DNA from: Naegleria gruberi | Lineage: Eukaryota | DNA: 64,000 nt | Strand: one strand, 5' to 3' | Assembly: GCA_000004985.1 (NCBI GenBank) | Contig: GG738879.1 | Part shown: positions 1 through 64,000 of the stretch, piece after piece | How the letters are laid out: every line of letters begins with the position of its first letter | Position numbering within the stretch: position 1 is the first letter of the stretch | Made by a program: the position numbers and the translations under genes | The notes under the pieces: generated by a model | The model's input: only the letters and a program-made list of their open reading frames with translations | Told to the model about the DNA's origin: nothing | Databases searched by the model: none

Positions 1-28
1 AAGAAAATAACAAAATAACAATAAGAAA

Positions 29-244
29 ATGGTCTCAACAAGAAGAAATATGTATAATTCCTCCAATAACACTTCACAATTTAATTCCGAAATTTCTCTG
101 GATAATATTGTGGGTGGAACAAGAAAAAGAAATTCAATTGATTACAAAACATTGAATTCTATTGGAAGTGAAACAAGTAAAACTTCCAAATCTCAATCAC
201 ATAATACTTTAGAAATGAGAAACAAACAATTCAAAATGTGGTAA
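29..244 (+). CDS. Small ORF (71 aa, S/N/T-rich). Either a short protein or the last exon of a gene that starts upstream of the window.
   Basis: ATG at 29 sits in an A-rich context (aagaaaATGG). Codon usage matches neighbouring genes. No recognisable domain. Confidence 0.25.
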   Translation: MVSTRRNMYNSSNNTSQFNSEISLDNIVGGTRKRNSIDYKTLNSIGSETSKTSKSQSHNTLEMRNKQFKMW

Positions 245-700
245 TCTCCATTTTACTCAAATTTTGTAAAACCTAGGCAATCATTGTAAATAAATTGTAA
301 AATAGTAACTGGAAAGAACAATGCCAATCAATTTTTCAATCAAAAAAATTGCCAAGAAATGAAAAGTATCATGTGAAAAATATTTGGTCAATCGAGAAAA
401 ATAGAAACCTTTCAAAAATTCACCAAGTTCAACAATAGTTTAACAATACATCATAGTAGTTTCGGATCATCATCATTTTCTTCCAATTTTAATATAAATT
501 TTGATGAAATAACTGTTGAAAAAGATGATGATAATCCATCTGCTCTCTATTTGCACAGTTTAGTCTTGTTGGATTATTCGAATATTATTAACGAAAATAT
601 CAATGATTTACTCTTGTCGGCATCAGAGAGTGGATTCCAATTAATTGGCCATACTTAGAGGAAAATAGAAATATATAAACATTTCCAAATTTGTAGTGAA

Positions 701-1780
701 TTATTCATCTTGTGCAATAAGTGAAATATCACAAAGCTTCGAATTGTTGGCTATTCTCCAAAGAACTGGTTTCCATTCTCTTCCACTTTCTCTCAAACAT
801 TTAGAAATGAATGGAAACCTAGATTTCACTCCACTGAAAATCAAATCCTTAATCCCATTAACCTCCTCCTTATTTAGCAAATTAACAATGTGATACTCTG
901 TTTCGTGTTCCTCAAAAAATTCACTCATCATTGAATTAATGACCATTCTTTCGTTTTCATTTGAGATTCGTTTCAATTCTTCCCTCATTTCATGATTCTT
1001 CAAATTTTCATAAACAACTCCTCGTTTCAGTTTTGATTGCAAAATATCTGGTTTGGTGAATAGGACTATTATTCTACAATTTGGATTAAACTTTTGAAAT
1101 CTTTTACAAGCAGTAACAGTATAATTGAACTTTCGTTTTTCATATTCTAATTCAGTGTAGGGATTATCAAAATCTGAAAGTCCATAAAAAAAGAATAGGA
1201 AATGGACATTGTCAAAACAGGCGAATACTTTCTTCCATTCATTTCTGGATCCTCCAATTTCTATCATTTTGTATTTAAAGGAGTGATCAATTATTGGATT
1301 CGAATATAAAAAATCATGAACAATAAAACCTGTAGTCCTTTGCGAAGCATAAATTAAAGGATTTTCCAAACGATTATCAAAATTTCCATTCAATAAGTGT
1401 TCCATAAATAAGGTTAAATTTTCAAGTCTCCAAACATTGAAATACTTTTCCAATAAGATTCGTCTCATTTCGTCATGTTTCCAAATCCGTGTAAGCATCT
1501 CCCTAGGTCTTGGAATTCTATCAAATTGATTCAAATTCTTCAATCTTGCAAATTCTTCATCCATTGAACAAAACTCATCAAAATCTTCCATTCGTGATAA
1601 CAGAACATTACAACAAGCATCAATTTGATTCTCATCACGAATTGTTTCATTGATGAGTTGTCTGCTGAATGTACTTGCTCCGGATCCGGGAAAGAGCCAA
1701 ATGTTTAGTTCTTGTGTTTTGGAAGAGGTTGAACTTTCGTCAAGTTTCTTCTCAGTGTTTCTGCTTTGCTTTGAACCCAT
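701..1780 (-). CDS. Heterotrimeric G-protein alpha subunit paralogue with degenerate nucleotide-binding motifs (pseudo-G-alpha), 359 aa, single exon.
   Basis: Starts MGSKQSR, a myristoylation consensus (MGxxxS). The sequence aligns along its whole length to G-alpha-i/o:
- P-loop region ELNIWLFPGSGASTFSRQ (G-alpha-i has GAGESGKST)
- switch I QRTTGF
- switch II EIGGSRNEWKK (G-alpha-i has DVGGQRSERKK)
- LSDFD (LSDYD)
- VLFTKPD (FLNKKD)
ATG checked at 1780. Confidence 0.8.
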   Translation of the reverse strand: MGSKQSRNTEKKLDESSTSSKTQELNIWLFPGSGASTFSRQLINETIRDENQIDACCNVLLSRMEDFDEFCSMDEEFARLKNLNQFDRIPRPREMLTRIWKHDEMRRILLEKYFNVWRLENLTLFMEHLLNGNFDNRLENPLIYASQRTTGFIVHDFLYSNPIIDHSFKYKMIEIGGSRNEWKKVFACFDNVHFLFFFYGLSDFDNPYTELEYEKRKFNYTVTACKRFQKFNPNCRIIVLFTKPDILQSKLKRGVVYENLKNHEMREELKRISNENERMVINSMMSEFFEEHETEYHIVNLLNKEEVNGIKDLIFSGVKSRFPFISKCLRESGREWKPVLWRIANNSKLCDISLIAQDE

Positions 1781-1913
1781 TTTTTTCTTTAGAAATTCAA
1801 CAAGTTCATTAGCTGATCGTCATCATTTAACATTTATCCTAAACTATTCTTCTTCTTTATTCGAATGAATACTTGAACTCAATGTAGTTGACCAAAAATT
1901 AATCCCAAAAAAA

Positions 1914-3101
1914 ATGAGTAAACGATCAAGAACCCTTTCACGCGGATGTGAAGAAAATTTCCCCACAGAACCCAATCACAAGAAAATTTGCCCAATTTTT
2001 CATCAAATATTTTCGGATGATTCAATTTTTGAAATTCTTTCATTCATTGATCATGAGAAGGAAGGCAAATTTATTTTGATGAATTGTGCGTTGATTGCAA
2101 AGCAGTGGATGAATGTCATTTTGGAACGTTCTAGGTTGTCACTTGCCATTGAAATTGGAAATTTTAGTGAAATTGTGTCGTGTCGATTTTTACAAAATAT
2201 TGTCAAGTTTAGAGTGAGTATTGATAGAGATGAAAGTGATGGGAATTTTCAGGTTTTTGAAATGATGAAGCATTTGACTCATTTGGATATTCGAAATAAT
2301 GGTATTGGATATGAAGGTGCACAGTCAATTGGTAAAGTGATGCAGTTGACTAGACTTTGCATTGCTGGAAATAATATTGGAGAAAAGGGAGCAAAATCTA
2401 TAAGCCAATTGACACAATTGACCACTCTTGATGTATCATTTAATCAATTATGTGATTATGGAACTAAATTTATAAGTCAATTGTCTCGATTGACTGATCT
2501 CAATATTCGTGGAAATAGAATTACTGACAAGGGAGCTATTTTTCTGTCAGATTTAAAAGAATTGAGGTTTCTCAACATTAGCTCTAATACAATTCTCCTT
2601 GAGGGAATCAAATCCCTCACTAATTTAAAACAATTAACTCAACTCGATATCAGTTACAATAACATTTTACCTTCATATGCCCAAACAATTAGTGAAATGG
2701 ATCAATTGACCAATCTTAACTTGAGTTATAATGATTATGGTTGGGGAAGCGATAGCAATGGTGTGAGATATATATGTGAAATGAAAAATTTGAAAACTCT
2801 GACTTTCGGAGGTATCTGTATCCGACAATACATTTTCAACTACATCAAGGAAATGAAACAATTGGCTTGCCTTAATATAAGAAGTAGCTATATTGGCTCT
2901 TCTTCTGCCAAGTTGATATCAAGCATGAATCAATTGACAGAACTAGATATTAGCTATAATGAAATTGGTGATGTTGGAGCGAAACATATTAGTGAAATGG
3001 ACCAATTGACTTCTCTTAACGTTGAAGGTTGTAGAATTAATTCTGAAGGAACTGAATATCTTAAACAAATGAAACAATTAACATATCTCAACATTTCTTA
3101 G
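1914..3101 (+). CDS. F-box-like / leucine-rich repeat (RI-type LRR) protein, 395 aa.
   Basis: The N-terminus IFHQIF..ILSFID..ALIAKQW resembles an F-box. It is followed by at least 10 repeats of the form QLTxLDISYNxIGxxGAKxIS, which are ribonuclease-inhibitor-type LRRs. Confidence 0.7.
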   Translation: MSKRSRTLSRGCEENFPTEPNHKKICPIFHQIFSDDSIFEILSFIDHEKEGKFILMNCALIAKQWMNVILERSRLSLAIEIGNFSEIVSCRFLQNIVKFRVSIDRDESDGNFQVFEMMKHLTHLDIRNNGIGYEGAQSIGKVMQLTRLCIAGNNIGEKGAKSISQLTQLTTLDVSFNQLCDYGTKFISQLSRLTDLNIRGNRITDKGAIFLSDLKELRFLNISSNTILLEGIKSLTNLKQLTQLDISYNNILPSYAQTISEMDQLTNLNLSYNDYGWGSDSNGVRYICEMKNLKTLTFGGICIRQYIFNYIKEMKQLACLNIRSSYIGSSSAKLISSMNQLTELDISYNEIGDVGAKHISEMDQLTSLNVEGCRINSEGTEYLKQMKQLTYLNIS

Positions 3102-3269
3102 ACACACACAAATTAAATAAACAAAAATCAACTTGTCAAAATTTTATTAAAACAAGAAAAATTTTATTGATAATTGACAGGGAAGTAGTTCCGTATTTCT
3201 GATCAGTGTGTTACAAATGGATAAATTGTTTTGATGAACAAGCAACATTATCCAAAACTCTGATAACTA

Positions 3270-5069
3270 TTACTGAACTTTCCTTTGTTCCCCACCTCTC
3301 TTTATAATTTGATCAAGTTGGATTTGATGTTTCCAACATGGCATATAGTACAAGTGGTCAAAAAGTGGATTTACAGCGGCTGAATTTGATGTGGCAGGAG
3401 AAGATGGTGAACTGGATTGTAATTGTATGCTAGCTCTAGGTGTAAACATTCCATCGGTTGAATTGAAATTGGTTTTGGAATTTTCTCTCTTCTTCTTTAA
3501 TTGATACTTCCAGTTCTTTGAACATTTGTTAATTGGATATCCAATATCTTCTCTAGACAAAACATCTTCAGTTGATGTGACACTATCTGTATGTGTTTGA
3601 CCTGATGAAATATTTTTAAGTGAGAGCGATGATAATGAGCTGGCATTTCTCATCTCTTCCTCGAAAGCAATAGGATCCCATGTTAATAAATCAGGCTTCT
3701 TCTTTTTCATTGATTCCACAACAAAGTTATATTGTAAAACTTCTTGTGCACTCATGGTAATAATAGGTGTATCACAAGCACTTTGTTCATCAAACAATGG
3801 ATTGAATAAAAAGTTGGTATAGTAAATATCTGGCCCTTCCTTTTTGAGATCATCAATAGAAGAATTATCAAACATTGGATCCTCAGTTGCAACAGAAACG
3901 CTACCTCCATACCAAGTGGCGATTTCCAATGGACGAAGTGGTCTAATAACATCAGATCCTCTATCCATCTTTTTATCCATCATTAATTGTTCGGGTGTGA
4001 GTAATTTCAATCTGTTGCCCAAATCTTTAACAACACTCTTAACACCCTTTTGTTCTGGAATATCGTTCATACTCTTAGAAGCTTGATGTGGAGAACCAGT
4101 TGTTGCAGTAGTTCCTGTGTTTACAATAGTACTATGACTTTTGGCAGCCGTAACAAGTTTTGAACCGAATTCAGAGTTTGTTGAATTGATATTCTTATTC
4201 TCTGGTGTTGTTGTTGTTGTTGTACCATTGGTGGTGACTGCTGATGAGGTTGAAGTGGTTGTTGAAGTGTTAGTAGTAGTAATTGCATCACTAGTCTTTT
4301 CCTCTGGCTTATTAATACTTCTAACTCTACGTTTTGGAGTAGTTGGTGCTTCAGTGGTTGTTGGAGTAGTAGCTGTTGTTGTTGTTGTCGTATTCCTCTG
4401 TAACCATCTATCTGCAACATTAGTTCTTGGAGTAGTTGGAGTGTTAGTAGCAGTAGTACTTGTGGTAGTAGTGGTAGTAGTCGTAGTATTATTATTATTC
4501 ACTTCATTGCTTGATGTTGTTGAAGCTCCATTTGTGTTATTATTATTATTATTACTCGATATATTATTGTTATTAATAGTAGTAGAATTATTTTCATCTG
4601 GTGCAGTAGTAGTATTATTATTATTATCATTGGAAGGAGTTGATACAGGTACAGCAGCCTCGCCAACAGGACGTTTCACAATCACTCTCCTCACAACTAC
4701 CTTCTTGGCTCCTGTTGTTGTTGTTCCATTGGTGGTGGAGGTTGTCGAATTGGCACTCTCCGTTGATGAGGAGACATCGGGTGTATTATTGCTTTCTGTC
4801 GATGATGATGTTTGTTGTTGATCTACTGTAGAGGTAGAAGATGCGTTGTTGTTATCAAAAGTGGTGCCGTTGTGCGTTGTTGAGTTATTGTTGTTGGTGG
4901 TGGTAGTGGAAGCAGATTTTGATGAGAGCACACGAACAACACGAGAAGGACGGATTGGAGGTGAGGCAGTCGAGTTGTTGCCTCCAACAGTTGGAGAGTC
5001 GACAGAGTTGTTGTTGCCTCCTGTTGTTGTTACATTGCTCACCTTTCTGACAATGGTTGGAGTGGACAT
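3270..5069 (-). CDS. Low-complexity N/T/S-rich protein (599 aa) with a non-repetitive C-terminal region; function unknown.
   Basis: ATG at 5069. Long poly-T, poly-N and poly-S tracts. The C-terminal roughly 200 aa are non-repetitive (YGGSVSVATEDPMFD...LLTWDPIAFEE). Confidence 0.55.
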   Translation of the reverse strand: MSTPTIVRKVSNVTTTGGNNNSVDSPTVGGNNSTASPPIRPSRVVRVLSSKSASTTTTNNNNSTTHNGTTFDNNNASSTSTVDQQQTSSSTESNNTPDVSSSTESANSTTSTTNGTTTTGAKKVVVRRVIVKRPVGEAAVPVSTPSNDNNNNTTTAPDENNSTTINNNNISSNNNNNNTNGASTTSSNEVNNNNTTTTTTTTTSTTATNTPTTPRTNVADRWLQRNTTTTTTATTPTTTEAPTTPKRRVRSINKPEEKTSDAITTTNTSTTTSTSSAVTTNGTTTTTTPENKNINSTNSEFGSKLVTAAKSHSTIVNTGTTATTGSPHQASKSMNDIPEQKGVKSVVKDLGNRLKLLTPEQLMMDKKMDRGSDVIRPLRPLEIATWYGGSVSVATEDPMFDNSSIDDLKKEGPDIYYTNFLFNPLFDEQSACDTPIITMSAQEVLQYNFVVESMKKKKPDLLTWDPIAFEEEMRNASSLSSLSLKNISSGQTHTDSVTSTEDVLSREDIGYPINKCSKNWKYQLKKKRENSKTNFNSTDGMFTPRASIQLQSSSPSSPATSNSAAVNPLFDHLYYMPCWKHQIQLDQIIKRGGEQRKVQ

Positions 5070-5640
5070 GATGGTATACAGAGTGATCCAGTTTGAATTG
5101 TAGATTTGGGTGATGAAAATACTCTCTTTTGGTTTGGTTATTTAATAGTGAGAGAGAGGATATTGTGGTGGAAGTGGTATTTGGTGTTGTTGGGTAGGAG
5201 TTTCAATGAGCGAATTTTTTTTAAAAGTGGCAACTGACAAGTTGAATGCAAGCCAGAAACAAAAGCCTTTTCGAATTAAAAAAGTCGGGAACCGGATTGA
5301 TCACAGTGTTGTTGAAAGGCTATTGAAAATAAGTGTTGATTCTCATAATAATTGTTATCTGATCGCGTACAGAATTTAAAAGAGTCTGAAAGATGGTGGA
5401 AAAATTTTATACAAAATTCGAAATATTCACCTCAATGGTGTGATATGATTGTTGTGTTTGTATTTTGTTCAGTTTTTTGGGAAGATTGATCAACTGTTCC
5501 ACTGCACGTTGGTTATAATTATTAGTGTCGTATTTTCGCGCCAATTCTTAAAATGCATAGTACAAACATTTTTGGGTTTATTTTCGCTCATTTGAAAAAA
5601 CATCAGAACGCATCAAGGAAACTTGGTTTGTGTTCATCAA

Positions 5641-5790
5641 ATAATACCTCACCTCAATAATTTTTATGACAATTGATAAAATTGAGGACAATGATATCGG
5701 AATGAATTTATTCTCCTATTAATTGAGGACAAAGTTATTGGAATGAATTGTTTCAAATTTATTTAAATTGAGGTACCAACAACATAACCC
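5641..5790. repeat. Two and a half degenerate direct repeats (~30 nt) copying the 3' end of the C2-domain gene into its 3' flank.
   Basis: The copies are aattgaggacaatgatatcggaatgaatt, aattgaggacaaagttattggaatgaatt and aattgaggtaccaacaac. The last of these encodes the C-terminal GTSI* on the minus strand. Confidence 0.45.
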
Positions 5791-7300
5791 ACTTTTTCAT
5801 CAATTGATTTAACTCTCACTCTGACTTCCTTGGTAAAGTTAGCACCCTTCAAGAGAGCAGTATTGACTGCATTGGATTCACTTGAGAAATCTTTTGGTCC
5901 ATAATTATTGGTTAAGGTGCCTTTTGGTAATAATCCCATGCTGACAAAACATGTGGCAACCAATTCGGAACAGAACAATTCTGATTCATCATTGGTTTCA
6001 TTGGATTTGAAAACAACACTGACCAATTGCTTACGAGAGGTTTCGTAAATGGCATCTCTAATCTTGATTAAGTGTTCATCCAATTCAGGGAATCTCTCCT
6101 CGTTTGATTCATCAATTGGTCTGATTGGATATTGTGGTAATTGTAATTGTCTGACAACGAGAATGTCATTGACAGAACCATTCATTACATTGTTGACCCA
6201 TTGTCTTAAACCCACCAATTGAGAACCACCACCAAGTTTTCCATCCAAATTAGAAGTGTCAGATTCGACAATGTAGACAGATTCTCTATCACTTGCAGCA
6301 TCAGTCCAGAGACCATACTTTTTGAGGACTTGTTCAGAAGGATTTCTCAACACGAAGGAAATGTGAGACCAAGTGGAGGCATAGGCTAATTGAATGGCCT
6401 TTGAGAAAGCTTCACGACCAGATGACAAGATAATATCACCTGTTCTAAGTTGGTCATATAATTCTTCCAAATAGACAACTCCAAAGAGTCTGTCTAATCT
6501 TTGAGATTCCTCAGTTGTAATGGTTCCAGTGGCAATTGACTTTAATGATCTACCACGATGATCAAATGAGGTAACAGTACCTCTCTCATCAGTGTAATCA
6601 TCGAGGAAATTTTCCAACTTGGCTTGTGGAATACCCAATGACTGTTCTCCTTCCTTAACAAAACCAGTCTTGATATTAAAATCTACAGCAGTGATACCAA
6701 CTTTGATGCTACCCTTTGGAACTCCTTGTAATTTCAATTCCATATCAAATGTATCTCCTTGAATCAAGTAGAGAACTGACAAGCTGACAGCTGCATAACC
6801 CATCTTTCTGTCTTTGAATGCTCTGTTGTGGTCATAGAGCTTGAAGATAACCAAGATCTCTTCAGCTGTAATATCATCAACAATAAATTCAAAAGTTTCA
6901 TTCCAAAGAGGATTGAGAGTATTTTCCAATCTAGTTGAAGTTTTTGTTTGCTTTTCAATGGTAATTTCACAATAAGGATCAGAGAGATCTAAATGAATTG
7001 TGAAAAATGTTAAACATATGAATTGTAGAATTATTAAATGAGATGTGAAATGTCATCATGATGAATATACTTACCAGTGCTAGACCATAAGGAAGTGTCA
7101 GCATTGATGAGATCCTTTCCTTCGTACAAATGAACTTTAACAGTAGAAGGTTTCACACAAGAAATGGTGTCATCTCTCTTGAAAACAGATTTGATTTGCT
7201 TGTTTGTGGAAATAATTTGGCTAGAAGAAGCAGCACCTTCTTCGATATTGGTAGTAGTAACAGCATCAACAACTGAAGTGGTATTTGGTTCAGCAGACAT
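5763..7300 (-). CDS. C2-domain protein, two exons, about 483 aa.
   Basis: Exons on the minus strand are 7300..7075 and 6988..5763, separated by an 86-nt GTAAGT...TTTAG intron at 7074..6989. Phases were checked. The C2 signature spans the junction: VKVHLYEGKDLINAD...SDPYCEITIE...NPLWNETFEF. The C-terminal roughly 330 aa are of unknown function. The track's 'M' at 6929 is a TTG. Confidence 0.7.
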
Positions 7301-7629
7301 CTTGTTTAAACAATTTTTTATATTGTAATAATAATTTAACTGTGAAAATAATGTTGATTTAAATGAAAGACATGTCACTGACATGTCATGTGAAACAAAA
7401 TAGACAGAAGGTGACTCTTTGGAAGCCAACTTGAAAAAATCCATTTCTGATTTAAAAACCACTTTTGATTTGAGTGGTTGACGTATTTCTCGTGGTATGG
7501 CTTTGTCCTACTTGATCAGTTAATGATAAGCTGAAGACAAGTGATGTATTACACTTATTAAACATTCGACAATCAGATTTTCTCATAGATTTTACGCGAC
7601 GGCAGGGTGAAAATCAACACACAAACAAA

Positions 7630-10002
7630 ATGAAAAGACTATCACCCCTTCTCTGTTTGGTGTTTGTTATTGTCTGGGTCAATTCAGCTCTTGCAAATAG
7701 TTCTTCTTCTTTCCTTTTATTCGAAACTAGCATGAATGTAAAGCAGCTTAATGCATTAAAATCGGATGTTGTTTCTCACGGTTATGATTATTTGACCATG
7801 TTCATATGGAAGAGCAGCATAAACAAGTTTGATTGGTCATCATCAGAAGAGCAATATAACTTTACTACTTTATACCAACATTCGGCTGATTTCTCCTACT
7901 TGGAGCAGAGATTATCAAACAATATGCTTGCTCAGGTGAAACGTGTGGTTTCGTCGACGAGGTCCAAATCACTCCAATCCGTGATCCCATTGGGAGTAAA
8001 ATCTCTGACACAATCGTCTTCAAGCTCCACCTTTTCCATTGGTATTGATTCTGCAGTTTCTGATGAATTTTCTAATTTTGCCTCTTTCAACAATGTTAGA
8101 GTTGATGCCAACTCTTTACTATTTTCAATGAATTTGCAAATGTGTAGATTAACAAATGTCTATGAAGATTATGATGTCATGATTACAACAATGAGTCAAT
8201 TTGTTAATAATATTAGGTATTATAGAGAGGGAAGTGGAAAGAAAAAGTCAGCTTCTGAATATATCAATACTAGTGACTTTTATATTGTACCACTTGTCCC
8301 ATTCTCAGTGGTGGTCAACTCTGATTCAATTCAATCGATAAGTGTTCATTCAGTTTCTAGTAATCCAATATCAGGAAGTGATCAACTTGAAAAATTGAAG
8401 AATTCTGGACAGGCCCTCTATGTCATTAATAATGAAAAGGAATGTTTCAGTAATCAACTTTATTTTGGAGATCAATCGGATAAGAATTCTTTATTGATGT
8501 TGACAAGAATGGGACAATTAACAAGTAGAGATCAATCTTATTTAAATACGAAATTTGGAAGTTCTATAATTTCATACAATACATCATTGTACAATTCTCT
8601 GATGGATACTTTACAAAAAGATTACAAAAATATTAGAAATGGATGGACTATGAACGAAACTATTTCATCACTTTTGACATCATCTTGTCATCCTTGTTCA
8701 ACAACCTATTGTATTACTTTTAATGATAATGATTATTGGATTATTCCTCATTTTGTCATTTGTATTTTATACTTTAGTTATTTGTTTTTATCAAGATATT
8801 TCAAGAGGCCTGCAATTTCTAGAAGATTACTCGTGCCAATAATTCCTTTCCTCGAATGTGTTATTTCTGAAATTGCTTTTATGAACTTTTGGGATCCAAT
8901 CTGTAATAGAATATTTTGGTACATTTGTATGTTTGTCAATTGCTTCTCTGCTCTTCTCTACGTTTTTACCTTTGTTAGATTTTACTATTTGAAGAATTTG
9001 CACTTTTTCATGACGAGGGTGCAGAAGGAATCTCACATCAAGTTATTGAAATATCTTGGAAGTGCTTCCTTTGGACTCTGGGTAACACCACTGGCCAGTT
9101 TTATCATTACTCTATTGTTGACAGCTCATGGTTTGCCAATGTTTGCAATTCCTACCTATTCTGTCCATGAGGAGAGTATAATTTTTTATGTGGTGGTCGT
9201 TTTGTGTGCTGGTGCTATTGTTCTAATTGTGGACGTTATTGTGAATAGAAAGTATATTAAGGCAAAGGGAATTAGAAGTTTTCTACTCTTTGATGATCCA
9301 TTTTACTTGAGAATTGATATGATAGCTGTGGTATGTGCCTTAGTTGCCATCATTGTCTATATTATACTCAAGTTGGCTGCCACAGATGCTTTATCACCAG
9401 CAGTTATTGGAATTCCAAGATTTGTTGCCAATGTTTTTGTAATTTTGTTCTGTGGAGGCAATGCCTTAATTGGTGAAACTTGGAAAGATATCAAATATAG
9501 AAAGCAAAATAAGGATTTGAATGAGAATGATGAAAACTTAAATCGTTCAGTACTTCTTCAAACATATTTACAAAATGCCGATTTTCATGAATTATTCAAA
9601 CATTATTGTGAAAAAGAATTTTCTGGTGAGAATATGAATCTTTTCGATGAATTGGAGAAATTGAGATCTAATGGAAATAAGGAACTCAAATTGGAAATAA
9701 TCGCCAGGATTGAAAGAGATTTCATTCATCCCCAATCCAGATACAGTGTCAATATTAGTGCTGAGGCAAATAATAATTTCTATGGACTACTCAAGACAGT
9801 GAAAAACAAAAATAGTGACAATGTCAGTGTCACCTCAGGAACCAGTAATGGAGATAGTGTTAAGGTTGAGCAAATGGTGAAAATTCTCTCTGACGACATT
9901 TCCACCAACATGTACGATACCTTTACAAGATTTTGCAGGAGTAACGAATATGTCAAGTGGAAACATGTTTACGATCTTCAAAAGGCACAGGACAGATTCT
10001 AA
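7630..10002 (+). CDS. Seven-transmembrane receptor with a large N-terminal ectodomain and a C-terminal RGS domain (7TM-RGS), 790 aa.
   Basis: - Signal peptide MKRLSPLLCLVFVIVWVNSALA.
- An N-terminal region of about 350 aa with many N-glyc sequons.
- Seven hydrophobic helices, for example YWIIPHFVICILYFSYLFL and IIFYVVVVLCAGAIVLIVDVIV.
- A C-terminal RGS signature: FHELFKHYCEKEFSGENMNLFDELEKLR...IIARIERDFI. Confidence 0.8.
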   Translation: MKRLSPLLCLVFVIVWVNSALANSSSSFLLFETSMNVKQLNALKSDVVSHGYDYLTMFIWKSSINKFDWSSSEEQYNFTTLYQHSADFSYLEQRLSNNMLAQVKRVVSSTRSKSLQSVIPLGVKSLTQSSSSSTFSIGIDSAVSDEFSNFASFNNVRVDANSLLFSMNLQMCRLTNVYEDYDVMITTMSQFVNNIRYYREGSGKKKSASEYINTSDFYIVPLVPFSVVVNSDSIQSISVHSVSSNPISGSDQLEKLKNSGQALYVINNEKECFSNQLYFGDQSDKNSLLMLTRMGQLTSRDQSYLNTKFGSSIISYNTSLYNSLMDTLQKDYKNIRNGWTMNETISSLLTSSCHPCSTTYCITFNDNDYWIIPHFVICILYFSYLFLSRYFKRPAISRRLLVPIIPFLECVISEIAFMNFWDPICNRIFWYICMFVNCFSALLYVFTFVRFYYLKNLHFFMTRVQKESHIKLLKYLGSASFGLWVTPLASFIITLLLTAHGLPMFAIPTYSVHEESIIFYVVVVLCAGAIVLIVDVIVNRKYIKAKGIRSFLLFDDPFYLRIDMIAVVCALVAIIVYIILKLAATDALSPAVIGIPRFVANVFVILFCGGNALIGETWKDIKYRKQNKDLNENDENLNRSVLLQTYLQNADFHELFKHYCEKEFSGENMNLFDELEKLRSNGNKELKLEIIARIERDFIHPQSRYSVNISAEANNNFYGLLKTVKNKNSDNVSVTSGTSNGDSVKVEQMVKILSDDISTNMYDTFTRFCRSNEYVKWKHVYDLQKAQDRF

Positions 10003-10091
10003 ACAAATCGTACGTCCATAAGGATGTACTATTATTTAAATTATTATTTTTTAATAATATAATACTTTACAATTTTACAAGTTTGAAAAAA

Positions 10092-11765
10092 ATGTTTCAA
10101 GATGATCATCTTTATGATACGAAGGTGATCATTGAATTGGATTCCAATTATAAATCACATCATTTACAATTTAAATATTCACTCTTTAATGAAGCACTAA
10201 AGGTTAACCATCCGATATTGTCCCACACCTTCTTTGGTAATGATTTTATTTCGCACTCGAATGTTCAAAGGCTTTTATCTTCATCATCAGAGGATTGGAG
10301 GTACATTCCGAATGCCATGTCATCTAATAGGGAATTTGTTTTACAAACTGTTCAGATTTATCCAAATTCTCTCGAGTTTGCTTCTTCCGAAATGAAACAA
10401 GAGAAGCAAGTTATTTTGAAGGCCATTGAAACTGAGTGGAAAGAGAAGGAATCTCGTCCAAGAAGAGAATCTACAGAATTTACGTTATCGAGAATGAGTG
10501 AAAGTTTTCTGGTTCTTAGAATGGCAAGTCTTCTGCTACATAACGACAGAGAATTCTGTTTGGATGCGAACAAGTATTGTAATTATGTACTTTCTGTATT
10601 AGAAGTTAATAGAGATTTGGTATTGGATTGTGTGAAAACAAATGGAAAATCACTTGCAAGTGCTTCACATTTTGAAAAAACATACTTGATGGATTTGGAG
10701 ATAGTTACGGAAGCTCTCAAAGAAAACTTATCTGCATTGGAAAATGTTTTTCATGAATCGATTATTTACAGGGATGGATTTATTGATAAATTGAGGGAAA
10801 TTTACAAGTATAGGGAGTTGGAGAATCGAGAAAATTTACTGAATGCTGTTAGAGAAAATGGATTCTTCTTAATGTTGGCCAATGACGATCTCAAGAACGA
10901 TAGAGAAATTGTACTGGCTGCTGTTGAGCAAAATGGATGGTCCATTCGATTTGCAAACAAAAGATTCACAAAAGATAAGGAAATTATCAAAGTAGCACTG
11001 GATAATGATTGGAAGTCTCCTGTCATCTTTAGGGATTACAGAGCTTTTATGTATGTTGACAAATCAATTATGAGTGATAAGGAATTCATCCTCGAAATTC
11101 TTCCAAAACATTCAATTCTAGCATATGTGGATAAGGAACTGCTACAAGATAGATCTTTCGTTTTAAAAGCTGCCCAATCAAACCCACTTTCCTTCAAGTT
11201 CTTTCCGAAATATTTTCAAAACGATAGAGAAATATTTATTGCAGCGCTTAATCACCCTCCTCAAAAGACAACTTATTATAATCAAATTATATGTTCCCAC
11301 AGAGGAGATTCACTTGTTTCGAATGAAATATTGGGTATGGTTAATGATAAGTTTCGATCAGATAAGGAATTGGTATTGTGTGCTTTGAAATTATCTGGAT
11401 ATAACTTGAAATATGCTAGCGAGTCTCTAAAGGAAGATGTAGAAATTATTGATGCAGCTCTTTCTCATTCACCCTTGTCAATAATGTATGCCGGTGATTC
11501 AATTTGTGGAAATGAGGATTTTATTTTACAAATTGTTAAGAAATATGGAGTACTACCAAGAAACTCTGAATACGATAGGAGTTTTGCCCTTAAAGCTGTG
11601 TCTGTGAATGGTCTAGCATTGAAATATTTCAAGGTTTGGAAAACAGACAAGGAAGTAATCATTAAGGCAGTTCAACAAAATTACAAAGCAATAGAATTTT
11701 CTCCTAGGTTTTGGGAAGATCCAGATGTGATAAGAGAGGCATTGCGGAATTTCTATTCGAAATAA
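10092..11765 (+). CDS. DUF4116-repeat protein, about 557 aa.
   Basis: Real ATG is at 10092 (aaaaaaATGTTTCAAGATG); the track ORF starts upstream at a non-ATG codon. There are at least 8 tandem repeats of roughly 35 aa of the type D(R/K)E(I/F)VLxAVxxNGxxLxxAxxxLxxD+E(I/V)(I/V)xxA(L/V). Confidence 0.7.
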   Translation: MFQDDHLYDTKVIIELDSNYKSHHLQFKYSLFNEALKVNHPILSHTFFGNDFISHSNVQRLLSSSSEDWRYIPNAMSSNREFVLQTVQIYPNSLEFASSEMKQEKQVILKAIETEWKEKESRPRRESTEFTLSRMSESFLVLRMASLLLHNDREFCLDANKYCNYVLSVLEVNRDLVLDCVKTNGKSLASASHFEKTYLMDLEIVTEALKENLSALENVFHESIIYRDGFIDKLREIYKYRELENRENLLNAVRENGFFLMLANDDLKNDREIVLAAVEQNGWSIRFANKRFTKDKEIIKVALDNDWKSPVIFRDYRAFMYVDKSIMSDKEFILEILPKHSILAYVDKELLQDRSFVLKAAQSNPLSFKFFPKYFQNDREIFIAALNHPPQKTTYYNQIICSHRGDSLVSNEILGMVNDKFRSDKELVLCALKLSGYNLKYASESLKEDVEIIDAALSHSPLSIMYAGDSICGNEDFILQIVKKYGVLPRNSEYDRSFALKAVSVNGLALKYFKVWKTDKEVIIKAVQQNYKAIEFSPRFWEDPDVIREALRNFYSK

Positions 11766-11808
11766 TCACAACCTCAATCCATGAACCCATCCAGGATTCT
11801 TTATGAAT

Positions 11809-12479
11809 TTACTTGAATTTACTCACACACATGACACAAGTTTGTTTTTCAGTTGGCCTTGTTTCACACCATTTCAACCAACAGTTCTGATGAATGAACT
11901 TCCTACATGTCACACATTGAAGCAGCTCACTCGGATCATCTTTATATTACGAATGAATAATCTCTGAGATCGCCAGTAGTTGTACAACTTACCCATTTCT
12001 TGAAAACAAACAACACAGTCATCAACTTCATTCATCACTCCCTTAGTAGCAACAACAGAAAGTGATTGAAATTGTTCTACCAAACCATCATCGTCTTCTT
12101 CGTCCTCTTCTTCACTTTCATCCTCTTCCTCATCACTGTAATATTGTTGTCTATTTGATTCTTGATTTCTTCTTCTACTTGTTTGTAATCTCTCCATATA
12201 TTCTGAATAATCATTCATGACCGAATACTGTTCTCAATTCATATCATCACGATCAATTAATAATCAACCAACATATTTATTTAATATACAAATACTTACC
12301 ATATGTTTACATTGTCTTTTCCTGAATCGATGATCGGGACATGAACACGACACAGGATGACCATCACCACTGAATTGAATATAATACTCTTTACCTGAAT
12401 CGAGACTGTAAACTTGATAATATTGTGGATTTCTGCAAAGAATTTGGACACATGAAAAAGAAGACATTTTTTTGATCAT
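11809..12479 (-). CDS. SWIM zinc-finger protein with an acidic linker and a C-terminal C4HC3 (PHD/RING-variant) finger; three exons.
   Basis: Exons on the minus strand are 12479..12300, 12227..11993 and 11939..11809. Introns are 72 nt (GTAAGT...AACAG) and 53 nt (GTAAGT...TAAAG). The SWIM motif is CSCPDHRFRKRQCKHM. The spliced C-terminus reads CVVCFQEMDDPSELLQCVTCRKFIHQNCWLKWCETRPTEKQTCVMC. Alternative start ATG at 12467. Confidence 0.6.
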
Positions 12480-12578
12480 TGGAAATTGACAACAAACAAG
12501 AATTGTTGTAAATATTCAATTATAATTGTATTAAATTATAATATTAAATATTTAATTATTATTTAATTATTAAAAAAA

Positions 12579-13235
12579 ATGTCGACAGGTAAACTTGTGC
12601 TTTTCATTCTCTCTGGCATTTTCCTCTCTGGATTTGCCATGTATTTCAACATGACCGAACAAGATTGGACACAATTAGTACCAACCGTAATTTTATCACA
12701 AATTAATCATCAACAATATTCAACAATCGGATCAAACTCTGATCAATTATTATTATCGGGAAAATCCTTGTATGATTTCTCTGTTTTAAATGTTGATGGA
12801 GAGGAAGTTTCAATGAAGAATTATTCTGGAAAAGTCTTGTTGATTGTTAATACTGCTAGTTATTGTGGTTTTACTCCACAATTGGGATCTCTTCAGAGAT
12901 TGTATGAAAGATTTAAATCGAGAGGGTTTGAAGTATTGGCTTTCCCTTGTAATCAATTCGGAGCACAGGAGCCAGGAAATAAGCAAGAAGTTTGTTCATT
13001 TGCTGCTGAAAAGTACAATGTTTCGTTCACTATATTTGATAAGGTTAAAGTGAATGGAAAGGATGCTGTGCCATTATTTAAATTCTTGAAGAGTCAATCT
13101 AAAGGATTTTTAACTAGTGATGTAAAGTGGAATTTCACCAAGTTCCTCGTGGACAGAAGTGGAAAGGTTGTTGGAAGATATTCACCAATTACTGATCCAG
13201 AATCAATTGCACCAATTATTGAAAAATTGTTCTAA
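12579..13235 (+). CDS. Glutathione peroxidase (Cys-type, PHGPx-like) with an N-terminal signal/anchor, 218 aa.
   Basis: Matches VNTASYCGFT (active-site Cys), FPCNQFGAQEPG (catalytic Gln) and KWNFTKFLVDR (catalytic Trp). The N-terminus is hydrophobic (LVLFILSGIFLSGFAM). Confidence 0.85.
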   Translation: MSTGKLVLFILSGIFLSGFAMYFNMTEQDWTQLVPTVILSQINHQQYSTIGSNSDQLLLSGKSLYDFSVLNVDGEEVSMKNYSGKVLLIVNTASYCGFTPQLGSLQRLYERFKSRGFEVLAFPCNQFGAQEPGNKQEVCSFAAEKYNVSFTIFDKVKVNGKDAVPLFKFLKSQSKGFLTSDVKWNFTKFLVDRSGKVVGRYSPITDPESIAPIIEKLF

Positions 13236-13325
13236 AGATTTTCACATTATTTAATTTATTATTATTACTAAAAGAAATAAAATCCAGTGAATGGGTTTTA
13301 TTATAACAGATGCATCTATATAACA

Positions 13326-16300
13326 TTACATGGTTTTGAGGAGTGGAGAGGATGAAAGAGAACTCAATGAGGAAGAATATGTCGATTGATCAAAAATTGA
13401 ATCACTATGTTGTCTTGGAGTGAGTGGAAGTGGTGATTGGCCAGTAATAGTTGATCTTCTACCTGCATTTTGTTCAATATGATGTAACAAGCATGAAAAG
13501 AATTTTTCCTTATCTTGGAATGTACCAATACAGAGCTCTTGTTCTTCTGGTCTGAAAATAACATCATCGACCAAATTTTCATCCCTCGAAATAATTGGGA
13601 ATGGATTATAGTACATTAAATCATTTTTCACAACCAAACACTTTTTAGAAATCCAACAAGATCGCAAATTATCTGCCACTATAGCTGGGTCCATATCATC
13701 ATAAATGAATTCCCATAACCAAGCTACCATTGGATCGTTTTCCATCATTTGATTAACAGATAACAAATCATTTCCATTGCTTGGTTTCTTATAGAGTACG
13801 TAATCATTGTGAAGAATCTTTGTTCCAACAAATAAACTATTCAGCTCATTCTCATCCATGAGAGTTCTGACACAATCCAATGAAGGTAAAAATTCATAAG
13901 TTCCGTAAAGAATATTCTCCAATTCTGTTGAAATGTTTAACAACATTAATCTCATCACCGATTGTCTTATGAGTTGAATCTTGTTATCTTCCGAAACGTT
14001 GGTCGACATGATTTTAGCCAACTCCTCATCGTGACTCAAATGGAATTCCTCAAGAATTTCCTCTGGAATGAGTTCTGACAATTTCTTAGAGCCATCTTGC
14101 CTCTTTTCAACAACATGCTTCAGGGCCAAATATTGACTTCCAAAATCTGCAAAATCAGTAAATTGAATTGGCAATCCCAACAGGGTTTTCAAAATGACAT
14201 GTGTTGGGAAAAAGTCCTCAATAAATAGATATGGCTGAATTATTATAAAGGCCAATAATCTTCCCAAACCTTTGTAAACTTCAGTCATGTGTTTACAACC
14301 AACTCTTTCCACTATCAAATTTGGTAATTCATCAAATGGTTTTGGATGTAATTTGTAAGTATGCTTAGTTGTTTTCACAGTGGTAAAGAAAATTTTGAAT
14401 AGATCCTGAATGTGAATGGCCAATCTTCTGGAGGATGAAGAGCTAACTTGAACATTTCTCAATCGTTCAATAGAATCTGGTTTACAAAAATCAGCCAACA
14501 ATGGAATATAGCTGTCATAGTTCAAGACAGTCAATTTGGCTTCTCCCATTTTCAAAGATACTTCTCGAATGTACATGAATTTCTTATGGAGAGAAGTTCC
14601 TTTTCTGGATTGTAGAACTTCTTGATTTAAAAGTTCGAGAGCATGTTTAGATTTTGCTACGAGCTCTGTATCGTGACATGTTACTTGATGTGAAATATTG
14701 AGAACAAAGTTGAATCTCATTTCAGGAACCTTACTCGAATTACTATAAACTTGTTGAATGAAATTAATTTTAGCTTCCATGGATTCCATTTCTGCCAACT
14801 CCTTAAAATGATTCTGAATTATTTGAGCTACTTTAACTGGATTTCTCATTTCTAATACTTTCTTTGTTGTAATGGTATAGTAAAGGTCAGAGAAGTTGGA
14901 ATTACAATACTTTTGAGGAAGGATAGCTTCAGTTGGTGGTGAAGACATGTCCACTGAAATGGCAGATGAAAGAATGGAGGGAACAATTAGAATAGGTTTC
15001 TTTGAACTTTCTAATAATGACTTTCTCAAAATCAAATTCTTAATGTACAACTTTTTGTAACAACTATACATTACAGTAAAGGTGGTAATCAAATCAGTTC
15101 CAAACTGATTGGTATGAGTCCTATCAAGAACTAGATTTTGTAAAAATGTAACTCCAAGAATCTTTTGTTGATATTGTGAAATTGGTTTCGTTTTCTGATC
15201 GTGCAAGTTGTAGAGCCAAACTTCCATTCTTGCTTGCATTGAATTCCAACCAATCAGATAAATATAACCATTCTTACTGACTGGAATTTCAACATACTTG
15301 TTGGTGGATCCACTCTGAGAAGTGGAATTGCTGGAATCCTTGGCAGAGAGAGCAGTTGAATAACCTCTATCTCTTCTTGATTTTGAAGGTGATTTTCCAG
15401 CCAAATTGCTTGGTGATGAATTCAAATTCTGATCAAAACTCTCTGGAACCTGATGCAGGAAGAATTGATTAATATTGAAATGTACTCGAAAATCAGCTGG
15501 ATGTTTTGCCTTACCAGTCAAACTAAAGATTGAAATGTCATTGGAATGTGAAACGAAAAAGAATCTCGTTCTAATAGTGTCCTTTCTAAATGAAGTGGTA
15601 ACAACTTTTGTGCAGGGAGAATCAAATTCCTTCATGAAAATCAATTCACCTCCAGAAATTGTCCAAATCTTTACAAAACAATCATTAGAGGCAGTAATTA
15701 AAAGCATTTGATCTGTAATTGGCTCCTTGATATGATAATTCACCTTAGTATAGTCAACCTCTACAAATGTTGAAGCAGCACCACTTGTTACTGTGCTACT
15801 ACTGCCACCACCAGCACCACTACTGCTGTTACTATTCGCAACGGATGAACTCTGACTTGTCATTGAAGAGGTTGATTGTTGTGAAGCAGTAACATTCAAA
15901 GATGAAGCAGCCATACCAGAATTTCCACCACCACCACTACTGCTACTACTACTAATTAATAAACTATTCGTATGTGCACTACTCTTATTCAATTCATAAC
16001 ATTCCATCACTTCTTTAGAATTTAACAATCCAATATAATTAATTTGTCTGAAATGTCTTGGTGTATAATTTCTATTAAATGATTCATTAGGTATTAGAGC
16101 AGTGCCGACCCATTTTCCCAATTTCGAATATTGTTTCTGAATGGAATACATGTTAAATTCACCATTCCTCAAACCAACACAAACATTTCCAGCAATATTC
16201 ATATCATTTGAATTATTTGTACATTCAAATGCAAATATACAAGTAACAACTTGATTACACTTAATTTTAAACATTGGTTTCTCATTGTGAATATAAAATA

Positions 16301-16856
16301 AAGTCAACATCATGTCATCTGTTGAAACAAATAAAAATTCATTAAATAAATGTTGTGTAATTATAAGAGAAGGTAATTTTTCATACATGAAATCCAATTG
16401 AATTGATTTTGAAAAATCTTCAATTTCTGGTAAACTTGAATTTGATGTTAAACTTGATGAAGGTAAATCAATTTGAACACTTGATCTATTTTTTGAATGA
16501 TTTATCATCCATCTACATGATATTCCATCCATTCCTGATGTATAGATGGTATTGTTCTTATGTCGATTGTCAATAGAAATTGATGAAATTTTGTTAGTGT
16601 GTTTTTTGGATTTTGACATTTTAGTGAAAATATCGAAATAACTATTTGGTGAATAGTGTGCAGAGTCGGATGTTGTTTCTGATGAAGTAGGTGTTGATCC
16701 ATCAGTTTGGGTATTGTTATTTGATTCGTTTCGTTTAGTTTCTAATAATCCTTCATCACTTTCTATTGAATATCTCTTTGAATTCTTTTCATATTCTTCC
16801 ATTACATCGAGAACATCATCATCAGTAGCTGATGAAGTAAATATTCTTCTGATCAT
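13326..16856 (-). CDS. Large conserved-looking protein (1176 aa) with a possible beta-propeller/WD-like middle and an alpha-helical C-terminal half; function unknown.
   Basis: Single ORF with ATG at 16856. WD-like segments include ASNDCFVKIWTISGGELIF. There are G/S and S/T low-complexity inserts. The long non-repetitive C-terminal region is typical of trafficking and scaffold proteins. Confidence 0.6.
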   Translation of the reverse strand: MIRRIFTSSATDDDVLDVMEEYEKNSKRYSIESDEGLLETKRNESNNNTQTDGSTPTSSETTSDSAHYSPNSYFDIFTKMSKSKKHTNKISSISIDNRHKNNTIYTSGMDGISCRWMINHSKNRSSVQIDLPSSSLTSNSSLPEIEDFSKSIQLDFMYEKLPSLIITQHLFNEFLFVSTDDMMLTLFYIHNEKPMFKIKCNQVVTCIFAFECTNNSNDMNIAGNVCVGLRNGEFNMYSIQKQYSKLGKWVGTALIPNESFNRNYTPRHFRQINYIGLLNSKEVMECYELNKSSAHTNSLLISSSSSSGGGGNSGMAASSLNVTASQQSTSSMTSQSSSVANSNSSSGAGGGSSSTVTSGAASTFVEVDYTKVNYHIKEPITDQMLLITASNDCFVKIWTISGGELIFMKEFDSPCTKVVTTSFRKDTIRTRFFFVSHSNDISIFSLTGKAKHPADFRVHFNINQFFLHQVPESFDQNLNSSPSNLAGKSPSKSRRDRGYSTALSAKDSSNSTSQSGSTNKYVEIPVSKNGYIYLIGWNSMQARMEVWLYNLHDQKTKPISQYQQKILGVTFLQNLVLDRTHTNQFGTDLITTFTVMYSCYKKLYIKNLILRKSLLESSKKPILIVPSILSSAISVDMSSPPTEAILPQKYCNSNFSDLYYTITTKKVLEMRNPVKVAQIIQNHFKELAEMESMEAKINFIQQVYSNSSKVPEMRFNFVLNISHQVTCHDTELVAKSKHALELLNQEVLQSRKGTSLHKKFMYIREVSLKMGEAKLTVLNYDSYIPLLADFCKPDSIERLRNVQVSSSSSRRLAIHIQDLFKIFFTTVKTTKHTYKLHPKPFDELPNLIVERVGCKHMTEVYKGLGRLLAFIIIQPYLFIEDFFPTHVILKTLLGLPIQFTDFADFGSQYLALKHVVEKRQDGSKKLSELIPEEILEEFHLSHDEELAKIMSTNVSEDNKIQLIRQSVMRLMLLNISTELENILYGTYEFLPSLDCVRTLMDENELNSLFVGTKILHNDYVLYKKPSNGNDLLSVNQMMENDPMVAWLWEFIYDDMDPAIVADNLRSCWISKKCLVVKNDLMYYNPFPIISRDENLVDDVIFRPEEQELCIGTFQDKEKFFSCLLHHIEQNAGRRSTITGQSPLPLTPRQHSDSIFDQSTYSSSLSSLSSSPLLKTM

Positions 16857-17424
16857 TTTTTAAACAAAATAATTATTCGAAACTACTTGAAAGATGAAGA
16901 TAATAACAAGTAGACGAAATTTGAATAGCGAGAGCAGCAAGCCGAATAGCCCTTTGATGACTTTTTTTTTACAGTAGTTTTATTCTATTCGAAAGGTGAA
17001 GGCAGACCTGACGACAAGCTCATACTCCTCAAATTTAGAAAGTGTATATTAGCATTTTACAATGTGATATTCGGTGTTTGTTCTCATTGTATTATTGAGA
17101 AATCTTGTGCCTCTTAAATGGGCGCCAATTGTTATTAGAAACGAAATACGAAATTTAAAATAAAATCTTTTTGAATTACAAGTTTCAATTTTTACAAACA
17201 AACAATACATTTTCAACAATAATCAACACGTTATGTATCATTGTAAAGTGTTAAATTTGTAAAATTAGAAAATTTCATACACCTCAAAAAGGCCTCGATC
17301 AAATATTTCCAAATTTGTATTCAATCCAAAATTAGTCCCACATTTAAAAACAATCACTTTTTATTGAAAACACTCAAAAAAAAACAACTTTACACCTCTT
17401 CCATTTAACTACCAACATACAAAA

Positions 17425-18247
17425 ATGCTCAGATTACGAGTTGCCTTTAAAAATCATCGTTTAATTGTTCCAATTCAAAACCCAAAGATTTTGATCAGTG
17501 ATTTGATTAAAGACTTGGAAGTCAAGTTTTCCTCACACTTACTTTCCGAATATCAATTGAATAATAAGGAAGAGAAGGAGAAACATATCAAGATTTATGA
17601 TTTAATAACTGAACCTCATCAACAACAACAACAACATCAACACAATGGTTTGGATCTTTCAAAGGAATATTTGTTTAGTAAGGAAGATATTGTTGAGAAT
17701 GTAATGAGAGATGGTGATTATGTGAGAGCTGTTGATTTGAATTCTTGGATTGATTATCAAGGTTTGTTTTCTTCAATAATTTTAAACTAAATTCAATTAA
17801 ATATGAATGATCACTTTCTAATAATAATCATTTCAATGACGTGATGAAATAGTTTCTCACTTTTGTGATAGAAAGAGAGCTTGGATTCATCTTGAAAAAG
17901 ATAACATTTTTGGTGAGATTGGATACCACAAGAAGAATAAGGTCTATTGTTTGTTCGGATCTAATTCACAAAAACAATATTTTGAATTTTCAATTGAAGA
18001 TTTAAAGGCAATGAGTGAAAAGAAATCTCATGAAATTGGAATTGCCAAAGATTTCAGAGGCCTGTGGTATGTGTGTGCCAAGTTTGAATTACCAACAAGT
18101 GATGAACTCAAAGATGATAAGAAAATGTTGTGTGAAATGAGTATTCACTTAAAACCAAGCTCTGAAGAAGAAAAGGTCTACATTCACCAAGTGAGTGTTC
18201 ATGAAAAGAATGGTCACTTGTTGAAGGGTCCTTCTAGGTTCTTTTAA
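17425..18247 (+). CDS. Hypothetical protein, two exons, about 243 aa.
   Basis: Exons are 17425..17761 and 17853..18247, with a 91-nt GTTTGT...AATAG intron; phase is consistent. It joins track ORFs 17425-17790 and 17951-18247. The 'M' at 17951 is a TTG. No recognisable domain. Confidence 0.55.
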
Positions 18248-18437
18248 TTCTTTTTTGTAAATAAATTGAGAAAATCTAAATTCTAGCTGATGAAATTTAA
18301 TCCTTTCAGAATTGGAAAATAAGCTGCTATTTCTGTACTTTCAGTTTTAGCAATTTTCAATTTACCCTTTTCTTTCAAAATTGGATAAAATTTTTCTTGT
18401 TGACCGAAAGTTCTTACAATTTCCAACATGAAAAAAA

Positions 18438-19647
18438 ATGAACTCAAAATCACGAGCAAAAGCTGCAGGAAATTATCAGAGCACAACGTTGACTTCGTTC
18501 GGACCTGCTAGAAAGATACAGGAAATTATTTCTCACATTCTGACCGATACAATGCTTTCCCCACTCGAAGATAAATTCAAATTGGAAGTTAGAGAATCTA
18601 ATAATTCAACACCACAGATTATTCCTTTCGGAAAGAGAGGAACCGTTTCGAACAAGAATCATATCAGTCGAGTGTTTTTTGAGCAACATGTGGTGTGGGA
18701 AAAATCAGTGCAGAATGATGCTGTGAGTGATGCTGCTTCGATGGCTCTATTGATCATGTTGAATAGTGGACAAATTACAATACCCACACATCCGAATACG
18801 ATTGTGGATGCTCATCAGGCAGAAGATCCAGTGGCACTCTCTGCATTTGTTAAACAATTTTTAATTGATGGATATTTGGTGATTGAGGCAAGTGCACTCA
18901 AGACGACTAGTGCAACATTCCACAAATCCATGTTCGAGTTGGGACGTTCTGTGAGGAATCATCTCACTACTAAGGTACCACAAATTGCTCATGTATTTTC
19001 TGATATGACTTTGAAGAGAGTATTGACTAGATTGGTCGGTATTGATTATAGAACTTTGGATACTACTCATATGCATTTATCTCAGAGAGGAAGAGCTGAT
19101 CAACATTTTCATAAGGATGATTTCGAGGATTATGAACGTCCGTCGGTTGAACCTTCCAAACATTTGGATGAAATAATGGCCATGTATTATCCACAAGGTA
19201 GGTCAATAATTTTTATTGCAAATTATTAATTTGACTTGTTGAAAATTAGATACAATTTTGGAGATGGGACCAACAAGTATTAGAAGAGGAACTCAATACA
19301 CATGCTACTCTACCGATTATGTCCCAGATCGTTTTGTCTTTAAGGATCAACCAGATGAAAATGAAGTAAGATTGTGTTGCAAAGCAGGAAGTATCGTACT
19401 GTTACATTATGAAATTGTTCACAGAAGAATGAAAAATACTCTCACAGATAGATTCATGATGAAATTCCAATTTAGAAGAAGAAATGCCCCAACTGAAAAG
19501 TCATGGTGTTATGACATTGAGAAGGAAGAGTATGCAAACTTGCCAAGTCCCAATTATGAACAAGTTCCACTATTGGAAACAAACTTTGATCCGAGTGTAG
19601 AACAATATGCAAGAGAAATATGGAAATATTTACATTATCAGAAATAA
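18438..19647 (+). CDS. Phytanoyl-CoA dioxygenase (PhyH)-like Fe(II)/2-oxoglutarate oxygenase, two exons.
   Basis: Exons are 18438..19197 and 19250..19647, with a 52-nt GTAGGT...TTAG intron. The HxD motif is HFHKDDFED. The distal His is in LLHYEIVHRR. Basic residues lie in KFQFRRR. Confidence 0.65.
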
Positions 19648-20054
19648 TAACATTACTCATTCTTGGATTCTTATAAGAATTGGGGCAACCGTGGATTCGG
19701 ATTTAACTTTTGAGTTAATTGGGAAAACAAGCATAAATCAACAATGTATGGAGTAAAGAACGTGAACTAATGAACTAGTTACATATTATGCAAAATAATT
19801 ATTGTCGAATTTTCTTCGATTCAATAGCCTTATTTCAATCCCACTCAAGCAATCTATTTCAAATACTCATCCAATCTTTGTTGTATCCCATCAACCCACA
19901 TCATCGTACTTTCTCCATGGAATCTACCTAAAAAATACTAAGCACGTGTACATTCCCGACTTCAAGTTATTTACAGTAGTGACTGAAGAACCTACAACAA
20001 ATATTCTTTTCAATAAATAAAAACGTTAATCTACAGCACACATCTCCCCCGCTC

Positions 20055-21461
20055 ATGACAAGGAACTTTAAAAAAATGAGCCTATTCGGTAGTAAGCAAG
20101 CCTCAGCTGAGGTTGAAAATATCAAAGTGTTGCCGCCTCTCCCTCAAAAGACGAGGAGTCCTCTGAGTCCTGAAGATCCGGATACTGATGTTCATTTGAT
20201 TATTTGTATAGCAGGAATGGGTGCTAGAAAGGGACATTTTCTGAGTGATTCACTTCTCTCGCAATTCGGAAAGTGGTTTGATATCAACAAGTGCCAATCT
20301 GCAATGAGGGATACAATGCAAACAGCTATTCAAAATTATGGTACTGAACAGATAAAGAAGAAGCCTCCAAAGATTGTAGTAAAATCTATTGATTATTGTT
20401 CGGTAGTAAGAGAAGAGGGAGGTTATAATGACAAGTTGGGAAGAGTTTCTATGAAATCGGGAGCAGCTCTATTGAGAATGATTGCCAATGAAAGTATGAT
20501 TGATGTGCTAATGTATAATAGTGAAAAGATTAAGAAGCAAATTCTTAGTGTAGGTTTTTCTCTGAGTTTTCTTAAAATTAATTCCTTTTTATTACGCAAA
20601 CTGTCACAAATTAATACAATAATGATTGAAAATAGGAATCTGTGAAACAAATCAATGACATTTTTGAAGAAATGGAAGGAATACCATTGAAATCTATTTC
20701 CCTAGTGGGTCACTCTCTAGGATCTGTTGTAGCTTTTGATTTGCTTCATCAAAACCAAGAATCTGGAAAGACCTTGTTGAAGATGCAACCAAATTTTTGT
20801 TTCCTTGTTGGATCACCACTTGGATTATTCTTGACAATGGATTTCCAAACTGAAAAGAAGCAAATGGAATCTTTCAATTATGTGAACCCAGCTACAGGAA
20901 AGAGACAATTATTGAAGGAGGTGCCAATCTTTCACTTGTACCATCCATACGATCCTGTTGCTTATAGATTGGATCCTCACTTGGATCCTGCATTTTCAAA
21001 TTATGATCCATTTGAACGTAAGTTGAATTAATAGTTAAACAATTTCTCAATAATTTAAAGTGGAGTTCTTTGTAAGAAGATCAAAGGGTTCAAGTCTTCC
21101 TGTTGTACAAATAACCAATGCTGTAGGTTTTATAATTTTTAAAATTCTATAAGTGTATTAATTAATGTTCCAGTTCAATTCTGTTTTAACTACTTTAGGC
21201 GTAAACAAAAAACCAGATGAAAATTATAAGAGATTAGTTAGATTATATGAAATGTAAGTAACACTTATTGAGGGAATTGTCTTAATGATTTTCAACAACA
21301 GTGTGGATCATGCTCTTCCAGTCATGTCAGAAGTTGTTGTAAATGAATATTTGAATGCTGGTGATGTTCACTTGAAATATTGGTCGAACACTGAAGTGAA
21401 TTGTTTCATTCTGGAAAAGATTGGAGTTTTGAAAGTTGAGAAACAAAAACAATCAGCTTAA
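20055..21461 (+). CDS. DDHD-domain / GHSLGS serine lipase (PA-PLA1-like), four exons.
   Basis: Exons are 20055..20549, 20636..21017, 21199..21253 and 21302..21461. Donors are GTAGGT or GTAAGT. Phases were checked. Joining exon 2 directly to the exon at 21199 is the only in-frame solution. The lipase motif is LVGHSLGSVVAFDLL. The DDHD-like C-terminus is FHLYHPYDPVAYRLDP ... VDHALPV ... VHLKYWSNTEVNCFILEKI. Alternative start ATG at 20076. Confidence 0.6.
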
Positions 21462-21511
21462 TATAAAAATAATTTAAATTCTTGTATATTATTTACTTTG
21501 ATTCTAATAAT

Positions 21512-22498
21512 TTAGAAGAGAGCGAGCATCAACATCATGATCAAAGCAGCTCCGAATGTGAAAACAGTTGAAGCACTGCTCTTACAGACACTCTTAAAGT
21601 TTGAACATCTTTGAGTTGCAGGTGGAACATATCCGTCAGTAGAAAGTGACAAACTACCATCAGAATTCTTTGTATATGTCTGTTGTTTTGGAATATTTCA
21701 ATTATTCATTTGATTTCAATCACATGTTAATGAAATTAAGGTTAATAATGAAATATTAAACATACAGTTTCTTCATAAGTATAATCACCACATGGTCCAC
21801 TATAATAATAAGAATTCTTGAAAGTATCAACAGCCTTGGTACCAGTAATGACAATATTTGAACAACTGTGGAAAGCAGTTTGACAAATAGTTGAAGTATT
21901 GGTAGAAGATGGAGGATATGAACAACATGTACCCATTGATTTGGTTTGAACGTTGAACATGGCAAGAGAACACTTTGGACAATTAATATCTGGAATGGTG
22001 ACAGTAATTGAATAGTTGAATGAAGTCTTATTGACAACATCATTGGTGGCGTGTGGAATGTGATCCAAGAGAACGTACTTATTGTAATCATCATCACCTC
22101 CAATACTCAAAGCAAGTCTATATGGAGAACCATCATGACTATTTTCCTATAAATATTTCATGACATTTAATCTTCCTTACTATTAAACACTTACAGTTGG
22201 ATACAAAGTACCCTATAAATAGTTGTAGTAGTTGAAGTTGAAGTATAACAAATATTTCATTATAATCATCCCACACAATTAACTATTTACTTACTTGGAA
22301 TTGAACAGTGAGTTTACCTGGAGCAATAGTGGTAATAGGTTGTCCATCACCAAAGAATTGAACACCACCACATGGATAGGTATATAAATCATTGGCAGAG
22401 GTTCTTGGAGGTGGATAGACAAGTCTGGTGTGAGCAAGGGCTCCAGTAACGAGGCATACAGCCATCACCAAGAAGGTACAGAGAAGAATCTTTTGCAT
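21512..22498 (-). CDS. Secreted, GPI-anchored LPMO-like / X325-like copper-protein candidate, four exons, about 255 aa.
   Basis: Exons on the minus strand are 22498..22295, 22212..22195, 22146..21766 and 21679..21512.
- The signal peptide MQKILLCTFLVMAVCLVTGALA is followed directly by HTRLVYPPPR, which places a histidine at position 1.
- A second His lies in LLDHIPHA.
- There are several Cys pairs.
- The final exon ends ...CKSSASTVFTFGAALIMMLMLALF, which looks like a GPI omega site plus a hydrophobic tail.
The track ORFs read through introns. Confidence 0.55.
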
Positions 22499-22940
22499 TT
22501 TGTTTTTTAGTTTTCAGAAAATTCAAACATTCTCTTTGGAGTTTTTAAGAGTTTTTTGAAGAGCATGATTCACACCTTTCATGTTCTAAATTAGGGTATT
22601 TATCCATTGAACGAACACTCGCTTAGATGAACACTCTTAGAGATCTGTTGTTTGATGAGGACATAATTGGGGTTTTGAGTTGGCTTACTGCATCATGTGG
22701 TGAAATACATTGCAATTAGCCGAAAGCCAAAGGAAAATATTATAAATATATATAAATATTATATTGCTTACTAATTGCTATTGTGTGGTTGGTTTTGTGT
22801 GGAAAGAAGAAACCGTTTTGTGATCAAAGAACATGTTGCATTGTTTAACATATTGTGTCCACAAAATATCTACTCATGTGTGGGAACCAAGAAGTAATAA
22901 GGCAGGAATCAGTGCACCTATTACTCAAAACAAGAAGCAA

Positions 22941-23016
22941 ATTGATAGGGTTTTGATTGGGTGCGAAATATTTTGATTGGATTTTGATTGAATGCAGAAA
23001 GCTTTGTTGATAGGTG
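22941..23016. repeat. Tandem array of 4-5 TTTTGATTGG-like units. Each carries ATTGG, which is CCAAT on the opposite strand.
   Basis: The copies are attgataggg, ttttgattgg, ttttgattgg, ttttgattga and tttgttgatagg. They lie about 450-520 bp upstream of the minus-strand LPMO-like gene start. Confidence 0.5.
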
Positions 23017-23363
23017 ATGTCCAAGAATGGTCTTTCTATTTTATTGGTGGAAATTTGTTCTTTTATGGAGTTTTGAATGCAGGCTATTGGTAAGGGAGAA
23101 TTTGTTGATGAGATAGATATTTTTCAAATGAATTATTGGTGAATTATTTACAGAATATTTAGAATGTTGTTAGGTTGTGTGGAAGGATAAATATTAACTG
23201 TAATACGATGTTGAAGCCTTAATGAGTTGGAATGATTTTAAGGAAAATATCGAGATGTAACCTTCATACCAAAAATCGATAAATAATGTTGAGTAATAAG
23301 AATACATCACTCACTGAAAAAACCAAAGATGTTTTATATTTATTTTACAGAGACAAAAAGGTG

Positions 23364-23434
23364 TAGGAAGACAGGGAATCGAACCCTGATCTTAGGAACC
23401 ACAATCCCATGTTCTACCACTGAACTATCTCCCT
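23364..23434 (-). tRNA. tRNA-His (anticodon GUG), 71 nt, discriminator A73, position 1 is A (A1:U72).
   Basis: Minus-strand sequence: AGGGAGA-TA-GTTC-AGTGGTA-GAAC-A-TGGGA-TTGTGGT-TCCTA-AGAT-CAGGG-TTCGATT-CCCTG-TCTTCCT-A. A and B boxes are present. A T5 terminator follows immediately downstream. Confidence 0.85.
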
Positions 23435-23680
23435 TCATGTGAAGACAATTACAAACTAAATTAATCAAACCCTCTTTGATTCAAGATGGTGTAAAAAACC
23501 TTGTCATCTTTAGACAGAGCTTTGCCAATAAATGACATAAGGATCCCAAGAATGCTTTACAATATAATATGAACTAGTACTTGAGAATCCCTTGGTGTGA
23601 TCTTTTATTATTATTGGTTGAATGGAATAATGTCTTGGAATTAGATTCGATTCAAGCCAAAAAAATTGTCGAATTTTAAC

Positions 23681-25064
23681 ATGTTATTCGCTGCCCTGTA
23701 TTTTCTCCTGTATCTTTGCTGTTTAATATTTGGAGCCTATTGTGTATCTGAAGGAGGTGATATTCTCGGATCAATCTATGATGCCTCTATCATTGGTGGT
23801 ATTGTTATTTCCACCTTGAATACATTACCAGAGACTATTTTCTTCATCACTGCTCTCTCCTCCAATCAACCAACCTTTGCTTTGGGTGCTATTAGTGGTA
23901 GTGTCATTGTTGTGTGCACCATTGCTGTTGGATTGTGTATTATTATAGGATCAAAGGCTAAGGAAGCTAAATCTATGAAACGATCATCGGTTTCCTTGAC
24001 TGAGAGTGCATCAAACTCTTCTCATAGTCAACAACACCAACATCAACATCAACACGGAAGAATTAATTTATTTTCCAAAGTTAAACAACAAGCTAGATTT
24101 TTGAGTTATAGTTTAGTCTTTGTAATTTCAACTCTTTTATTCGGATTCCAAACATGGATTGGGTAAGTTTTAGTAATTTATTAGTAATTATTTAAATATT
24201 GTTTTAATTACATTTAATATTATTATTATTATAATAATATATTTACTATTAATTTAATTAATTTAATATAATTTTGCAACTATGAATATAGTATCGGAGG
24301 ATGTATATCATTTGCTGCTTTTATTCTCTTTACTTTATTCAACAAATCTCAAGATGGAAAAACAGCTCCTGAACATCATTTGAGCGAATCCAGTGATGAA
24401 GAGGAAGAAGAGCATGAACCTGCTTGGAAGGGTGGTCTCTATTTAGCCCTCGGAGGAGCAATGATCTATCTCTTCTCTGATCCATTCATTCAAAGTGTTG
24501 TTGTCATTGGTGAATCATTGAATATTACACCATTGACTCTTGCATTCTTCTTTGCTCCAATTGCTAGGTAAGTTTTAGTGATTGTTGCTGTGCTAATTAC
24601 AATTTAATTATTATTAGTGAAGCACCTGAGATTTTGGAAAGTATTTCGTTATCTAGACAAGGAAAGACTCAAAATATTAATATTGCTTTCAGTAATCTTG
24701 TTGGTGGTACAATCTCAAAGACTACTTTATTGACAGGTGTATGTTTATTATTATTGAATTATTTATTTAATTATTGAAATTATTTACTGAAATATTGAAT
24801 TTCCCTGATGAATCATTGTAATGATAGATTTTAAGTTTGTATGGTGTTCAAAGAGGATTTGAATGGATTAGTCCAGCCTACACTGTCAGTACCTTGTTAT
24901 TATTGATTTGTGCTGCTTCTGTTGCTTCATTTGGTTATTCTGCCAACCATACAGCAACAAGTGGTTATGCATTGATTGCTCTTTTCATTGCTAGTGGATG
25001 TGTTCAATTTTTCACTGCTTTAGCATATGGAACAACTGCTGTTATTGTTCCTCCAGTCGAGTAA
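23681..25064 (+). CDS. CaCA-superfamily (Na+/Ca2+ exchanger-like) membrane protein, four exons, about 373 aa.
   Basis: Exons are 23681..24162, 24292..24567, 24618..24738 and 24828..25064. Introns are AT-rich and of GTAAGT/GTATGT type. There are alpha-repeat-like motifs LNTLPETIFF and ARSEAPEILESISL; compare NCX GSSAPEILLSVIE. Multiple TM helices and an acidic loop (SESSDEEEEEHE) are present. The real ATG is at 23681; the track's start at 23666 is a TTG. Confidence 0.5.
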
Positions 25065-25196
25065 ATTTTGAAAAACAAATTCTAATATATTACAATTATT
25101 TATTATAATTTACAAGTAGTTACAGTTGACATTTCTGTGCCAACAACATGGATTTAAACATTTATATTGATAATTTATTGAACTATCAATATTTGT

Positions 25197-25592
25197 TTAA
25201 AGACCAAGATTGGATCTAATTCCAGCAATGAGTTCTTCTTGTTTTTGCTTCATAATCTTCTTGGCATCTTTTTGGTTCAATTGTCCTCTGAGTCTACTTT
25301 CCAATTTTTGCTTCAAACTATTAACGTCCTTCTTAATTTGATTAGCTTCCTTTGGATGTTCTTTAGCAACCTTTTCAATTTTATTAGCAACAACCTTTAC
25401 AAGTGGTTTGACAACAAATTCATGAAGTTCAGCAACTTGATCCTTTGTAGTGACACCAATTGGAAGAGTTTCAATTTTAGCTCCACTCTTTTCCAAGACG
25501 TTATCAACAACTTGAGAAGAGTAGACGCAACCAACAAGGAGACACAATAATAAACCTACAATGAAGAGGTTACTGAGAGAGTGTTTGTACAT
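25197..25592 (-). CDS. Small secreted/anchored K/E-rich protein (131 aa); hypothetical.
   Basis: ATG at 25592 in an A-rich context. The N-terminus is hydrophobic (LFIVGLLLCLLVGCVYS). The remainder is charged and helical. Confidence 0.45.
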   Translation of the reverse strand: MYKHSLSNLFIVGLLLCLLVGCVYSSQVVDNVLEKSGAKIETLPIGVTTKDQVAELHEFVVKPLVKVVANKIEKVAKEHPKEANQIKKDVNSLKQKLESRLRGQLNQKDAKKIMKQKQEELIAGIRSNLGL

Positions 25593-25943
25593 TTTTTTAT
25601 AGTTTTTGTTATCGTTCTATTCTTGCTGTTACGGCACTTGAATATGGTTGTCGTTGTTTGGAAATGTTGATGTTGGCCTAAAAATGGGAGAAAGGTTTCG
25701 AACAGTCGGAAATACAAATTGTTCAAAGATGCTCAAAAGAAGAATCTAAATGGCACATAGGGAAGGTAATAGCTGTGCTTGGTAAAGGTTATTTGTAAAA
25801 CATGAAGTCTAAGGTTAATAATAAAACCATCTATTTGAATTTTTCATTGTAAACTTGCAAATTTCAGAGTTTCATTAATTCAAATCCAAATTCCAATACC
25901 TTCAAAAATATTCTTTCAATTTATTACAAAGAGAGAGATATCT

Positions 25944-27204
25944 TTATTCATGATAATTGAAATAAACTCCCTTCAACCATCTCTCACCCTTAAACGAAGT
26001 TCTTGCATGAAACATTTTTTGATTATTGTAAAATATAAAATCTCCCTTCTCCAATCTAAAATAGAATTGATTCTTTCTATCTCTCACAATATTGGTAAAC
26101 TTGTTATAGGCCTTGTAAAACTCGGGAAGATAATCAAAATCAAAAACATGTGGAGCATAGGTAAAGTAGCTGAATCTCAATTGTTTGATTTCCTTTCCGT
26201 CTTGACTCAATTCAATAATTGGCTTGTACAAGATACTTTCGAATTTTTGTTGTTTTCTGTGAAATTTCACTGGAAATTCACTCAAAATCTTGAAGGCAAG
26301 AGGATCAATCTGTTTCAGATACCAAGCTGCTTGGACAGAGTTGACCACATAATTATCACCTCCTTCTGTGGCTGGAATGATACAGTGCAGGAGTTGGAGC
26401 TCTGGTGGATTCTCAATGAATGGTTGATCTGTGTGCAGGTCAACTGGGGCATCTGTGTAACCAAGTTGATCGTTGTTTTGGTTGGTGGTATTGTCAACTC
26501 TCAAATCTTCAAGTCTTCCAAAGTGTGTTGGAATAACTGAGAGATGAGGAGAGAATGCATCGCTTTACATTGTAAATTTTACTAAAATTCCAAAAATTCG
26601 AAACCTACATGATTAGTTCAGTATCGATTTCTATTCCTCTCACCAATACAGCACAGTCCCTTTTCAATCTTTCCAAAACATCAGAAACGAAACTCTCTGG
26701 AATTGATTCTTGTAAAGTAGCATATTTCGAATAGTGCACTTCAATTAAACTCAAGTCATGATCTGGCACCTTAACCTTCTCTATTCTATTTCTTCCATAG
26801 GCATACCTTTGAAGGAAACTCTCCTTATACTCTGTAACATGTCCATCCTGCCACTCTATTCTCAACACTGCTTCACTAGGATTAGTTTCTTCATCATTCG
26901 AAACGAAAGTATCCACAAAAGTCTTGTCATGTTCTGGCAACTCTTTCAACAGAAATACCTGAACAGAAGCTGGTTCAATAGCAAGATCCACTTGTGAGGA
27001 ATCAATAATTCTCTCCAATGTTTTTGCATGTCTTGATTTTGGCACGTGATTACAATTGTGTCGAAGCCAAAAGTAATGGAAATCAGAATAATCTGATGAA
27101 GGATTTGAGAAGTGAACTCGAAGAAATGGAAGATGATCAGCCTCTGAAGATACTTGGTTTTGATCAAGAGCAAGATCTTTTGATGGGAATTGAGTCAAGT
27201 GCAT
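25944..27204 (-). CDS. Gamma-butyrobetaine hydroxylase / trimethyllysine dioxygenase-like (TauD family) with an N-terminal region resembling DUF971; two exons.
   Basis: Exons on the minus strand are 27204..26609 and 26562..25944, with a 46-nt intron (GTAGGT...GTAAAG); phase checked. Motifs match GBBH/TMLH: HFSNPSSDYSDFHYFWLRHNC, PTHFGRLEDL and DQLGYTDAPVDLHTDQPF. The track 'M' codons are TTG. Confidence 0.7.
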
Positions 27205-27756
27205 TGTTTGCTTTTTTTTCAATCTTGATTCGTAAAAGGATGGAAACAGAAGTGAAAAGGTTTGAAATTCAGATTGTGAAAAATGTGGAATTTCCAAGCA
27301 TTTCTTTTTAAAAGCAAAACAAGAATGTTTCGAATTTTCATTATTGTAATCCAAATGTCATTTTGTAAAATCTTCGATCATCCAAGTCAACTACTGTTTT
27401 TAAAGCTGTGAAAAATCAATTTCCCTTATTCCCCTCTATTCTATGTAGGAAGATTTGACCACATGATCTTCCATTACTTTCAGCGGCGAATATTAACTCA
27501 ACACTAAAATTCCATCATGATGAAGAGCTCTGAGGTGGAGTGGAAGGATAATCCATTATTATTATTATTGAACCATCAAATCAAAGTGGCCACTCACCAA
27601 GCAGCTGCTTACCTTCTCATCAACATATTTTCCTCCTGAGGAGGTTGTGCATATCTTCCTTCTCAATAAAAACAACCAGTCCGTCCGAGAGAACTGATCA
27701 CAATATGGTTGATCATCAGGGCAAGCAATTTGCAAAATGTCTTTGAAAAAAACAAA

Positions 27757-28425
27757 ATGATGAGAATTAGTAGCATTGCATTCCTTTTACTTTCAACATG
27801 TTTAATTGTTGCTGTTGGTTGTGCATTTGGACAACAACCAAAGAGTACACCAGTTTGGCCAGGTACATTCCGACAAACCTTTACTGAAACTACACAACTA
27901 TTCAAATTCATGTCACCTTTTGTTACCAATGGTACTTATTATTATGATGTAACCAATCAGAGACAACGTATTGATAGATTGGATGGAAGTCATGATAGAT
28001 ATTGTGGTTCAGTTCACTTTGACAAGTCCACTCCATGTGTCCATTTAGTTGTTAAAGAAAAGAGATATCTAGTTTTCCCAGAATTGAAATCATGTTGTAT
28101 GTGTTGTACTGCAGAGAATGGATGTGGTGTCTTGAAGACTAATTGGCTTTTCAATTCCACCTATATTGGACAAACTACATATAATGGATATCCAGTTCAT
28201 CAATGGGATAAGAAGGGTTTACAAAACAATTACTATTATGAAATGATTGCAAATAATGTACCAGTTGCCATTGATCAACAACCTAATGATTTGATGGTCT
28301 TTGATCCAAAATCATATTCAACTACTCCACTTCCTGATTCTCTCTTTGCTGTACCAAGTTATTGTACTGATGATAGTGGAAAGGATCATTCTTGTCCATT
28401 CTTCTCTATCTGTACTATTGCTTAA
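27757..28425 (+). CDS. Secreted Cys-rich protein (222 aa); hypothetical.
   Basis: Real ATG is at 27757 (aaaacaaaATGATGAGA). The signal peptide is MMRISSIAFLLLSTCLIVAVGCAFG. There are about 14 Cys, including a CCMCC cluster. Confidence 0.55.
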   Translation: MMRISSIAFLLLSTCLIVAVGCAFGQQPKSTPVWPGTFRQTFTETTQLFKFMSPFVTNGTYYYDVTNQRQRIDRLDGSHDRYCGSVHFDKSTPCVHLVVKEKRYLVFPELKSCCMCCTAENGCGVLKTNWLFNSTYIGQTTYNGYPVHQWDKKGLQNNYYYEMIANNVPVAIDQQPNDLMVFDPKSYSTTPLPDSLFAVPSYCTDDSGKDHSCPFFSICTIA

Positions 28426-28741
28426 ATAAATATTACATTGAATAAAAAGCAGTTCAATGAATAATAATTATTTTAATAATACAATTTCATCAATTAGCTT
28501 GCAATGATGACACCACAGAAGAAATAAACTTGGAAAGATTACAATTTAAAATATTTAAAAAAAATATCGTCATCATGATGATCAATGGAAGGAGATCATT
28601 CCAATAATCCTTTACATACACAATTATGATCAATAATTAGGAATTAACAAAAGGAATATATCCTAAAGGGAACAATTAACAAGGAATATCAGCAAGTTTA
28701 AAAGCAAGACATTAGGAAAAGAATGAAAGATAAAACAGAAT

Positions 28742-28814
28742 CGCCCACCGTGGGGGTCGAACCCACGACCACAAGGTTAAGAGCCTTGCGCTCTACCGAC
28801 TGAGCTAGACGGGC
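28742..28814 (-). tRNA. tRNA-Lys (anticodon CUU), 73 nt.
   Basis: Minus-strand sequence: GCCCGTC-TA-GCTC-AGTCGGTA-GAGC-G-CAAGG-CTCTTAA-CCTTG-TGGTC-GTGGG-TTCGACC-CCCAC-GGTGGGC-G. It is near-identical in body to metazoan tRNA-Lys-CTT. A T-run lies downstream. Confidence 0.9.
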
Positions 28815-28959
28815 TACATATCACACTCTAAAAATCTCAATAAAAAATTATTGAGCTTTAATGATTCTCATTATCTTGGTATTCTTTGTGTTTGGTTATA
28901 ACCGTGATTTAATAATAGAATATTAAATAATCAAAGAAATTTTCCTTAATTTATTCATG

Positions 28960-29230
28960 TCAGATGACATGCTGCTATTTCGCTCTCTCGGTTAGTTCAG
29001 AGTGGATTCTTCATCGTTACAATATCAACCTCGTCCAATCAGCAGGCGAGTGTACGGCTTTATTATTGGCCAAGAAACAACGCCTCCCTGGTGCGGTTGC
29101 TTTATTGGTAATCAAAACGCGAGTAAACACAACGCTCAATGTTTTTCTGCAGAATTTTAATTGAAAACCGTCTCAAAAAAATCAAAGCTAGTCTCCTTCT
29201 CGGCCGCTTTACTTTCTTGACGTTTCCGTT
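28960..29230 (+). promoter_or_regulatory. GC-rich island with three CCAAT/ATTGG boxes; probable promoter or structured leader of the AdoMetDC gene.
   Basis: Local GC is far above the surrounding intergenic DNA (ggcgagtgtacggc, cgcctccctggtgcggttgc). CCAAT sits at 29015-29019 and inverted ATTGG at 29055-29059 and 29094-29098. The track ORF 28964-29164 has atypical codon usage and is probably non-coding. Confidence 0.3.
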
Positions 29231-29578
29231 TATCGACAACATCATTACTTCTTGCTATTTTGAAAAGCTTCCACTTTTCAAGTACATCATCTGATAAAAG
29301 TTACTTTATGCAATTTGCTGAACAGCAACCTATAAAAGAAAACCGTAGGCAAAACAAAGAATTATTGTTTATCTTAAAAAGCAATGTAAGTACCACACTT
29401 ATTGTTTGTGGTATATATATGATTTCTGTTTTTTATGTTGCTCCGAATATCATGTGATGATGAAATAACGGTTTTGGAATATATTTATCTCTCTAGGCCA
29501 TCCTCCACCCATCCTAGCACTGAATGCGACCATTGTCAAGAATCTGTTGCTGCTGAAGTAGAACATGTCGCTCAAGAA

Positions 29579-30820
29579 ATGACCCACGTTAATGGTAAAC
29601 CAATTCTTGTTAACTATGCCGAAAAGCATGTTAAACACGTTGATTGTGAATGTTGTGCTGAAGCTGGATTCGAAGGTCCAGAGAAGAGATTAGAATTAGA
29701 TTTCCGTCCTATTGCTAGTGACTTGCCAATTTATCAACAATATAAGGATAAGCATAGAGATGGTTCTGAAGAAGATGACATTTCAAACTTCTACAACTTG
29801 ATGAACGTTACTGATGAAACTTGGCAATCCATGTTGGACTTGGCTTGTTGTAGAATTCTTTCCAAGAAGACTAACGAACATTTTGTTTCTTATGTTTTGA
29901 GTGAATCTAGCTTGTTTGTTTTTAAGAGAAAACTTGTCATCAAGACTTGTGGTACCACCACATTGTTGGGTATTTTGAAGAAGTTGAAGGAAATTGCTGC
30001 CACTCAAGGTTTGGAAGCTGAATTGGTTATTTTCAGTAGAAAGAATTATGTCTTCCCACATAGACAACCACATTACCACTCCTCTTTCGAAGAAGAATTG
30101 AAATACTTGACTGATGATTTCCCAGGTGGTGAAGGCCACGTTGTCGGTTCAGTATTGTCTGACCATTGGTATATTTACATTTGTGATATGCAAGGTGTTG
30201 ATGATCAAATTACAAAGGATCCTGACCAAACATTGGAAGTTTTGATGCACGATTTGGATCCTGCTGTTATGAGACAATTTATGGAAGAAGCTAGAAAGGA
30301 AAGAGCTCCTGGTGTTACTATCGAACAACAATCTGGTATTGATAAATTGTTGCCAGGTTCCGAAATTGATTCCTTCGAATTTGATCCATGTGGTTACAGT
30401 ATGAACGGTTTATTGGGTAAGACTTATTGGACTATTCACATTACTCCAGAAGATAGCTGCTCATTTGTCAGCTTTGAAACTAATGTTAAGACATCCAAGA
30501 TTGAAAATTACTCTGAACTCATTGAAAGAGTTATTCATACTTTCAGACCAGGTCGTTTCACTGTTACTTTGTTTGCTGATGACCACTGGGATATTCAACA
30601 TGAACTCCACAGAACTCCAAGCAAGCAATGTTTGTCAGACGAACACACCACTCTCTTGGACCAAGAATCCTTCCAAATCCACAATTCCAACTTGATGAAG
30701 ACTTACAGTGCTTTCACTAATTTGGCTCTCGGTGATGAATACAAATTGAAGAGTAAGACTTTCTACGAATTCACTGGTGGTTACAATTTGACTTTCACTA
30801 ACTTTGCCAAGATTAAGTAA
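29579..30820 (+). CDS. S-adenosylmethionine decarboxylase proenzyme (AdoMetDC), about 413 aa.
   Basis: Motifs present are FEGPEKRLELDF, the cleavage/pyruvoyl site YVLSESSLFVF, KTCGTT and FDPCGYSMNG. The first in-frame ATG is at 29579. An in-frame ATG-less extension reaches back to 29435. Confidence 0.8.
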   Translation: MTHVNGKPILVNYAEKHVKHVDCECCAEAGFEGPEKRLELDFRPIASDLPIYQQYKDKHRDGSEEDDISNFYNLMNVTDETWQSMLDLACCRILSKKTNEHFVSYVLSESSLFVFKRKLVIKTCGTTTLLGILKKLKEIAATQGLEAELVIFSRKNYVFPHRQPHYHSSFEEELKYLTDDFPGGEGHVVGSVLSDHWYIYICDMQGVDDQITKDPDQTLEVLMHDLDPAVMRQFMEEARKERAPGVTIEQQSGIDKLLPGSEIDSFEFDPCGYSMNGLLGKTYWTIHITPEDSCSFVSFETNVKTSKIENYSELIERVIHTFRPGRFTVTLFADDHWDIQHELHRTPSKQCLSDEHTTLLDQESFQIHNSNLMKTYSAFTNLALGDEYKLKSKTFYEFTGGYNLTFTNFAKIK

Positions 30821-31046
30821 GTGAGATAAAATTTGGCAACTATTGTTGTTTTTGCTAAGATTTCATCTCTCTTGCACTGTTATTCAGTGTTGCGCGTGCC
30901 ATAAACCCTCATCACTTATGTGATGACAAGCTCAACAATAAAAACAAGTTTTCTTAAATTATATTTGATAAACTTGATATCGCGCTCAGTGAGATCATTT
31001 GAATTCATTAGAACGGCATTATCTTTTATTATTTATGGCAAGGTCC

Positions 31047-33326
31047 TTATTCACTAGTTTTGGTTTTGTACTCTTTAAGTAGATCGTAACTATCTGATTT
31101 TAAATTTACAGCTACATGTACAGTGGCAAGTTCAAATAATTCCTCAATAATTGCCATCTCCGATGAACCAGAAACATCTTCTGTTTTCCATTTAGAAAAC
31201 AGATTCTTCCACTGAGCCAAAACCTCACATAATTTTTCTTCTGCAAACTTCTTCAATCCAAATAACATGTACAAATCACTGACAACAAAGCATTCAATCA
31301 ATGCCTCACTAGGTATTGGATTTCTTTCAAATACAGAGGTTCCACTGTACATGTATTGATTAATAATCCAAAGGGTTGTTGCGGAAATATCTTGAACAAC
31401 GAATTCATCCATATTGGTAGAATTATTATGAGATAATGATTCATATTCCAAAACCTTTCGTAAATATTCACTTCTGCATGCTAAAATACATCTGTGAGAA
31501 GGAATTCCACTTTCTTCCTTAATTGTGGTTAAAACTTTGTTATAGTGTACATTCTTACTAGATGCAATTGCTTCATCCACAATATTTCCATAGGATTGTA
31601 ATTGAATGTCGTAATGTTGATCTAAATTCAAGTGCTGATTTGAAAAGTATGCCTTAAAATCAGCATTAATGGGGGAAATTGTCTTATTGTAAGATAATGA
31701 TCTGATGTATGCCTTCTTATAATTCTCAAATTGGTTTTGTGAACCGTATGAACCTCGCACGTGGAGGGTGAATAATATCTTGTCAGTATCGTCAAATAGG
31801 CAAGAATATGCTTGAGAAACACTTGAACTGAGCCCAGAGTTCTTATATTGAGGTACAATAAGGCGAAGGGATTTTTTGGTTTCTTCATTATGAATAAAAA
31901 TACTGAATGAGTGTAAAGAGTCACACATTTCGTCTTCCTTCTTCTTGATTTCATTTTGTTGTTCTTGTATACCCAAACTGGAAGGTACTAATTCATTCAA
32001 ATATTCAAAGTCAGATTGATATTTCTTAATATTTCCACAATATAATACTTGGATAAATTTAACAAAGGCAAGAGTGTTTCTTGGATGGTGATCTCCTCTC
32101 AGAATATAATATCCAGGTCCATTATCGTTATCTTCTTCGACGAGTCCTGTTTGTGGATTCCATTTCAAAACGTTGGCTGTGTGAAGGAATTTAGAGCCAG
32201 TTCTTGCTCTAATGACAGGATAGTGAGCATGAATATCGAAATCTTCAACAGATAAACGTAGTTTCGACCCAGTTATATACAGATTAAATTCATTAGGATT
32301 CCAATCTAGTAAATCTGGAAGGTCCAGAATTGCAAAATGAATATCACTTGTAAATCTGCCAAATTTTTCATTCATTCCAATAGTTGGAAACCATTTTGGA
32401 TTTGCAGTAATAAGTAATTTTTCAAAATCGTCTTCAAGAGCATACTCTTCAGTGAGAGCGTTCAGAATTTCTCCAATATGATACAATATACTAGTGACAG
32501 TTTCACTCACAACAGAGTCTACTTTATACCACTCTGTTTTCTGACCTTCATTCTTGAGGAACTTGTCAATATATTGTGAATAAAATTGAGAAATATTCCA
32601 CAATGTTCCAAACATGCCAGATTGTTTCAAAATTTCTCTTCCTCTCGAATGATCTGTTATTTTGAAAAGTATAAAAGTTAGAGCCAAGAGTGAATTTTCA
32701 ATAAATTTGCTACACTGAGCATTCAATGACTTGTCAATAATATGAGGAATAATAAACACTAAAGTACAACAAATGTCACAAGCATGAGTCAACCCTCCCA
32801 ACTTGTATAACATTGCTCTAATATCATAAGTTGTAATTTGATTACTGATAGCAGAGAGAACATTCTGAATATCCTCAAATAACTGAGCATTTTGATGAAC
32901 AATATTCACATCAACCTCCAACTCTGTTACAAAACTCTCCAATTCAAACAATTTACAAAGATTTCCATAATATTCTTGCAATAATTTACACTTCTTCTTC
33001 ATTCCCTCATCTGGATCAATATAGACCAATCTCAAATAGTAGGCCTCACCTAATTCCATCATTGAGCTATTAGAACAACCAACTGTCTCTAACAATTTTT
33101 GAGGAGACATTCTAGATAACACCTCAATCGGTTGATGACTCAAGGTAGAGGCACTCATATTATTGACATCAGCATTTGTACTATTATAGTTGGTAGAAGA
33201 ATTGTTACTATTACTAATAGTAGTGGTAGTGGATGATCCACCACCTGATCCTTTGCCACCTCCACCACTATTTCGGAGATGTTTTGGTAGGTGATATTGT
33301 CCTCCTCCTCCCTTCTTCTTTGTCAT
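31047..33326 (-). CDS. BTB/POZ-domain protein (759 aa) with an N-terminal Gly/Ser/Thr/Asn low-complexity region and a large central domain of unknown function.
   Basis: ATG at 33326. The C-terminal BTB-like region is HRCILACRSEYLRKVLE...MDEFVVQDISATTLWIINQYMYSG. Confidence 0.65.
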   Translation of the reverse strand: MTKKKGGGGQYHLPKHLRNSGGGGKGSGGGSSTTTTISNSNNSSTNYNSTNADVNNMSASTLSHQPIEVLSRMSPQKLLETVGCSNSSMMELGEAYYLRLVYIDPDEGMKKKCKLLQEYYGNLCKLFELESFVTELEVDVNIVHQNAQLFEDIQNVLSAISNQITTYDIRAMLYKLGGLTHACDICCTLVFIIPHIIDKSLNAQCSKFIENSLLALTFILFKITDHSRGREILKQSGMFGTLWNISQFYSQYIDKFLKNEGQKTEWYKVDSVVSETVTSILYHIGEILNALTEEYALEDDFEKLLITANPKWFPTIGMNEKFGRFTSDIHFAILDLPDLLDWNPNEFNLYITGSKLRLSVEDFDIHAHYPVIRARTGSKFLHTANVLKWNPQTGLVEEDNDNGPGYYILRGDHHPRNTLAFVKFIQVLYCGNIKKYQSDFEYLNELVPSSLGIQEQQNEIKKKEDEMCDSLHSFSIFIHNEETKKSLRLIVPQYKNSGLSSSVSQAYSCLFDDTDKILFTLHVRGSYGSQNQFENYKKAYIRSLSYNKTISPINADFKAYFSNQHLNLDQHYDIQLQSYGNIVDEAIASSKNVHYNKVLTTIKEESGIPSHRCILACRSEYLRKVLEYESLSHNNSTNMDEFVVQDISATTLWIINQYMYSGTSVFERNPIPSEALIECFVVSDLYMLFGLKKFAEEKLCEVLAQWKNLFSKWKTEDVSGSSEMAIIEELFELATVHVAVNLKSDSYDLLKEYKTKTSE

Positions 33327-33596
33327 GTTATTTAAAGTTTTGTTTGAATATTTAAATATAATTATTATAAATTAATATGAAATATTATCAATGTTCTCTT
33401 CTGATAGGGTGGGATGCAAATTGGTATGCTGCGTTTCTTTTTTATGATGTCAAGAGTTGGTTCATGTTCACAGGTTTCTTTTCAGCATTGAAGAAAGGTA
33501 AAGAGTGGAATTGAGCCATGATTTTTTCCCGCCAAAATTAAACTATTAAACATTTAAAAAAAATATTTGACAATTTATTGTGAATAATTAAAAATA

Positions 33597-34028
33597 ATGG
33601 GTTGTTGGGGAATTGGCATTGCTGCAAATGATGAATTTTGGGATGTTTTTTCCAATATACATAAAGAATTACACTGGAATCAATATGATGGAAGAGAAGA
33701 AACAATAATCACTCCGGAACACTTTAATTCCAAATATGAATTGATTGCGAATCGAATTCAGAGTGGATTTACCAAGAATTATGAAACTTGTTGGTTTCAA
33801 GTGGTGGCTTATTTGGTGATGGAAATTGGAGGAAAGATGAGTAGAGAAATGAGAGATAATTGCAAGTTGGCTTGTAGAATTGAGAATGATTATTTGGATC
33901 CAGGTGCTTGGTTGAGTGAAAAAGATTTGTCTGAGAGGAGACAAGCTCTGGAACAGTTTGCACTCAAAATTGATGATTATTATTGTTCGAAATCTCAGGG
34001 AAATAATTATTTGGAAAAGGATTATTAG
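33597..34028 (+). CDS. Small protein (143 aa) starting MGC (possible N-acylation); hypothetical.
   Basis: ATG at 33597 in an A-rich context. No recognisable domain. Confidence 0.5.
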   Translation: MGCWGIGIAANDEFWDVFSNIHKELHWNQYDGREETIITPEHFNSKYELIANRIQSGFTKNYETCWFQVVAYLVMEIGGKMSREMRDNCKLACRIENDYLDPGAWLSEKDLSERRQALEQFALKIDDYYCSKSQGNNYLEKDY

Positions 34029-35470
34029 CAAGTCGATCCTGATTGTTTATTGAAATGTTCATTGACAACTCTTACAATACGTTTCAAATGTCCAATTTTC
34101 TTCATTCCAATCTTATCACGATAATCATCTGCTGTAAAATGTCTGATTTGATCTAATGTTACAAGTTTCTTTTTGGTAAATGTTTTGGAATATTCTTCCA
34201 TTTCATTATCGACCAAAATATTCGAAATTAAATGTTCACCAGGAGTTCTTGGAGATGTCTTTTCCATATCTTCCATTATCGAAGATGTTTCACTCGCACT
34301 AAGTTCTATAAGTTTGGTAATTACAAATGTCTTGAATTCTGAACTCTTCTTAAAATGTGTCATTATTTCATTATTGAATTGTAATTGAATATTAAACAAT
34401 AAAGTATCCAAACACTTTTCCATCCTCTCACACAGTGTCTGATTAGGTATTTCATCTTGAGAAAGTACTTGAACTTCCTTCAAAGTTTGTGTGAAAGATT
34501 CTCTGATAGAGCTTGCAATATTCATACATGTTAAACTTTCAAAATTTACAAAATTTTCATAAATGGTTTTAAATTCTCGCACTAAAGTTATACGGCTCAT
34601 ATTTACATCATTTGCATAATTCTTTCTCATCAGTCTGAATTCTCTGTTACTTTCCAGATAGATTAACATTTCGTCGTTTCTTCTTTCGGATAGATAGGCT
34701 CGCAGTAATTGCAATCCTTCATCATTCTTCTCCAGCAGTCCTTCAATTTTATAGTATTCCTTGATGGTCTTTCTGACAGAATTCTTTTGCACTGAAGTAA
34801 CTTGTGGTGAAGGTGGAGAATCCATGGTGACCAATATTTCCACTTGTTGACCAAAATTACTTGATGAGGATGAGGATGAATTTAATGAAGATGTTGACGA
34901 AGATGGTGAATCTGACATGAGAACATTCTTCTTTCTGTTTGTTGCATTAGTCACAACAGTGGTGAATGGCATTGTATTATTATTCGAAACTGGTTGAGAA
35001 TCTTGTGTGAAATTATTTATCGTGGTGGCAGACAATGTTCGAGTTGGAGAGACCAGAGTTATGCTTGAAGTTGTTTTGGTGGCTTTTTGTTTGTTGATGT
35101 TTGGAGTGACGCTTGCCAGAATGGTCTTCGTACTTTTCGCCACAACTCTTCTGTTTTTGGTAAGATCCATGGAGTGGATTGTTGGTGCCGCTTCTTGTTG
35201 GTTATTAGTAGATATTATTTGATGGGATGTTTCTGGGTGTGAGTAGGAAATACTTTCCTCCTTCAACACCATGCTGCTGCTGCATTGCGTGGAGTTGAGA
35301 GTTTGCATTTTGGATTTCTGCTGTGCAGTTTTCTTTTGAGTTTTTTCTTGACCTTTTTCAAGGGTTGATTTAGGAAGTTTGGAGAAATTGGTGTAAGGTT
35401 GGTGCGGAAGGATTTGAAGCATTGTGTTAGTACTACTGGTAGTACTGCTAGTAATTAATAGTGGTTTCAT
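34025..35470 (-). CDS. S/T-rich protein with a divergent RGS-like domain and a C-terminal SAM domain, about 481 aa.
   Basis: Real ATG is at 35470; the track's start at 35497 is a TTG. The RGS-like helix is GLQLLRAYLSERRNDEMLIYLESNREF; compare the consensus F..FL..EFSEENL.FW. The SAM-like C-terminus is LVTLDQIRHFTADDYRDKIGMKKIGHLKRIV. Confidence 0.55.
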   Translation of the reverse strand: MKPLLITSSTTSSTNTMLQILPHQPYTNFSKLPKSTLEKGQEKTQKKTAQQKSKMQTLNSTQCSSSMVLKEESISYSHPETSHQIISTNNQQEAAPTIHSMDLTKNRRVVAKSTKTILASVTPNINKQKATKTTSSITLVSPTRTLSATTINNFTQDSQPVSNNNTMPFTTVVTNATNRKKNVLMSDSPSSSTSSLNSSSSSSSNFGQQVEILVTMDSPPSPQVTSVQKNSVRKTIKEYYKIEGLLEKNDEGLQLLRAYLSERRNDEMLIYLESNREFRLMRKNYANDVNMSRITLVREFKTIYENFVNFESLTCMNIASSIRESFTQTLKEVQVLSQDEIPNQTLCERMEKCLDTLLFNIQLQFNNEIMTHFKKSSEFKTFVITKLIELSASETSSIMEDMEKTSPRTPGEHLISNILVDNEMEEYSKTFTKKKLVTLDQIRHFTADDYRDKIGMKKIGHLKRIVRVVNEHFNKQSGSTC

Positions 35471-36010
35471 TTCGAGTGATTTTCTTTGAGAATGCAACTA
35501 TTAAATGTGTGGGATTTAAATAGTGATGAGGATAATATCTTAAATATTCCGCTGATTATCAGGATGCACATCAAGTATGATACCTGACTTTAGCTATTCT
35601 GTGAGCTATTCTTGGACAAGGATATTGTGTAAATGGAGAAGGAGAAACTCTTTGTCGCCAATTTGTTGGATACAGATGTAATTTTTTTGCTTTTGATTTT
35701 TTCATGGCTGTTTATGTTTGAGTGTCTTTACGAAATGGAAACCACAAGCCATACGACCTTACGTCGTAAGGATCAAAAATTCTCAATCGCCACTAATGGT
35801 TCGCTACTAATCTCAATGTATCTCGTAATTTTCACAATGATGTAAAAGGTGTCCTCACAATGGATTCCGCAATAAAGCAACTGGGACAACTCATATTTGT
35901 GATTGATGCACGAAATGAAAGATCTAAACAAAGGCTATTTCCATCATTGATTCAAATTAGGTATTGATCTACAGTATTATTGAAATTTTGTAAAATAAAT
36001 AGTTTAGAGT

Positions 36011-37257
36011 TTATTCATCATCATCGTCAATGATCTTATTCTTCTTTTTGGAGACAGATTGCTTGGCTGGAGCTTTCTTTGGTTCTTGTTTGGTTTTCTT
36101 TGGAGGTGGCTTTTTCTTAACTTCTTCTTCAGAGCTGCTTTCTTCTTCAGAACTGCTTTCCTTCTTTTTTCTCTTCTTTGATTTATTGTCCACTTCTTCT
36201 TCACTGGAGGATTCTTCGCTTGAAGATTCATCACTACTGGAGGATTCCTCATCATCATCCAAAAGTTTCTTCTTCTTGGCAGGAGCCTTTTTTTTAGTGG
36301 TTTTCTTTGTGGTCTTTTTCTTTCCATCATCTTCTGACTTGACCTTTTTTCTTGATTTCTTTTGTTTGAGTTCTTCTTCCTCTTTCTTTAATAAATCTTC
36401 TGGAATGTTTGATTTGATAAGGTTAGCAATCTCTGTATTACCTTGACGTTCGGCCAAAATGTAGGATGATAAGCCCCATGCATCTTTGGACATTAAGAAT
36501 TCTGGAGATTTATCTGCGTCAATTAAGGCCTGTACAACTTCCTTGTATCCCCACAAGGCAGCCATATGCAAAGTTGTTCTCTTACACTAGTATAATATTG
36601 TTAATGAAAAATTATACATATCAAATTACTTACTGATGCATGAACATTAAGTTTAGCTCCAATCTTGACAAGATAATTAACAATATCGACATTTCCAAAT
36701 CTGCAAGCTTGTAAAATTGCAGACCATCCATCAGTATCTCTAAGAGAAATTACTTCACTATCTCCTTTGGATTTTACAATATTTTTGACTTTATCCAAAT
36801 CCCCTAATTCACCTGCAGCTTTGAAAAGAATCCTCATATCCTTGTCATTAATTTTTGATGTTGTCTTGTCGACTGGGTATGGGCAAATACTAGCATTTTC
36901 CGAATCGGCTGCTTTCTTCTTTCCACTTTTTGGCTTCTTTGCTGTTGTTTTCCTAGTGGTTTTTTTCTTTTTCTTTTTATCATCATCAGAAAAATCGTAT
37001 TCCTCGGATGATTCTACTACATCATCTGAAGATGAATCTGCTTCATCATCATCAGAATCATCGGATTCATCCTTCTTTTTAGCTGGTGACTTTTTTGTTT
37101 TTTTTTCTTCCTTCTTGACTGGTTGTCTTTTTGCTGTTCTTGATCTCACAGGTGTTTTTATGACTCCATCTTCTTCTGCCTCTTCTTTTAGTTTTGGTTT
37201 AAAAAGAGTAGAAGGTTTTGATGGTGAAGCTTGAACAAGATCTCCTAACGTTGCCAT
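36011..37257 (-). CDS. Ankyrin-repeat protein with long K/E/S/D-rich (Nopp140/nucleolin-like) tracts; two exons, about 399 aa.
   Basis: Exons on the minus strand are 37257..36634 and 36586..36011, with a 47-nt GTAAGT...ACTAG intron; phase checked. ANK repeats include GWSAILQACRFGNVDIVNYLVKIGAKLNVHAS and RTTLHMAALWGYKEVVQALIDA. Confidence 0.7.
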
Positions 37258-37407
37258 TTTTTTTGAATTTTCTTTTTTTTTGGCGCGAACTTTTATTGTT
37301 ACCTAGGTGCTGTTTTAGTTTCAATTATTGCATAATACCACGCAGCTTTCCATTTGTACTATTCAGTTATTCTTCAGAAGTGTTTCTCCTAAATCATTGA
37401 TTTGACC

Positions 37408-38865
37408 CTAAACTGTTTCAACCTTTTCTTTCACTTGAGCCTCAGCAGTGGCTTCCTTAAGAACTTGATCCTGAGTTGTTAGTGAGGAACTATTCCAAGG
37501 TTTGTGTTCAATGAGAATCCAACTGGTACAGCATATGGATACGACAATGCACACACTTGCAATCAAACCAATAACTCCAAATAATAACAATTGAAATCCA
37601 ACATTGGTGTAATAGTTAGAGTTTTGAGATGAAGGTTCCGAGAGAGAAACCTTTGATTCATCTCTATTCGTATAACAAATATATTCCTTCTCTTCTACAT
37701 ATTGACTCGAGTAGGTGTAGCACGTGCTTGTGAGAAGACTTCTTGTTTTTGCTGTTCTGGCTTGGGTGGATTGGTTGGTTGAGTTTTGATCTGAACTGTC
37801 CCTTAGAAATGAGGGAAATGTAACTTTGAATAAGGTTCCTGTCAAATCCCCATCTGAATTGCATTTACTCCTCCCAACTACAAAACAAGGAAATCTTGTG
37901 AAAATAAGTGAATTTGCATCTGAATCTGTTGAGCTTTCGAATTTTGACGATTGTAAATAATACGTTCCGACTGAAATTAATGGTATTGGGAATGAAAGAA
38001 GGAAACAGCTAATTATCAATGTGGAAACAATAATGCATATCAAAATCTTGTCCACCTTTTTAGAGCATTTCTTGATGAAATAAAAACAGTTCGATATTGA
38101 TGATGGTGGTTTAACGTCATTGACAGTTGTTTGAATTTCCACAACTGTAAATTGAAAATCCTCAACTCTATTTGTTGTTGAAATGGTTGGTGAGGCAGTT
38201 TCCTCTTTGATTTTAAAAGTTAAAGAAGGAGATGATGGTGATATCAGGCCACCACTCTCAGTAATTATTGGTTCTATTTTTCGTTGCATGATGTGGTGAT
38301 GGTGTTGAGTAGTTTTTTCTTGATTTGTTTCATATTGTGATAGAGATAGTGAGGTATTAGTTTGGAAGGTAGTATTATTATTAATAAGTTTTACCTGAGT
38401 GCGAGAAGAAGGGTTTCGGAAACTTTGATTGTCCTCAGTGAGCAAAAATTGTTGAGGTGCTGTTGGCGCATTTTCTTCTTGGTCCACTAACAACGATGAA
38501 ACTATTATTGGACAATTATTTGAATTGATTTCATCAGCTGATTGGAGGTTTTGTAATATTTCCGATGAGGATGATTTAGAAGGATTTTCAAAGTCTTGAG
38601 TATGGTATGATTCACTGGTGTTTGAATGATTGTTTGATACAACTTGGTGTTGCTCTTCTTCATTTTGTTGTGGTTGTTGCTCATGATTAAGAGAGATTAA
38701 AGATTGAGATGTGGTAATGCTGCTACTAGTATTATTGTTGTTATTGGTCAATCCTTCCTCCTCCATTATTTGCGAGAGAATGAGTTTCTCCAATTTATTT
38801 TCGTCTATAGTGTTCGACATTTTCAAATAATAGGAAAGTGATCCAACTATATCTCTAGAGTCCAT
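37408..38865 (-). CDS. Hypothetical membrane protein, about 485 aa. The N-terminal half is N/S/T/Q-rich. There are two predicted TM helices.
   Basis: Real ATG is at 38865 (MDSRDIVGS); the track's start is a TTG. TM segments are ILICIIVSTLIISCFLLSF and LLLFGVIGLIASVCIVVSICC. Confidence 0.5.
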   Translation of the reverse strand: MDSRDIVGSLSYYLKMSNTIDENKLEKLILSQIMEEEGLTNNNNNTSSSITTSQSLISLNHEQQPQQNEEEQHQVVSNNHSNTSESYHTQDFENPSKSSSSEILQNLQSADEINSNNCPIIVSSLLVDQEENAPTAPQQFLLTEDNQSFRNPSSRTQVKLINNNTTFQTNTSLSLSQYETNQEKTTQHHHHIMQRKIEPIITESGGLISPSSPSLTFKIKEETASPTISTTNRVEDFQFTVVEIQTTVNDVKPPSSISNCFYFIKKCSKKVDKILICIIVSTLIISCFLLSFPIPLISVGTYYLQSSKFESSTDSDANSLIFTRFPCFVVGRSKCNSDGDLTGTLFKVTFPSFLRDSSDQNSTNQSTQARTAKTRSLLTSTCYTYSSQYVEEKEYICYTNRDESKVSLSEPSSQNSNYYTNVGFQLLLFGVIGLIASVCIVVSICCTSWILIEHKPWNSSSLTTQDQVLKEATAEAQVKEKVETV

Positions 38866-39125
38866 CTTTGCAGCAAAGAGATGGAAAGGTTTGAGTTGGT
38901 TTTTTTTCAAAGATGGATTTTTCTCTTTTACGAAATTGTTTCATAAATGTAGTAGTAATTGGCGCCACTTTCAACAAGGCGAAAGAAGAATGACTACAAT
39001 CAGCCTTAAAATTACACTTCACGAATCCAATAGTCATGGTTATTAGAATAAATACTTTGCAACTCTTGATTATCATTAATGTTTCGATATCAGACTAGTT
39101 GCCTATTTTTAAGACATTAATGTGA

Positions 39126-39197
39126 GTGCGCTTAGCTCAGAGGAAGAGCATCGGACTTCGAATCCGAGGGTCGTGGGTTCGAACCCCATAGTGCATA
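39126..39197 (+). tRNA. tRNA-Arg (anticodon UCG), copy 1.
   Basis: Sequence: GTGCGCT-TA-GCTC-AGAGGAA-GAGC-A-TCGGA-CTTCGAA-TCCGA-GGGTC-GTGGG-TTCGAAC-CCCAT-AGTGCAT-A. The acceptor has 5 Watson-Crick and 2 G:U pairs. The B box is GGTTCGAACC. A T5 terminator lies 6 nt downstream. Confidence 0.8.
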
Positions 39198-39789
39198 AAT
39201 CCTTTTTATTCTTTTACTATTTTCATTTCAATTTCACTTTTTAGATCTTTAAACTTTCTATATCTTCAAATTCGAATATTACTCTACCTAAATATGAAAT
39301 TTCACCCTCCATATCTAAGAATGTATAGAGAACGAGCTGTTCTAAATTATTTAGCTTGAATTTTTCTTTGAGGATTATAATTTACTTTTTTTTACATTGT
39401 TAACATTCAATTACGCAGATTGGTTGTTAAACGATAATACTTTATTAAAATTGGAATCCCAATTAATTCTAAAAAATGTCCTTGTTTTTCCATTAACAAC
39501 ACTCTTTGAAAACTCAACAAGTTCAGCACTCTCCTTCAATCCATGTTCAATAATTTCCGATCTGACATACTTGAAAACGATTAACCTGAGTTCAGAACAT
39601 TTCTTCACGGCAGCAGTCCCTTATTAATAGGTGAATTTGTTTTGGAGATTGATCAATTCTTGTTTCTTCCTTCTCTTCAAAGGCTTGCTTCTAATAGCAT
39701 TGTTTGAAACAATAGACAACTTACAACAATTGAAAAATTGTTTCCTGTCTGAAGGTGTAGTAAAATGAAAACATTTCAAATCAAAAAAA

Positions 39790-40563
39790 ATGTCGGAACG
39801 TAAAGTCCTCAACAAGTACTACAATCCAGAAATGTGGGACAGTAAAATCCCAAAACGAAAAATTCCAAAGAATAACCAGACCAAGATTAGGAATATGGTT
39901 GCAATGACCATTCAGTGTACAGTTTGTGGTGAGTATATCTTTTCAGCCAAAAAGTTAAATTCAAGAAAGGAGGTTATTGAAGGTGATGAATATTTGGGAA
40001 TGAAGAATTGTCGTTTCTATTTTCGTTGTACACGATGTGCCAGTGAATTGACTTTAAAAACTGATTATGAACACGATAGATATGTTTGCGAACATAATTG
40101 CAAGTCTATTCATGATCGTTCGGAAGGCATTGCAAAACAAGAGGATAAAAAACAAGAGGATAATGTTGAGGACGAAATGAATGCATTGGAGAAAAAGGCA
40201 ATTTCTTCTAGAGAATATCAAGAGGATATTGATCAATTGGAGGAAATTAAGGAAATAAATTCTCAGAGAGAGGCCATCTCAAATCAATCTTTGGCAAGAA
40301 AGGAAAGCAAAAGAGAAGAATCTTTCAAGTTTACCTCAAAAGAAGAGGATGAATTGTTAGAGTTCGTGGAGTACCAATCCAAATTGGGAAGACGTAAATT
40401 TCAAGGTGATGAAGACATTGAGATACTTTCAAAAATTGATGACAATATTTCCTCTGAAAAATCATTCATTTCAGAAATTCAAGAAATTTCAATGCAACCA
40501 AAAAAGAAAAGAAAGCAAAAAAGGTCAACTAAGGATAAAATTAGCCTTAATATTGATTATTAA
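39790..40563 (+). CDS. YJU2/CCDC94 (Cwc16) family splicing-factor homologue, 257 aa.
   Basis: The N-terminus is MSERKVLNKYYNPEMWDSKIPKRK. The zinc-finger-like segment is MTIQCTVCGEYIF...RFYFRCTRCASELTLKTDYEHDRY. The C-terminus is acidic and coiled. Confidence 0.8.
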   Translation: MSERKVLNKYYNPEMWDSKIPKRKIPKNNQTKIRNMVAMTIQCTVCGEYIFSAKKLNSRKEVIEGDEYLGMKNCRFYFRCTRCASELTLKTDYEHDRYVCEHNCKSIHDRSEGIAKQEDKKQEDNVEDEMNALEKKAISSREYQEDIDQLEEIKEINSQREAISNQSLARKESKREESFKFTSKEEDELLEFVEYQSKLGRRKFQGDEDIEILSKIDDNISSEKSFISEIQEISMQPKKKRKQKRSTKDKISLNIDY

Positions 40564-40664
40564 AATTAAAAATACATATTAAACAAATCATTCAAGGTTT
40601 AAATCTTTGGAATTACTTATAAAGCATCCTGCTTAATTAATTTCAAACAAATAAAAAAAGAATT

Positions 40665-40736
40665 TACAGACAATGGGGCTCGAACCCACGACCCTCGGAT
40701 TCGAAGTCCGATGCTCTTCCTCTGAGCTATGCCTGC
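40665..40736 (-). tRNA. tRNA-Arg (anticodon UCG), copy 2 (different acceptor stem).
   Basis: Minus-strand sequence: GCAGGCA-TA-GCTC-AGAGGAA-GAGC-A-TCGGA-CTTCGAA-TCCGA-GGGTC-GTGGG-TTCGAGC-CCCAT-TGTCTGT-A. A T7 terminator lies downstream. Confidence 0.8.
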
Positions 40737-41055
40737 TACGATTAATAGTTTAAATATTCTAAAATCTTTCATGATACATATTAAGGTATGGATTTAAAAT
40801 TTTAAATGCAGCATATAACTTCCATATTAGAGAACATCCTTAAATTACCCTTTATCTCTCCTTAATAAATGCCATTGCTTCCATATGGTGGAACTGCGTG
40901 CATGTTATCCAATACTTGAAAAAAACAATAAGGTGATCAATCCTTTAAATCTACAGCAACCATTACGATTCTTCAAAAGGTTCATTATTGCTCTAAAATT
41001 TTGTTGTCAACAAATTGTTGAAAACATTTTCCACCCATACAACAATCATTTGGAA

Positions 41056-43035
41056 ATGAGTAAGCATTACACTGTATTAAGGAAGGAGAGAACCAAGAGA
41101 GGCTCCTTCTTTGAGGGTACTCCTCCACATCTTTCTTCACTCTCTCCACAACAACAACAACAAAAGCAACAACCTCTTTCTCCTATATCAAAGACATCAA
41201 CCTTCAGTGGCTCCTTCTTAGATAAATCCCCAACATCACCCTCCTCTCTTAATAATTCCCTTGTTCAACAATCACCTAGATTCAATTCATCCTTCATAAA
41301 AGCATCTCCCACCACTCCTAAGTCTAATGCACTGCCAAGTTCGATTAACAAATTTCCACCTCCACCCTCATCACCAAATGCCAGGCAACCTCTAACAAAA
41401 CAAGAACTATTCATGAGGGAAACCAGTTTTAATTTGCAAACCTTGAAAAAACCTGGCTCTCCACAGTTTTTATCGTACTCTCCCGAGCAAGATGGTCTCA
41501 TCACAGCCGATGGAGAAGTTATGAAGCATCTTCCAGTTGATAAAGTGATTGATAAGAAACAAAGAAAGAAGATTATCAAGCAAATCTATCTTGGCTATGA
41601 ATTACCTGATAAGAAACCAAGTCTTCCTCGTTCTGATAGTAAAGTGATGAGCAAGACTGTGGCTAGTTCATTGAAAACGCTTCCAAAGGTTGTTAAAGAA
41701 TCTTACTATCAGAGACCACCAACAGATTCTCACAAACAATCAGCTAAAGATATTTTCAAAAGAAGATACTCTACCAAGTTAGGTATTCCAACACCATCTA
41801 CTCCTGGAAATCCAACAAAACCACAAGCAAGAATGAGAACTTTTTCTCTGAATACCCAAGCAACTCCTCTTAATACAACAGCCCTCAGGCCAATGCAAAG
41901 AGAAGCAATTTATGAACCAAGAAAAGCATTTGGTTCACCAGTTTGTTCTGGCACAGAAGATAATTCAGATCCAGATTCAGATCCTGACTCAGATCCAGAT
42001 TCTGATGATTCTGAATCTGAGCCTATAGAAAACATTCAAGATGATAATATTAGTTGTAATAATTATATCGAGTCTGTGCAAACTTCAGAGACAAGCTCTC
42101 TTATATCGTCTCCATTTCATGAACAGTTGGATGATTATTCGCCTATGGTGGCCCAGAGTACTGTATTTGTAAAATTAGAAAAGGATTCTTCAACTTCTTC
42201 CCTTACTAATAGCATGAGTTTGAAAGATTTTGGAAGTTTTTCATTATCTGTATCTGAAATGGTGAAAGAAGAGCAACAAACTAGTGGTTTACTTATGTAC
42301 CCAGAAACTCTTGTTGAACAAAATACACCTACAAAAGAGCTAATCATTGAAGAAAAAGCTATTGAAGAAGATGAATTTCTTAATCGTACTGATCTTGTCG
42401 TGTCTAGAATGGAAACACAAACACCATTAGATGAATCTCATCAAGTAGATGATTTGGAGCCTGAAGAAGAGGAGGAACCAATTCAAGAAGCACCAATGAA
42501 AGTAGAAAAGGAAGAATCATCAATATCTGAATCTTCCCAAGAAGATTTTTCTGCATCAGATGGTTTGGAAGTGGAAAGAATTGATACACCTGTTTTTGAG
42601 CGGAAAGAAGAAATTGTTCAAGAAACAGTACCATTGAATAAGGAGGAACCAGTCGTTCAAGAACCCATCGTTAAGGAAGAACCCTTTCTGGAGGAATTTG
42701 ACGAACACATAGCAGAGGAACAAAAACCAATTGAAGAAACCGAAACAAAGGGGCCAGTTATTCTGACCGAAACAGAAGAGTACAAAGCTCGAGAGGAGAA
42801 AACAAAGCCAATGGAAGAGGACAAGAAAGAAGAAAAGAAGGGAAATGCTTTAGTAAGATTATTGAAAAGTGGAGGTAAAAAACTTGAAAGAACTCTTTCC
42901 TCCAAGTTCAGATCAAAGAGCGTCATGCTCAATGAAAGACCATCTTCATCTCCTTCAAGAAGAGATTCTTTTTCTAGTGTGTACATTGCTCCAGATTTGA
43001 CTCAAGAACAGCAAGTATTGCCAGGATGCACCTGA
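41056..43035 (+). CDS. Low-complexity S/P/T/E-rich protein, segment 1 of an apparently frameshifted locus (41056-46116).
   Basis: ATG at 41056 (MSKHYTVLRKE). Contains an SDPD x4 tract. The C-terminal half is acidic with EEP/EEK repeats. Confidence 0.45.
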   Translation: MSKHYTVLRKERTKRGSFFEGTPPHLSSLSPQQQQQKQQPLSPISKTSTFSGSFLDKSPTSPSSLNNSLVQQSPRFNSSFIKASPTTPKSNALPSSINKFPPPPSSPNARQPLTKQELFMRETSFNLQTLKKPGSPQFLSYSPEQDGLITADGEVMKHLPVDKVIDKKQRKKIIKQIYLGYELPDKKPSLPRSDSKVMSKTVASSLKTLPKVVKESYYQRPPTDSHKQSAKDIFKRRYSTKLGIPTPSTPGNPTKPQARMRTFSLNTQATPLNTTALRPMQREAIYEPRKAFGSPVCSGTEDNSDPDSDPDSDPDSDDSESEPIENIQDDNISCNNYIESVQTSETSSLISSPFHEQLDDYSPMVAQSTVFVKLEKDSSTSSLTNSMSLKDFGSFSLSVSEMVKEEQQTSGLLMYPETLVEQNTPTKELIIEEKAIEEDEFLNRTDLVVSRMETQTPLDESHQVDDLEPEEEEEPIQEAPMKVEKEESSISESSQEDFSASDGLEVERIDTPVFERKEEIVQETVPLNKEEPVVQEPIVKEEPFLEEFDEHIAEEQKPIEETETKGPVILTETEEYKAREEKTKPMEEDKKEEKKGNALVRLLKSGGKKLERTLSSKFRSKSVMLNERPSSSPSRRDSFSSVYIAPDLTQEQQVLPGCT

Positions 43036-43159
43036 AAGTTTAGCAATTGAAGTTGCAGTAGAAAATCCTCCTGAATTAGTTGCAATTACAGAACCCGAAG
43101 TTCAACAAGCTCCTCCAATATATGAAGAAAGTCCAAAGAATCCAGAACAAGAAGTTACC

Positions 43160-44473
43160 TTGGAAGATCTTTTATCACACTATGAAGAATCATATGTTGA
43201 TGATCAAAATGATTTCTTACAAATGGTAGAAGGTGAATCGCCAACATTTAATGGTTTGGATGAAAGCCCAAAGAGACAATTTGAAAATGTAAAACGATTT
43301 GAAGCAATACCTTCAAATATTCTAAATAGACCAACTACAGCCTCTCAAAGAAGAGGATCTCGAAATACGTTTTTCAGAGCTAAAACAGTTACAAAAATTC
43401 ACTCTAAGGATAAAAAAGCAAATATTGACGAATTCTTGAAGGATGAAATGTCTGAATCACCTCCTTTGGAGGATTATATGTCTAGCTCTCGTTCAAGTCA
43501 AAGTGGAGAGTCAGATGAGGGTAAGTCAGAAGAAACGGGTTTGAAAGAAGAAGCAGTGCAAGTGCATAGAGAGGTTTCATTTACTGATAACAAGTTGACC
43601 AGACCAACAAGTGCCCATACCAAACAAAAATCTGCAGATAAATTGACAAGACCAGCAACTGCTCATCATTTGAAATCAAAGGAATCGAAGAAGAAACCTC
43701 AATTCCCTCAAAAAGATTTCGAAGACGAGGAAGTTCAAATTAGAGAAGATAAAGAAAGTAGTGATGATGAACCACAGAAATCAGTGAAGAGAGTTGCTTT
43801 TGCATCTAAAACCAATGTTGAACGATTTAATGAAACTCAACCTGAAGAATTGGAAAGACCATCAAGTGCAAGAATGAAAAAGGATAACTCACAAACCACA
43901 AGACCAACAACGGCCTCACGTATTAACTTTAAAGAAAACAGATGCGATGTGGGGCCTTCTGACATGGAAATCTATGAATACGACCCAAATGACGGAGTAG
44001 ATAGACATTTGGAATTATTGAGAACAATTGAAGAACAAGAGAAAGAAGACAGATTCACTGAAGATTTTGAATGGACAAGACCAATCACTCCAAAGGTTGA
44101 GTACTATGATGACTATGATTTCATTTCAAGACCTGGAAGTGCCAGAACTATCTTCTCAGAACCACTTGAAAACGATGCAAATTCTGATACAAGTAGTTCT
44201 CACTCTTCTGAAAAAAATTCAATTCTGTTTGAAAAGTTACATACACTTTCTAGACCTTCCTCCTCTCCTTCTTTTAGAAAGCCAAGATCTGATTCATTAA
44301 CAAGCTCATCTCAATCACTATTAATTAGAAAGGCCTATCTTCCGTATCAACCAGAATCTCCTCACTCAGAAGAAGAGATTGAAGAAGTAGAGGAAGAAGA
44401 AATGGAAGTGGGAAATTTATCAAGACGTTCCTCAATATCGTCCACAATTCTTCTAGTCCACATACAGTTGTAA
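43160..44473 (+). CDS. Segment 2 of the same locus.
   Basis: This frame is open from about 43003 without an ATG; the first Met is at about 43226. It is in a different frame from segment 1 and overlaps it. It carries repeated (S/T)RP(S/T/G)(S/T)A motifs. Confidence 0.4.
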   Translation: MEDLLSHYEESYVDDQNDFLQMVEGESPTFNGLDESPKRQFENVKRFEAIPSNILNRPTTASQRRGSRNTFFRAKTVTKIHSKDKKANIDEFLKDEMSESPPLEDYMSSSRSSQSGESDEGKSEETGLKEEAVQVHREVSFTDNKLTRPTSAHTKQKSADKLTRPATAHHLKSKESKKKPQFPQKDFEDEEVQIREDKESSDDEPQKSVKRVAFASKTNVERFNETQPEELERPSSARMKKDNSQTTRPTTASRINFKENRCDVGPSDMEIYEYDPNDGVDRHLELLRTIEEQEKEDRFTEDFEWTRPITPKVEYYDDYDFISRPGSARTIFSEPLENDANSDTSSSHSSEKNSILFEKLHTLSRPSSSPSFRKPRSDSLTSSSQSLLIRKAYLPYQPESPHSEEEIEEVEEEEMEVGNLSRRSSISSTILLVHIQL

Positions 44474-44511
44474 ATTCACCAACAGGAACTTCACCAACAT
44501 TTATTTCTTTA

Positions 44512-46116
44512 ATGAAGAAGAGAGCTGATTCTTCTACTTCATTTGGTCAGAACCCCTCATCTCCATCATCTAAAAACAGCTCTCGAAGAAATAGTAAGAT
44601 TAACCCTTTCATTGTAGAAACAGAATCAGATACCACAAGTGAAGCATCTAACCTTAATAATACTTCCTCAGCTGTTGATCTTCAAAATATCTCAACAAAA
44701 TTCATTGATTTGAATAATGGCGGTGGATCTCTAAACTCGAGAAGAAATTCTGAGAAGCTTGACTTCACGAGCACATCAAGTTCTCCTAGAAGATTGATAG
44801 ACACTCCAACTTATCCGGGTTATATTCCAAAATTCCTTCCTCGTCCATATTCTCTTCCTTTATTATCCAAAGTTAGACATGGTGTTGTCAGATTGAGTGT
44901 GTTTATGGAAATGCACTTGGCTAATGATTTCCAAGTTTTGAAGAAAAACTCAAGCGTAAATAATGTACCATACATGGAAGAAGGATTTGATAAGAATGAA
45001 TTGAATTCCATTATTAATGATGAAAATCCATACATGTTTATTAGAAGAACTAGGTTTAGTACTGGATTTTTGATTTGTCCACTTTCAACCAGACCAGGAA
45101 CTAAGAATTACTTGCTGACCTCAGCCAGAAATGTTCAATCTTATTTGACAACCAAAGTAGCTCCTGACAATACTTCTATTTATATTGAAAAGAAGGTTGT
45201 GAAGATTTCAGCCAACTTCCTTGATAATATCGAAGTTGGAGAAAAGGAACGACATCCAAATACTTTTGCTTCGGTTGCTGAGGTTGAATGTCAAATAGAA
45301 TATTGTGGATCGTTTTACAGTACGCTTAATGTCAACCAAGATTGGGCAATTCTTTCATTTACATTCAATGAAGATATCAAGTACATTGATAGGGAGAATT
45401 ATAAATTCTTAAAATCCGGAGTTATCACAATCCCTTCTCCATCTCAATTGTTCTTATTGGTAAAGCACTTGGTAACAAAGACAGCTGAAAATAAGAGAGC
45501 AAACTCTGATAATGTTGTTGGAGATTACATGATGTGTGTTAATGGATTGTATAGTGACAGAGAAGAATTATCCAATATTACTAAGGTAACCAATATTGAT
45601 GACTATTCTATCAAAATTGTAAGAGATTCGATGGATCCTATGGCTTGCTCATTGGCTTTCCTTGTTAAGGGTTCAAGCTTTTCTCGTTTCGAGTATGCCA
45701 ACTATTCAACTCCTTCATTTACTGGTGCTCCAATAACGGCTTGTGCCATTTCTATGGAGGGTTTGGAAGAAGTTCTCAAGGAATCTGATAGAAGGCATGG
45801 TAAGAAAAAAAATACCTTAAGAGGAAAGATTGAAAATCAAAATATTGCAAATTTTGCCAAGACCAACTCGTGTGTTTTTACAAGATACGTTATTGGTATT
45901 CACAGTACAGTTAGTGCAAATTCAAAATTCCATGGAGTTGGTTGTTCTGTCATGAACTGGTTTGAAACGTTCTTCAATTTAGTTTACAAACCTAACAGAA
46001 GAAGATTCTCACAAACTGAAAAGGAATTAATTGAGTTAGAATACGAGTCTTACATTTCTTTGAGCAATAGTAGAGTTCCAAATATTCCTGGGGCAGGATC
46101 TTGCAAAGTTATGTAA
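44512..46116 (+). CDS. Segment 3 of the same locus; could also be a separate gene.
   Basis: Open from about 44360 in a third frame. ATG at 44512. The C-terminus is non-repetitive, about 400 aa. Confidence 0.5.
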   Translation: MKKRADSSTSFGQNPSSPSSKNSSRRNSKINPFIVETESDTTSEASNLNNTSSAVDLQNISTKFIDLNNGGGSLNSRRNSEKLDFTSTSSSPRRLIDTPTYPGYIPKFLPRPYSLPLLSKVRHGVVRLSVFMEMHLANDFQVLKKNSSVNNVPYMEEGFDKNELNSIINDENPYMFIRRTRFSTGFLICPLSTRPGTKNYLLTSARNVQSYLTTKVAPDNTSIYIEKKVVKISANFLDNIEVGEKERHPNTFASVAEVECQIEYCGSFYSTLNVNQDWAILSFTFNEDIKYIDRENYKFLKSGVITIPSPSQLFLLVKHLVTKTAENKRANSDNVVGDYMMCVNGLYSDREELSNITKVTNIDDYSIKIVRDSMDPMACSLAFLVKGSSFSRFEYANYSTPSFTGAPITACAISMEGLEEVLKESDRRHGKKKNTLRGKIENQNIANFAKTNSCVFTRYVIGIHSTVSANSKFHGVGCSVMNWFETFFNLVYKPNRRRFSQTEKELIELEYESYISLSNSRVPNIPGAGSCKVM

Positions 46117-46192
46117 ATAAATTTTGCTTTGGTGACTTGATTTTTAGAATTAAATATTATCGTAGTACATATAGTTATTCTGATAGAGCAAT

Positions 46193-49100
46193 TTATTCCA
46201 AAGTACATCCAACCAAAAATTGTCTATAGTGGCTGTCTGATAAGATTCTGTGAATTTCATTGATTTCCTGGTTTTCAAAGAACGGTCTCAATTTTTCAAT
46301 ATCAAAATAACCAAGCGTATTAATTGCCAAAACTAATTTAGCAATAATAATGAAAACTGTAGGTTGGAAAGAAAAGTTACCAACCCAGAAAAGTCCTATT
46401 TGTTGCTTTCTTCTTTCTGACAAAATTTTGAGGACAAACAGTAATTGACCCTCTAATTTTTGTAATACTTGTTGCCTAAATTCTGAAGAAATGTCCAGTT
46501 TGTTCAAGTAATATGATCCAAGTTGTGAAATGGCTAATTCTTCTGTGAATACATTGTCCTCTTCCTTTTCGAACAACATAACTTCTTCATCTGTTGTTTT
46601 GAATGGCAAAACAACCTCAACAGAGTTGTTTTCTTCATTAATAGCCTCCTCTAGTTGAATACAAGATACCAAGTAATTGTGACATTCTGTTAATTTTCCA
46701 TAATGGTGACTAATAAAGGCAAAACTTCGCTCCAAAACATATTCTCTTTGGAGTTCTGCACACTTGGCTTGCTTTGAAGTTGTGCCCTTATGTTCAAATC
46801 CAAATATCAAAGGAGAAACAATTAAAGCAGCTCTACTTCTAATAATATCATCTTCATCCTGCAATAAGGTAATCAAGGCAGTCCAAACAGAAAATTGGTT
46901 TCCAGCACTCTTTAAATCATTGGCAGATATGGTTAAAATTCCTGAAGAAACAATAGAGTCCAAACAAGCAGCTCTAACATGACTTTGTCTAGCTGGATCA
47001 GAAGCATGGCAAACAATCTTGAGCCATTTCTTTACAAGTGGATTTTCTGGTTGAGATTCTATAGTGCCTGAAATGAATATTCCCAACAGTGCAATAACAA
47101 GTTGATGGAGAACAGTATTGGTCTCATTTACATACAGATAAACCAATCTAGTAGGAACAGCATCAAATACATTATCCAGATAAGAGGACATAACAGAAAG
47201 ATCCTTGGTTAATTGACCAGCTGGTGCCTTATTGTACAAATTAACAAGGGATGCGAGTCCAAATCTGGCACACTCAACATCAGTTTCTCTGAACAAGGCA
47301 TGTTCCAAAATAAGAGGTCTCAAGTTTTCAATCTTGGCATGGGCGTTCACACCAGAAAGAGCTTGAACAACATGTTCCTCCTTGTACAAGTATTTGAAGG
47401 TTGCTCGTCTTACATCCATAGCAGAAAAGTTCAACAAGTTTACAACTAAATCTTCATCTACATCTTTTCTGAATAAGAGATACAATTCTACAATGAAAGT
47501 TGAATTGTTGAAAAACATTTCTTGTTTGGCTGGTTGCCCATTAGTAGACGTAGATTCCAAAAATACAGAATTTACAGAATTATTCCATAATGTTTCCAAA
47601 GTTTCTTGTGGTATATTCTTGCACATTTGAAGTAAATTGTTGATAATTTCATAGAATAATGATCTAGTGGCAAAGCATCTATTTTGTATAGTTCCAATGA
47701 AAGAGTTTGCTAACTTGTTCAAACAATCAAGGGCGAATTGTTCTGAATTTTCCATTGCCTTGAAGCTTGTCGTTACAAATCTGTTGAGTTGGAAAAGAAC
47801 ACCATGAAGCTCATTTTGATGGATAGTCTCTTCAACAGTCTTTGGAAGGGCATTAATAGTATCAAGAATATATTCCTTTACCATTGAAGACGGAATAAGA
47901 GGTTCCAAAGCTCTAGCACCTATGGATCTAGCCATGTGATGGATCATAGCAGAGCACTTTTTCACAAATGGAATAAACTGAGATACAGAATTAGCCTCTG
48001 TCTCTGTACTTTCATCCAGTGAAGGTCTCAAACGAGAAAGGAGTAATAGCATTGGGTAGAGACTTGGGTGAAGAATTCTCTTGTGTTCTCTATTTTCATC
48101 AGTTACAGTATTTAATTGTTCCAAAAGGAAGGTTCTCAATCTAGGATATCTACTGAAATATTCAGTACCTGTCTTGATAGAGTCGTTATCACCCAATGAT
48201 CTGTGCAATAATGCTGTATACATCATGAGAGAAGAGTTCTTGATGGCCCAAATAGTTGATCCAAATCCTTTAAGTGAAATAATGAGACCATCCTCAACGA
48301 ATTGTTGAACATACGGACCCAACTGTGCATCATGGAACAGGAAACGAAGTACATTCAAGGCATTCACAACTTGACTTGTCTTGTAATTGGATTGATTGAG
48401 AGCTACATTGAGTAAATATTGCATAGTTTCAGGGAGTAATTTTCTTGGAAGGAAAGTTGGCTCAGATTTCATAATAGAAGCAAATGTCCAGGGCAATCCA
48501 GCCGAACGTCTCATCATACTGAATGTATCATCCTTTCCAATACCATCAAGTAGGTATCTTGTCCATTTTTCAGGAATGTTAACAAGTTCAGGAATACCAC
48601 AAGACATTAATCTTTTACACAAAATATTAAATCCTACAGCACTCTTTTCAATAGCTCCGTTATGTTTTGTTGTGAGAAGAATGTTAAGCAACATTTTACC
48701 CAATTTTTCGATTTGATCAAAAGTAATAATACTATCTTTTGAAAGTTTGTCATTTGAATGAGAATCAGGATACAATTCTACATGGTGAACAATAACAGAA
48801 ATGAGCATTGAAGAACTCTTGACTGCCAGCCAGCTGTTAACAGTGAGAGAGTGAGTATCTCCAGAGACTTCTTCATCCTCTCCAAAGAAAATGTGACCAC
48901 GACAGTCAACATTGTTCATTGCAACAGAATTATCTTCATTTTCATCCAAAAGAGGTGCACCTGCAATAATCTTTACAGAGAGCAGGCATGCCTTTTCTAA
49001 AATACCCAAAAATTCGGTCATCCATTCTCTCCATTCACTAATAGTGGTTCTCTCCTTGGTAAAATCTACATCAGAAATAACATAGATTAAAGTTTGTAAA

Positions 49101-52100
49101 ATACCAACAAGAGCACTGTCCTTGGTTATGTTGAAAATGTTTTGAGCACAATTTTCTGTTTTTTCCTTGAGTAAAGCAACCAATTTCTTGCAAAAACTCA
49201 ATTGTGGAGATACACTGCAACTAGTAACTGGTTCCTTATCAAGAAAAACTTCCCATCCTAATTCACAGACATACTTTTTGAAAATAATTCTATAAAGCAA
49301 AGCACCAGCATCTGATTCTCTGAGTCTTGGACTTTTGATAAGATCAAAAGCATTGTTTGCAATAACCTTTACCTTCTCAGGAGTTTCGAATCCAGTTAGA
49401 GGAGCCATGAAAGATGCCAACAAATCATAAATAACAACTCTAACCTTGTCCCAACAACTTCCCAAAGTATTAAGTAGGGTCAACACAGAATTAGAAGAAG
49501 TTAAATGAATTCTCTTCCAAGAAACAACTCTATTTGTGTCTGATGGATTAAACACATCGATAGAATTATTTAAAGAGAACGTGTCGAGTAAGCTCTTGTA
49601 GCAGTCTAAAGCAACAAGTAGTCTTTCGTGTGGACAACCAGGATATAAAGAATTGATTACCTCTGTTGCATAATCATATAAAAATTCCATTAAAATTCTA
49701 TATGAGTGTCTGTCCTTGTTGAGCTCTTCTCTCTTCTTTTGAGGCATATTTCCTTCTGGGGTGGATACGTCCAAAAGGTGGTTCAAAGTTTGGTTCTTTT
49801 GGTGGGAGGCAAAGATACGAACACAGATTTCATTCACTCTCTTAATAAAACGTTCGATGGCATCACCAAAGCCAAATCTGAAAGAGCTCTTACAACCACG
49901 CAAGTTGAGTCTTGCAAACTTGATTATAATTGCTAATTCTTGCTCTGTTGGCAAGGCAAGTTTCTTAGTAGAAACAGTAATTAATTCAAAGGCATCCAAT
50001 CTAATATCATGATCATTATGAATAAGCCCCTCTTCTATCAATTCCAAATCATTCTTGAAATCCAACTCATATAACGACAGAGATTTAGCTGTCTTTAAAG
50101 TAAACATTAGAGAGTGAAGAAGTGCAGAACGTTCTGTAGATGATTCAGTTCTTTCAATACCTGCCTTGAAGCATTTTACGAGGAAAGCTGTTCCCTCATT
50201 ATTAACCTTTAAAATCTTTGACATGAGATGGATAAAGATAGCAGATCTTTGCTTCTTATCACACATAGCCAAAAAGTCGGAAACCGGCTTGAGGCACATA
50301 ATCTCCCATTCAGCAATCTTTTCCTTATTCTTCTTGCAGTCTTTGAGCAAATCTGAGAGCATCTTTTCAAAGAACAAGCTTGCATTTCCGTTAACACTAC
50401 CATTCAAGTGACCCAGAGATGATAAAATGTTGGTGAAAATTTCTGGACACAACGAATAAATTTTAGATGCTGTAATTCTTGGAAGTAATGCAATTAATGA
50501 AATGTACTTTCCTTTTCTTGTCCAATCAGAATCCAGAATAGAATTAGTCATGGAAACCAAATCAATTTGAGATTTAACTTTATCCAAAGTGAGGAAATCT
50601 CTTAAATCCAAAAGATCCATAAAAAGTTGTCTCATCTTGGCAAAAATGTCATAAACTTGATTTTCAATATTACTGAAAACTATCTGAATACCTCCTTTGA
50701 TAAGTTTGGAAACTCTATTTTCAAAATTAAATCTCTCTATATCTTCCATCTCTGATGACTTCCTAGCTTTTACATGGTCATGTAAAAATAATAAACTATC
50801 ACTATAACTCAAAATTGAAAATAATTTTAGGTCAGAATCCTTAGATTGCATGCAATAGTAGTGTAATAATGGGAATAAACCATCAAATAAAATGTTAATA
50901 TTGTGCCCATCATGAGAAATAGGTGCATCTAATCTTTGAACTGTGATTGCATTAATAACTCCTGAAAATACTGCCATCTTGCTTACGTTATCACTCAAAT
51001 CTATCACTGATTTTAACTGAGAAGCAATATTAGATCCAGTTACAATATCCTTTGAAACTTGTTGTACATTTACACTGGATTCTAATTTTTTGAAATCATC
51101 AGACAAATAAGTGAATTCTATCAACCCATTCTTGATGAAATCTTTCACAAAAACATCAAAAACAAGTCCTAAGAGAACATTCTTTTCCGAGAATGAATGA
51201 TCCACAATTCGCATTACTATCAATGCTCCAATTCTCTTACAATCCCTTGGTGATGTTGTTGTGGCAAGTGTATTCAAACTAGAACAAACGAGAGAAAGTA
51301 AAGCCTCTGCAAGTACATGATTTCTATGGTTTGATGACTCCTCCCCAAGTAATTTAATCATCTCGGAGCATGTTCTTCTTTCCGAGAGTGAATTCAATGA
51401 TAAAGAGCTTGCACTTGTCTTGATGTAGGAAAGAGCTTGCACAACTGTAGAGGAATATCTGGTAATATATGAAAGTGCAAGTTTCATAGCTCCAAAAACT
51501 ACAGAAAACAACCAATCAACTGTTAAAATGTTATGTGATGTACTCTCTATAATTTTAGCAATCTTATAGAGAATAATAAAAGCAAAATCTACATTGATAC
51601 TATCAAAGTAAATGGATTCAATTTCTAGAATGTGTTCTAATTGACGACACTGATAGGCAATACTAACAAAATATTCATCTTCTGTAACGGAAACTTGTTC
51701 ATGTTCAAATTCTAAAATACCTCCACAAAATGCTATCATCTCTGTTCTATATACATGTTGAACAATTCTATTAATTTCCACATTCAATTCAATAAAGAGT
51801 TGTAAATTGTGTTCACCACCAACAAGAGTTGATAATTTATCATCTACTGATGATGATGAAACAATACGGAGATGATTCTTTAATTGTTGCAAACCCCATT
51901 GGATATGTCTATGTAAATGTTTAGCTTCATTGATGAAGAGAAGAGAAAGAATACATTTGATGAATAATTTAAATGTTTCTGATTGGTCGTAAATTAATTG
52001 TTTGTAGGTTTGCAATAATTCTGTGGAGAGTTGTGTTGGGAGAACACTTGCATTATTGGCTTGTTCTTGTTTAAATGATGAAGGTTGATCCACAATGATG

Positions 52101-52327
52101 AAACACCACCTCAAAATTTCACGAAATATATTCACTAGAAGGTCTTTGTTATTGGTTGTTGTAGTTGTTGATTCATTACTAACTTGAACCAATTTTTCAA
52201 GGAAGGCTACTATTGGTGTCTTGATGATGTGATTTTCCACAGAGACACTTTTCAATAGGCTCTTCACTTGTTCCACATATTTTGATGTTAGTAATTGTTG
52301 TTGTTGATTCGTTGATGATGGTTTCAT
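46193..52327 (-). CDS. Very large alpha-helical (HEAT/ARM-like) protein, 2044 aa, single exon; function unknown.
   Basis: Uninterrupted ORF with ATG at 52327. Leu-rich amphipathic helical composition throughout. No catalytic motif recognised. Confidence 0.7.
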   Translation of the reverse strand: MKPSSTNQQQQLLTSKYVEQVKSLLKSVSVENHIIKTPIVAFLEKLVQVSNESTTTTTNNKDLLVNIFREILRWCFIIVDQPSSFKQEQANNASVLPTQLSTELLQTYKQLIYDQSETFKLFIKCILSLLFINEAKHLHRHIQWGLQQLKNHLRIVSSSSVDDKLSTLVGGEHNLQLFIELNVEINRIVQHVYRTEMIAFCGGILEFEHEQVSVTEDEYFVSIAYQCRQLEHILEIESIYFDSINVDFAFIILYKIAKIIESTSHNILTVDWLFSVVFGAMKLALSYITRYSSTVVQALSYIKTSASSLSLNSLSERRTCSEMIKLLGEESSNHRNHVLAEALLSLVCSSLNTLATTTSPRDCKRIGALIVMRIVDHSFSEKNVLLGLVFDVFVKDFIKNGLIEFTYLSDDFKKLESSVNVQQVSKDIVTGSNIASQLKSVIDLSDNVSKMAVFSGVINAITVQRLDAPISHDGHNINILFDGLFPLLHYYCMQSKDSDLKLFSILSYSDSLLFLHDHVKARKSSEMEDIERFNFENRVSKLIKGGIQIVFSNIENQVYDIFAKMRQLFMDLLDLRDFLTLDKVKSQIDLVSMTNSILDSDWTRKGKYISLIALLPRITASKIYSLCPEIFTNILSSLGHLNGSVNGNASLFFEKMLSDLLKDCKKNKEKIAEWEIMCLKPVSDFLAMCDKKQRSAIFIHLMSKILKVNNEGTAFLVKCFKAGIERTESSTERSALLHSLMFTLKTAKSLSLYELDFKNDLELIEEGLIHNDHDIRLDAFELITVSTKKLALPTEQELAIIIKFARLNLRGCKSSFRFGFGDAIERFIKRVNEICVRIFASHQKNQTLNHLLDVSTPEGNMPQKKREELNKDRHSYRILMEFLYDYATEVINSLYPGCPHERLLVALDCYKSLLDTFSLNNSIDVFNPSDTNRVVSWKRIHLTSSNSVLTLLNTLGSCWDKVRVVIYDLLASFMAPLTGFETPEKVKVIANNAFDLIKSPRLRESDAGALLYRIIFKKYVCELGWEVFLDKEPVTSCSVSPQLSFCKKLVALLKEKTENCAQNIFNITKDSALVGILQTLIYVISDVDFTKERTTISEWREWMTEFLGILEKACLLSVKIIAGAPLLDENEDNSVAMNNVDCRGHIFFGEDEEVSGDTHSLTVNSWLAVKSSSMLISVIVHHVELYPDSHSNDKLSKDSIITFDQIEKLGKMLLNILLTTKHNGAIEKSAVGFNILCKRLMSCGIPELVNIPEKWTRYLLDGIGKDDTFSMMRRSAGLPWTFASIMKSEPTFLPRKLLPETMQYLLNVALNQSNYKTSQVVNALNVLRFLFHDAQLGPYVQQFVEDGLIISLKGFGSTIWAIKNSSLMMYTALLHRSLGDNDSIKTGTEYFSRYPRLRTFLLEQLNTVTDENREHKRILHPSLYPMLLLLSRLRPSLDESTETEANSVSQFIPFVKKCSAMIHHMARSIGARALEPLIPSSMVKEYILDTINALPKTVEETIHQNELHGVLFQLNRFVTTSFKAMENSEQFALDCLNKLANSFIGTIQNRCFATRSLFYEIINNLLQMCKNIPQETLETLWNNSVNSVFLESTSTNGQPAKQEMFFNNSTFIVELYLLFRKDVDEDLVVNLLNFSAMDVRRATFKYLYKEEHVVQALSGVNAHAKIENLRPLILEHALFRETDVECARFGLASLVNLYNKAPAGQLTKDLSVMSSYLDNVFDAVPTRLVYLYVNETNTVLHQLVIALLGIFISGTIESQPENPLVKKWLKIVCHASDPARQSHVRAACLDSIVSSGILTISANDLKSAGNQFSVWTALITLLQDEDDIIRSRAALIVSPLIFGFEHKGTTSKQAKCAELQREYVLERSFAFISHHYGKLTECHNYLVSCIQLEEAINEENNSVEVVLPFKTTDEEVMLFEKEEDNVFTEELAISQLGSYYLNKLDISSEFRQQVLQKLEGQLLFVLKILSERRKQQIGLFWVGNFSFQPTVFIIIAKLVLAINTLGYFDIEKLRPFFENQEINEIHRILSDSHYRQFLVGCTLE

Positions 52328-52426
52328 ATTGTTTGTGTTTTAATAATGAAAACAAACTCCGTAAGATGGTGGAGAAAATTTTTTCACTTCAACTTTATTC
52401 ATAAACAATCGGGATGTTTTCCAAGG

Positions 52427-55400
52427 CTACAACTTCTTACATTGTGTCTTATGAACCTTCCAATGTGAAGCTTGGCATTCCTTTGAGCAATAAACAACAG
52501 CTTGACAGGCACCACACTTCTTTTTAGAGTTTGGTTTACCACAACATGCACAGTTGTAAGATTTTGAGGCAGATTCATCAATAGTTGTCTTTTCTTCAGT
52601 TGGTGGTGATGAAACTGAAGTGGTAACAGGACTAGCAACTACCACTTCTTTCCTCTTTTCTTGTTCGATAATTGGTGGAGAGGATACATTTTCTAAAATG
52701 ATTGGTGAGTTAGAGGAAGAGGTTTGAGATGTTGGTAAAGATGTTGGAGGGTGAGTTGATGAAACATTGCATGATGGTTTTGCTTCAGACATTTCAGATT
52801 TCTTTTTAGATTTCTCAGTCCTTACTTCATTGACACCAACAGAAGCAATGGCACTTGGAAGAGATGATTCTTCATAGGTTTCAACTCTTGGTCTAGTTGG
52901 TTTCTTTTCTAAACGTGCTCTTTCTTCCTTTACAAAACTCATACGTAAGCTATCTATCTCGAATATGTCTTGTGGAATAGAAATATCCATCTTTTCCGCA
53001 CTGATATCAGACCAAACAGAAGAGAGTAAGGATGTAAGTTTTTGGTGAGACATTGAAATCAACAATGTAGCAGAAAGTTCTCCCATTTCAGGATGCTTGG
53101 CAATGAGAGGTACAAGCTTTTCAAATAATGTCTTTAGGTTTGGAGCCTTCTTTCCTTTTTCTTTTCTTGCCATGCACCATTTGGCCACACCTTTCGATAT
53201 TTCAGTAAAGACAGAATTTCTAGGTACGAAACGAGCTGGAACTCTAGATCTACTATTCTCTAATGCTGTATTAATTGCATGTTCAAAACCATATGTTTGG
53301 TAAATCTTTACAAGCATGGCATCAGGAAGCATTTCTTGACCATCATAATATAAGCTTCTTTCAATAAAGGCTCTTATGAATGGTACATTAATTGCCTTGA
53401 TTGAACCATCTTTCCATTTCTTCAAACTTTGATACATATCAGAAGCAATATCAGTATTTCCATACACTTTGAAATAATGTGCAGCAAATGTAAAGATATT
53501 TACAAGGAATTTCTTTGCTTCTGGTGCATGATCCACTACATCACACATACAAATAATCCAATCCATAACTGATTCAGTTGGTAATGGAACCATATCATGA
53601 ATACTTTGAATATTCAAACCGCTAATAGTCTCAAAAGCCATCATAAATCCAAAATCAACCTTCTCAGCAATAGCAAAGTAAAAGTTGTGGAAAAATGGAG
53701 TGCAAAACATTTCACGATAGAATCTAAATGTGTAAGGTGTACGAGGAGGTTGTTTCAAATCTGAAAGATTAGTCCATAATACTTCGTAGAGTGTTCTGGT
53801 ATTTTTTTGCTTTCCCACCTTTGGTCTTCCAAACATCATTCTCCAAGCTTGGACTACCTCTTCCTCTTCACTGTTTAATGGTCTGATCTTAATGGTCTCG
53901 TTAATAGCTGATTCTGCAATGTCAAGAGCAACGTTATCAGAGATAACAGTGAAGCAAGCAAATGGTTCATCAGCAAATTTTGTTTTGTATGGCCTGAATT
54001 GTCTGGTTGAGCCCAAATAGGATTTCAAAAAGTTATCACATTGTTTAGTGGAGGGAAAGGAGGTTGCCAGTTGGTCTCTGAGTACTTGTGTATATGCATT
54101 GAATAAAAGACAAGTCACAACATATTCTCCTCCCATATTGTCAACTCTCATTATTCTGAAAATGCCATAACCATCTGAAGCAGTAATAATAAACTTTCCA
54201 GCTATTCCTTTAGTTAACCCTTGCTGTTTGATTTTTTCCTTTAAGGAAGGTTGAATTGGAGCTAATTCGTTTGTTGCAAATTTAGGAGTGGCAGCAAAAA
54301 ATTGTCTACGTTCTTCATTGGTAAACTTTTTAGAAGCGTCAAATTTGGAGACGAATGGTATTCTTTGTTTCTCACCACTTGTCATCCAGTCCTTTGATGT
54401 GGCTGCCATACCAGCCTTAATAGGATCCAGCTTTGAGGTCTTTGGATGCACTTGAATTTGATAAATTAATTGACCAAAACCAAGACAATGAAGCCCTCTC
54501 TTTAAATTTGGAATGGTAGAAAGTGATGCTACTGCCCTAAGAGTATTTAAATCAGGTAAAATATCTCTATCAATCTCAAATGTAGAGTCTAAAGTATGGT
54601 AAAGAGCAGGAAGTAGTGCCTCAAGTAAACACCCCAACTTGTCACTAACAAATGCACCATTAGCAATGAACCTACATAATGAAGGAGATAGAACTGACTT
54701 GGCAGTACTTCCAAAAGAAAGTATGATTTTGAAGAATTCACTGTCTTTCTCGAGAATATCTACACACTTTAAAGATTTTTCGATATGTTCTGGCTTTAAG
54801 TGAGCAACTGCAAAAATGTTGGCTAATACTTCAAATCCATTATCTGGGGAAGCCTGTAAAAACTTTTTCAAACATTCTAATTGATTCTTTTCAGTAATAA
54901 GCTCAAACACATGTTCTTCACACTTTGAAATGTAGTTAAATGCCTCTTGTCTATCCTTAATGGAGTTTTGGATATTACTAATAGTATTCAAATGTTGTTG
55001 GTAATTGAAATCAAAGCTAAGAGCTAACAGGCTGAATTTTTCGTCGTCAATTCTTGGGCACATTGGACAATGCTTCTTTTTCTTTGCAGCATAAACGGTA
55101 GCTGCTTCTTTAACTTCTTCTACTTTTGATTTACTCATGCTGCTAAGTGTTGCCTTTTCCCATTTCTTTGAAACATCACCACTATATGTTAATAGGAAAG
55201 TGATTATGTGCATTAGAGTTTCCCAACCACCAAATTCTGGATCATCAAAACCAAACATTAGTGGTGAAACTTTTTCAATGTGGTGAGCCTGTGTCAAAAA
55301 ACTAGTTGGATTGATCAGTTGGGATAGTTTGACATTCTCAACACCCAAATAAATAACAGCATCCATCATTTGACTATATGTATCGACATCAATGATGACA

Positions 55401-58171
55401 TTCCTTAACATATCAGAAAGCTTCTCATTATTATGATCAAATTTTGTAGAACCTTCAAAGTACTTCAATCTTTGGTCTTTTGACATATTTCTGAGGTACG
55501 AATAGATTTCTCTTCTGTGAGGAGTAAATTTCTTATCAATAACTATTAGGCACTTTTTAATCATCTCGTCTAACATTTCTCCTATTTTCTCAGAGTGTTC
55601 ATATTGCTCTTTTGGTATTGTTGCTTTCATCTTTTCCAAAATACTTGTAAATCCTTCTTTCTCTACCATATCCTTAAAGTATGAGAAATCATTTAAACCC
55701 TTTTCCAATTTATCAAAATCTGTCTCAACAGGTTTTTCAACTTCTTGTTGCTTGAGCTTTTTGAAAAGTGTTACCATAGATTCATTGTCAGGATCCTTTG
55801 CTAAAGCAATTTTGACAACTTTGATTGCCTCATCAATTCGTTTCAAAGCTTCGAGTGACATTGCTTTTCTAAAATAACCTTTCACAAAATTAGTATCAGC
55901 TTTGATAGAGTCTTCAGCACATGAAAGAGCTCTTTCAAAATGCTTCAAATTAAAGAAGCAAGCAGACATATTCGAATATAATATTGGTTTTAAACTAGAA
56001 GAGCATTCAGGGTGCTTGATTGCCTTGTTATAGAAATCTAAAGCCTTCATACAGGCACCTTTTTTGAACTCTTCATTACCCTTATTCTTCAAATCCTCAG
56101 GAGACTCTGTTGATGATTCAGATTTTTTGGTTTCAGATTTAGCATCAGTTTTAGGCTCAGTTGTGGATGTCTTTTCGCTTGTTGATGTATTTCTAATCTT
56201 GGAAAGGAGGTTTAAAACTTCAGAATCTGTAACTTCCAAAGATCTAGGTAATATTAAAACAGAACCATCAGCTCTATCTAAAATGTATTTGACAAGTTTG
56301 TCTTTTGAACTAGTTCTGTACAATAAGTTCTGAATTTCCTTCTTAGATATCTTTAAACCAAATAGAAATAAAGCATCAATACATTTTTCGAAAGAAAGAT
56401 CTTTCGAATGTGGCTGGTCATGATTGTCACATCGTTGACAGGTTTCACCACCTTTTACACAATCATAAACACTGGTTGAAAATATTGTTTCAATACCAGT
56501 TAGCAAAATGTCATTTGTAATTTTCTTTCTTTTCAATAGATAGGAAAGAATCTCGACTGTTGGCCTCCAATTTCCTTGATTAACAGCCATTTCAAATGGG
56601 CTCGGCATACCACCACTTGAAAAAAGAGGATTACCTGATTTTTCACAGAAAAATTGCACAATTTCTCTTGAGCGATCATAATAGCATGAAAAATGGAATG
56701 GATTAGGTTCATATGGAGTTCTAATGGGTGCTCCATGCTCCACCAACAGCTTGACAGCCTCCAAGTTGTTCAAATCAACAGCCTTATGGAGAAGTGAAAG
56801 ATGTACCTGAGTTCTGGCATTAGGGAAATATAGTTTAGAATAAACCTGGAAGAAGTTTTGGACTGGTTTGCTATGGTCGAAGTGTTTTCTTTTTAGTTTG
56901 TGCTCTTCACCACTAAGACAAAGATGAGAGTTCACAATATTTACATTTTTGATGGCATACTCTAAAGCATCAGGATTTGCAAGCCATAAATCAAGATTAT
57001 CTGAAACGTATTGGGAATCAGCACTAAATGATGGAGCCTCTCCAACTGTACTAGAAAAGCTTCTAGGAAATCCAACATTGGCCAACTTTCTTATTCCCAA
57101 AAGATATTCAAAAACGTAAGAAGACCATTCTCCAGCTGCAGAAAGTGGGCTTTTTACAATGGCTACATCTTGGTCAACATTTTTACGTTCTGCATACTTG
57201 ATTTGGTCTTCTACTGAATTATATTGTGGAGTCTTCTTGTTTACAATATAGTCACACAATCCAAAACTCCAAAGTAAATATTTGGAAGAACTCAATTTTA
57301 ACATTTCCACATCTTTCTTCATGAAATCATAAGCTTCCTTCCATCGTCCAAGTTTCATTAAGCATTCTGGAATATTAGCTTGAAAATTGCAATATGAAAC
57401 CATCATTCCATGAATTTCTGAATCTAACTTTTGAGCTCTATAATAGGCATCAAGAGCTTCTTCATACCTTCCCATTCTTCGTAAAACATTGGCTTCTCCA
57501 ATTATTGCTCTAAAATATTGTCTAAATTGATGATGAAGCCAATTTCCAGTCTTGTCAAGTTTAGAATTGGTTGGATGGTAATAATTATCTTTTTTAGATT
57601 GTCCTTGTCTATAATATTGAAGTGCTTCCTCAAAATTCTTTGCCTTGTACATTGCTAAGAGGTTGTAGGCTTCAATACAATTTGGAGAGAGTTTTAATGC
57701 TTCGGAAATTTGTTTCTCAAGCTTCTCTGGGGTGTTAACATAGTCATGAGCACCGTGTGCAATTTTTGAAGCTTGATAATCGTTTCTAGTCTTGTACATA
57801 TCTGGTGATTGATGCATCATGTCATGAGCAGGAGAACCAGCTGCATTTCTGTGTTCTGAAAAGTCTCTTGAAAGAGCCTTCACATCATGATCATCTGGAT
57901 TCTTGTAGTATTGTTCGATCATGTAAATCTTCTTTTGTTTTTCGTTTAGTTCCGAAGGTGCAGAATCATGCTTTTCATAAATATTACACAACCTGAGAAC
58001 TCTCAAGAGTGTATCTAATTGCTTTTCAGTTAGGTTGTTCAGCACACCTGATGGTCCAAAAACTCTCGGAAGTGATTGGGTCAAACTTTCAAATTCACAT
58101 GGTTGTGTTGGATTATTGCAAGAGCTTTGAATTGGATAACCCAATTGTTGTGCAAACCAATTAGCATCCAT
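52427..58171 (-). CDS. Giant TPR-repeat / ankyrin / MYND zinc-finger protein, 1914 aa.
   Basis: ATG at 58171. TPR-like blocks include EAYNLLAMYKAKNFEEALQYYRQG and AEDLKNKGNEEFKKGACMKALDFYNKAIK. An ANK-like segment is LLHKAVDLNNLEAVKLLVEHGAPI. The C-terminal MYND finger is CACCGKPNSKKKCGACQAVVYCSKECQASHWKVHKTQC. Confidence 0.75.
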   Translation of the reverse strand: MDANWFAQQLGYPIQSSCNNPTQPCEFESLTQSLPRVFGPSGVLNNLTEKQLDTLLRVLRLCNIYEKHDSAPSELNEKQKKIYMIEQYYKNPDDHDVKALSRDFSEHRNAAGSPAHDMMHQSPDMYKTRNDYQASKIAHGAHDYVNTPEKLEKQISEALKLSPNCIEAYNLLAMYKAKNFEEALQYYRQGQSKKDNYYHPTNSKLDKTGNWLHHQFRQYFRAIIGEANVLRRMGRYEEALDAYYRAQKLDSEIHGMMVSYCNFQANIPECLMKLGRWKEAYDFMKKDVEMLKLSSSKYLLWSFGLCDYIVNKKTPQYNSVEDQIKYAERKNVDQDVAIVKSPLSAAGEWSSYVFEYLLGIRKLANVGFPRSFSSTVGEAPSFSADSQYVSDNLDLWLANPDALEYAIKNVNIVNSHLCLSGEEHKLKRKHFDHSKPVQNFFQVYSKLYFPNARTQVHLSLLHKAVDLNNLEAVKLLVEHGAPIRTPYEPNPFHFSCYYDRSREIVQFFCEKSGNPLFSSGGMPSPFEMAVNQGNWRPTVEILSYLLKRKKITNDILLTGIETIFSTSVYDCVKGGETCQRCDNHDQPHSKDLSFEKCIDALFLFGLKISKKEIQNLLYRTSSKDKLVKYILDRADGSVLILPRSLEVTDSEVLNLLSKIRNTSTSEKTSTTEPKTDAKSETKKSESSTESPEDLKNKGNEEFKKGACMKALDFYNKAIKHPECSSSLKPILYSNMSACFFNLKHFERALSCAEDSIKADTNFVKGYFRKAMSLEALKRIDEAIKVVKIALAKDPDNESMVTLFKKLKQQEVEKPVETDFDKLEKGLNDFSYFKDMVEKEGFTSILEKMKATIPKEQYEHSEKIGEMLDEMIKKCLIVIDKKFTPHRREIYSYLRNMSKDQRLKYFEGSTKFDHNNEKLSDMLRNVIIDVDTYSQMMDAVIYLGVENVKLSQLINPTSFLTQAHHIEKVSPLMFGFDDPEFGGWETLMHIITFLLTYSGDVSKKWEKATLSSMSKSKVEEVKEAATVYAAKKKKHCPMCPRIDDEKFSLLALSFDFNYQQHLNTISNIQNSIKDRQEAFNYISKCEEHVFELITEKNQLECLKKFLQASPDNGFEVLANIFAVAHLKPEHIEKSLKCVDILEKDSEFFKIILSFGSTAKSVLSPSLCRFIANGAFVSDKLGCLLEALLPALYHTLDSTFEIDRDILPDLNTLRAVASLSTIPNLKRGLHCLGFGQLIYQIQVHPKTSKLDPIKAGMAATSKDWMTSGEKQRIPFVSKFDASKKFTNEERRQFFAATPKFATNELAPIQPSLKEKIKQQGLTKGIAGKFIITASDGYGIFRIMRVDNMGGEYVVTCLLFNAYTQVLRDQLATSFPSTKQCDNFLKSYLGSTRQFRPYKTKFADEPFACFTVISDNVALDIAESAINETIKIRPLNSEEEEVVQAWRMMFGRPKVGKQKNTRTLYEVLWTNLSDLKQPPRTPYTFRFYREMFCTPFFHNFYFAIAEKVDFGFMMAFETISGLNIQSIHDMVPLPTESVMDWIICMCDVVDHAPEAKKFLVNIFTFAAHYFKVYGNTDIASDMYQSLKKWKDGSIKAINVPFIRAFIERSLYYDGQEMLPDAMLVKIYQTYGFEHAINTALENSRSRVPARFVPRNSVFTEISKGVAKWCMARKEKGKKAPNLKTLFEKLVPLIAKHPEMGELSATLLISMSHQKLTSLLSSVWSDISAEKMDISIPQDIFEIDSLRMSFVKEERARLEKKPTRPRVETYEESSLPSAIASVGVNEVRTEKSKKKSEMSEAKPSCNVSSTHPPTSLPTSQTSSSNSPIILENVSSPPIIEQEKRKEVVVASPVTTSVSSPPTEEKTTIDESASKSYNCACCGKPNSKKKCGACQAVVYCSKECQASHWKVHKTQCKKL

Positions 58172-58349
58172 TTTCTTGTTAATATTCTGATGTGACTGTT
58201 GTATGATGTTGTTTTAATTTTTTTGTTGTTGTTAGGCTTCGTTTATTTGTTCGACCTTGTAATGGCTTTGTTGGTTACCAATGTTTCGAAGGCTTGTTTA
58301 CAAAAACTTCAAAGGCTTGTTTAATCAATGTCATTCTAAAGCGATGTGT

Positions 58350-59270
58350 TTATTTATCATCATATGTGGCGTGTCCTAAAACATCATCTGCCACAGAAAT
58401 TTCATATTCTTCGTCACTGTCTTCATCTTGATTGACTCCTCTGTAATAATAATTAGAGGCACTCAAATCCAAACAGTCACCACTACACAGCAATCCACAT
58501 AAAAAACAGAAAACTCCAATTATTGTAATAACAATTAAAATTCCAAATGAAATCCACTTGTAGTGACACCAAAAAGAAGCTCTTGTCAAGTAATCTCTTG
58601 TTATTTTCATTGGGCTAAAGAAATCATAATGAAAAGTTGCTGATATAGTATTCAAATGTTCTAATACTCCAAATATTACATGAACTATTGGTGACAAACA
58701 CATGACATTGGCAAGTGTTTTGTTCGTGGACGAAAATATCGAATATAATACACATGAAATAAATACAGAAACTGAAGGAATAAAGTATAATAAATCAATC
58801 AACTCGTAAAGTAAATGTAAATATCTTCCTCTTGTACCAATATGCTGCAAAAATTCAACTCCCAAACTTCCATCAAATCCTCGCAGTGAATTATTCAACA
58901 TGGTAAACTCGGACGAAATAAATAATCGAGACCAAACATATTGAAAAATCCACGTGCCAATAATATTTAAAAACAATAGTAATATACTTCGTAGATTGGC
59001 ATTTGATTTTATAAATCCTAAAAGGGAGACTATTCCTTCTTTGCAAAACTCAGCAATATTTAATATGATATATTTAAAATAATTATTTGATGGTAGAGAG
59101 GATCTGTGTGATGATGAGGATCTTCGTGATTGTGTTGTAGTTGTTGATGTTGTTATTATTGTGTTGGGTGATGATGTTGTGGAAGATCCTCTAATAGTGG
59201 CTGAAGAACCACCACTCTGCAAAGACGACACATTCACAATTGTGTGATGTGCAGTTGATGTTTTGTGCAT
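58350..59270 (-). CDS. Multi-pass membrane protein (306 aa); hypothetical.
   Basis: ATG at 59270. The N-terminus is S/T-rich. It is followed by 5-6 hydrophobic helices and an acidic C-terminal tail (DEDSDEEYE). Confidence 0.55.
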   Translation of the reverse strand: MHKTSTAHHTIVNVSSLQSGGSSATIRGSSTTSSPNTIITTSTTTTQSRRSSSSHRSSLPSNNYFKYIILNIAEFCKEGIVSLLGFIKSNANLRSILLLFLNIIGTWIFQYVWSRLFISSEFTMLNNSLRGFDGSLGVEFLQHIGTRGRYLHLLYELIDLLYFIPSVSVFISCVLYSIFSSTNKTLANVMCLSPIVHVIFGVLEHLNTISATFHYDFFSPMKITRDYLTRASFWCHYKWISFGILIVITIIGVFCFLCGLLCSGDCLDLSASNYYYRGVNQDEDSDEEYEISVADDVLGHATYDDK

Positions 59271-59381
59271 TTTTTGTAATGTTGTTTGTGGATTAAAATC
59301 AATTAGACAATGACACTTATTTGGAGACAGTTGCGGGTTACTAATTAAAACTGTTATCTTGAAACTAAGTGCATTAGTTTA

Positions 59382-60644
59382 TTATGGCTTATTAATTGGT
59401 GGACGAACTGTTGTAAATTGAGTTTGTGAAGGGTTCGTGTTAGGAGTTGGTCTTGTGGTTTGGATTGGAGCATTGTGTGTTACTGTAGGCATTCTAGTAG
59501 TGGCAACAGATGCAATGTTAGAGTAGTCAATATTTGGTAAACTAGTGGTTGGAGGACTTGTGTTGGCATATTTCTCTTCTGCAACTTCGAATGGAAGTAA
59601 TTTTCCAAATAAAAAGTGTTGAATGACAACAAATTTGAATAATACTTCATCGTAATACATCTTAATTAATCCTGAATTAATCTTGGTCCATCTTGGAACT
59701 CCACTAATATCATTAAGAAGAGGAGAATGCTCACCGAATGGTCCCTTTTTAACTCTATTAATGAAATCAATACCAGCCAAATACAAGTATCTATCAGAGT
59801 ATCTTTCCACAAGGCCTCTGTCATGAATTGAGGTTGGTTTGATTTCTTCTGGATTATTAATTAATTGAGAACTTCCCCAAATATAAGTTAAGAATTGGTG
59901 ATCATCCAGACCCCAAACACCATGAGAACCAGCAGGCTCTAATTTGTAGAATAATAAAACCTTTCTCATAAAATCGATATATCTAGGGAAAATAACAGAG
60001 ACAAGAGCAAATGAATCTCTGAGAGTTACAATATTCAATCTAGCTAAACAGCACATCCAAGCACAAAAAGTTGCTTCGTGACCAGTACCATAATCAATTC
60101 TAGTCTTGTTTCCAAAACTATCCTTCCAATATGCACTTAATTCTTTTCTATGCCATTCCTCTTTCTTATTATACATTGTATATACACCTGATTCGTCACT
60201 TGCTGGTGAAGAATGTTCCAAAGCTTTATCTAACAATGAATCCATCATTCTATCAGCTTCCGAAGACATTTTATCAGACCAATCACGATATGATAAATTA
60301 CCAAATCTTGAAGTTTGTCCATCTCTAAATTCTACTGGTGGAAATTGTTCCATATAAGCTTCCAAATCGTCGAAAAATGTTAATACCATCTCCAATACTG
60401 GTGAGAGTTTTATATTTGCATCACTAGGAAGAGGTTTGGATTTTATCGATTCATTCAATTCACGCACAAAGTTATCAAAGATAAGAAAGGCTTTCGATTT
60501 TTTAAATTTGATCATATCATGTTGTGTTTTAATCTTTTTATGTGGAACTTCCTCATCATGCACCTCCAATTTTGCTTCAAACTCCTGTTCTAATTTTTGT
60601 TGCATTGGAGAGTGAGCAGTGGTTAGAACGCTATCGTTAATCAT
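59382..60644 (-). CDS. Serine/threonine-protein phosphatase 2A activator (PTPA/Rrd family), 420 aa.
   Basis: Motifs present are RIDYGTGHEATFCAWMCCL and AGSHGVWGLDDHQFLTYIWGSSQL. The C-terminal tail is Pro/Thr-rich. ATG at 60644. Confidence 0.85.
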   Translation of the reverse strand: MINDSVLTTAHSPMQQKLEQEFEAKLEVHDEEVPHKKIKTQHDMIKFKKSKAFLIFDNFVRELNESIKSKPLPSDANIKLSPVLEMVLTFFDDLEAYMEQFPPVEFRDGQTSRFGNLSYRDWSDKMSSEADRMMDSLLDKALEHSSPASDESGVYTMYNKKEEWHRKELSAYWKDSFGNKTRIDYGTGHEATFCAWMCCLARLNIVTLRDSFALVSVIFPRYIDFMRKVLLFYKLEPAGSHGVWGLDDHQFLTYIWGSSQLINNPEEIKPTSIHDRGLVERYSDRYLYLAGIDFINRVKKGPFGEHSPLLNDISGVPRWTKINSGLIKMYYDEVLFKFVVIQHFLFGKLLPFEVAEEKYANTSPPTTSLPNIDYSNIASVATTRMPTVTHNAPIQTTRPTPNTNPSQTQFTTVRPPINKP

Positions 60645-60752
60645 TTTTTTTAATTTTATTAATAACTCGATTAATTAATATTTAAAATTATGTACTATTA
60701 TGCTTTTGTTTACAAAATTAAATAGTATCAGCTGCAATAACATAGAATAAAA

Positions 60753-62570
60753 ATGCCAACAGAGGAAACAACAGGCAACAACCAACAACAGAGGAAAAAA
60801 AGACTTACCGATAGTAAGAGATTTTATGTAATAGCAGCCTTCTTTATTTATGTGTTGGCCGGTTTTGCTGTTTGGTGGTTCTCAACAGGAGCCTATCAAT
60901 CACTTTTTCCTCATGAAGATATTAAACAACTCTTGGAAAAGGATGCTTCACATTCCCTTCTTCCTTCAATTATTATAGTGGCCCATTATATTAATTTCAA
61001 GTCATCACCATCGGTGGGTCATAGTTTATCATCTAAAAAGTTTATTGGATCCATCAATAATTGGACAATAGAACAATTAAATAATGTAAATGGTGATGAT
61101 CAGAAAATTGATGAATTATTGAACGAGTGGATACAAGCAAAGAAACTTGATAAACCTAATCACTATCATTTATTTATTATTTCCGGCCAAGACAAGGAAA
61201 CTACTTTATATTTAGGAAAACATAGACATGCTTGGACAATTTTAGGTGCTGATAATGGAGTTTCCTCTATTTTCGAGTTGTATTTTAACATTTTAACTAA
61301 TAGCAATACATCACCTTCAAAATCTAATCAAATCAAGAATATGTATGATGAATTTGGAGATTTAGCATCGGATATTATTGATGATAGTGATATTACTGTC
61401 AGTAAGACTGCTATGAAATATAGAATTACATTCAATGTTGTAAATATGGCTCCATTCAGAAATTACATGTTTGATTGGGGTTCAGAAACTATTAATTTTG
61501 AGAATTATATTAGATCATTCACTGATTCTATTTCTAATTTAGCAGATTTTCTTATTGAATGGAAGACAGTAATGTATGGTAATTTACCAGTTAGTGGTCT
61601 TCATTCAAAATCAGCTGATGTGTCCAAGTTAAGGAAATATAAAACCTTCCAAAACTTTGAAAGGAGAAATTCAAATGATGTCGATGCTGCCAATGCTACA
61701 GCTTTAGTTCCAGAAGGGCAAGAACCTTACTATGAAATTGATGCCAGATCTATGCAATTCTTATTGAATGAAAATAATGATTGGAAGTTTGTTTCACAGG
61801 ATGCCAATGAAACATCCATTCAATTTTTAGTTTTAATTCCTCCAAAAGAAAGCACTCCACTCTTAGTTAGAAAGTATGACGGATCAGTGAGTCAACACAA
61901 TTCTTACATTGTACCAAGATGGGGAGGTGTTCTAGTTTTTAACCCTTCTAAACATGTTTACAAAAATACTGGATTGAAGACCTTGGATTCGGAAGATGTC
62001 CAATACATTATGGAAGTATTCACTAATCAATTGAGAAGACTTCTTTCCATTCCCCCACCAACACCATCCACAGTTAAGATTGATTCGAAAGGATTATCAA
62101 AGGTAAAAATTACATACATTTCCTCCTTGAAATTTGGTGTATCACAATGGGAAATTGATCAATTATATAGACACAGAATTCAAAATAACTTACTCAGAGC
62201 TGTTGAAACTCTCAAATCCATGTCTAGAGTAGTTTACAATATGCCTAATGTATATGTGTGGGATATTGTAGCTGAACTCACAAGAGAATCCATTGAGAAT
62301 GTCCACCAGGCACTTTCAATGATTAATAATAATGAGATTGAGAAATTAGATGAGCTTTTGGCCAAATCCAAAACAGCTATTTATAGTGCTGAGAGAGCTT
62401 TCGGTCATGAATCAATGCTCTCAATGCTTCACTTCCCAGATTCTCAAAAATTAGCAATTTATTTACCTCTTGTTCTTCCAATAGTTATTACAATTCTTGT
62501 TGGTTTTAAGAGAGAGAAGAATGTTCTTGCTGATAAACTGAAACCAACCCCAGCAGCTCAACAAGAATAA
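60753..62570 (+). CDS. PIG-S-like GPI-transamidase subunit candidate, 605 aa.
   Basis: Topology has an N-terminal TM (FYVIAAFFIYVLAGFAVWWF), a lumenal domain of about 520 aa and a C-terminal TM (FPDSQKLAIYLPLVLPIVITILVGF). The assignment rests on this topology and the C-terminal motif only. Confidence 0.5.
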   Translation: MPTEETTGNNQQQRKKRLTDSKRFYVIAAFFIYVLAGFAVWWFSTGAYQSLFPHEDIKQLLEKDASHSLLPSIIIVAHYINFKSSPSVGHSLSSKKFIGSINNWTIEQLNNVNGDDQKIDELLNEWIQAKKLDKPNHYHLFIISGQDKETTLYLGKHRHAWTILGADNGVSSIFELYFNILTNSNTSPSKSNQIKNMYDEFGDLASDIIDDSDITVSKTAMKYRITFNVVNMAPFRNYMFDWGSETINFENYIRSFTDSISNLADFLIEWKTVMYGNLPVSGLHSKSADVSKLRKYKTFQNFERRNSNDVDAANATALVPEGQEPYYEIDARSMQFLLNENNDWKFVSQDANETSIQFLVLIPPKESTPLLVRKYDGSVSQHNSYIVPRWGGVLVFNPSKHVYKNTGLKTLDSEDVQYIMEVFTNQLRRLLSIPPPTPSTVKIDSKGLSKVKITYISSLKFGVSQWEIDQLYRHRIQNNLLRAVETLKSMSRVVYNMPNVYVWDIVAELTRESIENVHQALSMINNNEIEKLDELLAKSKTAIYSAERAFGHESMLSMLHFPDSQKLAIYLPLVLPIVITILVGFKREKNVLADKLKPTPAAQQE

Positions 62571-62571
62571 A

Positions 62572-63270
62572 CTAAAGAGTTTCGTAAGAAAAATCCTCCT
62601 TTCCACTCTTAATATTAGAAAAGGTTGAAGATTCTTGATAATTTAAGAAAAGTTTGTGAACTAGTGCATAGGAAATAATTGCCAAACTAATAACATAGTG
62701 AATGAGTGCAATACCAATCTGAATTGATACAGTTATCACAACCGATAATTGTTCATGTGCTCTCCAAAAAAGGATGATTCCAATCAATAGCCCAACCATT
62801 TGAGTAGCCATAGACATTACTGAGGACATTAAAAAAGAAGATGTGAACAATTTGTGAATTACAACATGAGAATGATTTTCAAATTCACTATAATACTCAA
62901 TTTCAACTCCATTTTCATGCCTTATTTCACCTACATTGTCTTGAGGAGAGGCCTGTTGGATAGCTAATCTTTCAGCCTCCTTCTTTACAGTTTTGAAAAA
63001 GATGTAATTCAGTCCAATCTTTAAAACTGCCAACACACCAATTACTATATACAAAAATAGGAAAAGTGGCCACAAGGCAAAAATGTCCTCTTTTCTCTCT
63101 TCTCTGAGAGGGTAAGGTTCACTAGAATCGAAAGTTTCACTCACAAACTCTACAGTTGATATGATTAGTAATGCTAGGTTGACCACTATCAAAACTTCTC
63201 CTAAACTATACGAAACCACAACAATTTTTTGAGATTTTTGCAAACTCCTCATAACTGATTGGAAGATCAT
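62572..63270 (-). CDS. Multi-pass membrane protein (232 aa); hypothetical.
   Basis: ATG at 63270. There are 4-5 TM helices. The stop codon (62572-62574) lies 1 nt from the stop of the convergent PIG-S-like gene. Confidence 0.5.
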   Translation of the reverse strand: MIFQSVMRSLQKSQKIVVVSYSLGEVLIVVNLALLIISTVEFVSETFDSSEPYPLREERKEDIFALWPLFLFLYIVIGVLAVLKIGLNYIFFKTVKKEAERLAIQQASPQDNVGEIRHENGVEIEYYSEFENHSHVVIHKLFTSSFLMSSVMSMATQMVGLLIGIILFWRAHEQLSVVITVSIQIGIALIHYVISLAIISYALVHKLFLNYQESSTFSNIKSGKEDFSYETL

Positions 63271-63526
63271 TTTTTTTAATGATTTGTTTTTGACTTCTGC
63301 CTATTGAAATTGTTTATTATTTTGGAGGTTATTCTTAATTGGTACTTTTGGAGTGAAAGAGACAAATTGAATTAATTTGTAAATAATAAATCTAAGGAAA
63401 ATTCTATAATTGGAAAATCGTTTAAAGTCAAGCGAATGGACAATATGATTTTCATCTCAATACCTTAATTCTTGTAAATAAAATTAAATACAAAGAAAAT
63501 ATAAATATTAAATAATTAAAAAAAAA

Positions 63527-64000
63527 TGAAAAATACATCACTGTTGGTTTTATTAGTTTGTTTGGTGCTTGCTGTCTTTTTAATTTCGGAGAGTACACCA
63601 CAAAAAACCACACCACATCACCATCACCATCAACAACAACAACAAATAATGATGACGTAACTAGTGTGCGAACGAATGTATTAGGACAAGTCGTTGATAT
63701 TCCAAAACATTTGAGAAAGGATGAACAACACGATCCGATTAAAGTGCTTGTTTTGAGACAAGATAGGCCTGGACAAGAAGAAATTTATTATGTACGAGCT
63801 GATGGAACATTTTCTATTGAAGGTTTGACTGTCGGATCACATATTGTACAATTAGCTTGTAATAGATTTGAATTTGCTAAAGTTCGTATTGATGTATCAA
63901 AGAGTGGAAAGATGAGAGCTATTGCTATGGTTCCATCTAGTCATCCTTCACTTTATTCATCTGAGGAAGAAAGAAAAGCTGCTGTTGCTTCTGTGGACGG
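63527..64000 (+). CDS. EMC7-like (ER membrane complex subunit 7-type) gene, 5' part. Signal peptide plus His/Gln linker, then an apparent frameshift into the conserved domain. Runs off the window.
   Basis: - ATG at 63527 gives MKNTSLLVLLVCLVLAVFLISES...HHHHQQQQQ and stops at 63656.
- The -1 frame continues: ...VLVLRQDRPGQEEIYYVRADGTFSIEGLTVGSHIVQLACNRFEFAKVRIDVSKSGKMRAIAMV, an EMC7-like beta-sandwich.
- The frame switch lies within caccatcaccatcaacaacaacaacaa. Confidence 0.45.

Follow-up and report, generated by a model that had tools for sequence, protein, structure and literature searches.

The AdoMetDC gene of Naegleria gruberi (Heterolobosea) is preceded by a leader that raises two questions, viz. 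where translation of the enzyme begins, and what is done by the short upstream ORF (uORF) that the leader carries. We have examined these questions in a stretch of 64,000 nucleotides of contig GG738879.1 (hereafter the window; positions are counted from its first letter, and all features described below lie on the plus strand) and in the corresponding loci and transcripts of related species. A preliminary description of this DNA had placed the main AUG at 29579 and had recognized upstream of it a uORF that is interrupted by an intron.

The AdoMetDC Gene and Its Start Codon

The identification of the gene as AdoMetDC is upheld by a match to Pfam family PF01536 (SAM_decarbox, E 1.8e-106) and by homologues in Naegleria and Willaertia that share 97-70% identity with it. 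The GenBank model (P0121 = XP_002675188.1), which is identical to the window ORF, starts at the ATG at 29579-29581, and from there the remainder of the proenzyme ORF, supported by the SAM_decarbox match and the homologues, extends over 29579-30821 with its TAA stop at 30819-30821. The ORF downstream of AdoMetDC in the window encodes a BTB domain, and BCD1, which occupies the downstream position in N. fowleri, N. lovaniensis and Willaertia, was not seen in the window, the GC content of which is about 35-40%.

Upstream of 29579 the main frame is open for 52 codons, and this part had been described as an AUG-less extension with no ATG for 48 codons. An ATG does in fact stand 48 codons upstream, at 29435-29437, inside the intron and with poor surroundings (uuuuuuAUGu); only unspliced RNA would permit its use, and the 461-aa automatic ORF call P0122 begins there. 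In the mature mRNA, splicing joins A29384-T29385, the last two bases of exon 1, to G29497, forming an ATG that shares the AdoMetDC frame and is preceded by a purine at -3 (spliced transcripts read ...AGCAAT/GCCATCC, the slash marking the junction). The proteins of relatives begin MPSSTHPSTE... or MSSTNHPSSE..., which corresponds to the extension in the window after this junction ATG. Because the junction ATG is in frame and the proteins of relatives begin there, the supposedly AUG-less extension represents a real N-terminus, and we identify the AT/G assembled across the intron (29384-29385 plus 29497) as the true AdoMetDC start codon. The G is followed by AdoMetDC codons 2-28 (29497-29578; PSSTHPSTECDHCQESVAAEVEHVAQE), which encode a His/Cys-rich N-terminal tract. 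Tracts homologous to it, in frame and variable in length, are present in P0001-P0004 and P0123-P0129, and by this comparison the extension is identified as ordinary coding sequence that is conserved in the genus Naegleria. The product of the spliced mRNA is 441 aa long, and the GenBank start codon is its internal Met29.

Evidence for Splicing of the Leader Intron

The intron (29386-29496) is a spliceosomal intron of 111 nt with the borders GTAAGT...CTCTAG, which interrupts the main start codon and, in the uORF, separates codon 26 from codon 27. Its donor at 29386 and its acceptor ending at 29496 had been pointed out in the preliminary description and are confirmed in the sequence, and the junction AAT/GCC is found exactly in five independent transcript contigs of close relatives (L001, L002, L009, L010, and L011) that derive from different sequencing runs. 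This evidence, which comes from the transcripts of relatives of strain NEG-M (the closest of them encode proteins ~97% identical over 413 shared residues), indicates that the intron is real. In relatives the uORF is interrupted at the same codon by introns of 510 nt in N. fowleri, 411 nt in N. lovaniensis, 50 nt in Willaertia, and 58 nt in the genomic locus L012; Acrasis has an intron at a similar place. A search of the intron for a conserved element or a snoRNA yielded no Rfam match, and a comparison of three Naegleria introns revealed no convincing common block.

The ATG-TAA at 29384-29389 had been regarded as a minimal uORF. These letters are present; however, they span the exon-intron border and are absent from all of the spliced transcripts, in which this AT is joined to GCC... 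and begins the main ORF. The comparison with these transcripts identifies the apparent minimal uORF as the split start codon continued into a GTAAGT donor of consensus type, an arrangement that exists in unspliced RNA only.

Structure of the uORF and Its Conservation in Relatives

The uORF of the spliced mRNA comprises 32 codons (MQFAEQQPIKENRRQNKELLFILKSN/AILHPS-stop). As had been proposed, ATG 29308 opens a stretch of 26 codons in exon 1 (29308-29385; MQFAEQQPIKENRRQNKELLFILKSN), and the frame would extend over 49 codons if the RNA were left unspliced; the start context is weak (uacuuuAUGc, with T at -3, -2, and -1). The exon-2 part (29497-29517; GCC ATC CTC CAC CCA TCC TAG) encodes AILHPS and the stop, and it overlaps the main ORF in another frame. 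The TAG at 29515-29517 does lie 61 nt before ATG 29579, as was originally stated, but ATG 29579 is not the main start, and since the main start is the junction ATG, the uORF overlaps it, sharing 23 nt with the main ORF at its start, instead of ending upstream of it.

Several signals of this uORF are shared by a wide range of copies. T is found at both -3 and -1 of the uORF AUG in all 19 copies, while A occupies -3 in 16 of the 20 other long ORFs of the window. In the spliced contigs L001, L002, and L010 no AUG precedes that of the uORF, and the latter is present in the 5'-truncated L011 as well; the one earlier ATG in L009 is located within adapter sequence at the 5' end of the contig. The penultimate codon specifies Pro in every one of the 19 heterolobosean-type copies (CCA in 17 of them, including N. 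gruberi), the C-termini before the stop being HPS, QPS, EPA, QPA, EPG, KPR, KPP, and QPN. A UAG or UAA stop followed by C, which in N. gruberi is UAG-C, occurs in 16/19 copies, including L012, L014, and L015, in which the stop is free of constraint from an overlapping coding frame. A penultimate proline is near-universal in the uORFs of AdoMetDC leaders (Ivanov et al., 2010, PMC2811004), and its presence here, in a genuine uORF with a genuine intron, supports the earlier assignment of the Naegleria uORF, as judged from its sequence, to this previously described class.

The uORF and its splice sites are retained in relatives, as the preliminary description would lead one to expect. N. fowleri (L004), N. 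lovaniensis (L005), Willaertia (L006), and L012 all possess the uORF and, at the same codon of it, an intron; the spliced metatranscripts L014 and L015 contain the uORF too, and three Acrasis loci (L013, L023, and L070) display the same architecture; the uORF peptide and the intron position are thus kept out to relatives with 49% AdoMetDC identity. An alignment of 10 uORFs reveals a core E[LF][LF]FIL and the ending P-x-stop. Between species the uORF peptide is under purifying selection, with dN/dS of 0.12-0.18 for Naegleria vs. Willaertia (a comparison with saturated synonymous sites, pS about 0.7) and 0.38 for N. gruberi vs. N. fowleri; within the N. gruberi group (window vs. L002) the ratio is about 1, over very few changes. 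In relatives of the L012 type the uORF ends 1-5 nt before the main AUG and does not overlap it. In one Naegleria lineage (L003/L007) the uORF has been lost (ATG changed to ATT, an in-frame TAA, and a 4-nt deletion), leaving a leader of 232 nt that has no AUG, so that at least one lineage can dispense with the element.

A metagenome scan with the window protein alone as query found no relatives, and a scan with alignment A1 recovered 80 AdoMetDC loci of at most 49% identity, with no Naegleria among them. Dictyostelids had been suggested as the frame of comparison for the uORF peptide, but a dictyostelid source was rejected on the GC content and on the identity of the ORF with XP_002675188.1, the gene being that of a heterolobosean, and the only dictyostelid-like leader found (L022) carries a uORF of a different class, which ends ...DTGIS-stop. 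MAGDIS-like endings (...DTG[IYF]S-stop) were confined in the metagenome survey to Amoebozoa-like AdoMetDC leaders and were not seen in heterolobosean ones.

The leader upstream of the uORF covers at least 29186-29307, the 5' ends of L002 and L001 aligning to 29186 and ~29193, respectively, and it contains no ATG. The transcripts of relatives begin at or upstream of the equivalent of 29186-29193 and include the uORF; they do not start downstream of 29497, and a leader containing the uORF, as originally envisaged, is thereby borne out. A weak A/U-rich hairpin (UUGAAAAG-CUUCCA-CUUUUCAA; 29260-29281), of uncertain significance, is located 27 nt upstream of the uORF AUG. The stem recurs in L002 (z -4.0) and in L007, while L010 has it with a G.U change. 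The minus strand of 28820-29600 contains short chance ORFs only.

Relationship to Known Upstream ORFs

The 'small uORF' of plant AdoMetDC mRNAs is 48-55 codons long, ends ...PS-stop, and belongs to the penultimate-proline class. The Naegleria uORF resembles it in the host gene, in being a single leader uORF with a conserved peptide, and in the penultimate proline, and the N. gruberi copy likewise ends PS-stop; by analogy, a peptide-dependent arrest at the stop codon would be expected in Naegleria. Compared by eye with the uORF peptides of plant and animal AdoMetDC leaders, the Naegleria peptide has no evident similarity beyond the C-terminal P-x-stop. The heterolobosean uORF also differs from the plant small uORF, which lies well upstream of the main AUG, in overlapping or closely adjoining that AUG, in being split by a conserved intron, and in occurring in a lineage (Discoba) that is not on the published list of penultimate-proline AdoMetDC uORFs. 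The plant system is moreover a dual one, in which a 'tiny' uORF of 2-3 codons overlaps the start of the small uORF, whereas no second AUG is found upstream of 29308 in the leader of the window or in those of L001 and L002.

The mammalian AdoMetDC uORF MAGDIS is subject to leaky recognition, and ribosomes translating it pause at termination in a polyamine-dependent manner, the paused ribosome blocking access to the start. The Naegleria uORF shares with it the AdoMetDC gene and, probably, leaky recognition. However, it is not a cap-proximal hexapeptide ending in D-I-S: MAGDIS has six codons, lies 14 nt from the cap and far upstream of the main AUG, and ends D-I-S without a proline, whereas that of Naegleria is 32 codons long, is separated from the 5' end of the transcript by 122 nt or more, is close to the main AUG, and ends P-S.

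A uORF that overlaps the start of the main ORF is also known from ATF4 (uORF2). As in overlaps of the SSAT/ATF4 type, the stop of the Naegleria uORF lies inside the main ORF in another frame, so that translation of the uORF excludes initiation at the main AUG and expression depends on bypass of the uORF AUG. Unlike in these cases, the Naegleria peptide is itself conserved and has an arrest-type C-terminus, and the bypass would occur by leaky scanning at a weak AUG rather than by delayed reinitiation. The overlapping uORF of vertebrate SSAT is named in PMC2811004.

A Proposed Mechanism and Its Alternatives

The function that we consider probable for this leader is that of a leaky-scanned uORF encoding an arrest peptide, the stalled ribosome blocking the main AUG, most likely in response to polyamines. 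Repression, stalling, and a polyamine response are inferred here, while the structure of the gene, its splicing, its split start codon, the conservation of the peptide, the weak and strong AUG contexts, and the conserved termination context are directly supported. Removal of the intron both completes the 32-codon uORF and assembles the start codon of AdoMetDC. The first AUG of the mRNA is that of the uORF, in a deliberately poor context, and scanning ribosomes would in consequence be divided between two fates. Some would leak past the uORF AUG and initiate at the main AUG 76 nt downstream; others would translate the uORF and, because its stop lies 23 nt inside the main ORF, would have no means of reinitiating at the main AUG. 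Termination is most likely slowed or arrested by the conserved nascent peptide, which has the core E-[LF]-[LF]-F-I-L followed by P-x-stop in the weak UAG-C context. The general geometry of ribosome footprints suggests that the trailing edge of a ribosome held with its P site 18-20 nt beyond the main AUG would come to lie beside this codon and would physically bar scanning subunits from it. The arrest is expected to be stronger at high spermidine/spermine, which would provide negative feedback on polyamine synthesis by analogy with the plant and mammalian AdoMetDC uORFs; a mechanism common to these uORFs and that of Naegleria is likewise put forward as an analogy.

It is also conceivable, though we think it unlikely, that the uORF is constitutive and blind to metabolites, diverting a fixed share of ribosomes, promoting mRNA decay, or giving rise to a peptide that acts after its release, with no sensing of polyamines. 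The overlap with the main AUG would repress by itself, making stalling unnecessary, and the L003/L007 lineage has lost the uORF without an obvious replacement. However, uORFs that act by position only do not retain their peptide, yet dN/dS of the present one is 0.12-0.38 across genera; the penultimate Pro and UAG-C are kept even where there is no overlap (L012, L014, and L015); and the host gene acts in the polyamine pathway, its uORFs in two other kingdoms being documented cases of polyamine-responsive arrest.

The model of the preliminary description, in which the main AUG is 29579, the uORF stop lies 61 nt before it, the main ORF is reached by reinitiation or leaky scanning, and the stretch upstream is untranslated or initiated at a non-AUG codon, appears very improbable. 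ATG 29579 is the GenBank start (P0121) and has a good context (caagaaAUGa), and within the N. gruberi group a secondary role as a start, once the uORF has been translated, is conceivable for it. Against its being the main start, every spliced transcript has the junction ATG upstream of it, in frame and with a purine at -3; Met29 is kept only in the N. gruberi group and is replaced elsewhere by V, Q or S (L002, L003, and N. fowleri), where the next Met follows the conserved N-terminal motif FEGPEK; and the extension stays in frame across the genus, its indels being multiples of three codons.

About as improbable is the proposal that the upstream peptide forms the N-terminal part of AdoMetDC, whether through an alternative 3' splice site or through an antizyme-like +1 frameshift at UCC-UAG. 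A fusion is modelled in Willaertia (KAL9658453.1, P0005), where an acceptor 7 nt further downstream joins MHFVANQQPIRENRKQRKELLFILSNN in frame; but the Willaertia acceptor that keeps the conserved ...KEPG-stop end also makes AT/G, and a second annotated isoform (P0133) uses it. Furthermore, no AG in 29435-29579 places exon 1 in frame with the N. gruberi main ORF, and all five transcripts use the out-of-frame junction; an alternative acceptor of this type was therefore rejected for N. gruberi. With regard to frameshifting, the shift site of antizyme is UCC-UGA, which the N. gruberi UCC-UAG resembles, and like antizyme ORF1/ORF2 the locus belongs to the polyamine pathway and has a short upstream ORF overlapping an ORF in the +1 frame. 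Unlike antizyme, however, the AdoMetDC ORF has its own in-frame junction AUG, and the last sense codon of the uORF varies among copies (UCC, GCC, GGC, GGG, and CGC). Copies of the L012 type (L012, L014, and L015) have the same C-terminus and stop in a uORF that ends before the main AUG, so that a frameshift would lead nowhere, and a polyamine-stimulated shift into AdoMetDC would represent positive and not negative feedback. On these grounds (an AUG of its own, a variable last codon, and non-overlapping copies) a programmed +1 frameshift of the antizyme type was rejected.

The least probable alternative is a structured, spermidine-binding 5' UTR with an incidental ORF, for which there is precedent in S. 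pombe, where spermidine-5'UTR interactions are reported to regulate translation of spe2 (PMC6961545), and a small conserved hairpin at 29260-29281; but this hairpin is weak (MFE -6.6 kcal/mol, z -1.6) and has no clearly matching stable counterpart in the N. fowleri and Willaertia leaders (z -0.18 and -0.59), the leader and intron have no Rfam match, and the nucleotide changes within the uORF core fall predominantly on synonymous sites (those between Naegleria and Willaertia include GAA/GAG, AAC/AAT, CGT/AGA, TTG/CTC, TTT/TTC, and ATC/ATT), which indicates that the peptide and not RNA pairing is preserved. The hairpin, which is not significant, was accordingly set aside as a regulator.

Returning to the arrest-peptide uORF, its evolutionary origin may be considered. 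The combination of a weak AUG, an arrest peptide, and Pro-x-stop on AdoMetDC mRNA might be ancestral rather than repeatedly invented, although we regard this as rather doubtful. Heterolobosea (Discoba), a group remote from plants, animals, and fungi, have this combination along with an intron inside the uORF. The position of the uORF intron is common to Naegleria, Willaertia, and a heterolobosean with 49% AdoMetDC identity.

Significance of the Heterolobosean uORF

Full-text literature searches found no reports of an AdoMetDC uORF in Heterolobosea. While the kind of uORF is already known, what is new here, as read from genomes and transcripts, is a heterolobosean example with an unusual gene structure, together with the correction of the gene model. 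Three deposited models are corrected by these results, viz. XP_002675188.1 of N. gruberi, which is without its first 28 residues, and those of N. fowleri and N. lovaniensis, which begin at intronic ATGs; a start codon that is split by an intron can escape gene predictors. The comparative series of overlapping, adjacent, and lost copies also provides material for finding the essentials of the arrest peptide, and it yields a shortlist of invariant features comprising a T three positions before the uORF AUG (-3), the core FIL, the ending CCA-NNN-UAG-C, and a stop of the uORF that is no more than a few dozen nt away from the main AUG.

The presence of the AdoMetDC uORF in this group extends a classic metabolite-sensing element of translational control to the Heterolobosea, a deep-branching lineage that includes the lethal pathogen N. 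fowleri. In Naegleria and Willaertia splicing itself makes the main start codon; if the proposed mechanism is correct, an arrested terminating ribosome would sit directly beside it, and the enzyme would be made from spliced mRNA only. It is conceivable, though likewise rather doubtful, that the choice of splice site, for example of the alternative acceptor 7 nt away annotated in Willaertia, could then toggle between a repressed mRNA and a uORF-AdoMetDC fusion.

Gene structure and the AdoMetDC start codon

Our analyses have identified the main open reading frame (ORF) as AdoMetDC (Pfam PF01536, E 1.8e-106), whose top protein matches are from Naegleria and Willaertia, in a window with a G+C content of 30–42%. 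The 413 amino acid (aa) ORF from 29579 is identical to the N. gruberi protein XP_002675188.1 (NAEGRDRAFT_69585; P0121), which assigns the DNA to N. gruberi (Heterolobosea) and rejects a dictyostelid source. The leader carries, on the plus strand, an upstream ORF (uORF) which comprises 26 codons from the ATG at 29308 (MQFAEQQPIKENRRQNKELLFILKSN), a 111 nt intron (GTAAGT from 29386, CTCTAG to 29496) and, in the frame that follows removal of these 111 nt, AILHPS and a TAG at 29515–29517. Unspliced, the frame runs for 49 codons; an ATG-TAA is also present at 29384–29389 (plus strand). All of these landmarks lie where a preliminary description had placed them, and the minus strand of the leader region contains nothing but short ORFs attributable to chance. 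Upstream of 29579, the AdoMetDC frame, described as free of ATG for 48 codons, is actually open for 52 codons, and an intronic ATG occurs in it at 29435.

Transcript-like contigs from relatives (viz. L001, L002, L009, L010, and L011, the last three from separate sequencing runs) were obtained by exact-protein look-up; the AdoMetDC of L001 (P0001) shares 97% identity with the window protein over the shared 413 residues and that of L002 89%. All five contigs are spliced exactly at 29385|29497 (...AGCAAT|GCCATCCTCCACCCATCCTAGCAC..., or ...AGCTAT|GTCATCAACC... in L002), establishing that the intron is real. The joining of A29384-T29385 to G29497 produces an ATG that is in frame with AdoMetDC. The supposed ATG-TAA minimal uORF is this split start codon read into the consensus GTAAGT donor, and it is absent from the mature mRNA. 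Likewise, the stretch taken for an extension lacking an AUG is preceded by Met in the proteins called on the relatives' contigs (MPSSTHPSTE...AAEVEHVAQEMTHVNGK).

The AUG at 29579, earlier regarded as the main start, encodes an internal methionine (Met29), whose equivalent in L002, L003 (a further Naegleria sequence), and N. fowleri is V, Q or S; the next N. fowleri Met downstream of this position occurs only after the conserved FEGPEK motif. Because Met29 is not conserved, the N-terminal extension (His/Cys-rich and of variable length) is in frame throughout the genus Naegleria, a purine occupies -3 of the junction AUG, and AT|G is the sole start common to all three Naegleria species with deposited models, we prefer the junction AUG, which gives a true product of 441 aa. 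Use of 29579 as the main start, contradicted by both the transcripts and the variability of Met29, is very improbable, although Met29 could be used in the N. gruberi group as a minor, secondary start.

Models have been deposited for three Naegleria species, and they use three non-homologous starts, viz. Met29 (window 29579) in N. gruberi, an ATG within the 510 nt intron (L004 3001) in N. fowleri, and, in N. lovaniensis, an intronic ATG from which the frame continues across the acceptor (L005 3001). Gene predictors appear to have been defeated by the intron-split start codon, and all three models are corrected here. Two candidate acceptors separated by 7 nt are present at the Willaertia locus (L006 4178–4235): the upstream one yields the conserved ...AKEPG* uORF end and a split AT|G start, and the downstream one (KAL9658453.1 model) a uORF peptide fused in frame to AdoMetDC. 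The Naegleria His/Cys-rich tract (window 29497–29578; P0001–P0004, P0123–P0129) varies greatly in length (e.g., HHHHHHHH in P0002), precedes a conserved NGKPILVNY segment, and is missing in Willaertia.

The window also encodes four tRNAs, viz. His-GTG, Lys-CTT, and two Arg-TCG in opposite orientations (23363–23434, 28742–28814, 39126–39197, 40665–40736). The tRNA-Lys gene precedes the AdoMetDC leader by about 370 nt and lies on the other strand. In N. fowleri (L004 5356–7107), N. lovaniensis (L005 4681–6288), and Willaertia (L006 6465–7679), AdoMetDC is followed by a BCD1/zf-HIT gene in reverse orientation; in the window, by contrast, the next ORF downstream (31047–33326, minus strand) encodes a BTB-domain protein.

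Arrangement and conservation of the uORF

The uORF AUG is the first AUG of the mature mRNA, as judged from the relatives' contigs and the window sequence, no AUG being present between the 5' ends of those contigs (window equivalent 29186–29193) and 29308. The main AUG lies 76 nt downstream of it and the uORF stop at 21–23 nt beyond the A of the main AUG, so that the two ORFs overlap by 23 nt in different frames. Hence, the spliced uORF does end in AILHPS* as previously described, but not upstream of the main AUG, and a ribosome translating it is unable to reinitiate there. A weak hairpin (-6.6 kcal/mol, z -1.6) is found at 29260–29281 (UUGAAAAG-CUUCCA-CUUUUCAA), 27 nt 5' of the uORF AUG; it is retained by the N. 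gruberi group, L010 carrying a G.U change.

The uORF and its intron are conserved, as the preliminary description would lead one to expect, at the genomic loci of N. fowleri (L004; MIIVVEQQPIRENRRQNKEFLFILNNN|AILEPA*, intron 510 nt), N. lovaniensis (L005; MLVVEQQPIRENRRQNKEFLFILNNN|AILEPA*, 411 nt), Willaertia magna (L006; MHFVANQQPIRENRKQRKELLFILSNN|AKEPG*, 50 nt), and a heterolobosean with 49% AdoMetDC identity (L012; MCFVNKDNRPLSSFEFFILSIN|NKEPG*, 58 nt). The Willaertia junction is likewise AT|G, the protein then reading MQKNQANT...; in L012 the uORF stop is 2 nt upstream of a main ATG that is not split, and two metatranscript contigs, L014 and L015, represent this type in spliced form. In Acrasis kona (L013) and its relatives L023 and L070, the uORF (MHSEVENQLGLSSLTRNVLSRG|IIIKKPR*) shows a 38 nt overlap with the main AUG, and its intron lies 7 codons upstream of the uORF stop. 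Nei-Gojobori dN/dS values for the uORF are 0.12–0.18 between Naegleria and Willaertia, where synonymous sites are saturated (pS ~0.7), 0.38 between N. gruberi and N. fowleri, and 0.25–0.39 in comparisons with L012; such low values indicate selection acting on the peptide. One Naegleria lineage (L003 1–84, L007 1–235; AdoMetDC ~85% identical to that of the window) has lost the uORF through an ATG to ATT change, an in-frame TAA five codons on, and a frame-shifting 4 nt deletion, and its 232 nt leader contains no AUG.

The signals at both ends of the uORF are also conserved. T occupies positions -3 and -1 of the uORF AUG in every one of the 19 heterolobosean-type copies, whereas the starts of 20 other long ORFs in the window are strongly A-rich (consensus AAAAAAATG; 16 have A at -3, 18 at -2, and 14 at -1); the uORF start is hence kept weak. 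The penultimate codon specifies proline in 19/19 copies (CCA in 17). The stop, UAG or UAA, is followed by C in 16 of the 19, among them L012, L014, and L015, in which that base is free of constraint from a second reading frame. Of the eukaryotic termination contexts, a stop followed by C is the least efficient.

Other AdoMetDC leaders

Eighty AdoMetDC loci (37–49% identity) were recovered when contigs of JGI metagenomes and metatranscriptomes were scanned under the guidance of a profile; each locus was classified by the uORF nearest the main ATG. At 52 of these the uORF ends in ...DTG[IYF]S* or similar, mostly 9–73 nt upstream of the main AUG. Loci of this type (L022, the L025–L093 set, metatranscript contigs) are closest to dictyostelid references, L022 being 79% identical to Dictyostelium AdoMetDC with a uORF ending ...FYADTGIS*, and the ending resembles the vertebrate MAGDIS* terminus. 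Penultimate-proline uORFs were found at 10 loci, nine of them closest to heterolobosean references. Two oomycete-like loci (L027 173–275; L028 1425–1496) share the uORF end ...LRHFPHNGSYR*, which overlaps the main AUG by 17 nt and seems to represent a third conserved class. The arrangement is thus very widespread and exists in several lineage-specific versions, of which the heterolobosean element is one.

Proposed mechanism and significance

AdoMetDC uORFs have a penultimate proline in all groups except vertebrates and sea squirts (Ivanov et al., 2010; PMC2811004). The Naegleria element shares with known AdoMetDC uORFs its host gene, a leaky start, a conserved peptide, and a Pro-x-stop end, from which we infer the same regulatory logic, viz. 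repression by the uORF through a polyamine-dependent arrest. Scanning ribosomes that skip the weak uORF AUG would make AdoMetDC, and those that use it would be lost to the main ORF. Termination at the uORF stop would be slowed, as expected when spermidine is high, and the arrested ribosome, with its P site at +18 to +20 from the main A, would have its trailing edge at about +6 (based on general footprint dimensions), adjoining the main AUG. Following scanning subunits, with a leading edge some 15 nt ahead of the P site, would then be blocked from setting the main AUG in their P site.

A uORF blind to any metabolite is a less likely alternative, as it leaves the conserved peptide and termination context unexplained. 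Production of a uORF-AdoMetDC fusion protein, either from an alternative acceptor, as annotated for Willaertia (P0005), or by an antizyme-like +1 shift at UCC-UAG, is unlikely: the N. gruberi sequence reads as having no in-frame acceptor, the junction is out of frame in all transcripts, the shift codon is variable, and an identical uORF end is retained where the main ORF is not overlapped. An RNA-level element is also unlikely, given the synonymous substitution pattern in the uORF, the lack of an Rfam match, and the weakness of the single local hairpin.

No previous description of AdoMetDC uORFs from Naegleria or Heterolobosea emerged from full-text literature searches. This kind of uORF is already well known; its anatomy here is unusual in the overlap with the main start, the conserved intron inside the uORF, and a start codon created by splicing. 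The heterolobosean copies provide a natural variant series for dissecting the putative arrest signal.

Follow-up and report, generated by a model that had tools for sequence, protein, structure and literature searches.

Two convergent tRNA-Arg(UCG) genes, here called gene A and gene B, lie on either side of the splicing-factor gene YJU2 in Naegleria gruberi NEG-M nuclear DNA. Judged from their sequences, they are probably independent, functional Pol III genes for cytosolic isodecoders, in which selection and probable internal gene conversion have kept a common body while the acceptor stems co-evolved separately within each copy. This is ordinary tRNA gene-family evolution, and no new kind of element is involved.

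The tRNA-Arg(UCG) genes and the YJU2 locus

The window (the whole stretch of DNA analysed, 64 kb) carries four tRNA genes as detected by ARAGORN. The two tRNA-Arg genes and the gene between them are as follows.

39126-39197, plus strand: tRNA-Arg(UCG) gene A, 72 nt (ARAGORN; Rfam RF00005, 66.5 bits; cloverleaf -22.6 kcal/mol)
39790-40563, plus strand: YJU2/CWC16 splicing-factor gene NAEGRDRAFT_69590 (Saf4/Yju2, PF04502; identical to N. gruberi XP_002675189.1)
40665-40736, minus strand: tRNA-Arg(UCG) gene B, 72 nt (ARAGORN; Rfam RF00005, 67.1 bits; cloverleaf -22.6 kcal/mol)

An earlier sequence-only reading of this DNA had proposed a convergent tRNA-Arg(UCG) pair bracketing YJU2 and had suggested a check with a tRNA finder. 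ARAGORN and Rfam RF00005 (gathering score 29) each call tRNA-Arg(TCG) at both loci and place the genes on the plus and minus strands, and the ORF between them encodes a Saf4/Yju2 protein (PF04502), as had been proposed. The Rfam scores of genes A and B are 0.6 bits apart and equal those of the tRNA-His and tRNA-Lys genes of the window, and both genes form the RF00005 cloverleaf with stems of 7, 4, 5 and 5 bp.

The anticodon TCG at positions 34-36, U33 and the 7-nt anticodon loop CTTCGAA are alike in genes A and B, and direct reading finds the tertiary nucleotides U8, A14, G15:C48, G18G19, C13:G22-G46 and T54T55C56..A58 in both. Arginine identity in tRNA is set by A20, C35, G/U36 and A/G73. Both genes carry A20 (from the D loop AGAGGAA), C35, G36 and the discriminator A73, and CCA is encoded in neither. 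Their D arm, UAGCUCAG..GAGC, is of a type found in bacterial tRNA-Arg and presumably also resembles the eukaryotic tRNA-Lys type; given this D arm, an isotype model may disagree with the assignment.

Sister-strain contigs (ERR1078381) cover 39584-40606 (L001/L002) and 36870-38531 (L129/L130); these are probably transcripts, and all end short of both tRNA genes.

Pol III signals and flanking sequences

Both genes have the internal promoter boxes of type-2 Pol III genes, a terminator and an AT-rich upstream motif, located by direct reading.

39105-39112, plus strand: AT-rich upstream motif of gene A, ATTTTTAA, at -21 to -14
39133-39143, plus strand: A box of gene A, tRNA positions 8-19, TAGCTCAGAGG; the gene B copy at 40729-40719 is identical
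39176-39186, plus strand: B box of gene A, positions 52-62, GGTTCGAACCC
39203-39207, plus strand: Pol III terminator of gene A, T5 run, 5 nt downstream
40653-40659, minus strand: Pol III terminator of gene B, T7 run (A7 on the plus strand), 5 nt downstream
40686-40676, minus strand: B box of gene B, GGTTCGAGCCC, differing from that of gene A at an unconstrained B-box position
40750-40757, minus strand: AT-rich upstream motif of gene B, ATATTTAA, at -21 to -14

The B box, GGTTCGA(A/G)CCC, is a perfect consensus in both genes, and the trailers read AATCCTTTTT and AATTCTTTTTTT. Upstream of the tRNA-Lys gene is ATTTTTAG, the counterpart of ATTTTTAA and ATATTTAA. Because gene B and tRNA-Lys both have counterparts, the motif is a shared tRNA-gene motif and not the scar of a duplication. 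Identity over this upstream region is 14/21 between genes A and B and 13/21 between gene B and tRNA-Lys, and the flanks are otherwise unrelated. A 103-nt inverted repeat (83%) was considered as a possible duplication scar and rejected: it consists of the tRNA, the AT-rich motif and the terminator, the last two of which are also found at tRNA-Lys. A scan for bacterial-type promoters and terminators, a method unsuited to Pol III genes, was uninformative for this locus.

Differences between the genes are concentrated in the acceptor stem

Over positions 8-65 genes A and B are identical save for A59, which is replaced by G59 in gene B. The acceptor stems read GUGCGCU/AGUGCAU in gene A and GCAGGCA/UGUCUGU in gene B, and both observations agree with the sequence-only reading. 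That reading, however, counted five differing acceptor pairs, and the correct number is four of seven (2:71, 3:70, 4:69 and 7:66), with 1:72, 5:68 and 6:67 the same in both genes (G1:U72, G5:U68 and C6:G67). It was right that every change is compensated, which is true on both sides of all four pairs, and that G1:U72, G5:U68 and G49:U65 are common to the two genes.

The concentration of these differences is statistically marked. Eight of the nine nucleotide differences fall within the 14 acceptor nucleotides (hypergeometric P = 2e-6), and all four changed pairs, out of 21 stem pairs, are in the acceptor stem (P = 0.006), with no change among the 14 other pairs. The tract of identity stops exactly at the junction of acceptor stem and body on both sides.

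Each acceptor stem is paired at all seven positions, with equal duplex energies, and exchanging the 3' strands between genes A and B lowers the number of pairs to 5/7 or 3/7. In trials on this window, two 7-mers taken at this spacing formed seven consecutive pairs by chance about 0.2% of the time. With equal scores and energies, 7-bp stems and intact boxes and terminators in both genes, the compensated differences therefore imply that pairing was maintained. The proposal that the stem structure is under selection in two diverged isodecoders thus stands with respect to pairing (equal scores, perfect stems, intact boxes and terminators), but it leaves unexplained why the 14 other stem pairs are unchanged. 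We would also like to note that C4:G69 to G4:C69 and U7:A66 to A7:U66, which make up two of the four changes, flip the pair and have no wobble intermediate; gradual drift accounts for such flips no better than would a very old divergence or a separate origin for one of the stems.

Selection, gene conversion and the origin of the stems

In the account that we favor, gene A and gene B would each use their own A and B boxes for TFIIIC, their own AT-rich upstream motif and their own oligo-T terminator, and the transcripts would presumably be processed by RNase P and RNase Z, given CCA, and charged by ArgRS via A20, C35, G36 and A73. The acceptor-stem sequence is probably not among the known Arg identity elements. 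The body from 8 to 65, which would house the promoter, the tertiary core and the identity set, is likely held constant by selection, and probably also by occasional gene conversion between the copies, which have 57 nt in common and are separated by 1.5 kb. The acceptor strands are at the extreme ends of the gene beside unrelated flanks, and a conversion tract that took in only one strand would break the stem, so that only internal tracts would survive and each copy would retain its own co-adapted stem; each stem would then have drifted by compensatory substitutions. On the simplest view, the placement of the pair around YJU2 would be a by-product of a local event, either inverted duplication or insertion, in a genome that is compact.

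The part played by conversion, which we consider probable, is inferred from one tRNA-His proxy, as no other tRNA-Arg(UCG) gene of N. gruberi or of another Naegleria was retrieved. Between the tRNA-His genes of N. gruberi and N. lovaniensis (one pair, of putative orthology), 13 of 71 nt differ, and changes occur in every one of the four stems (acceptor, D, anticodon and T), which shows that tRNA bodies do change in Naegleria. Body differences number 9/57 nt in this comparison, which serves as a proxy only, and 1/58 nt between the Arg genes within N. gruberi. Acceptor changes stand in a different ratio to body changes in the tRNA-His comparison, again one putative orthologue pair, than in the Arg pair (Fisher P = 0.011). 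As a separate observation, a homology of 57 nt is short for efficient conversion.

A possible but less probable explanation is purifying selection alone, without gene conversion: the genes would be old duplicates in which every body position is constrained by the promoter, tertiary structure, modification or ArgRS, and the acceptor stem need only pair. A constraint that follows structural domains would place the ends of the identity tract just where they are, at the acceptor/body junction on both sides. The D and T arms are overlaid by the A and B boxes, the one change within the body (A59G) is at a B-box position that is not constrained, and the fully diverged neutral flanks suggest an old split. 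Nevertheless, the D, anticodon and T stems of tRNA-His also vary between N. gruberi and N. lovaniensis, so these stems are changeable in the genus, and the anticodon stem lies outside the promoter boxes, yet 0/5 of its pairs have changed compared to 4/7 in the acceptor stem.

We consider it improbable that one copy is a chimera, having received its acceptor stem from elsewhere by recombination with another tRNA gene or by retro-insertion of a different Arg(UCG) lineage, with the bodies either already alike or homogenised later. Such an origin would account for the two transversion flips, for which a G:U intermediate is impossible, and for an acceptor-stem divergence (8/14 nt) that is near that of the unrelated flanks. 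In contrast, the stems share G1:U72, G5:U68 and C6:G67, and two wobble pairs are unlikely to coincide in unrelated stems; no donor stem was found, and neither tRNA-His nor tRNA-Lys of the window carries either stem.

Database searches and possible significance

Exact searches of JGI metagenomes with body positions 8-48, allowing any base at 34, yielded no matches. The 22-nt anticodon arm matched at least 120 contigs there, and all those listed are bacterial-type tRNA-Arg(TCG/ACG) genes of about 77 nt, with no Naegleria relatives among the matches listed. The Naegleria-specific combination of D arm and anticodon arm had no matches in GTDB genomes or IMG/VR, and a looser scan of GTDB genomes retrieved one, in a Polyangiaceae MAG. 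None of the three collections, GTDB genomes, IMG/VR or JGI metagenomes, contains the form with the short D loop. In the literature searched, we found nothing specific to Naegleria nuclear tRNA genes.

A more adventurous reading, which seems to us very unlikely, is that the acceptor stems may be functional barcodes on an otherwise identical tRNA and that the whole Naegleria Arg(UCG) family may descend from a bacterial-type tRNA-Arg acquired by the nucleus. The bacterial descent is suggested because of a 42-nt identity with a myxobacterial tRNA-Arg. If the barcode reading were true, G1:U72 and G5:U68 would share one role and the four variable pairs would direct the fates of the isodecoders, for which mitochondrial import, processing, stability and fragment production are candidates.

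The value of the pair lies mainly in the annotation of a published N. gruberi locus, whose two tRNA genes appear to be bona fide tRNA-Arg(UCG) isodecoders. They also provide a clean, small example of a tRNA gene whose two ends co-evolve while the interior is fixed. If the pattern were found genome-wide in Naegleria tRNA families, it would offer a natural system for separating gene conversion from selection, and functional differences between acceptor-stem isodecoders could be tested. By itself the pair opens no long-standing question and has little import beyond annotation.

Synteny, insulation and pseudogene status

The sequence-only reading called it unusual for two tRNA genes to lie inverted about a Pol II gene and suggested that this arrangement could act as a boundary. 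Nothing shows the arrangement to be unusual or to act as an insulator. The genome is compact and the 64-kb window alone has four tRNA genes, so a short gene with tRNA genes beside it should be a frequent occurrence. tDNA barriers operate in yeasts and human cells, examples being the budding-yeast HMR tRNA-Thr and human tDNA insulators. By analogy, TFIIIC/TFIIIB binding might turn the convergent pair into a paired insulator or chromatin boundary around YJU2 and so account for its maintenance, although we give this even less credence than the barcode reading. The idea draws on the perfect B boxes (TFIIIC sites) of both genes, on the barrier activity of fission-yeast tDNAs (PMC2040200) and on the position of gene B, which ends about 59 nt past the apparent 3' end of the YJU2 transcript and could block read-through. 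Against it, the density of tRNA genes and the shortness of the genes in the window make such flanking expected by chance, the boundary idea does not predict the acceptor-stem difference, and the syntenic block retrieved from N. lovaniensis and another Naegleria species is without any tRNA. A TFIIIC-binding B box is common to every tRNA gene and so does not discriminate with regard to an insulator role.

We compared neighbouring genes in related species. At the Trm732 orthologue loci of N. lovaniensis and of a Logan Naegleria species, PIG-S, PTPA and Trm732 remain together, with no YJU2/tRNA block and no tRNA. The SAMDC orthologue loci of N. fowleri, N. lovaniensis and Willaertia contain one tRNA-His and no tRNA-Arg. 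These SAMDC and Trm732 neighbourhoods total 114 kb and include neither YJU2 nor tRNA-Arg; the orthologous YJU2 locus lies outside this set. A protein search for a YJU2 orthologue in Naegleria and Willaertia retrieved none besides that of the sister strain (97%).

Least credible of all, and largely refuted, is that either gene is a pseudogene or a copied body whose flanks resemble an acceptor stem by chance: two G:U pairs per stem, including the uncommon G1:U72, would fit this, but acceptor-stem G:U pairs also occur in the tRNA-Lys and tRNA-His genes of the window (tRNA-His has a weak A1:U72), the scores are as high as theirs, cloverleaf energies are equal, terminators are at the same offset, and both stems pair at 7/7, with a chance of about 0.002 per copy. 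Only two copies are present in the window at three or fewer mismatches, a number unlike that of a tRNA-derived repeat, and no further tRNA-like remnants were found within 36-44 kb. The sequence-only reading saw no retroelement next to either copy, and Pfam indeed gave no reverse-transcriptase or integrase match for the ORFs on the flanks; an exact look-up of the spurious ORF overlapping gene B returned nothing.

Comparison with known systems

Gene A matches the Polyangiaceae MAG tRNA-Arg(TCG) at every nucleotide of positions 8-15 and 22-63, and the 22-nt anticodon arm is common to at least 120 bacterial-type metagenome tRNA-Arg genes. The Naegleria genes depart from the bacterial ones in the size of the D loop (7 nt rather than 9 nt), in acceptor stems rich in AU and GU, in lacking an encoded CCA and in having Pol III oligo-T terminators.

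A tRNA barrier has been described at centromere 1 of S. pombe (PMC2040200). What the Naegleria pair has in common with tDNA barriers and insulators is a Pol II gene placed between intact tDNAs that carry B boxes, but this resemblance is positional only.

Intergenic conversion among S. pombe serine tRNA genes was reportedly described by Amstutz and colleagues in 1985. [quoted passage not shown] 2016, PMC4981973). Similar to such families, the Naegleria paralogues are near-identical with unrelated flanks; in contrast to concerted families, their homogeneity ends at the acceptor stem, and conversion here is inferred.

Isodecoders are common in eukaryotes (Goodenbour & Pan 2006, PMC1693877). Like other eukaryotic isodecoder genes, genes A and B are two nuclear Pol III genes that share an anticodon, obey the structure rules and have compensated stem changes. 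They differ in that the changes are almost solely in one stem (4/7 acceptor pairs and 0/14 others), and where the isodecoder examples in PMC1693877 differ by one or a few nucleotides, the Naegleria pattern is more lopsided.

Anatomy of the tRNA-Arg pair

ARAGORN detected four tRNA genes in the window, two of them tRNA-Arg(TCG), and the Rfam tRNA model scores both Arg genes level with tRNA-His and tRNA-Lys.

Features of the window
23364-23434 (23.4 kb), minus strand: tRNA-His(GUG), ARAGORN; Rfam 69.2 bits
28.7 kb: tRNA-Lys, ARAGORN; Rfam 66.4 bits
37411-38865: ORF identical to XP_002675265.1 (N. gruberi NEG-M RefSeq)
39126-39197, plus strand: tRNA-Arg(TCG), gene A, ARAGORN; Rfam 66.5 bits
39790-40563: YJU2, identical to XP_002675189.1 of N. 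gruberi NEG-M; Saf4/Yju2 protein, PF04502, between the two tRNA-Arg genes
40665-40736, minus strand: tRNA-Arg(TCG), gene B, ARAGORN; Rfam 67.1 bits
46193-52327, minus strand: Trm732/THADA homologue, 2044 aa
52427-58171: TPR/ankyrin/MYND gene, 1914 aa
60753-62570: PIG-S, identical to XP_002675191.1 (N. gruberi NEG-M RefSeq)

The sequence-only reading had described a convergent tRNA-Arg(UCG) pair around YJU2 with no retroelement beside either copy. Both points held, as ARAGORN and Rfam place the genes on opposite strands with the PF04502 ORF between them, and no retroelement domains were found in the ORFs adjoining the pair. No third tRNA-Arg copy was found in the window at up to 3 mismatches, and no tRNA-like remnant within 36-44 kb. 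G+C in the window is 32-37% and long ORFs are tightly packed. Trm732 is the partner of the Trm7 tRNA 2'-O-methyltransferase; its homologue lies 5.5 kb from gene B, which is probably a coincidence, and its RefSeq model (1848 aa) is shorter than the uninterrupted ORF (2044 aa).

In both Arg genes the canonical tertiary nucleotides (U8, A14, G15:C48, G18G19, C13:G22-G46, T54-A58) are present, the D loop is 7 nt long and carries A20, the variable loop is 5 nt, the anticodon loop reads CUUCGAA, the discriminator is A73, and the A and B boxes are perfect. CCA is encoded in neither gene, and the 3' trailers read AATCCTTTTT and AATTCTTTTTTT. The cloverleaf energy is the same for both (-22.6 kcal/mol), with acceptor duplex energies of -7.8 and -7.7 kcal/mol; when folding is left unconstrained, the minimum-energy structure retains the acceptor and D stems and rearranges the other two arms. 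Genes A and B are both intact tRNA-Arg(UCG) genes, each with its own Pol III signals, and identification as a pseudogene or repeat element was rejected.

Differences are concentrated in the acceptor stem

Compared base by base, the two genes differ at nine of 72 nt: four in the 5' acceptor strand (positions 2, 3, 4, and 7), four in the 3' acceptor strand (66, 69, 70, and 71), and A59/G59 in the T loop, a free B-box position. The changed acceptor pairs number four (U2:A71 vs C2:G71, G3:C70 vs A3:U70, C4:G69 vs G4:C69, and U7:A66 vs A7:U66), not five as previously counted. Apart from this miscount the original observation is real: all four changes are compensated, the bodies (positions 8-65) are otherwise identical, and G1:U72, G5:U68, and G49:U65 are shared, as is C6:G67. 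The 14 acceptor positions hold eight of the nine differences (P = 2e-6), and all four changed pairs, of 21 stem pairs, lie in that stem (P = 0.006). If the two genes traded 3' strands, 5/7 or 3/7 pairs would remain. The possibility that one copy is the body of the other with flanks mis-assigned as an acceptor stem was ruled out, since two 7-mers placed at random in the window with acceptor spacing form all seven pairs, Watson-Crick or G:U, only about 0.2% of the time.

Flanking sequences and the intervening gene

An inverted repeat of 103 nt (83%) that reaches past both Arg genes was detected, and 14 of the 21 nt upstream of genes A and B are identical (P about 7e-4 when compared with AT-rich 21-mers taken from the window). 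A duplication scar was rejected as the source of this similarity because gene B and tRNA-Lys are likewise identical at 13/21 and tRNA-Lys carries the same motif, AT(T/A)TTTA(A/G), present at -21 to -14 in three of the four tRNA genes (39105-39112 for gene A, 40750-40757 for gene B, and upstream of tRNA-Lys at 28814). The similarity reflects a common upstream element and terminator, beyond which the flanks are unrelated. We regard the motif as a possible upstream element for Pol III in Naegleria. All four tRNA genes have A at -1.

Two sister-strain contigs of run ERR1078381 (L001 and L002) align at 39584-40606 with 96.6% identity, both stopping at 40606, 59 nt short of gene B. They are most likely YJU2 transcripts, in which case both tRNA genes would fall outside the mRNA. 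Coinciding contig ends in two assemblies and a 61-nt segment upstream of YJU2 that is absent from L002 suggest that this run's contigs derive from transcripts and that a 5'-UTR intron may be present. The run (ENA ERZ929261, labelled metagenome) holds a close N. gruberi relative, 96.6% identical around YJU2 vs 99.3-99.4% 1-3 kb away; two further contigs (L129 and L130) align at 36870-38531. The closest protein match to YJU2 is the sister-strain protein (97%), the next being only 38-45% identical, from animals and fungi. No orthologue from N. fowleri, N. lovaniensis, or Willaertia is among the best 120 protein matches, although SAMDC of these organisms is 70-81% identical. Their YJU2 is either unannotated or very divergent.

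The arrangement around a Pol II gene had also been called unusual and a possible insulator. Transfer RNA genes can act as barriers (PMC2040200), and the sole barrier-relevant feature of the Arg pair is the B box, present in every tRNA gene. Given that this compact genome has four tRNA genes within the 64-kb window, a short gene between two of them is unremarkable, and a boundary-element role is unsupported.

Comparison with other Naegleria loci and with bacterial tRNAs

The SAMDC and Trm732 orthologue regions of N. fowleri, N. lovaniensis, Willaertia magna, and another Naegleria species cover 114 kb and contain a single tRNA-His and no other tRNA gene; tRNA density differs sharply, at 4 per 64 kb in the N. 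gruberi window vs 1 in the sampled 114 kb. The PIG-S, PTPA, and Trm732 block is syntenic, but the YJU2/tRNA segment does not adjoin it in the compared species. The order PIG-S, PTPA, a roughly 310-aa ORF, and Trm732 recurs in N. lovaniensis and the Logan Naegleria species (window 46-62 kb vs L126 and L127). Relative to these two, N. gruberi has the 1914-aa gene as an extra insertion before Trm732, and a different gene set after Trm732, including YJU2 and both tRNA-Arg genes.

The N. gruberi and N. lovaniensis (L004 15779-15849) tRNA-His genes differ at 13 of 71 nt, spread over all four stems (two acceptor pairs, two anticodon-stem pairs, one T-stem pair, one D-stem position, and some loop positions) and mostly compensated, with A1:U72 and G4:U69 kept in both. 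Non-acceptor stems do change in Naegleria. Against this pattern, the eight acceptor changes and one body change of the Arg pair are unusual (Fisher P = 0.011), in a comparison with a single tRNA-His pair that may not be orthologous, its neighbouring genes being different. The N. gruberi tRNA-His(GUG) has A1:U72, G4:U69, and A73, and G-1 is not encoded (position -1 is A).

Another Naegleria tRNA-Arg(UCG) gene was not obtained by any route (metagenome, GTDB, IMG/VR, or syntenic loci). The exact Arg body was absent from JGI metagenomes, and the Naegleria-specific short-D-loop form from GTDB genomes, IMG/VR, and JGI metagenomes. The anticodon arm alone (22 nt) matched at least 120 metagenome contigs, the matches listed all being bacterial-type tRNA-Arg(TCG/ACG). 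Arg positions 8-15 and 22-63 (a 42-nt run) are identical to a myxobacterial tRNA-Arg(TCG) (window 39133-39188 vs 3080-3154 of L128, a Polyangiaceae MAG). The D arm appears to follow the bacterial Arg pattern instead of the GUGGC form of eukaryotic tRNA-Arg. Ancestry, convergence, or transfer might account for this likeness, which we treat as a lead and not a finding because the match was selected for 37-nt identity and tRNA bodies converge easily.

Origin of the acceptor-only divergence

We infer that the body was kept constant by selection on the promoter, tertiary core, and identity nucleotides, with gene conversion between two nearby copies probably contributing. tRNA families have generally been described as undergoing concerted evolution or rapid birth and death (PMC4981973). 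The acceptor strands lie at opposite gene ends beside non-homologous flanks, and a conversion tract over one strand alone would break the stem and be removed, which would explain why pair 7:66 is the precise limit of identity. A strong competing explanation is purifying selection without conversion. Two of the four changed pairs are flips without a wobble intermediate, which suggests that the copies diverged long ago or that one stem arose separately. G1:U72 and G5:U68, present in both stems, argue for their common ancestry and perhaps for a constraint. Weak or wobble acceptor pairs seem ordinary in N. gruberi, since G5:U68 also occurs in tRNA-Lys, and G4:U69 and A1:U72 in tRNA-His.

As an evolutionary curiosity, the acceptor-only divergence is neat but minor. 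Every feature of a nuclear tRNA-Arg(UCG) gene that could be checked appears in both copies, and judging from sequence the pair is ordinary: two apparently functional tRNA genes in a published genome, fitting the definition of isodecoder genes (PMC1693877).
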